NCBI GenBank assembly: GCA_031271975.1
Contig: JAISUR010000047.1
Location: forward strand, 1,362 to 25,361
Source: Propionibacteriaceae bacterium
GTDB taxonomy: Bacteria; Actinomycetota; Actinomycetes; Propionibacteriales; Propionibacteriaceae
Length of the DNA: 24,000 nt
Direction of reading: 5' to 3'
The notes under the pieces are model-generated. The model made no database searches and was not told where the DNA came from. It saw only the letters and a program-made list of their open reading frames with translations. The first letter of the stretch is position 1; each line of letters opens with the position of its first letter. Shown here piece by piece: positions 1 to 24,000 of this stretch. The position numbers and the translations under genes are program-made.

Positions 1-1
1 G

Positions 2-1585
2 CCCAACGAGCTGATTTCGGTGATTCTGCGCGCGCGGGTCGACCTGCTGTGGAACGGCGGAATCGGCACCTACTTCAAGGCTGAGCACGAGACGCACGCG
101 GACGCCGGCGACAAGGCCAACGACCCGGTACGGGTCAACGGATCCCAAGTGCGGGCCCGCTGCGCGGTCGAAGGCGGCAACCTGGGCTGGACACAGGCCG
201 GGCGGGTGGAGTACGCCCAGCGCGGCGGGGCGATAAACACCGATTTCATAGACAACTCCGCGGGCGTGGACACCTCCGACTACGAGGTCAATATCAAGAT
301 CCTGCTCGCTGACGCCGTCGCCGCAGGCTTGCTCGACCCCGCCGAACGCGACGAGTTGCTGGCTTCTATGACGGACGAAATCGCCGTTTCCGTGCTGCGG
401 CACAACATCGCTCAGAACCTGGCGCTGTCCAATGCCCAAGCGCTTGCCGCCGACATGGCCGGCACCCATGCGGGCTGGATCAAGGCGTTGGAGGCGGACG
501 GCTTCCTGGATCGGAAGCTCGAATTCCTGCCGAGCGGCGGACAGATCCGGGAGCGGATGGCCGTAGGTTTCGGCCTCACCCGGCCGGAGCTGGCCGTCCT
601 GTTGGCCTACACGAAGATCGCGTTGAAACACTTGGTGCTCGCCTCGGAGCTCCCCGAGGATCCCTACCTGGCCGACCGGCTCACGGAGTATTTCCCGGCT
701 CAGTTGCGCGAGCGTTTTGCCCAACTGCTGCCGGGCCACCGGCTGGCGCGCGAGATCATCACCACCGTGGCCGTCAACCGGTTCGTGGATTCGCAAGGCA
801 TAACGGCCTTCCACCGGCTCTCGCTGGAGACGGGCGCCGGCATCGCGGATGTCGTGCGCGCCCAACTCGCGGCGCGCTCCATTTACTCGGTCGGTTTGGC
901 CGAGGTGCTGCTGTCGCGGATGCGCGAACTGGATGCCGCCTTGGCGACGACTTTGCGCCTGGAATTGCGGCGCATGGTGGAGCGGGCGACACGCTGGTTG
1001 CTGCACAACCGCCGGGCGCCGCTGGACATCCGGGCGGCGGTGGCCGAGTTCGCGGAGCCGGTGCATTTCTTGCGCGAAAACTTGCGCGACATCCTTACCC
1101 CCGCCCAGGCACAGCGTGCCGACGCCCGCTACCACAAGTGGGTGGCCGGCGGCGCCCCGCCGGAGCTGGCCGCGCAAATGTCCGTAGCCGGTTATGGGCA
1201 TTTCGCGCTCGGCATCGCCCAGGTGGCCAAACGGCTCAACCTCGATCCGGCGTGGGTGGGGGCAGTGCACGGACAGGTGTGCCGCGTGTTGAGCCTGGAC
1301 GCGATGGACGCCCAGGTGTACGCCCTGCCGCGCAAAGTGCGCTGGGACGACATGGCCCGGGCCTCGGTGCGCGACGAACTGCTGGGCGCGCAGGCCGAAT
1401 TGACCGCACTGGCGATCAAGGAGGGTGGCGTCGGCGACCCGGCCGACGTGGTGGCGAACTGGATCGCCAACAACCCCTCGATATCCGAGCGCGCCCAGAT
1501 GCTGCGCGAGATCGTGGCCGAGCCGGACTTGGCGCGGATGAGCGTAGGTTTGGGACAGATCCGGGCAATCCTGCGGGCGGAATGA
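2..1585 (+). CDS. gdh: NAD-specific glutamate dehydrogenase, large bacterial type (Bac_GDH family); C-terminal ~527 aa only, 5' end lies outside the window
   Basis: The frame is open from nt 2 (PNELISVILRARVDLLWNGGIGTY...), so the GTG at 20 in the ORF track is not the true start. It carries motifs I recognise from the large NAD-GDH family (DLLWNGGIGTYxKA, EGGNLGxTQxGR, INTDFIDNSAGVDxSDxEVNIKILL) followed by the long helical C-terminal region. Stop TGA 1583-1585. Confidence 0.9.
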   Translation, partial: PNELISVILRARVDLLWNGGIGTYFKAEHETHADAGDKANDPVRVNGSQVRARCAVEGGNLGWTQAGRVEYAQRGGAINTDFIDNSAGVDTSDYEVNIKILLADAVAAGLLDPAERDELLASMTDEIAVSVLRHNIAQNLALSNAQALAADMAGTHAGWIKALEADGFLDRKLEFLPSGGQIRERMAVGFGLTRPELAVLLAYTKIALKHLVLASELPEDPYLADRLTEYFPAQLRERFAQLLPGHRLAREIITTVAVNRFVDSQGITAFHRLSLETGAGIADVVRAQLAARSIYSVGLAEVLLSRMRELDAALATTLRLELRRMVERATRWLLHNRRAPLDIRAAVAEFAEPVHFLRENLRDILTPAQAQRADARYHKWVAGGAPPELAAQMSVAGYGHFALGIAQVAKRLNLDPAWVGAVHGQVCRVLSLDAMDAQVYALPRKVRWDDMARASVRDELLGAQAELTALAIKEGGVGDPADVVANWIANNPSISERAQMLREIVAEPDLARMSVGLGQIRAILRAE

Positions 1586-2427
1586 TGATCGACCTGCATA
1601 CCCATTCGGAATACTCCGATGGGACGGACCAGCCGGGCGAACTGGTGGCCAAGGCGGCCGCCGCCGGGTTGTCGGCCGTCGCGCTGACCGACCACGACAC
1701 CTTCGACGGGCTGGGGGAAGCCTATGCGGCGGGCGCGGCCGCCGGCGTGCAAGTGGTGGGCGGGCTGGAATTGTCCGCGGAATACTTGGGAGCCAGCGTC
1801 CACCTGCTCGGCTATGGGCCCAATCCCGGCGACCCGGCGTTGGGCGCCGAGCTGGCCAAGTTGCGGGCTTCGCGGACGCGCCGGATCCCGGCGACGCTGG
1901 AGCGGCTGGCGGCCTTGGGCATGCCGATCAGCGCCGCGGCTTGGAGCCAATCGGTGGGCGACAGCCCATCCCCGGGCCGTCCGCATGTGGCCGACGCGAT
2001 GATCTTGGAAGGCTATGTGGCAACGCGCGATGAGGCCTTCCACGACTACCTCGACACCGCCGCCGACGCTTATGTGCCGCGGTACTACACGCCCTTGCTG
2101 ACCGCCATCGACCTGATCCGCGGCGCTGGCGGGGTGGCCGTCATCGCGCATCCGTGGTCCCGGGATTCCCTCGCGGTGCTGAGCCCCGAGGTGCTGGCCG
2201 ACTTGGCCGCCCACGGGCTCGACGGCATCGAAGCCGACCACCACGACCATCCACCCGAGTTTCGCGCCCGGCTGCGCGCGCTGGCCGCAGACCTGGGCTT
2301 GCTGGCCACCGGGTCTTCCGACTACCACGGCCTCGGCAAGCAGAATCACGAGTTGGGGTCGTGCGTGACCGAGCCGGAGGTCTTCGCCGAGATCATGAAT
2401 CGGGTAGAGTCCAGGAACTATGAGTGA
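1582..2427 (+). CDS. PHP-domain metal-dependent phosphoesterase, TrpH/YciV (RNase AM-like) family
   Basis: ATG at 1582 is in frame with ORF 1138..2427 and overlaps the gdh stop (ATGA). The N-terminus MMIDLHTHSEYSDG plus ALTDHDT, VAVIAHP and GSSDYHG are the PHP His/Asp metal-ligand motifs. The 148 aa upstream of this ATG in the ORF track are R/G/P-rich out-of-frame read-through of gdh and were discarded. Confidence 0.85.
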   Translation: MMIDLHTHSEYSDGTDQPGELVAKAAAAGLSAVALTDHDTFDGLGEAYAAGAAAGVQVVGGLELSAEYLGASVHLLGYGPNPGDPALGAELAKLRASRTRRIPATLERLAALGMPISAAAWSQSVGDSPSPGRPHVADAMILEGYVATRDEAFHDYLDTAADAYVPRYYTPLLTAIDLIRGAGGVAVIAHPWSRDSLAVLSPEVLADLAAHGLDGIEADHHDHPPEFRARLRALAADLGLLATGSSDYHGLGKQNHELGSCVTEPEVFAEIMNRVESRNYE

Positions 2428-3517
2428 CGCAGCAGAAGACCTGGCCCAATCTACTTCCGACGCCTCCTTGCGGCGCAGCATCGCGCGCAGCAAAGAAATC
2501 GAGGCGGACATCGCGGTTCATCCCGAGCGGTACCGGATGCTCACCGGCGACCGGCCCACCGGCAACTTGCACTTGGGACACTATTTCGGCTCCCTGCGGA
2601 ACCGCGTCCGGCTGCAAACAGCGGGCGTGAAGACATTCATCGTCGTCGCCGACTACCAGGTGATCACCGACCGCGACGGCACCGGCCCGATCCGGGAACG
2701 CGTCATGGGGATGCTGGCCGACTATCTCGCCATTGGGCTGGATCCGGAACGCACCACGATCTTCACCCATTCCGCGGTTCCCGCGCTGAACCAGCTGCTG
2801 CTGCCGTTCTTGGCGCTCGTCACCGACGCGGAGTTGCGGCGCAACCCCACTGTCAAGGCCGAACTGGAAGCCACTGGAGACCGGCCCATGTCCGGGCTGC
2901 TGCTCACCTATCCGGTGCACCAGGCCGCCGACATTCTGTTCTGCAAGGCAAACCTGGTGCCCGTCGGCAAGGACCAGCTGCCGCACTTGGAGCAGACCCG
3001 GGTGGTCGCCCGGCGTTTCGACGAACGCTTCGGAAGAGCCACTGACAAGCCAGTCTTCCCCCAGGCCGAGGCGTTGCTGTCGGAGGCGCCCATCATTTTG
3101 GGCCTCGATGGCCAGAAGATGAGCAAGTCGCGCGGCAACACCATCGAGTTGGGCATGGACGCCGACACCACGGCCAAGCTCATCAAGAAGGCGGTGACGG
3201 ATTCCGATCGCCACATCACCTACGATCCGGCGGCCCGCCCGGAGGTGTCGAATCTGCTGCTGCTGGCCGGGTTGGCCCTGGATCGGCGGCCGGAGGACCT
3301 GGCGGACGAGATCGGCGACGGCGGCGGCGGCGGGCTGAAGAAGCTGCTCACCGAAGCGGTCAACGAACTCTTCGCGCCCATCCGCGCGAAGCGCGCCGAA
3401 TTGACCGCCGACCCGGGCTACCTCGAAGAGGTGCTCCGGGCCGGCAACCAAATCGCCAACGACGTGGCTGACCAGACGCTCAGCGAGGTGCGCCAGGCCA
3501 TGGGAATGGTGTACTAG
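2420..3517 (+). CDS. trpS: tryptophan--tRNA ligase (class I aaRS)
   Basis: HIGH-type motif TGNLHLGHYFGS and KMSKS motif (GQKMSKSRGNTIEL) at the spacing and length (365 aa) expected for TrpRS with an N-terminal helix extension. ATG 2420 overlaps the PHP gene end by 8 nt. An alternative internal start at M40 (nt 2537) cannot be excluded. Confidence 0.9.
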   Translation: MSDAAEDLAQSTSDASLRRSIARSKEIEADIAVHPERYRMLTGDRPTGNLHLGHYFGSLRNRVRLQTAGVKTFIVVADYQVITDRDGTGPIRERVMGMLADYLAIGLDPERTTIFTHSAVPALNQLLLPFLALVTDAELRRNPTVKAELEATGDRPMSGLLLTYPVHQAADILFCKANLVPVGKDQLPHLEQTRVVARRFDERFGRATDKPVFPQAEALLSEAPIILGLDGQKMSKSRGNTIELGMDADTTAKLIKKAVTDSDRHITYDPAARPEVSNLLLLAGLALDRRPEDLADEIGDGGGGGLKKLLTEAVNELFAPIRAKRAELTADPGYLEEVLRAGNQIANDVADQTLSEVRQAMGMVY

Positions 3518-5064
3518 AGCTTGGCCACGTGGTCTTCGGCTTCGACCCACACGATCTTGCCGTTCTGGACGCTGATCGCTTTCAGCGGTTCTGGTTCGAC
3601 GTTGTTCTGCGACAGGTCCGGATCCTTGGCCAGGTAGGCCCTCGTTTCGCGGGCTATCAAGCCGGATAGGACTATCAAGCCGATCAGGTTGGGTAAGGCC
3701 ATCAGACCGTTGAGGATGTCCGCGATGTCCCAGATGACGGTCACCGGGAAGAGCGTCCAAACCACGATCAGCGCCGTGAAAATGACCCGGTAGGGCAGCT
3801 GCGCCCAGATTCCGAGCAGTGAGACCGCGCAGCGCTCGCCGTAGTAGGCCCAGCCGATGACGGTGGACAAGGCGAAGAAGACGATGCAAATCGCGACGAT
3901 TGCGAAACCGATCTGGTTTCCGAAGGCGGCGCCGAAGCCATAGCCGGTCAGCTGCGACTGGAAGTCGCCCGGAGCTTGGTAGCTGCCGTCGGGCAACTGG
4001 ATGATCTGGTCGTTGCCCGCGATGAGATTGCCGGCCTTGTCGAGGGCGCCTTTGACTGTCTTGCCGGCCTGCCACACGCCCGAGGAGATGATGACCAAGC
4101 CGGTGAAGGAGACGACGATGATCGTGTCAATGAAGGTCTGCGTCATGGAGACCAGGCCCTGGCGCACCGGGTGCTTGGTCTGCGCGGCGGCGGCGACGAT
4201 GGCCGCCGATCCCATGCCGGACTCGTTCGAGAAGATGCCCCGGGCCATGCCCTTTTGGATGGCCAGCGCGATGGTGGAACCCAAGAAGCCGCCCGCCGCC
4301 GCGTGGCCGGTGAAAGCGTCCTGGAAGACCAGCCCGAAGGCGGGGATGATATTGCCCGCGTTGAGGCCGAGCACGATGATGCCGGCGATCAGGTAGACGA
4401 TGATCATGAACGGGACGAAGGCCGCTGTGACCTTGCCGATGGACTTGATGCCGCCGATGAGCGTGAGCCCGACCAGGATCATGATGACGATGCCGGTGAT
4501 GAGCGGTTCGATGCCGAAGGCGGTCTGCATATTCTTCGTCATGGACGACACCTGCGTGCCGTTGCCGATTCCGAACGCGGCCAACGCTCCGAAGATCGCG
4601 AAGGAGACGCCGAGAATTTTGCCTACAGGGCCTTTGATGGCCTTCTTCAGATATACCTGCGGGCCGCCCATGACCTCGCCCTTGGCGTCGAGCTCGCGGT
4701 ACTTGGAGCCCAGGAAAGCCTCGGAGTACTTGGACGCCATGCCGAGCAGGCCGGTGATCCACATCCAGAACAGGGCGCCCGGGCCACCCGCGCCGATGGC
4801 CGTGGCCACACCGACGATGTTGCCGGTGCCGACGGTGGCCGCAAGGGCGGTGGTCAGCGCTTGATAGTGCGAGATGTCGCCTTCTGAGTCGGGATCCTTG
4901 CGCTTGAACAAGCCCAGCTTCAGAGCCGGCCACAGTTTGCTGAACTGTATGCCGCGCAGCCGGATCGTCAGGATCAGGCCGGTGGCGGCGAGCAGCGGGA
5001 TGAGCAGCCACATGCTCCAAACGAATGAGTCGATGGCGCCAACGATCTTGGAGAATTCTTCCAT
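3514..5064 (-). CDS. alanine/glycine:cation (Na+/H+) symporter, AGCS family
   Basis: 516 aa polytopic membrane protein. The N-terminal region (GDISHYQALTTALAATVGTGNIVGVATAIGAGGPGALFWMW) is the signature of the AGCS (TC 2.A.25) family. A GAGGAA Shine-Dalgarno lies about 5 nt upstream of ATG 5064. Confidence 0.9.
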   Translation of the reverse strand: MEEFSKIVGAIDSFVWSMWLLIPLLAATGLILTIRLRGIQFSKLWPALKLGLFKRKDPDSEGDISHYQALTTALAATVGTGNIVGVATAIGAGGPGALFWMWITGLLGMASKYSEAFLGSKYRELDAKGEVMGGPQVYLKKAIKGPVGKILGVSFAIFGALAAFGIGNGTQVSSMTKNMQTAFGIEPLITGIVIMILVGLTLIGGIKSIGKVTAAFVPFMIIVYLIAGIIVLGLNAGNIIPAFGLVFQDAFTGHAAAGGFLGSTIALAIQKGMARGIFSNESGMGSAAIVAAAAQTKHPVRQGLVSMTQTFIDTIIVVSFTGLVIISSGVWQAGKTVKGALDKAGNLIAGNDQIIQLPDGSYQAPGDFQSQLTGYGFGAAFGNQIGFAIVAICIVFFALSTVIGWAYYGERCAVSLLGIWAQLPYRVIFTALIVVWTLFPVTVIWDIADILNGLMALPNLIGLIVLSGLIARETRAYLAKDPDLSQNNVEPEPLKAISVQNGKIVWVEAEDHVAKL

Positions 5065-5101
5065 TTGTTTCCTCGTCCACTAAGGGGAAAAATGCAGAAT
5101 A

Positions 5102-5130
5102 ACCTTAGGGTGCCGAAAAGAGCCTCGCAA
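5102..5130 (-). promoter_or_regulatory. candidate sigma-A type promoter for the AGCS symporter (TTGCGA - 17 nt - TAAGGT)
   Basis: Read on the minus strand in the only AT-rich stretch of this region: -35 TTGCGA (5130-5125), 17-nt spacer, -10 TAAGGT (5107-5102, fits TAnnnT), about 38 nt upstream of the ATG. Sequence pattern only. Confidence 0.3.
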
Positions 5131-5156
5131 TAGTAACGTTTAGATTACGAGATGGC

Positions 5157-5402
5157 TCACGGGGTGCGCACCACACCGGGGTCTACGCGCGGCAGGTCGT
5201 CATTGCCGACCACCCAAAGCACGCCCAGCACCACGGCCGCAGCCAAAGCCAAGCCCAGCAGGATGCCTGCGATCAGCCCCTTGTGGCTCTTCGGTTTCGA
5301 AGGTGCGGCAAACATCATCGTCGGCTGTGAACTGGCGGTGGCAAATACGTTCGCCGCCGCACCTTCAGGCAAACGCTGCTTTGCGGACTCGGTACTGGTC
5401 AC
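5157..5402 (-). CDS. small hypothetical single-pass membrane protein (81 aa)
   Basis: GTG start at 5402 preceded by GGAAGG 7 nt upstream. One clear hydrophobic helix (GLIAGILLGLALAAAVVLGVLWVV) preceded by basic residues (KPKSHK). I recognise no family. Confidence 0.55.
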   Translation of the reverse strand: MTSTESAKQRLPEGAAANVFATASSQPTMMFAAPSKPKSHKGLIAGILLGLALAAAVVLGVLWVVGNDDLPRVDPGVVRTP

Positions 5403-5464
5403 TAGGACGCCTTCCGTATCGGGGTCGGTACCTAGCTTAGCGCGTGTTAGTCACGTATGTGGCA

Positions 5465-6445
5465 TCAGCTCGGAATCAGGAGGGCGACACACTCCACATG
5501 GTGGGTGTTCGGGAACAGGTCGAAGGCCCGGATACCGCCCAATTCGTAGCCGAATTCGGCCGCGGCGCGGATGTCGCGGGCAAGCGTCGCCGGGTCGCAG
5601 GACACATAGGCGATCCGGCCGCCGGTGCACAGTTCGCGCATCACATGTGCCCCCGCCCCCTTGCGCGGCGGATCCAGGACGACCAGGTCGGCCTTCCCCA
5701 GGTGGGCCTTGCCCACATCTTGGGCGAAGAAGCGGGCCGCCGGCACGTTGCGCCGGGCGTTGGCCACTGCTTCCCGATTGCCCTCGACGCCGGTGACCTG
5801 GCATCCGGCGTCCGCGAGCACGGCGGCGAAGAGGCCCACCCCGCAATACAAGTCGAGCGCCGACTGCCCGGGCTGGGGGCGCAGGAAATCGAGGACGGCC
5901 TCGGTCAACACCTGGGGTGCGGCGACGTGTGGCTGCCAGAATCCGTCGGGTGCGACCTGGAAGACGCGGTCGCCCAGTCTTGTTTGGGGGTTCGCGGCCT
6001 CCAACAGACATCTGCCGACCGGGACCAGCTCGTGCGAGCGGTACTTGTGCAGCGCCGGCTTTCCGTCGCAGGAGGCGTATTTCATGCGGGTCCGCCAGCC
6101 GAAATCGTCTGGTTCGACTGCCGCCACGCCGACTGGCACGCCGAGCAGGCCGCTGGCGATTTCGGATTTCAGGGCTCGCTGGGCCGCTGGATCCAGGTGC
6201 TGCCAATCGCAACCGCCGCACACGCCGGCAAACGGGCACGGCGGTATCCGGCGCGCCGGGTGTGGCTCCAAGATTGCCACCGCCGTGCCCCTGGAGTACT
6301 TCGACAGGACCTCGTCAACGCGTAAATTGATCAACTCGCCGGGCGCTGTGCCGCGGACGAAGACAACTCTGCCGTCCACCCGGGCGACGCAGCTTCCCCC
6401 GTTGGCGGGGCCTGCGACACGCACTCGCTCGACGATCAAAGACAC
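5465..6445 (-). CDS. 23S rRNA/tRNA (uracil-C5)-methyltransferase, RumA/TrmA (RlmD-like) family, compact form with TRAM domain and Fe-S ligands
   Basis: N-terminal TRAM-like segment (GGSCVARVDGRVVFVRGTAPGELINLRV). Cys pattern CPFAGVCGGC has the same spacing as the RumA [4Fe-4S] ligands. SAM motif LDLYCGVGLFA, VVLDPPRKGA, catalytic-Cys motif YVSCDPATLARD, and C-terminal FDLFPNTHHVECVALL. GTG start at 6445 has no obvious SD. Confidence 0.85.
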   Translation of the reverse strand: MSLIVERVRVAGPANGGSCVARVDGRVVFVRGTAPGELINLRVDEVLSKYSRGTAVAILEPHPARRIPPCPFAGVCGGCDWQHLDPAAQRALKSEIASGLLGVPVGVAAVEPDDFGWRTRMKYASCDGKPALHKYRSHELVPVGRCLLEAANPQTRLGDRVFQVAPDGFWQPHVAAPQVLTEAVLDFLRPQPGQSALDLYCGVGLFAAVLADAGCQVTGVEGNREAVANARRNVPAARFFAQDVGKAHLGKADLVVLDPPRKGAGAHVMRELCTGGRIAYVSCDPATLARDIRAAAEFGYELGGIRAFDLFPNTHHVECVALLIPS

Positions 6446-6525
6446 GGTTCATGGTATCGAAACCGAAAATGACTACATCGTGTTGCGGTGTTCCACTGGG
6501 AAGCTACAGCGGCTAGGCTCAATAC

Positions 6526-7314
6526 ATGGTCGATTACATACATGGCCATGGTGAGTCTGTGTTGCGCGCGCACCGGCTGAGAACGGCTGCCAACTCCGCG
6601 GCGTATTTGGTGCCCCTGCTGTCGAAGGGCCAGTCGTTGTTGGATGTCGGATGTGGCGAAGGGACGATTACCCGCGATTTGGCGCGGTCTGTCGCCCCGG
6701 GCGAAGTTGTTGGTGTCGACTCCGCCCAAGAAGTCATAGAACTGGCGCAAGCCGGCGAGCAACTGGCAAACCTGAGCTTCCAGACCGGCGACATCTACAA
6801 CCTCGGTCTCCCCAGAAGGTTCGACGTGGTCCACGCGCACCAAATCATGCACCACCTCCCCGATCCTGTTGGCGCTTTTCAGGCACTTGCGGCCGTTACC
6901 AAGCCCGGCGGAGTCATCGCCAACCGCGAGGGTGATTTCTCGGCCGCCTTCTGGTATCCGGAATGTGCGGGCTGGGGCATTTGGCAACGTGCCTTCTTGC
7001 AAGTCGGCAGGGCGCAGGGCCGCGACTTGTCGGTGGCGCGCAAGCTTCCGGCTATCTTGAAGCAGGCCAATATCGGCGAGGTGACGGTGTCTGCGAGCGT
7101 CTGGACCTATCCTGGCTTCGCGTCGCTGGAAGACTTGGCCGAGAGTTGGGCCGGGCGCTTGACTGAGCCGCCGTTCTCCGACCTCGCGGAGGAATCCCGC
7201 GTGGCGAACAAGGCGATCCTCGCGGAGGCGGCGCAGCAGATAAAGTCGTGGGCCCGCCAGCCGGAGGCCTTCTTCGCCTTCCCGCACGTGGAAGTCATCG
7301 TGAAGGTCAGTTGA
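6526..7314 (+). CDS. class I SAM-dependent methyltransferase (UbiE/Methyltransf_11-like), substrate unknown
   Basis: Motif I LLDVGCGEGTITRDLA, acidic post-I VVGVDSAQ, FDVVHAHQIMHHLPDP and KPGGVIA are the canonical Rossmann methyltransferase blocks. 262 aa, ATG start. Confidence 0.8.
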   Translation: MVDYIHGHGESVLRAHRLRTAANSAAYLVPLLSKGQSLLDVGCGEGTITRDLARSVAPGEVVGVDSAQEVIELAQAGEQLANLSFQTGDIYNLGLPRRFDVVHAHQIMHHLPDPVGAFQALAAVTKPGGVIANREGDFSAAFWYPECAGWGIWQRAFLQVGRAQGRDLSVARKLPAILKQANIGEVTVSASVWTYPGFASLEDLAESWAGRLTEPPFSDLAEESRVANKAILAEAAQQIKSWARQPEAFFAFPHVEVIVKVS

Positions 7315-8242
7315 CCACGTTCACCGGGTTCCCGGCCAAATACTGCTCCAGGTTGCTGACGGCCACGTCCATGAGGCGCTGCCGTGCGGCTTGCGGGGCC
7401 CAGGCGATATGGGGCGTGATGATGACATTTGGCGCGCTCAGCAGTGGGTTGTCGGGCTTGATCGGCTCGGTGGAGACCACGTCCAGGCCTGCGGCGTAGA
7501 CCTTTCCCGACCGCAGGGCCGCAGCCAGATCAGCCTCGTTGACCATGGGCCCGCGGGCCGTGTTGATCAAGATGACGCCATCGCGCATCTGGGAGATAGT
7601 GTCAGCGTTTATCAGGTTGGTGTTCTCGGGCGTGAGCGGGGCGTGCAGGGAGATGATGTCGGAGTTTGCCAGCAACTCTTCCAACGTCACGGTAGCTTGG
7701 GGCGAATACGGGTCGTGCGCGATTGTCAACATGCCGAAACCGTGCGCGATGTCGGCGACAGCCTGGCCGATGCGGCCGTAGCCGACCAGCCCCATGGTCT
7801 TTCCGGCGAGTTCGATGAGCGGGAAATCCCAGAAGGTGAAGTCGGGGCAGTTTGCCCAGCGGCCGGCCTGCACCGCCGCGGCGTGGTGCCCGACGCGGTG
7901 GCAGATTTCCAGCAGCAGCGCGAAGGTGAACTGGGCCACCGCCGCTGTCCCGTAGGTAGGGATATTGGTCACCGGAATGCCGCGGGCGCGCGCCGCTGCC
8001 GTGTCGACGACGTTGTAGCCCGTGGCCAGCACGCCGATATAGCGCAGATTGGGGGCTGCGGCGATGGTTGCGGCAGTCAGCGGGGTCTTGTTGGTGTAGA
8101 CGGCTTCGGCGTCGCCGATCCGCTCGGCGATGAGTTCCGCCGGCGTGCGGTCGTAGACCGTGAGGGCTCCCAGGGCCTCAAAACCTGCCCAACTGAGGTC
8201 GCCGGGATTCTCCGTGTGGCCGTCGAGGATTACTATGTCCAT
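7307..8242 (-). CDS. D-isomer-specific 2-hydroxyacid dehydrogenase (glycerate/hydroxypyruvate reductase-like)
   Basis: NAD-binding GKTMGLVGYGRIGQAVA. The catalytic-domain pattern (RYIGVLATGYNVVD, INTARGPMVNEADL, TPHIAWA) is typical of the family. The ORF track starts at 8263 (MPIKMAAM...). I prefer ATG 8242 (MDIVILDG...) because family members usually start right at this beta-strand. The start is uncertain by 7 codons. Confidence 0.85.
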   Translation of the reverse strand: MDIVILDGHTENPGDLSWAGFEALGALTVYDRTPAELIAERIGDAEAVYTNKTPLTAATIAAAPNLRYIGVLATGYNVVDTAAARARGIPVTNIPTYGTAAVAQFTFALLLEICHRVGHHAAAVQAGRWANCPDFTFWDFPLIELAGKTMGLVGYGRIGQAVADIAHGFGMLTIAHDPYSPQATVTLEELLANSDIISLHAPLTPENTNLINADTISQMRDGVILINTARGPMVNEADLAAALRSGKVYAAGLDVVSTEPIKPDNPLLSAPNVIITPHIAWAPQAARQRLMDVAVSNLEQYLAGNPVNVVN

Positions 8243-8280
8243 GGCGGCCATCTTAATTGGCATCGGATGAAAGGGTTCTC

Positions 8281-9444
8281 ATGATAAAGCGTCTTGGTGC
8301 ATGTCTGGCAGGCTTGCTGCTGCTGGCCGGATGCGTGAAGATGGAGTTTTCCATCGACATTCACTCCGATGACGACATCGACATTTCGATGTTGATGGCC
8401 ATCGACAAGGACTACGCCGACGAATTCGGCGACATGTGTGACCTGGCGAAGTCGAGCGCCGGCTCGTCCGGAGACTTCACCGCGGAAGAGTTCACCGACG
8501 ACGACTACAAGGGCTGCCGGGTGTTCGGTAAGACGAACCTGGATTCAGCGGGCACGATGGTCACGCACACCGGCGGCAAGTACTACTTCAGCTCGGGCGC
8601 TTCCGACTCCGCTTACGGCAGCGACCTGGACGCCTCCATGTTCACCGGGTTCAAGTTCGAGGTCACATTTCCCGGCCCTGTGGAATCATGTTCCGGGAAT
8701 GGCGTCATCTCGGGGAACACGTGCACCTGGACGGACGCCGCTGACCTGATCAACGGCATGGAAGCAGTGGGTGCGGACAGCGGCGGCCCGCTGGCTGGCG
8801 GCGGAGGAATCCCCTGGGGCATCATCGCGGCGGTCATCGGCGTCATCATCGTGGGCGCGGTCGTGGCCGTGGTCGTGATCAGGATGCGCAAGAAGCCCGC
8901 GGCGCAGCCGGTGTACCCACAGCCCGGCTATTACCAGCCCGGCTACGACCAACAGGCGTATCAACAACAGGCGTATCCGCAGCAGTATTCCCAGCCGCCC
9001 AACGCGCAGCAGCCCTACGCCCAGCCGCCCGCCGCGCAACAGCCATATGGCCAGCAGGCATATGGCCAGCAGCAGCCGTACCAACAGCCGCAGCAGTATT
9101 CCCAGCCGCCCAACGTGCAGCAGCCCTACGCCCAGCAGCCCTACGCCCAGCAGGCATACCAACCGCCTGCCAGCCCACAGCCTGGCTACGTCGCGCAGGC
9201 CGGGGCCGGAGAGCAATCTTGGGCTCCGCAGGCCGGATACCAAGTACCGGCGCAGGGATACCAGGCCCAGCCCGCCGCCGAGCAGCCGGCGCCGTTCGCC
9301 CCGCCTGCCCAGGCAGCCGCCCAGACTCCCGCATGGCAACCCCCAGATTCCCAAATCCCGTCCGCCGAAGTGCCGCTGAACCCGGCATCCGAGGCGGCGC
9401 CGGGCCCGGAACAGCCTGGTGACGGCCCAGCCGCACAGCAATGA
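8281..9444 (+). CDS. membrane-anchored lipoprotein (LppM-like extracytoplasmic domain) with C-terminal TM helix and a long Q/P/Y-rich low-complexity tail
   Basis: ATG 8281 gives MIKRLGACLAGLLLLAGC, a signal peptide with lipobox LLAGC. AAAGGG lies 5 nt upstream. An acidic about 170-aa ectodomain is followed by a TM helix (IPWGIIAAVIGVIIVGAVVAVVVI), the stop-transfer RMRKK, then about 180 aa of PQQ/QQPY/QQAY repeats. The LppM resemblance is from memory of the Mycobacterium LppM architecture (lipobox + domain + C-terminal TM), not from a search. Confidence 0.75.
   Translation: MIKRLGACLAGLLLLAGCVKMEFSIDIHSDDDIDISMLMAIDKDYADEFGDMCDLAKSSAGSSGDFTAEEFTDDDYKGCRVFGKTNLDSAGTMVTHTGGKYYFSSGASDSAYGSDLDASMFTGFKFEVTFPGPVESCSGNGVISGNTCTWTDAADLINGMEAVGADSGGPLAGGGGIPWGIIAAVIGVIIVGAVVAVVVIRMRKKPAAQPVYPQPGYYQPGYDQQAYQQQAYPQQYSQPPNAQQPYAQPPAAQQPYGQQAYGQQQPYQQPQQYSQPPNVQQPYAQQPYAQQAYQPPASPQPGYVAQAGAGEQSWAPQAGYQVPAQGYQAQPAAEQPAPFAPPAQAAAQTPAWQPPDSQIPSAEVPLNPASEAAPGPEQPGDGPAAQQ
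8977..9136 (+). repeat. in-frame 49-bp direct repeat (two copies, 1 mismatch, offset 111 bp) inside the Q/P/Y-rich tail coding region
   Basis: 8977-9025 and 9088-9136 both read ccgcagcagtattcccagccgcccaacg[c/t]gcagcagccctacgcccagc, encoding PQQYSQPPN[A/V]QQPYAQ. Shorter degenerate cagcagcc/ctacgcccag units surround them. Confidence 0.9.
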
Positions 9445-10298
9445 CGGCTATTTCCGACGGCGCTTGGGGCACGCTGCTGCAAGCCGCCGGGCTCGCGCCG
9501 GGCACCTGCCCTGAACTGTGGAACGTGGAGCAGCCCGACAAGGTGTCTGAAGTGGCCGCCGCCTACGTCGCCGCCGGTTCGGACATGATCGAAACCAACA
9601 GCTTCGGCGGTACCCGTTTCAAGCTGGCCCACTACGGCTTGGCTGATCGCGTCGCGGAGTTGAACCGCGCCGCCGCCGAGCTTTCCCGGGCTGCCGCCGG
9701 TGGCCGCAAAGTGCTCGGTTCGATCGGGCCGACGGGCGTCGGATACCTGCTGGCGGTTGAGGAAGTCACCGAGGAAGAGCTGTACGCCGCGTTCGCCGAG
9801 CAGGCGGTCGCTTTGGCAGAGGGCGGCGCCGACATGGCCTGCATCGAGACCATGACCGGCATTGGCGAGGCGCGGGCGGCGATTCGCGCCGTCAAACAGA
9901 ACACGTCCTTGGAGATCATTTCGACGTTCACCTTCGATCGCACGATCACGGGCGACTATCGCACCATGGAAGGCGTCACCCCCGAGCAGGCCGCAGAGGC
10001 AGCCCTGGAAGCCGGGGCCCAAGTGGTGGGTGCCAACTGCGGCAACGGCATGGAACGCATGGTCGAGATCACCGCCCGCATCCGGGCGGCGTTCCCCGAC
10101 GCGCCGATCCTCGTCCACGCCAACGCGGGCCTTCCCGTGAACGTCAACGGCACCGATGTCTTCCCAGAATCGCCGGCCGACATGGCCGCCCAAGTCCCCG
10201 CGCTGGTGGCCGCCGGCGCCGGCATAATCGGCGGCTGCTGCGGCACCACGCCCGCCCACATCTCGGCCATCGCCGCCACCTGTCGCTCGATGGCGTAG
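9441..10298 (+). CDS. stand-alone homocysteine S-methyltransferase domain protein (Pfam S-methyl_trans type; MetH N-terminal module / MmuM-like)
   Basis: N-terminus ISDGAWGTLLQ, IETNSFGGT, and the three Zn-ligand cysteines in GANCGNG and GGCCGTTPAHI. 285 aa, with no pterin-binding or B12 domain following. ATG 9441 overlaps the upstream stop (ATGA). Confidence 0.85.
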   Translation: MTAISDGAWGTLLQAAGLAPGTCPELWNVEQPDKVSEVAAAYVAAGSDMIETNSFGGTRFKLAHYGLADRVAELNRAAAELSRAAAGGRKVLGSIGPTGVGYLLAVEEVTEEELYAAFAEQAVALAEGGADMACIETMTGIGEARAAIRAVKQNTSLEIISTFTFDRTITGDYRTMEGVTPEQAAEAALEAGAQVVGANCGNGMERMVEITARIRAAFPDAPILVHANAGLPVNVNGTDVFPESPADMAAQVPALVAAGAGIIGGCCGTTPAHISAIAATCRSMA

Positions 10299-10437
10299 AG
10301 CACGGTGTCGTGCTTGTTGGTCATGAAATGGACGCAGTCGTAGCGTGGCTGCATGAAATCAGCTTCGGGGGGCGTTGAGCGATTTCGGTCGGATGGCAGG
10401 GGAGGTGGCCTTTCAAAATGCCTTGTCAGAGCCACTT

Positions 10438-10514
10438 TGGTAGCGGGGGCAGGATTTGAACCTGCGGCCTCTGGGTTATGAGCCCAGCGAGCTACCGAAC
10501 TGCTCCACCCCGCG
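10438..10514 (-). tRNA. initiator tRNA-Met (tRNA-fMet, anticodon CAT), CCA encoded
   Basis: The reverse complement reads CGCGGGGTGGAGCAGTTCGGTAGCTCGCTGGGCTCATAACCCAGAGGCCGCAGGTTCAAATCCTGCCCCCGCTACCA. It folds as a full cloverleaf. Three consecutive G:C pairs close the anticodon stem (GGG/CCC) and positions 1:72 are unpaired (C1:U72), both initiator hallmarks. It is near-identical in layout to E. coli and mycobacterial tRNA-fMet. Confidence 0.97.
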
Positions 10515-10525
10515 TCAGCCTGTCT

Positions 10526-10555
10526 ATCTTAGGTGACCGTTTGAGGAAAGCCCAA
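10526..10555 (-). promoter_or_regulatory. candidate promoter for tRNA-fMet (TTGGGC - 18 nt - TAAGAT)
   Basis: On the minus strand: -10 TAAGAT (10531-10526) ends 11 nt upstream of the mature tRNA 5' end, and -35-like TTGGGC sits at 10555-10550. Pattern only. Confidence 0.3.
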
Positions 10556-10589
10556 ATCCGGATCCGCTGGGGCCGGTCGGCAGCCCCTC

Positions 10590-11474
10590 TCAGATCCGTT
10601 CGATGATGTCGGTGAACGCCGCGCGGATGATGTCGCCGGTGGACACCTCGTTGTGCGAGGTCAGGGTCACAACGGCTTGTTTCCCGGGCGCGACGATCGA
10701 GAACTGGCCGTACATTCCGTCGGCGCGGAAGGTGCCCGGGGTCGTGTTCAGCCAAACCTGGTAGCCGTAGCCCACGTTCGATTCCGCGTCGTCGAAGTGG
10801 CGGACTGGGTCGATGACGTCGGTGTGCATCGCGGCCACGTAGCCAGACGGCACGATTTCCCGGTCTTCCCAGATTCCCTCTTGCAGCAGCAGGCGGCCCA
10901 ACTTGGCCAGCTCGCTGGTGCGCAACTGCAGCCCGTAGCCGCCCAGGGAATGCCCGCGCGGGCAGGTGTTCCACCAGGGGTTGTAGATGCCCAAGGGGCG
11001 GAAAAGCCGCGGCTTCAGATAGTCGACGAGCACCTGGCCGCTGGTCGCTTCCACGACACGGCCGAGCATGTAGGTACAGGCGTTCGCATAGAAGAAGCGC
11101 GTGTCCGGCGGACGTGTCTGCTCGCCGGCGAAGAAGAGCTGCGCCCAGTCTGTGTCTTCGAGGACGGCGGGGTCGGTCTCTTGGAAGAACTCGTAGTCTT
11201 TGCCGGCGGCCATCCGCAGCAAATCGCGGACGGTTATTGCCGCGCTGCCCTCGGCGGCGGCTTCCGCGAACTCGGGGAAGAAGCCGAGCACTTTGTCGGA
11301 AAGCTCGAAACGGCCCTCGGCGACGGCCATGCCCACCGCGACGGAGGTGAAAGTCTTGCTCGCGGACCAGATGTGCACACGGTCGTCAGAGCGGAAACGA
11401 TGCTCGATGTCGCCCTGTCCGGCTTGGTGCAAATGCACGCCATACACGCCCAAGTTACGCTCGGCGCAGGTCAT
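10590..11474 (-). CDS. beta-lactamase-fold serine hydrolase (PF00144-like; esterase / D-aminopeptidase / PBP-related), substrate unknown
   Basis: SxxK nucleophile motif (WSASKTFTSVAVGMAV) and YxN motif (FFYANACTY), with overall length and pattern matching class-C-like serine hydrolases. The ORF track extends to 11852, but the first about 126 aa are R/P-rich junk. The first ATG is 11474 (MTCAERNLGVYGVHL). A GTG at 11507 (VLTPSVFDSFRM...) is an equally plausible start, and no clear SD precedes either. Confidence 0.8.
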   Translation of the reverse strand: MTCAERNLGVYGVHLHQAGQGDIEHRFRSDDRVHIWSASKTFTSVAVGMAVAEGRFELSDKVLGFFPEFAEAAAEGSAAITVRDLLRMAAGKDYEFFQETDPAVLEDTDWAQLFFAGEQTRPPDTRFFYANACTYMLGRVVEATSGQVLVDYLKPRLFRPLGIYNPWWNTCPRGHSLGGYGLQLRTSELAKLGRLLLQEGIWEDREIVPSGYVAAMHTDVIDPVRHFDDAESNVGYGYQVWLNTTPGTFRADGMYGQFSIVAPGKQAVVTLTSHNEVSTGDIIRAAFTDIIERI

Positions 11475-11677
11475 CCGGAAAGAGTCGAAAACTGATGGTG
11501 TCAACACGGTTGAAATGCTATCGGCTCCCAGGCGGACGCCGGTAGCGCGCGGGCTGCCGGCGGAGCGCGAAAAAATGTGAAGATCTCGTAAACCGGCCAC
11601 AAGAGCCTTGAGGGGGGGTAGCCTCCTTCTTGGTGGCGGGAATCCCTGCCGCTCAAGGCACCCCCAGGAGAACTGGC

Positions 11678-12142
11678 ATGTCTTTTCGGATCGAGTACCA
11701 CGACGCCTTCGCATTGTGCGGCTTCGGCGCTCAGATGACGCTGCGCGAGTATGGCTACAACAACAACCGCGCGCGACTGCTCGCCGACTTGCAGGCCGCG
11801 GGACACCTGGAAACGCTGGACGCGCTGGGCGGCGACGCATTCTGGGCGGCATGGTTCTGCGGCGATTCGCCCGATGAGATCTATTGGGTTATATGCCGCT
11901 CGGTGGCGGCCACGCAGGTGCCGCCGGCCGGGGCCGTGGTGCGCGAAGTGGCGGCGCACAACTATCTGGTTTTCGAGCACGAACCGGGCGACGACCGGGA
12001 AGTCGCTTGGACTGCCGACTACTACAAGGCTGGCACGATAGGGGTGAAGCTCAACTACAACCGCGAGGCTTGGATGGAGTATTACCCGGACGGATACGAC
12101 GGGCGCTACGAGTTGTGGATGTCGCTGGCCAGCGACCACTAG
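11678..12142 (+). CDS. GyrI-like / AraC-effector-binding-domain small-molecule binding protein (no DNA-binding domain)
   Basis: ATG 11678 is preceded by AGGAG 7 nt upstream. 154 aa, MSFRIEYHDAFALCGFG...YLVFEH...MEYYPDG...YELWMSL matches the two-repeat beta-alpha-beta-beta GyrI-like/SOUL-type pattern as I remember it. The upstream 16 codons in the ORF track were dropped. Confidence 0.6.
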   Translation: MSFRIEYHDAFALCGFGAQMTLREYGYNNNRARLLADLQAAGHLETLDALGGDAFWAAWFCGDSPDEIYWVICRSVAATQVPPAGAVVREVAAHNYLVFEHEPGDDREVAWTADYYKAGTIGVKLNYNREAWMEYYPDGYDGRYELWMSLASDH

Positions 12143-12918
12143 CGAGCCGGCCGGATGCGGTCCCACACCTTGTCCAACGCCTGCGACCATGCCGAAATCG
12201 CGCCGGTGTCCCGCATGTACGTCACCGCGAGTTCGTTCAGGCCGCCCGGTGTCATCTCGCGCCAGTGCCCGGCCAACTCGTCCGGCGTCAGCGTTTTCGC
12301 TTTGTAGAGCAGGGCTTCGAAGAACGACGCCGTGTAACCAGCCGCCGCCTCGGGTGGGAAGCCCTTCGCTTCCGCCCAGCCGACGACATCGCCCAGCATT
12401 GCGAAATAGGCGCTCATCAGAGCCGTGATCGCTGTGAACATGTCCATCGTGGGCTCGTCGGCGGCGGGCACGATTTGGCCCAGCGAGCCAAAGACCGCGG
12501 TCACTTCGGGATCGTCGGGAAAGACGGCCAGCGGGCCGACGCGGTGGGCGACGAAAGGCAGCGGCACCATCCGCGTCAACGTGGCCGGAGCGGCCAGGGA
12601 GCGCAATTCGGCCAAGGTGAAATCCGAGATGAAGCTCAGCGCCCGCTGGCCGTCGCGAAACCGCAGCGCGCCGATGACCTCGCGGGCGATGCGGGGCAGC
12701 ACCGCCAGCATCACCCAGTCAGAACCGTCGACGACCTCTTGGTTGGACGCGCAAACCCGGACGTTGGGGAACTTGGCCGCCAGGGCCGCCGCCCGTGCGG
12801 CGTTGCGCGGCGACAACAGCACTTCGGCCGCCGCGCCGTATTGGGCCAAGACGCCGCGTGCGAACGCCTCGTTGATGACGCCCACGCCGATGAAACCGAT
12901 CCGCATGAGGACAATCAT
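12139..12918 (-). CDS. pyrroline-5-carboxylate reductase family protein (ProC-like NAD(P)H imine reductase), last gene of the GRE operon
   Basis: N-terminal Rossmann MRIGFIGVGVINEAFARGVL, ...DWVMLAVLP (the ProC VKP position), and a C-terminal dimerisation region containing MTPGGLNELAV (ProC TPGGTT motif position). ATG 12918 (MIVLMRIGF...) or ATG 12906 (MRIGFIGVG...) are possible starts. It begins 12-24 nt after the activase stop. Confidence 0.8.
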   Translation of the reverse strand: MIVLMRIGFIGVGVINEAFARGVLAQYGAAAEVLLSPRNAARAAALAAKFPNVRVCASNQEVVDGSDWVMLAVLPRIAREVIGALRFRDGQRALSFISDFTLAELRSLAAPATLTRMVPLPFVAHRVGPLAVFPDDPEVTAVFGSLGQIVPAADEPTMDMFTAITALMSAYFAMLGDVVGWAEAKGFPPEAAAGYTASFFEALLYKAKTLTPDELAGHWREMTPGGLNELAVTYMRDTGAISAWSQALDKVWDRIRPAR

Positions 12919-12930
12919 GGCGGATCTGGC

Positions 12931-13734
12931 TCAGCGGGCAAGTACCGTCTTCACTTCCGGAACGGCGTTGTTGAGATACTCCAAACGGTCTGCCAGGTGC
13001 GCGGCGCTGGGAGGTTCGAGCGCGTCCAAGGCGTAGTCGAGGCCCAAGTTGCGGTAGGCGGCGCGCCCCAGGCGGTGGTAGGGGAGTAGTTCCAACTGGT
13101 CGAGTTGGGGGATCTCCTTGCAGATCAAGGCCGTCCGGAAGAGGTTTAGGTCATCGTCGTTCACACCCGGCAACAGCGGGACCCGCGCGGTGATGGTTCC
13201 GGCGAAATCCGATGCGGCCACCGCTCGCAAGTTCTCCAATATGGCCGAGTTCGCCACGCCCGTCCAGCGGCGGTGCTCCGCGTCTTCGACGTGCTTGATG
13301 TCCACCAACAGGTGGTCGGTCCAGGCGAGCACGCGTGCGACGTTGGGCCGCGATCCGAAAAGCGTCGTCTCTATCGCCGTATGGATGCCGTGCTCTTTGG
13401 TGCCGCGCAACACCGCGGCCGTGAAAGCCGACTGCGCCAGCGGTTCGCCCCCGCTCACGGTGACTCCGCCGCCAGAGTGGAAGTAGAACACTTCGTCTTT
13501 CAGCACTTCATCCACCACTTCGTGGGCCGTCATCACCCGCCCATACACCTGTTGGTCCAAGCCGGTTTGCGGCAACGGTGATTGCGACTCGGGCGTGGAA
13601 CACCACTGGCACGCCAACGGGCACCCTTTCAGGAACACTACGGTGCGGATGCCCGGGCCGTCGTGGATGGACGCCCGTTCGATGCGCAGGACCATGCCCG
13701 GCGTGCGGGCCAACTCACCCAACGCTGATACCAC
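12931..13734 (-). CDS. glycyl-radical enzyme activating enzyme (radical SAM), minimal PflA-like architecture
   Basis: DGPGIRTVVFLKGCPLACQWCSTPES is the CX3CX2C radical-SAM cluster motif in the GRE-activase context. GGGVTVSGGEPL is the SAM-binding GGE motif, and LELLPYHRLG lies at the C-terminus. GTG 13734 overlaps the GRE end by 20 nt. An alternative ATG at 13695 (MVLRIERASIHDGPG) would leave a 19-nt gap. Confidence 0.9.
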   Translation of the reverse strand: MVSALGELARTPGMVLRIERASIHDGPGIRTVVFLKGCPLACQWCSTPESQSPLPQTGLDQQVYGRVMTAHEVVDEVLKDEVFYFHSGGGVTVSGGEPLAQSAFTAAVLRGTKEHGIHTAIETTLFGSRPNVARVLAWTDHLLVDIKHVEDAEHRRWTGVANSAILENLRAVAASDFAGTITARVPLLPGVNDDDLNLFRTALICKEIPQLDQLELLPYHRLGRAAYRNLGLDYALDALEPPSAAHLADRLEYLNNAVPEVKTVLAR

Positions 13735-16090
13735 GCTGCGTGGTGCGCCCGATGATCTCGTCCTGCACGTCTTTGCCCAATTCGGTGAAATACGCGGTGT
13801 AGCCGGCCACGCGGATCAGCAGGCCCTTGTACAGTTCTGGGCGCCGCTGCGCGTCCAGGAGCGTGTCGCGGTCGATCACGTTGAACTGCACATGGAACAC
13901 GCCCAGGGTGCACATCGATTTCAGCAGCGCCATCATTTCGGCGATCCCGGACTCGGTGGCCAGGAATTCCGGCTCCACCTTCATGTTCAACAGCGTGCCC
14001 TGCACGAAGCGGTCGTGCGGGATGCGGGAGACGGACTTGAGCACCGCGGACGGACCCTCGCGATCCGTGCCGCCGCTGGGTGAGACGCCGTCAGCCAGCG
14101 GTTTCCAGGCATTGCGCCCCGACGGCAGGGCGCCCACTTCCAATCCGAACGGCGTGTTGCCGGAAACCGGCAGGATGCCCGGCGTCATGGTGCCGAACTT
14201 GGAGCGGTAGCTCTCAATCTCGTCGGCGATAAAGGTGTAAATCTCTCCGGCGATGTCGTCGACCCAACCCGCGTCGTTGCCGTACTTGGGGGCGGCGAGC
14301 AACTGGCCCTGAATGTCTTCGGCCCCGGCGAAATCGTCCGCCAACGCCCGCAGCAACTCCGCCATGGAAACCGCGCCTTGCTCGAATACGACCTGTTTGA
14401 CAGCCGCGAGCGAATTCACCAAGTCGGCGATCCCGATCAGGATCACGCCGTTTCCGGTGTTGTATTTCGCCCCGCCGCGCGAATAGTCCAGGGCCCGCTC
14501 GACGCATTCCGCGAACGACAGCGACAACGCCGGCACTGGCCTGTCCATGCAGACCTCGTCGATGACGTGGCTGCCCTTGACCACCGCGCGCACCGCATAG
14601 CGCAGTTGTTCTTTGACCGCGGCCAGGAAGTCGTCGTACGTGGCGAATTCCGCCGGGTCGCCCGTCTCGGCGGCGATGCGGCGGCCCGACTTGCGGTTGA
14701 CGCCGTTGGTCAGCGCCAATTCCACGATCCCGCCCAGGTTGATGTCGGCCAACGCCGTATAGTGCCGCAGCCGTCCTTCGAGGTTGGTCTCCACGCAGCC
14801 GCACGGGTTCCAGTCGTAGGCTTCGCGCAGCGGGATGCCCTTGTTCATCAGCATCCGGATGCCCGTCTCGTCGTTGTGGAACGCCGGGAAGCCAGTGCCC
14901 AGCCGGATCAACTCGACCACCTTGCGCAGGAACGCCGTCGGGTTCTTTGCCATGTTGTAGCGCACCGACAGCGACGGCTGGTAGAGCTGCACGTCCATCG
15001 TGGCTTGCAGGATCAGGTATGACAGCTCGTTGACCGCGTCGCGCCCAGCCAGGTCTACGCCGCCCACGCAGACATTCTGGAACATCGGATACCCCGCGGC
15101 GAACTCCGCGGTCACGGCGTCCTGGAACAGGCAGGTTTCGGAGAACTTGATCCACAGGCAGTCCAGCAACTCCTGCGCGCCTTCCGGCGTCAACCGCCCG
15201 GCGGCGAGGTCTGCCGCGTAGAACGGATAGAGGTATTGGTCCATGCGGCCCGGGTTGTAGCTGGCCGCGTTCTGCTCCATGATGATCGCGCATTGGTACA
15301 GGTACAGCGCCTGCAGCGCCTCGTGGAAGGTGCGCGCGGGGTGTTCGGGTGCCCAACGGCAGTTCGCGGCGATGGTGCGCAATTCCGCCGCGCGCGCCGG
15401 ATCGGGCGTCGCGGCTGCCTGGCGTTCGGCTTCTTCGGCGTAACGGTGTGCCAGCGTGCGGATGCCGTCGGCGGCGATCAATATCGACTGGAGGTAGTAA
15501 TCCTTCTCATAGTCGCCAGGCCGCGTCAGGTCCAATTCGGCGCGCCGGGCGCGCGCTTTCGCGCAGATTCCCTCCAGGCCTTCGGTGAGGATGCGGCGGT
15601 AGCCGGCGGTGGTTTCGCCCCAGCCGCGCACGGCCTTGCGGTTGATATAGACCATGCCCGTGTCGCGCAGCGCCCGGGTGTCGTCCGGAATCTGCGCCAG
15701 CCACGCTTCATAGGTGGACTTGCCCTTCCAATAGGGGCGGATCACGTCGCAAAAGGCCCGCTTGTCTTCCGGGCGCAAGCTGAACGGGTCGTAGCGCCGC
15801 TCGCCGATGGTGTCCAACTCCGCGTCGAGCACTGACCAGCAGGTGTCGGCGCACAGGATGCCGCCGCGCGTCTTGGAACCGGGGGAGCCGACGATCAGCT
15901 CGTCGGGGTAAATCGTGACGTCTTTGCGCTCGCATTGCAGTCGGAAGCCCTTGGCTTTGCGCAGCGCCAGCGGCTCGCCTTCGGTGGATTGGAAGCTCTC
16001 GGTGAGCAGCAGGGCGTTTTCCAGGTCCATCTCCGGCCGGGTGCCGATCACGCGGTCCTTCAGGCGGTTGATCCGCTGGAGGTAGTCCAT
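13715..16090 (-). CDS. glycyl radical enzyme, PFL2 / dehydratase-lyase class (PflD/YbiW/HypD-like), substrate not assignable from sequence alone
   Basis: 791 aa. The C-terminal glycyl radical motif is LLIRVAGYTAYF (Gly763). The thiyl-loop is NPCGCVETN (Cys432 followed by Glu434, the GCVE signature of GRE eliminases, not the Cys-Cys pair of pyruvate formate-lyase). The N-terminus RINRLKDRV...TEGEPLALRKAKG closely parallels E. coli PflD as I recall it. A strong SD GGGAGGTG lies 4 nt upstream of ATG 16090. Confidence 0.92.
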   Translation of the reverse strand: MDYLQRINRLKDRVIGTRPEMDLENALLLTESFQSTEGEPLALRKAKGFRLQCERKDVTIYPDELIVGSPGSKTRGGILCADTCWSVLDAELDTIGERRYDPFSLRPEDKRAFCDVIRPYWKGKSTYEAWLAQIPDDTRALRDTGMVYINRKAVRGWGETTAGYRRILTEGLEGICAKARARRAELDLTRPGDYEKDYYLQSILIAADGIRTLAHRYAEEAERQAAATPDPARAAELRTIAANCRWAPEHPARTFHEALQALYLYQCAIIMEQNAASYNPGRMDQYLYPFYAADLAAGRLTPEGAQELLDCLWIKFSETCLFQDAVTAEFAAGYPMFQNVCVGGVDLAGRDAVNELSYLILQATMDVQLYQPSLSVRYNMAKNPTAFLRKVVELIRLGTGFPAFHNDETGIRMLMNKGIPLREAYDWNPCGCVETNLEGRLRHYTALADINLGGIVELALTNGVNRKSGRRIAAETGDPAEFATYDDFLAAVKEQLRYAVRAVVKGSHVIDEVCMDRPVPALSLSFAECVERALDYSRGGAKYNTGNGVILIGIADLVNSLAAVKQVVFEQGAVSMAELLRALADDFAGAEDIQGQLLAAPKYGNDAGWVDDIAGEIYTFIADEIESYRSKFGTMTPGILPVSGNTPFGLEVGALPSGRNAWKPLADGVSPSGGTDREGPSAVLKSVSRIPHDRFVQGTLLNMKVEPEFLATESGIAEMMALLKSMCTLGVFHVQFNVIDRDTLLDAQRRPELYKGLLIRVAGYTAYFTELGKDVQDEIIGRTTQRGISVG

Positions 16091-16124
16091 TCTTCACCTC
16101 CCATGACAGGGTTTCCTAATCATA
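16091..16124 (-). promoter_or_regulatory. GRE operon 5' leader: Shine-Dalgarno GGGAGGTG (16102-16095) and a candidate -10 TATGAT (16124-16119)
   Basis: Both elements were read directly on the minus strand in the 112-nt divergent intergenic region. I found no convincing -35 element, so the promoter call is weak while the SD call is strong. Confidence 0.4.
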
Positions 16125-16202
16125 TTGCCTTACCTGGCCCGCAAATTCCTAGGCGGCGAGTCCGAACCGCTAGACTGCTGGGCGGAATGCGGCGTTGAGG
16201 AA

Positions 16203-17735
16203 ATGGATCACCCGTTGAAGAAGAACAGAATAGCAAGCCTCGCCACTGTTGCCCTCTGCTTGGCGTTGGCCGCCTGTCAACCCACCCCAACCGAGTCCGG
16301 AATCGCGGACAGCCCGAGTGCGCCCGAAAAGGCGGTGCTCACAGTGGGGGCCACGCTGGAACCTGCCAGCATGGATCCGTTCCACAACACGGCCGCATCC
16401 ATCCCACAAGTGCTGCTTTACAACGTTTACGAGACGCTGGTGAAGGTCGATTCCACCGGCGAGATCCGGCCGTTGCTGGCGCAGAACTGGGAAGTGTCGG
16501 CGGACCGCACGCAATACACCTTCTTCCTCAATCCGGCTGCGAAGTTCGCCAGCGGGGAGCCGGTCGACGCGGCTGCCGTGGTTGCGAACATCGAGCGCTT
16601 GCAGGCCGACGTGGAGCTCACCGGCACGCTCAAATTCCAACTCGAAGTCATCGAGTCCGCCGCGGCGATCGACTCGCAACAGGTCGTCATCAAGTTGAAG
16701 CGGCCCTCGTTGATGTGGCTCTACGACATGAGTTCCACGCTGGGCATGATCGTCGACCCAGCCGCGGGCGACATCTCCAACGAGTCTGCGGGCTCTGGCC
16801 CGTACGCCGTCGCGGGGCACGCCATCGGGCAATCCGTGACGCTCGCCAAGAACGAGTCGTACTGGGGCACGCCGGGGCGGTTCGACGAGGTTGTCTTCCG
16901 CTACTTCGGCGACCCGAACGCTATGAACGCGTCCCTGCTGGGCGGCGAGTTGGACATCATCTCGAACTTGCAAGCTCCCGACGCGCTGCCGCAGTTCTCC
17001 GACACGTCGCGTTTCACCGTCACCCGGGGCACCACGAACGGCGAGGTCGTACTCGGCCTCAACCACCAAACCGAGGCGCTGGCCAATGCCGACGTGCGCA
17101 AGGCCCTCACCATGGCGATCGACCGGAAGCTGCTGCTGTCGACCGTCTGGAACAACGAGGGCACGCTGATCGGCTCCATGGCCGTGCCAACCGATCCGTG
17201 GTACGAGGATCTGTCGGACACCGTGCCGTACGATCCTGAGGCCGCCAAAGCGCTGCTGAAAGAGGCCGGCTACGAAAAGGGCCTCAAGCTTCGGCTGCGG
17301 GTGCCAGTCGTGCCGTACGCCACCAAGGCGGCGCAGGTCGTCTACTCGCAGTTGCGCGACGTAGGCGTGGAAGCCACCATCGAGGAGTTGGACTTCGACC
17401 GCTGGGTCAGCGAGGTGTTGGGCGAGGGCGCCTATGACCTCACCATCGTCGCCCACGTCGAGGCACGCGATCTGGGCAAGTTCGCCGACCCGACGTACTA
17501 CTTGCACAACGACGACCCGACTTTCGCCCAGCTCTATGCCGCCGCCGACGCCGCGGACACCGAGCAGGAAGCCATATCGCTGATGAAACAGGCCTGCCGC
17601 AGGCTCGCGGATGAGGCTGCTGCGATCTGGCTGTGGTCGATGCCGAACCTCGTGATCACCAAGGCGGGTGTGACGGGAGTCGAGGAGAACGCGACGACCC
17701 TGAGCTTCGACCTGTCCAACATCGCTGTCGGGTGA
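16203..17735 (+). CDS. ABC transporter substrate-binding lipoprotein, family 5 (peptide/opine/nickel type)
   Basis: ATG 16203 gives MDHPLKKNRIASLATVALCLALAACQP (signal peptide plus lipobox LAAC). The body carries the SBP_bac_5 pattern (VLLYNVYETLVKVDSTGEIRPLLAQNWEVS...YTFFLNPAAKFASGEPVDA). The upstream 26 codons in the ORF track were dropped. Confidence 0.88.
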   Translation: MDHPLKKNRIASLATVALCLALAACQPTPTESGIADSPSAPEKAVLTVGATLEPASMDPFHNTAASIPQVLLYNVYETLVKVDSTGEIRPLLAQNWEVSADRTQYTFFLNPAAKFASGEPVDAAAVVANIERLQADVELTGTLKFQLEVIESAAAIDSQQVVIKLKRPSLMWLYDMSSTLGMIVDPAAGDISNESAGSGPYAVAGHAIGQSVTLAKNESYWGTPGRFDEVVFRYFGDPNAMNASLLGGELDIISNLQAPDALPQFSDTSRFTVTRGTTNGEVVLGLNHQTEALANADVRKALTMAIDRKLLLSTVWNNEGTLIGSMAVPTDPWYEDLSDTVPYDPEAAKALLKEAGYEKGLKLRLRVPVVPYATKAAQVVYSQLRDVGVEATIEELDFDRWVSEVLGEGAYDLTIVAHVEARDLGKFADPTYYLHNDDPTFAQLYAAADAADTEQEAISLMKQACRRLADEAAAIWLWSMPNLVITKAGVTGVEENATTLSFDLSNIAVG

Positions 17736-17736
17736 G

Positions 17737-18681
17737 ATGGCTGCCGCCGCGCGCAAACTGGGCGTCTTCGCGCTCAGCCTGCTGCTCGCCTCGGTATTGA
17801 TCTTCGCCGTATTGAACGCGCTGCCGGGCTCGGTCGCGCACACGATCCTCGGTGTGGACGCCACGCCGGAGGCCGTTGCGGCGTTGGAGGCGCGGCTCGG
17901 CCTCGACCGGCCCTGGCCGGTGCGCTACGTCGAATGGATGGCGGGAATGTTGACCGGCGATTTCGGTACCTCCCCGCTGAACGGGCATTCCGTCTTGGAG
18001 TTGATCGGCCCCGGCATCCCCGTCACTGCATGGTTGGTTGGGCTGGGCATCATCGGGTCCATCCTCATCGCTTTGCCGCTGGGCATGGTGGCAGCATTGC
18101 GGCGCCGCAGCTGGGAGGGCGTCGCCATTTCGGCAGCCGCGGAGTTGGGCATGGCCGTGCCCGTCTTTTGGGGCGGCATCATCTTGGCGCTGGTGTTCGC
18201 CATCGAGTTGCGCTGGCTGCCGCCCAACGGATACGTGCCGTTCACAACGGACGCGGGGGAGTGGCTGCGCCACATGGTCTTGCCCGTCGGCACGTTGGCC
18301 CTCGTCCAGGCGGCGGTGCTCACGCGCTATGTCCGCTCGGCGTTCATCGAGGTGCTGACGCAGGACTACTACCGGACAGCCCGCGCGTTGGGGTGGACGC
18401 CGTTGCGGGCGCTGTTTCGCCACGGGGTGCGCAACGCCGCCATGTCGCTGGTTACCGTAGTCGGGCTGCAACTGTCGGCATCCCTGGTGGGGGCAATCGT
18501 CGTGGAGCGGGTGTTCAACCTCCACGGCCTGGGTTCCATCCTGATCGACAACGTCTTCCAGCGCGACATCGCCGTGGTGCAAGCAACCGTGATGTTGCTG
18601 GTGTTGGCCGTGCTCGTCATCAACCTGGTGGTGGATCTGTCCTACGGGCTCATCGATCCGCGGCAGCGAGGCCGGCGATGA
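17737..18681 (+). CDS. ABC transporter permease (DppB/OppB-like)
   Basis: 314 aa, starting 1 nt after the SBP stop. The N-terminal TM and periplasmic loop (PGSVAHTILG...ALEARLGLDRPWPVRYVEWM) and the EAA-type loop region (YYRTARALGW) are typical of family-5 system permeases. Confidence 0.88.
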   Translation: MAAAARKLGVFALSLLLASVLIFAVLNALPGSVAHTILGVDATPEAVAALEARLGLDRPWPVRYVEWMAGMLTGDFGTSPLNGHSVLELIGPGIPVTAWLVGLGIIGSILIALPLGMVAALRRRSWEGVAISAAAELGMAVPVFWGGIILALVFAIELRWLPPNGYVPFTTDAGEWLRHMVLPVGTLALVQAAVLTRYVRSAFIEVLTQDYYRTARALGWTPLRALFRHGVRNAAMSLVTVVGLQLSASLVGAIVVERVFNLHGLGSILIDNVFQRDIAVVQATVMLLVLAVLVINLVVDLSYGLIDPRQRGRR

Positions 18682-19496
18682 GAAAGATACAGCTGTATAC
18701 AGGTCTGGCCCTGATCGCCTTGGTGATCGCCGCCGGCTTGGTTTCGCTGGTTTGGACGCCGTTCGACCCGATCCGGGTGACGGCCGACCGACTGCTCGAT
18801 CCGGGCTGGCCGCATTTGCTGGGCACTGACGCGATGGGCATCGATATTATTTCGCGGCTGCTCATCGGGGCCCGGTATTGCCTGATCGTCGGCATCATCT
18901 CAGTCTCGCTGGCGGCCATCGCCGGTGTGCCGATGGGCGTGCTCGCGGGTCTTTCGGGGGCGCGGAGCGGCTGGGTGGACGAGGTCGTCATGCGGGTCAA
19001 TGACGTGGTGTACGCCTTCCCGGCTTTGCTGTTGGCGATGCTGCTCGCCGCCGTGGCCGGGGCTTCCACGGTGACGGCGATGGTGGCGATCGGCGTTGCG
19101 ACAATTCCTGCCTTCGCGCGCGTCGCGCGAGCGGCCACGCTGGAGGTGGCGGCGAGCGATTTCGTGCTCGCGGCCCGGGCCGCCGGGACCACCAAGTGGT
19201 CGATAGCTGTGCGCCACGTATTCCCGAACATCGCCCCGGTGGTGGGTGTGCAGGCGTCCGTCGGCTTCGCCATGGCAATCCTGGCTGAGGCGGCGCTGAG
19301 CTACCTGGGTCTGGGTACCCCGCGCGGGACACCGACCTGGGGCGGGATGCTGCGCGACGCCCAAGATGTCTGGTACACCCAGCCGGTGCAGGCCTTGTGG
19401 CCCGGGCTGGCGATCGCCTTGGCCGTGCTCGGTTTCAACCTGCTGGGCGACGGCTTGCGCGATGTCCTCGACCCGCGTCTGCGGGAGGTGCGATGA
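18678..19496 (+). CDS. ABC transporter permease (DppC/OppC-like)
   Basis: ATG 18678 overlaps the upstream stop (ATGA). MRKIQLYTGLALIALVIAAGLVSLVWTPFDP, HLLGTDAMGIDIISRL and FVLAARAAGT (EAA loop) fit DppC-type permeases. The long upstream extension in ORF 17934..19496 is an out-of-frame overlap of the previous gene and was rejected. Confidence 0.88.
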   Translation: MRKIQLYTGLALIALVIAAGLVSLVWTPFDPIRVTADRLLDPGWPHLLGTDAMGIDIISRLLIGARYCLIVGIISVSLAAIAGVPMGVLAGLSGARSGWVDEVVMRVNDVVYAFPALLLAMLLAAVAGASTVTAMVAIGVATIPAFARVARAATLEVAASDFVLAARAAGTTKWSIAVRHVFPNIAPVVGVQASVGFAMAILAEAALSYLGLGTPRGTPTWGGMLRDAQDVWYTQPVQALWPGLAIALAVLGFNLLGDGLRDVLDPRLREVR

Positions 19497-20332
19497 GCCT
19501 GCTTGAAGTCTCTGGCCTGACGGTGCGTTTCGGCCGCCGCCAGGTGGTCGCCATCGACGACGTGTCGTTCACGCTCGGCGAGCAGGAACGCCTGGGTATC
19601 ATCGGCGAATCCGGCTCCGGCAAGACGGTCACGGCACTCGCCCTGATGGGCCTGTTGCCGGAGAACGCGGCCGTGACGGGCTCCGTGCGGGTGCGCGGGC
19701 AGGAGACCTTGGGCCTGGGCGAGGCCGAATATGCGAAACTGCGCGGCGACACGTTGTCCATGGTCTTCCAGGAGCCGATGACCGCGCTCGACCCGACGAT
19801 GCGGGTGGGCCGCCAGGTGGCGGAAGTCCTGCTGCTGCACGCCCGGAACACGTCCGGCAACTCCCGCCAACGCGTGATCGAGATGCTGCGCCGCGTGGGC
19901 CTCGCGGACGCGGAACGCATAGCCGACTCGTATCCGCACCAACTCTCCGGGGGTCAGCGACAGCGCGTTTGCGTGGCCATGGCTCTGATCAACTCGCCCG
20001 ACTTGGTCATCTGCGACGAGCCGACGACGGCGCTCGACGTGACTGTTCAGGCCCGCGTGCTCAAAGTCCTGGACGAGATGCTGGACGCCGAACACACCGC
20101 GTGCCTGTTCATCAGCCATGACCTTGCGGTCGTGTCGCAGGTGTGCTCCCATGTGCTCGTCATGCTGGACGGACGCATCGTGGAATCCGGCCCCATACAC
20201 CGCATTTTCGCGACGCCGTCTCATCCGTATACGAAGGGCTTGGTGGCCACCGCGCAACTGGACAAAGTGGCTCCCGGGTCGCCTCTTCCCACTGTCGCCG
20301 ATTTCTACACCCGGGCGGGGGCGACGAGATGA
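19493..20332 (+). CDS. ABC transporter ATP-binding protein (DppD/OppD-like)
   Basis: ATG 19493 overlaps the upstream stop (ATGA). Walker A GESGSGKT, signature LSGGQRQR, Walker B LVICDEPTTALD, H-loop ISHDL, and the C-terminal HPYTKGL motif of the oligopeptide-type ATPases. Confidence 0.9.
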   Translation: MSLLEVSGLTVRFGRRQVVAIDDVSFTLGEQERLGIIGESGSGKTVTALALMGLLPENAAVTGSVRVRGQETLGLGEAEYAKLRGDTLSMVFQEPMTALDPTMRVGRQVAEVLLLHARNTSGNSRQRVIEMLRRVGLADAERIADSYPHQLSGGQRQRVCVAMALINSPDLVICDEPTTALDVTVQARVLKVLDEMLDAEHTACLFISHDLAVVSQVCSHVLVMLDGRIVESGPIHRIFATPSHPYTKGLVATAQLDKVAPGSPLPTVADFYTRAGATR

Positions 20333-21096
20333 CTGCGATCCTGCGGGCGGCCGGGCTGAGCCGTGCTTTTGGCTCTTTCGAAGCCCTGCGCGGCATCGAT
20401 CTGGAGGTGTGCAAAGGCCAGCGGCTGGGCATCGTGGGCGAATCCGGCTCCGGGAAGACCACGCTGATCAAGCTGCTCGCCGCCTTGGACCAGCCCACCG
20501 CGGGCCAATTGTGGTTCGCCGGCCGGGAAATCACCGGCCTGCCGGAACGCGGCTTGGGTTTTCTGCGATCGTCGCTGCAGATCGTCTTCCAAGACCCCCG
20601 TTCGTCATTGAACCCCCGCATGAAAGTGGGGGATATCGTCACCGAGCCACTGCGTTCCAAACTGGTCCGCCGCGAGTTGCAGGGCGTCGACCGCAAAGAG
20701 CGCCTGCGGGAAGTGTTGGCGGCCGTGGATCTGCCCGCAGATTCCGGCGACCGCTATCCGCACGAGTTTTCGGGTGGCCAGCGGCAGCGCATCGCCATCG
20801 CGCGTGCTTTGGCACCCAAACCGGAGGTGTTGATCGCCGACGAGCCGGTCTCGGCACTGGACGTTTCCGTGCGTGCCCAGGTGATAAACCTGCTCGCAGA
20901 CTTGGTGGACAAGCAGGGCCTGACGCTGCTGTTCGTCAGCCACGACTTGATGGTCGTGCGCCACTTGTGCGACTCGGTAGTCGTGATGCAATCGGGCCAG
21001 ATTGTCGAGCGCGGCACGACCGCCGCGGTGTTTTCGGCTCCGCGGACCGACTACACGGCCTCGCTGTGGGCCGCCGTCCCGCGCATCAAAGTCTGA
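20329..21096 (+). CDS. ABC transporter ATP-binding protein (DppF/OppF-like)
   Basis: ATG 20329 overlaps the upstream stop (ATGA). Walker A GESGSGKT, signature FSGGQRQR, Walker B VLIADEPVSALD, H-loop VSHDL. The C-terminal motif is degenerate (TDYTASL). Confidence 0.9.
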   Translation: MTAILRAAGLSRAFGSFEALRGIDLEVCKGQRLGIVGESGSGKTTLIKLLAALDQPTAGQLWFAGREITGLPERGLGFLRSSLQIVFQDPRSSLNPRMKVGDIVTEPLRSKLVRRELQGVDRKERLREVLAAVDLPADSGDRYPHEFSGGQRQRIAIARALAPKPEVLIADEPVSALDVSVRAQVINLLADLVDKQGLTLLFVSHDLMVVRHLCDSVVVMQSGQIVERGTTAAVFSAPRTDYTASLWAAVPRIKV

Positions 21097-21099
21097 AGC

Positions 21100-21594
21100 T
21101 CACATCGCCGTGATGGTTCCGGCAGCCCGGTCCAGCTTGAACCCGATGGCTTCCGCGCGCGTGATCGCGACGTCTCGCACTTGCGGTGCTTCGCCCAGGA
21201 GCATGCGCGCCATTTTCGCGGTGTGGAAGGGCAACCGCGCGTTGACGCGGGCGATCTCGGCGGCGGTGGCCGGGCGGCGTTCGCCGAACTGGCCGTAGAG
21301 CTTGAGCCCGATGTGCCCGTGGCGGCGGAATGTCCGCAGCATGCCCCAAAGACTGGTGTTCTCGACGAGGATGCAGCAGTTCTTGTTCTGTTCGGCGTTG
21401 GCGCCCAGGCGGCGCGGGAAACGCTCCAGGAACAATCCGCTCGGATCGGAGTTGAGCACCAGCGAGCCGATGGGCGTGACGGTGGGCTCGCCATCGGGGG
21501 AGACCGTGCCCACCGCCACGTGCATGTTCGCTTTCATTGCGCGGTCTACGTAGTCCAGAATCTGCGGCCACTGGGCGGCTAGGTCGAGTTGCAT
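21100..21594 (-). CDS. pyridoxamine 5'-phosphate oxidase-like FMN-binding split-barrel family protein (function unknown)
   Basis: Pattern HVAVGTVSPDGEPTVTPIGSL...CCILVEN is reminiscent of PNPOx-like/general stress protein 26 type barrels. I prefer ATG 21594 (MQLDLAAQ...). The ORF track start at 21606 is a TTG. The family call is from pattern memory only. Confidence 0.5.
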   Translation of the reverse strand: MQLDLAAQWPQILDYVDRAMKANMHVAVGTVSPDGEPTVTPIGSLVLNSDPSGLFLERFPRRLGANAEQNKNCCILVENTSLWGMLRTFRRHGHIGLKLYGQFGERRPATAAEIARVNARLPFHTAKMARMLLGEAPQVRDVAITRAEAIGFKLDRAAGTITAM

Positions 21595-21687
21595 GGTCGA
21601 TTCCAATCAGGCGTGGCATGCGTTTCATGCAAATCATACCAGTGGGCGCGCACCCGCGCGTGCCTTTGCGGCAAGTGCGCACCTGGC

Positions 21688-22602
21688 TCAGCTGGCTGCC
21701 AGAATGTCCACCACGAACACCAGCGTGGCCCCGCCCGGGATGGATCCGTTGCCGGACTCCCCATATCCCAACTCCGGCGGGATGACCAGTTCCACTTGGC
21801 TGCCGACCTTCTGTCCTACCAGGCCCTGTTGCCAGCCCTTGATGAGGCCGGTCAGGGAGAAGGTGGAAGGGGCGGATTTGCTCCAGGAGCTGTCGAACGC
21901 GGTGCCGTCCCAGAGCCACCCGGCGTATTGGATAGTGATGGTTTGGTCTGCGGCGACTTCAGCGCCGTCGCCTTCCAGCAGGACTTGGACGACCAGTTCG
22001 GCCGGGGGGTCGGCGCTCAGCGGAGTGATTGACGGCTCGCCGTCGTCGGCCAGCGCCACGGCGGGAATGTCCTTGTTGATCTGCGGATTCGGGGTGCCCC
22101 AGGCCCGCGTCGGATCAGCTTCGGGAGCCTCGTCTGACACTGACGCCACCTGAAGCACGATCAGATGCGCCGTCGTCGCGTCGTAAGGCGCGATGATGCC
22201 GAGCACCGCGCCCGCCTTCTTGCCGGTCAGGATGTCGGACATTATGTGTCCGGCAGTGGGCTCTTGGACCTCGCCGGTGTCGGTGCCAGACTCCACAAGC
22301 CGCCCGGTCTGGTCATACTCGGCCCAGTTGAACGTCAAATATTGGCCCACTTTGATCGGGTCGCCGACGCCACCCTCCGCGAACAGGCAGTACTCGTCCG
22401 TCGTGGACGCGGGGATCCCGCCTTCGCCGAATGTCAGCGATGGCACGCCGTCCGCGGACTCGTAGGTGATGCCGGTGAACGCGTCGCCGCAGTTGACCTT
22501 GGTGGGGGCGGGCGTAGCGGAACCCGCGCAACCAGACAGCGCCGACACCCAGACCAAGGCGGCAAGCGTCAACGGCAGCAGGCGGGACAGTTGGTTTCGC
22601 AC
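21688..22602 (-). CDS. FKBP-type peptidyl-prolyl cis-trans isomerase lipoprotein (degenerate N-terminal FKBP-like repeat plus canonical C-terminal FKBP domain)
   Basis: The C-terminal domain (IQYAGWLWDGTAFDSSW...FSLTGLIKGWQQGLVGQKVGSQVELVIPPELGYG...IPGGATLVFVVDIL) is a textbook FKBP_C. GTG 22602 gives MRNQLSRLLPLTLAALVWVSALSGC (lipobox LSGC) and is preceded by GGAAGGA 7 nt upstream. The track start 22620 is a GTG six codons further upstream. Confidence 0.88.
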   Translation of the reverse strand: MRNQLSRLLPLTLAALVWVSALSGCAGSATPAPTKVNCGDAFTGITYESADGVPSLTFGEGGIPASTTDEYCLFAEGGVGDPIKVGQYLTFNWAEYDQTGRLVESGTDTGEVQEPTAGHIMSDILTGKKAGAVLGIIAPYDATTAHLIVLQVASVSDEAPEADPTRAWGTPNPQINKDIPAVALADDGEPSITPLSADPPAELVVQVLLEGDGAEVAADQTITIQYAGWLWDGTAFDSSWSKSAPSTFSLTGLIKGWQQGLVGQKVGSQVELVIPPELGYGESGNGSIPGGATLVFVVDILAAS

Positions 22603-22760
22603 GCTGACATCCTTCCACACTTGCCGTCGCTGAGCTGGTATCCGCCGCCCGCGACTTGCCGGGCGGCTGCCCCTGTGCGGAAGGGCTTGAATACCGGGCT
22701 ACACTGAAGCGTTTGCTGGTGTTGCATACATTTGAGTCCCCGAGAAAGGAACGATACGAA

Positions 22761-23447
22761 GTGAAGAGAATCATAGGCGCCGCGCTCGCCGCCCTGCTGT
22801 TGGCCACGGCCGCTTGTACCCCGCAACTGTCCGCCGACCCCGCCGGCGACACCTCCGAATCAGCCCCCGCGGAGCAGACCTCGGCTCCCGCCGAACAAGA
22901 ACCCCAAGACACTGCCGGCGACGCCGAAGCCGGCTTTGAGGAATACGTCAACCTCGCGTCGAACGTGACGACTGTCCACATGGTCATGAAAATGACCGGC
23001 TCGGCAGACACCACCCTCGAAGGTGATCTTGACGCGACTGACAAGTCCGACTTGAAGATGCACATGACGATGTCGATGTCGGGCCAGTCTATCGAGATGG
23101 TGGTGTGGGGCGGCAAGGTTTACGCCAACATGGCAGGTACGTGGCAAGAAATGACCAGCATGGACGTGGATGACCTCACTGCCGAAATTGGTGCCAAGTC
23201 CGCGGATACGCTGCGCGACGCCGTGAAAGCGAAGAAGTACATCGGCGAGGCCGACATCGACGGCTCCCCCGGCCACAAGTACGAGTTCACCCTGGATATG
23301 TCGACTGTCGGGGAAGTGGTCTATACGGTAGTCATCGCCAACGACAAGAAGTCGCTGCAGTTTGAATTCGAATCCAATGGCACCACAACCGAGGTGACGT
23401 ACACGAAGATCGGCGAACCGGTTTCCATCGACAAGCCCAAGATTTAG
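22761..23447 (+). CDS. putative secreted lipoprotein, function unknown (possibly LolA/LppX-like fold)
   Basis: GTG 22761 gives MKRIIGAALAALLLATAACTPQ (signal peptide, lipobox-like ATAAC). An acidic linker is followed by a beta-rich, Met/Thr-rich domain. AAAGGA lies 10 nt upstream. The upstream 35 codons of ORF 22656 were rejected. The fold suggestion is a guess. Confidence 0.6.
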   Translation: MKRIIGAALAALLLATAACTPQLSADPAGDTSESAPAEQTSAPAEQEPQDTAGDAEAGFEEYVNLASNVTTVHMVMKMTGSADTTLEGDLDATDKSDLKMHMTMSMSGQSIEMVVWGGKVYANMAGTWQEMTSMDVDDLTAEIGAKSADTLRDAVKAKKYIGEADIDGSPGHKYEFTLDMSTVGEVVYTVVIANDKKSLQFEFESNGTTTEVTYTKIGEPVSIDKPKI

Positions 23448-23457
23448 GCTTCGCAGA

Positions 23458-23503
23458 CCGCAAAGGCCGGGCCCCCAACGGGACCCGGCCTCTTGCTTTG
23501 CGG
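23458..23503. terminator. bidirectional intrinsic-terminator-like hairpin between the convergent lipoprotein gene and pntB
   Basis: The outer stem ccgcaaag (23458-23465) pairs with ctttgcgg (23496-23503). The inner GC stem ggccggg.ccc (23466-23476) pairs with ggg.cccggcc (23480-23490) around a 4-nt loop. T/A-rich runs flank it on both sides (ctcttgcttt on plus, caaag on minus). Confidence 0.6.
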
Positions 23504-23511
23504 CTGCGCTG

Positions 23512-24000
<489 letters not shown>

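Follow-up and report, generated by a model that had tools for sequence, protein, structure and literature searches.

The 24,000-nucleotide stretch of DNA analysed here (the window), from a Propionibacteriaceae metagenome-assembled genome, carries a three-gene operon that we interpret, with a probability of roughly 70%, as a module of the HpyG family that would dehydrate a hydroxyproline-type compound under anaerobic conditions, judging from protein sequence and from analogy to characterised systems. The operon is real: genes for a glycyl radical enzyme (GRE, 791 aa; 13715-16090), a GRE-activating radical-SAM enzyme (254 aa; 12931-13695) and a P5C-reductase-fold NAD(P)H imine reductase (259 aa; 12139-12918) follow one another on the minus strand, separated by 19 and 12 nt, with a third-position GC of 0.80-0.87 across the three frames, and the module foreseen by the original prediction is present with all three of its members. 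The GRE frame starts with ATG, upstream of which lies GGGAGGTG. The activase open reading frame (12931-13734) reaches a GTG at 13734; translation more probably begins at the ATG at 13695 and gives 254 aa, which agrees with an independent annotation of an identical contig. An alternative reductase start at 12906 would give 255 aa. A convergent plus-strand gene (11678-12142) marks the end of the operon; it encodes a 154-aa Cass2/GyrI-like effector-binding-domain protein, for which we saw no link to the GRE system.

Profile scores, motifs and pairwise comparison identify the GRE as an HpyG-like enzyme of the 1,2-eliminase type. It matches the Pfam families PFL-like and Gly_radical at 662 and 104 bits, respectively, and its 709 bits against TIGR01774 (cut-off 678) place it in the GRE 1,2-eliminase (PFL2/glycerol dehydratase) subfamily. 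The thiyl loop NPCGCVETN contains Cys432 and Glu434 in the CXE arrangement, and the glycyl loop IRVAGYTAY contains Gly763, the predicted radical site. The best PDB match is 8ID1 (HpyG) at 1154 bits, and the next is 8IOF (HpzG) at 886 bits; CutC scores 632, PflD 489, HypD 480 and YbiW 467 bits. CutC was rejected as the identity of the enzyme on these scores, and so were PflD and YbiW, which fall below CutC and far below HpyG; the resemblance to the PflD/YbiW type claimed earlier does not survive this comparison. By BLASTP, the window GRE and HpyG are 63% identical over 783 residues with no gaps, and the identity drops to 50% with HpzG and 35% with HypD (6VXC). A review identifies 8ID1 and 8IOF as HpyG and HpzG, N-methyl-4-hydroxyproline dehydratases, and puts Cys435 close to C5, with Glu437 at the hydroxyl that leaves (PMC13450708).

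The original prediction took HypD as its reference, holding that hydroxyproline dehydration by HypD was the only characterised pathway linking a GRE to a P5C reductase, while suspecting that this enzyme might not simply be HypD. The likeness is easy to see: the HypD system pairs a GRE that turns hydroxyproline into pyrroline carboxylate with a P5C reductase that then reduces it, and the window shares this gene-trio logic, the size of the GRE (~790 aa) and both radical motifs, the CXE and glycyl loops. If the window GRE were a true HypD, dehydrating trans-4-hydroxy-L-proline to supply ProC as happens in Clostridioides difficile, it would be expected to resemble HypD far more closely than its 35% identity and its 590 bits against the HypD equivalog NF043068 (NCBIfam; cut-off 1100) indicate. 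In HypD, His160, Asp278 and Asp339 are essential and Ser334, Tyr450 and Thr645 are carboxylate ligands (Backman et al., 2020); in the window the aligned residues are, in the same order, Glu159, Ala276, Met336, Ala331, Asp449 and Val642, all six replaced. In addition, ten loci of the clade to which the window GRE belongs (clade B, below) carry an authentic HypD orthologue, at 1107 bits to 6VXC, beside the clade-B GRE, and the two must therefore be distinct enzymes. The true-HypD reading is effectively refuted by these comparisons, and the suspicion that the GRE is something else was well founded: it lies outside HypD, beside the HpyG family. The supposed uniqueness of the HypD pathway is outdated, HpyG and HpzG being the closer relatives. 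The HpyG locus of I. bartlettii likewise pairs GRE and activase with a gene of the P5C reductase family, and hence the GRE-plus-reductase logic was already known.

By sequence, the window GRE is a close relative of HpyG in a large sister clade. In a distance-based neighbour-joining tree of 179 sequences, calculated without bootstrap, clade A (53 sequences, including HpyG) is sister to clade B (124 sequences, including the window GRE), which leaves the window GRE outside the HpyG-containing clade. Clade B spans Firmicutes, Desulfobacterota, Actinobacteria and other phyla, and we found no characterised member in it. The position of HpyG Ser334, an essential carboxylate ligand in HypD, is invariably Ala across the 124 sequences of clade B, and invariably Ser across the 53 of clade A as well as in HpzG and HypD; Tyr450 and Asp553 are also replaced in clade B, by Leu and Ile, respectively. 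The window GRE bears the clade-B signature Ala331, Leu447, Ser468, Ile550 and Pro680, where HpyG has Ser334, Tyr450, Tyr471, Asp553 and Met683, respectively. HpzG shares the CXE and glycyl loops and the eliminase subfamily, and its hydrophobic Ile450 and Ile453 correspond to Leu447 and Ile450 of the window GRE; it differs, however, in most pocket segments (GYNMTVQV, GRTMPAVY and SGNVPIGQS against GYPMFQNV, GTGFPAFH and SGNTPFGLE in the window), besides being only 50% identical overall.

Could the window GRE nevertheless be a strict functional orthologue of HpyG? The gapless 63% identity, the reductase dedicated to the operon, and the identity of 12 of the 13 pocket positions compared (these were mapped from the HypD active site), including F337, which is Thr in HpzG, and the other positions that separate HpyG from HpzG, argue for it. 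The fixed changes of Ser334 to Ala, Tyr450 to Leu and Asp553 to Ile in the sister clade argue against it, as do the gene neighbourhoods. Among loci whose GRE is flanked by 3 kb or more on each side (51 for clade B, 12 for clade A), an MttB-type methyltransferase was near the GRE in 4 of 12 clade-A loci and in none of the 51 clade-B loci. The frequent neighbours in clade B belong instead to non-methylated hydroxyproline: HypD and trans-3-hydroxyproline-dehydratase-type genes, along with amino-acid transporters (Liv, TRAP, SNF, AGCS), and YbaK/ProX-type tRNA-editing genes occur in seven loci. The surroundings of the window GRE also depart from those of HpyG, an ABC importer standing where the HpyG context has an HTH/cupin regulator, an MFS transporter and MttB. 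On balance, we consider strict orthology with HpyG doubtful, though still a serious contender.

The same fixed substitutions to Ala, Leu and Ile would enlarge the pocket and lower its polarity, and one may ask whether the substrate lies beyond the hydroxyproline isomers altogether, being perhaps hydroxypipecolate, or a hydroxyproline-containing peptide imported by a family-5 ABC system. A family-5 binding protein is indeed encoded next door, and at another clade-B locus (L074), the one other locus so equipped, an M20 peptidase and a distant family-5 ABC system come after the GRE. The rest of the pocket, however, is identical to that of HpyG, other loci have free amino-acid transporters and hydroxyproline enzymes as listed above, and the nitrogen of a peptide-bound residue could not form an imine; we regard such a substrate as very unlikely.

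Let us then return to dehydration of a hydroxyproline-type compound, the reading that we prefer. Starting from the directly observed gene identities, catalytic motifs, operon layout and closeness to HpyG, we derive the chemistry throughout from the homologous enzymes HpyG, HpzG and HypD. The short activase would cleave SAM and place the radical on Gly763 of the GRE, from where it would move to Cys432; Cys432 would then remove a hydrogen at C5 of an imino acid of the 4-hydroxyproline type while Glu434 holds the 4-hydroxyl, and water would be lost with release of delta-1-pyrroline-5-carboxylate, N-methylated if the substrate is N-methylated. The presumably co-transcribed P5C-reductase-fold enzyme would use NAD(P)H to reduce this product to proline or N-methylproline, and the divergent family-5 ABC importer may take up the substrate, free or conjugated. 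The best reading is a dehydration that forms a cyclic imine from another hydroxy-imino acid, which had been put forward at the outset as a conceivable alternative to HypD; the closest relative is HpyG, at 63% identity. Because no member of the sister clade that holds the window GRE is known to have been characterised, the substrate of this enzyme is about as likely to be another isomer of 4-hydroxyproline, or the form without the methyl group. A search of the literature for GREs acting on other hydroxyproline isomers, or for betonicine or MttB links, gave nothing useful. The earlier suggestion of host collagen as the source of the substrate is unsupported.

The activase gives a further point of departure from HpyG. 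It carries the CX3CX2C motif as CPLACQWC and scores 253 bits against TIGR02494 (cut-off 174), motif and score together marking it as a GRE-activating enzyme; the 253 bits, spread over two matching stretches, assign it by sequence to the PFLE_PFLC group of eliminase-type activases. As originally noted, the ferredoxin-like insert with its two CX2CX2CX3C motifs is absent: the 80 residues past the SAM motif contain no cysteine, and an alignment gap of ~50 aa opens against the long activases of I. bartlettii, Formimonas and locus L007. The activase of HpyG (313 aa), in contrast, has the ferredoxin domain. With its single radical-SAM domain of ~250 aa and no auxiliary-cluster insert, the window protein recalls PflA, the textbook case of a GRE activase that has no ferredoxin domain, but it belongs to the PFLE_PFLC group and its 177 bits against the PflA equivalog fall below the cut-off of 232. 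From its sequence, it looks like an eliminase-type activase from which the insert was deleted, and loss of the insert recurs within clade B. We tentatively propose, at somewhat less than even odds, that the ~124 members of clade B constitute a distinct hydroxy-imino-acid dehydratase, whose substrate would be unlike those of HypD, HpyG and HpzG (non-methylated cis-4-hydroxyproline, N-methyl-trans-4-hydroxy-L-proline and hydroxypipecolate are candidates), and which in about a quarter of loci would receive its radical from a minimal activase whose auxiliary iron-sulfur domain was repeatedly shed.

The reductase belongs, by sequence and predicted structure, to the P5C reductase superfamily, but to a divergent PRK06476-like lineage and not to canonical ProC. 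It matches Pfam F420_oxidored, scores 232 bits against NF005063 (PRK06476), just under the cut-off of 254, and only 70.7 bits against TIGR00112, the canonical ProC family (cut-off 196.75). In an AlphaFold model (pLDDT 95.7), predicted from an alignment without locus-derived sequences, P5C reductases account for all of the best 50 fold matches in the PDB (TM 0.79-0.84). The TPGG substrate loop lies within MTPGGLNE, with T219, P220, G221 and G222 conserved. The reductase of the HpyG locus, in contrast, is a canonical ProC-type protein, ~21% identical to that of the window.

Whether this gene truly serves the GRE deserves consideration. The GRE-activase pair might have inserted beside a resident, possibly housekeeping, actinobacterial P5CR-like gene, the product of the GRE being handled elsewhere. 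The homologues most similar to the window reductase (50-57% identity) stand alone in four actinobacterial contigs, whereas those linked to GREs in Firmicutes reach 42-45%; few clade-B loci (4 of the 51, against 6 of 12 in clade A) have a P5C reductase within 7 kb; and in a Bifidobacteriaceae relative the 310 nt downstream of the activase gene hold no reductase. Yet the gene is only 12 nt from the activase on the same strand in an operon closed by a convergent gene, its TIGR00112 score sets it apart from canonical ProC, and the PRK06476-like lineage recurs beside clade-B GREs in Formimonas and in loci L017, L023, L037, L092 and L140. More generally, three lineages of the superfamily, mutually ~21% identical, adjoin HpyG-family GREs: one in I. 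bartlettii and E. maltosivorans, one in L007, and one in the window and Formimonas. Such repeated recruitment argues for a real coupling between GRE and reductase, and we judge incidental adjacency to be distinctly unlikely.

The importer is less firmly attached. On the plus strand, divergent from the GRE operon, 16203-21096 encodes a family-5 (Dpp/Opp/Nik-type) ABC system: the SBP_bac_5 substrate-binding protein (16203-17735), two permeases (17737-18681 and 18678-19496) and two ATPases (19493-20332 and 20329-21096). A peptide-type importer paired with the operon had been part of the original prediction; the divergent importer is there, but its membership in the system would follow from adjacency in one lineage only, as it is absent upstream of the GRE in an 83% relative (L009) and in L006, and is thus not conserved in the nearest relative. 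The 112-bp intergenic region between the GRE and binding-protein genes (16091-16202) is presumed to hold a shared promoter and the regulation of GRE and importer. We found no consensus sigma-70 site in it and no consensus promoter around the operon, terminator candidates around the operon were at or below chance level, and the search of the window for riboswitches and known RNAs returned a tRNA alone. A tRNA-integrated island was considered and rejected: there is no att-like repeat of the tRNA-Met, and the GC content is uniform.

What had appeared to be a possibly novel HypD-like module can now be placed in a sister clade to the N-methyl-hydroxyproline dehydratases described in 2024; HpyG and HpzG are reportedly the N-methyl-4-hydroxyproline dehydratases that Jiang et al. 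presented that year in ACS Catal. The recurrent loss of the ferredoxin domain from the activases of one GRE family amounts to a natural experiment on the purpose of that domain. Identifying the substrate of clade B would extend by one the ways in which anaerobes draw on hydroxyprolines from plants or collagen, be it as electron acceptors or to obtain proline.

The glycyl radical enzyme (GRE) encoded on the minus strand at 13715-16090 (791 aa, its ATG preceded by the ribosome-binding site GGGAGGTG) passes only the broad PFL2/glycerol-dehydratase subfamily model in the profile search and falls below every equivalog cut-off (HypD, which dehydrates trans-4-hydroxy-L-proline, 590 against 1100; CutC, 677 against 1050). 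Among solved structures one match stands out, the N-methyl-4-hydroxyproline dehydratase HpyG of Intestinibacter bartlettii (8ID1, 1154 bits), followed by its counterpart HpzG (8IOF, 886), CutC (~630 at best), PflD (489) and HypD (480). BLASTP aligned the protein to HpyG without gaps over 783 residues at 63% identity; alignment to HpzG and HypD gave 50% and 35%. When the HypD active-site residues (Backman et al., 2020) were transferred to the window GRE through the alignment, the HypD signature was missing (His160 to Glu, Asp278 to Ala, Lys326 to Gln, Ser334 to Ala, Asp339 to Met, Tyr450 to Asp, Thr645 to Val), and the enzyme was identical to HpyG at 12 of the 13 mapped positions, including Phe337, which is Thr in HpzG. 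Its conserved pocket segments likewise follow HpyG and not HpzG. The structures of both enzymes place Cys435 near C5 and Glu437 on the leaving hydroxyl (PMC13450708). The original prediction of a HypD-like module of uncertain specificity was in part right: the gene trio stands, and the module belongs with HpyG and HpzG as a new variant of an established type, whose substrate isomer may differ from theirs.

A neighbor-joining tree of 179 sequences, distance-based and without bootstrap, splits the family into clade A (n = 53), which holds HpyG, and clade B (n = 124), which holds the window GRE, with HpzG outside both. The clades are told apart by 14 alignment positions, the most telling of which is window Ala331: Ala in 124/124 clade-B sequences, Ser in 53/53 of clade A as well as in HpzG and HypD. 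The equivalent position lines the pocket throughout the GRE eliminases, and in HypD its Ser is an essential carboxylate ligand (Backman et al., 2020). HypD Tyr450 corresponds here to an invariant Asp; Leu447 (Tyr450 in clade A) precedes this Asp by two residues and hence probably lies on the same strand face. Asp553 is replaced by Ile550. Gene context separates the clades as well. Among unique loci flanked by 3 kb or more on either side (clade A, n = 12; clade B, n = 51), a P5C reductase is nearby in 6/12 against 4/51 and the methyltransferase MttB in 4/12 against 0/51. In the HpyG locus itself the activase is long and is accompanied by an HTH/cupin regulator and a reductase of the canonical ProC type; the E. 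maltosivorans locus has MttB and an MFS transporter in addition. Since the context of clade B is unlike that of clade A, we do not class the window GRE as an HpyG orthologue.

A third HpyG-like group, with the signature SFTIP (Ser/Phe/Thr/Ile/Pro) at the clade-discriminating positions, was found in human gut metagenomes (contigs L155-L158, L161, L163-L167). All three of its typed loci have a short activase, and every contig that continues far enough carries a 271-aa P5C reductase ~1.75 kb downstream.

The predicted operon was borne out as three minus-strand genes, GRE, activase and P5C-reductase-like gene, separated by 19 and 12 nt, with third-position GC of 0.80-0.87 across the reading frames. 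The activase ORF spans 12931-13734, and the ATG at 13695, also called as the start on an identical public contig, gives 254 aa. Its lack of a ferredoxin insert, noticed earlier, appears in the alignment as a clean deletion. Almost all activases outside the PFL and RNR types keep this domain (PMC13450708). Within this one GRE family, the insert-free activases form four or more distinct patches on the activase tree; where the activase of a clade-B locus was typed, it was short in 13 of 42 cases. Insert-free activases occur in the window (12931-13695) and at loci L006, L014, L018, L028, L031, L033, L034, L038, L049, L055, L057, L062, L071, L074, L079 and L083; those of L043, L063, L064, L072 and L078 retain a single intact CX2CX2CX3C motif. 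This scatter suggests that the auxiliary-cluster domain was lost repeatedly among activases of HpyG-like GREs.

The reductase (12139-12918, minus strand) is PRK06476-like (232 bits, cut-off 254) and scores only 71 bits against the canonical ProC model; its structure model (pLDDT 95.7) finds P5C reductases as all its top fold matches. It shares 45% identity with a GRE-linked Formimonas gene and ~21% with the I. bartlettii reductase, and BLAST gave no significant alignment with the reductase of another HpyG-like locus, L007. Three reductase lineages beside the same GRE family argue for a real coupling. Counting against it, the closest homologues of the reductase (50-57% identity) are stand-alone genes on actinobacterial contigs, and in a Bifidobacteriaceae relative the 310 nt after the activase hold no reductase.

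Downstream, a plus-strand Cass2/GyrI-like gene (11678-12142, 154 aa) converges on the reductase and closes the operon, the two ends overlapping by 4 nt (12139-12141) with no sign of a terminator-like structure between the genes. Beyond it lie a beta-lactamase-fold serine hydrolase (10590-11474, minus strand, 294 aa; the mechanical ORF of 420 aa is too long), partially similar to 3-succinylated cholic acid synthase (178 bits, cut-off 800), and a stand-alone homocysteine S-methyltransferase-domain protein (9441-10298, plus strand, ~1.8 kb from the operon), whose best matches, below cut-off, are betaine-homocysteine methyltransferase and the N-terminal half of a bifunctional MTHFR fusion. Between these two genes is a tRNA-Met (CAT; 10438-10514, minus strand); at the opposite end of the stretch of GRE and ABC genes, no att-like direct repeat turned up. 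The remainder of the window consists of ordinary chromosomal genes, and the protein record in NCBI (MDR1712507.1) is assigned to a Propionibacteriaceae MAG.

On the other side, across a 112-bp spacer, five divergent plus-strand genes (16203-21096) encode a family-5 ABC importer. One permease and both ATPases have starts that overlap the preceding stop: 18678 (ORF 17934-19496 too long), 19493 (ORF 19397-20332 too long; GGGAGGTG ahead) and 20329 (ORF 20143-21096 too long). The best solved relatives of the binding protein (5U4O, AapF, AgaA, NikA) are all low-scoring. The importer is absent from the closest relatives, and the only other locus joining a clade-B GRE to a Dpp/Opp-type importer is L074 (13343-17084), from a Lachnospiraceae MAG, where an M20 peptidase and a family-5 binding protein and permease come after the GRE and its short activase. 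A link between importer and GRE system is therefore plausible but unproven.

The gene neighbours tie the HpyG-like GRE family to hydroxyproline metabolism. Clade-B loci include a genuine HypD orthologue in 10/51, a proline-racemase-family gene in 10/51, most of these having the Cys/Thr pair characteristic of trans-3-hydroxyproline dehydratase, and OCD/mu-crystallin genes in 5/51; Liv-type binding proteins and AraC regulators each occur in 15/51. Free-standing YbaK/ProX-type aminoacyl-tRNA editing domains adjoin the GRE in 7/51 (L018:13180-13737, L022:16731-17267 and five more), which would fit a proline-analogue substrate that can be mischarged onto tRNA-Pro. Loci of Desulfosporosinus and Syntrophomonadaceae (L030, L039, L042, L050, L053, L054, L058, L066, L068, L069, L076, L087, L092) combine several hydroxyproline-related genes: the clade-B GRE, a true HypD orthologue that comes with an activase of its own, a Liv-type ABC system, a Cys/Thr proline-racemase-family gene of the trans-3-hydroxyproline-dehydratase type and, in some, an OCD/mu-crystallin gene or ornithine aminotransferase. 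Such gene sets resemble islands that serve several isomers of hydroxyproline.
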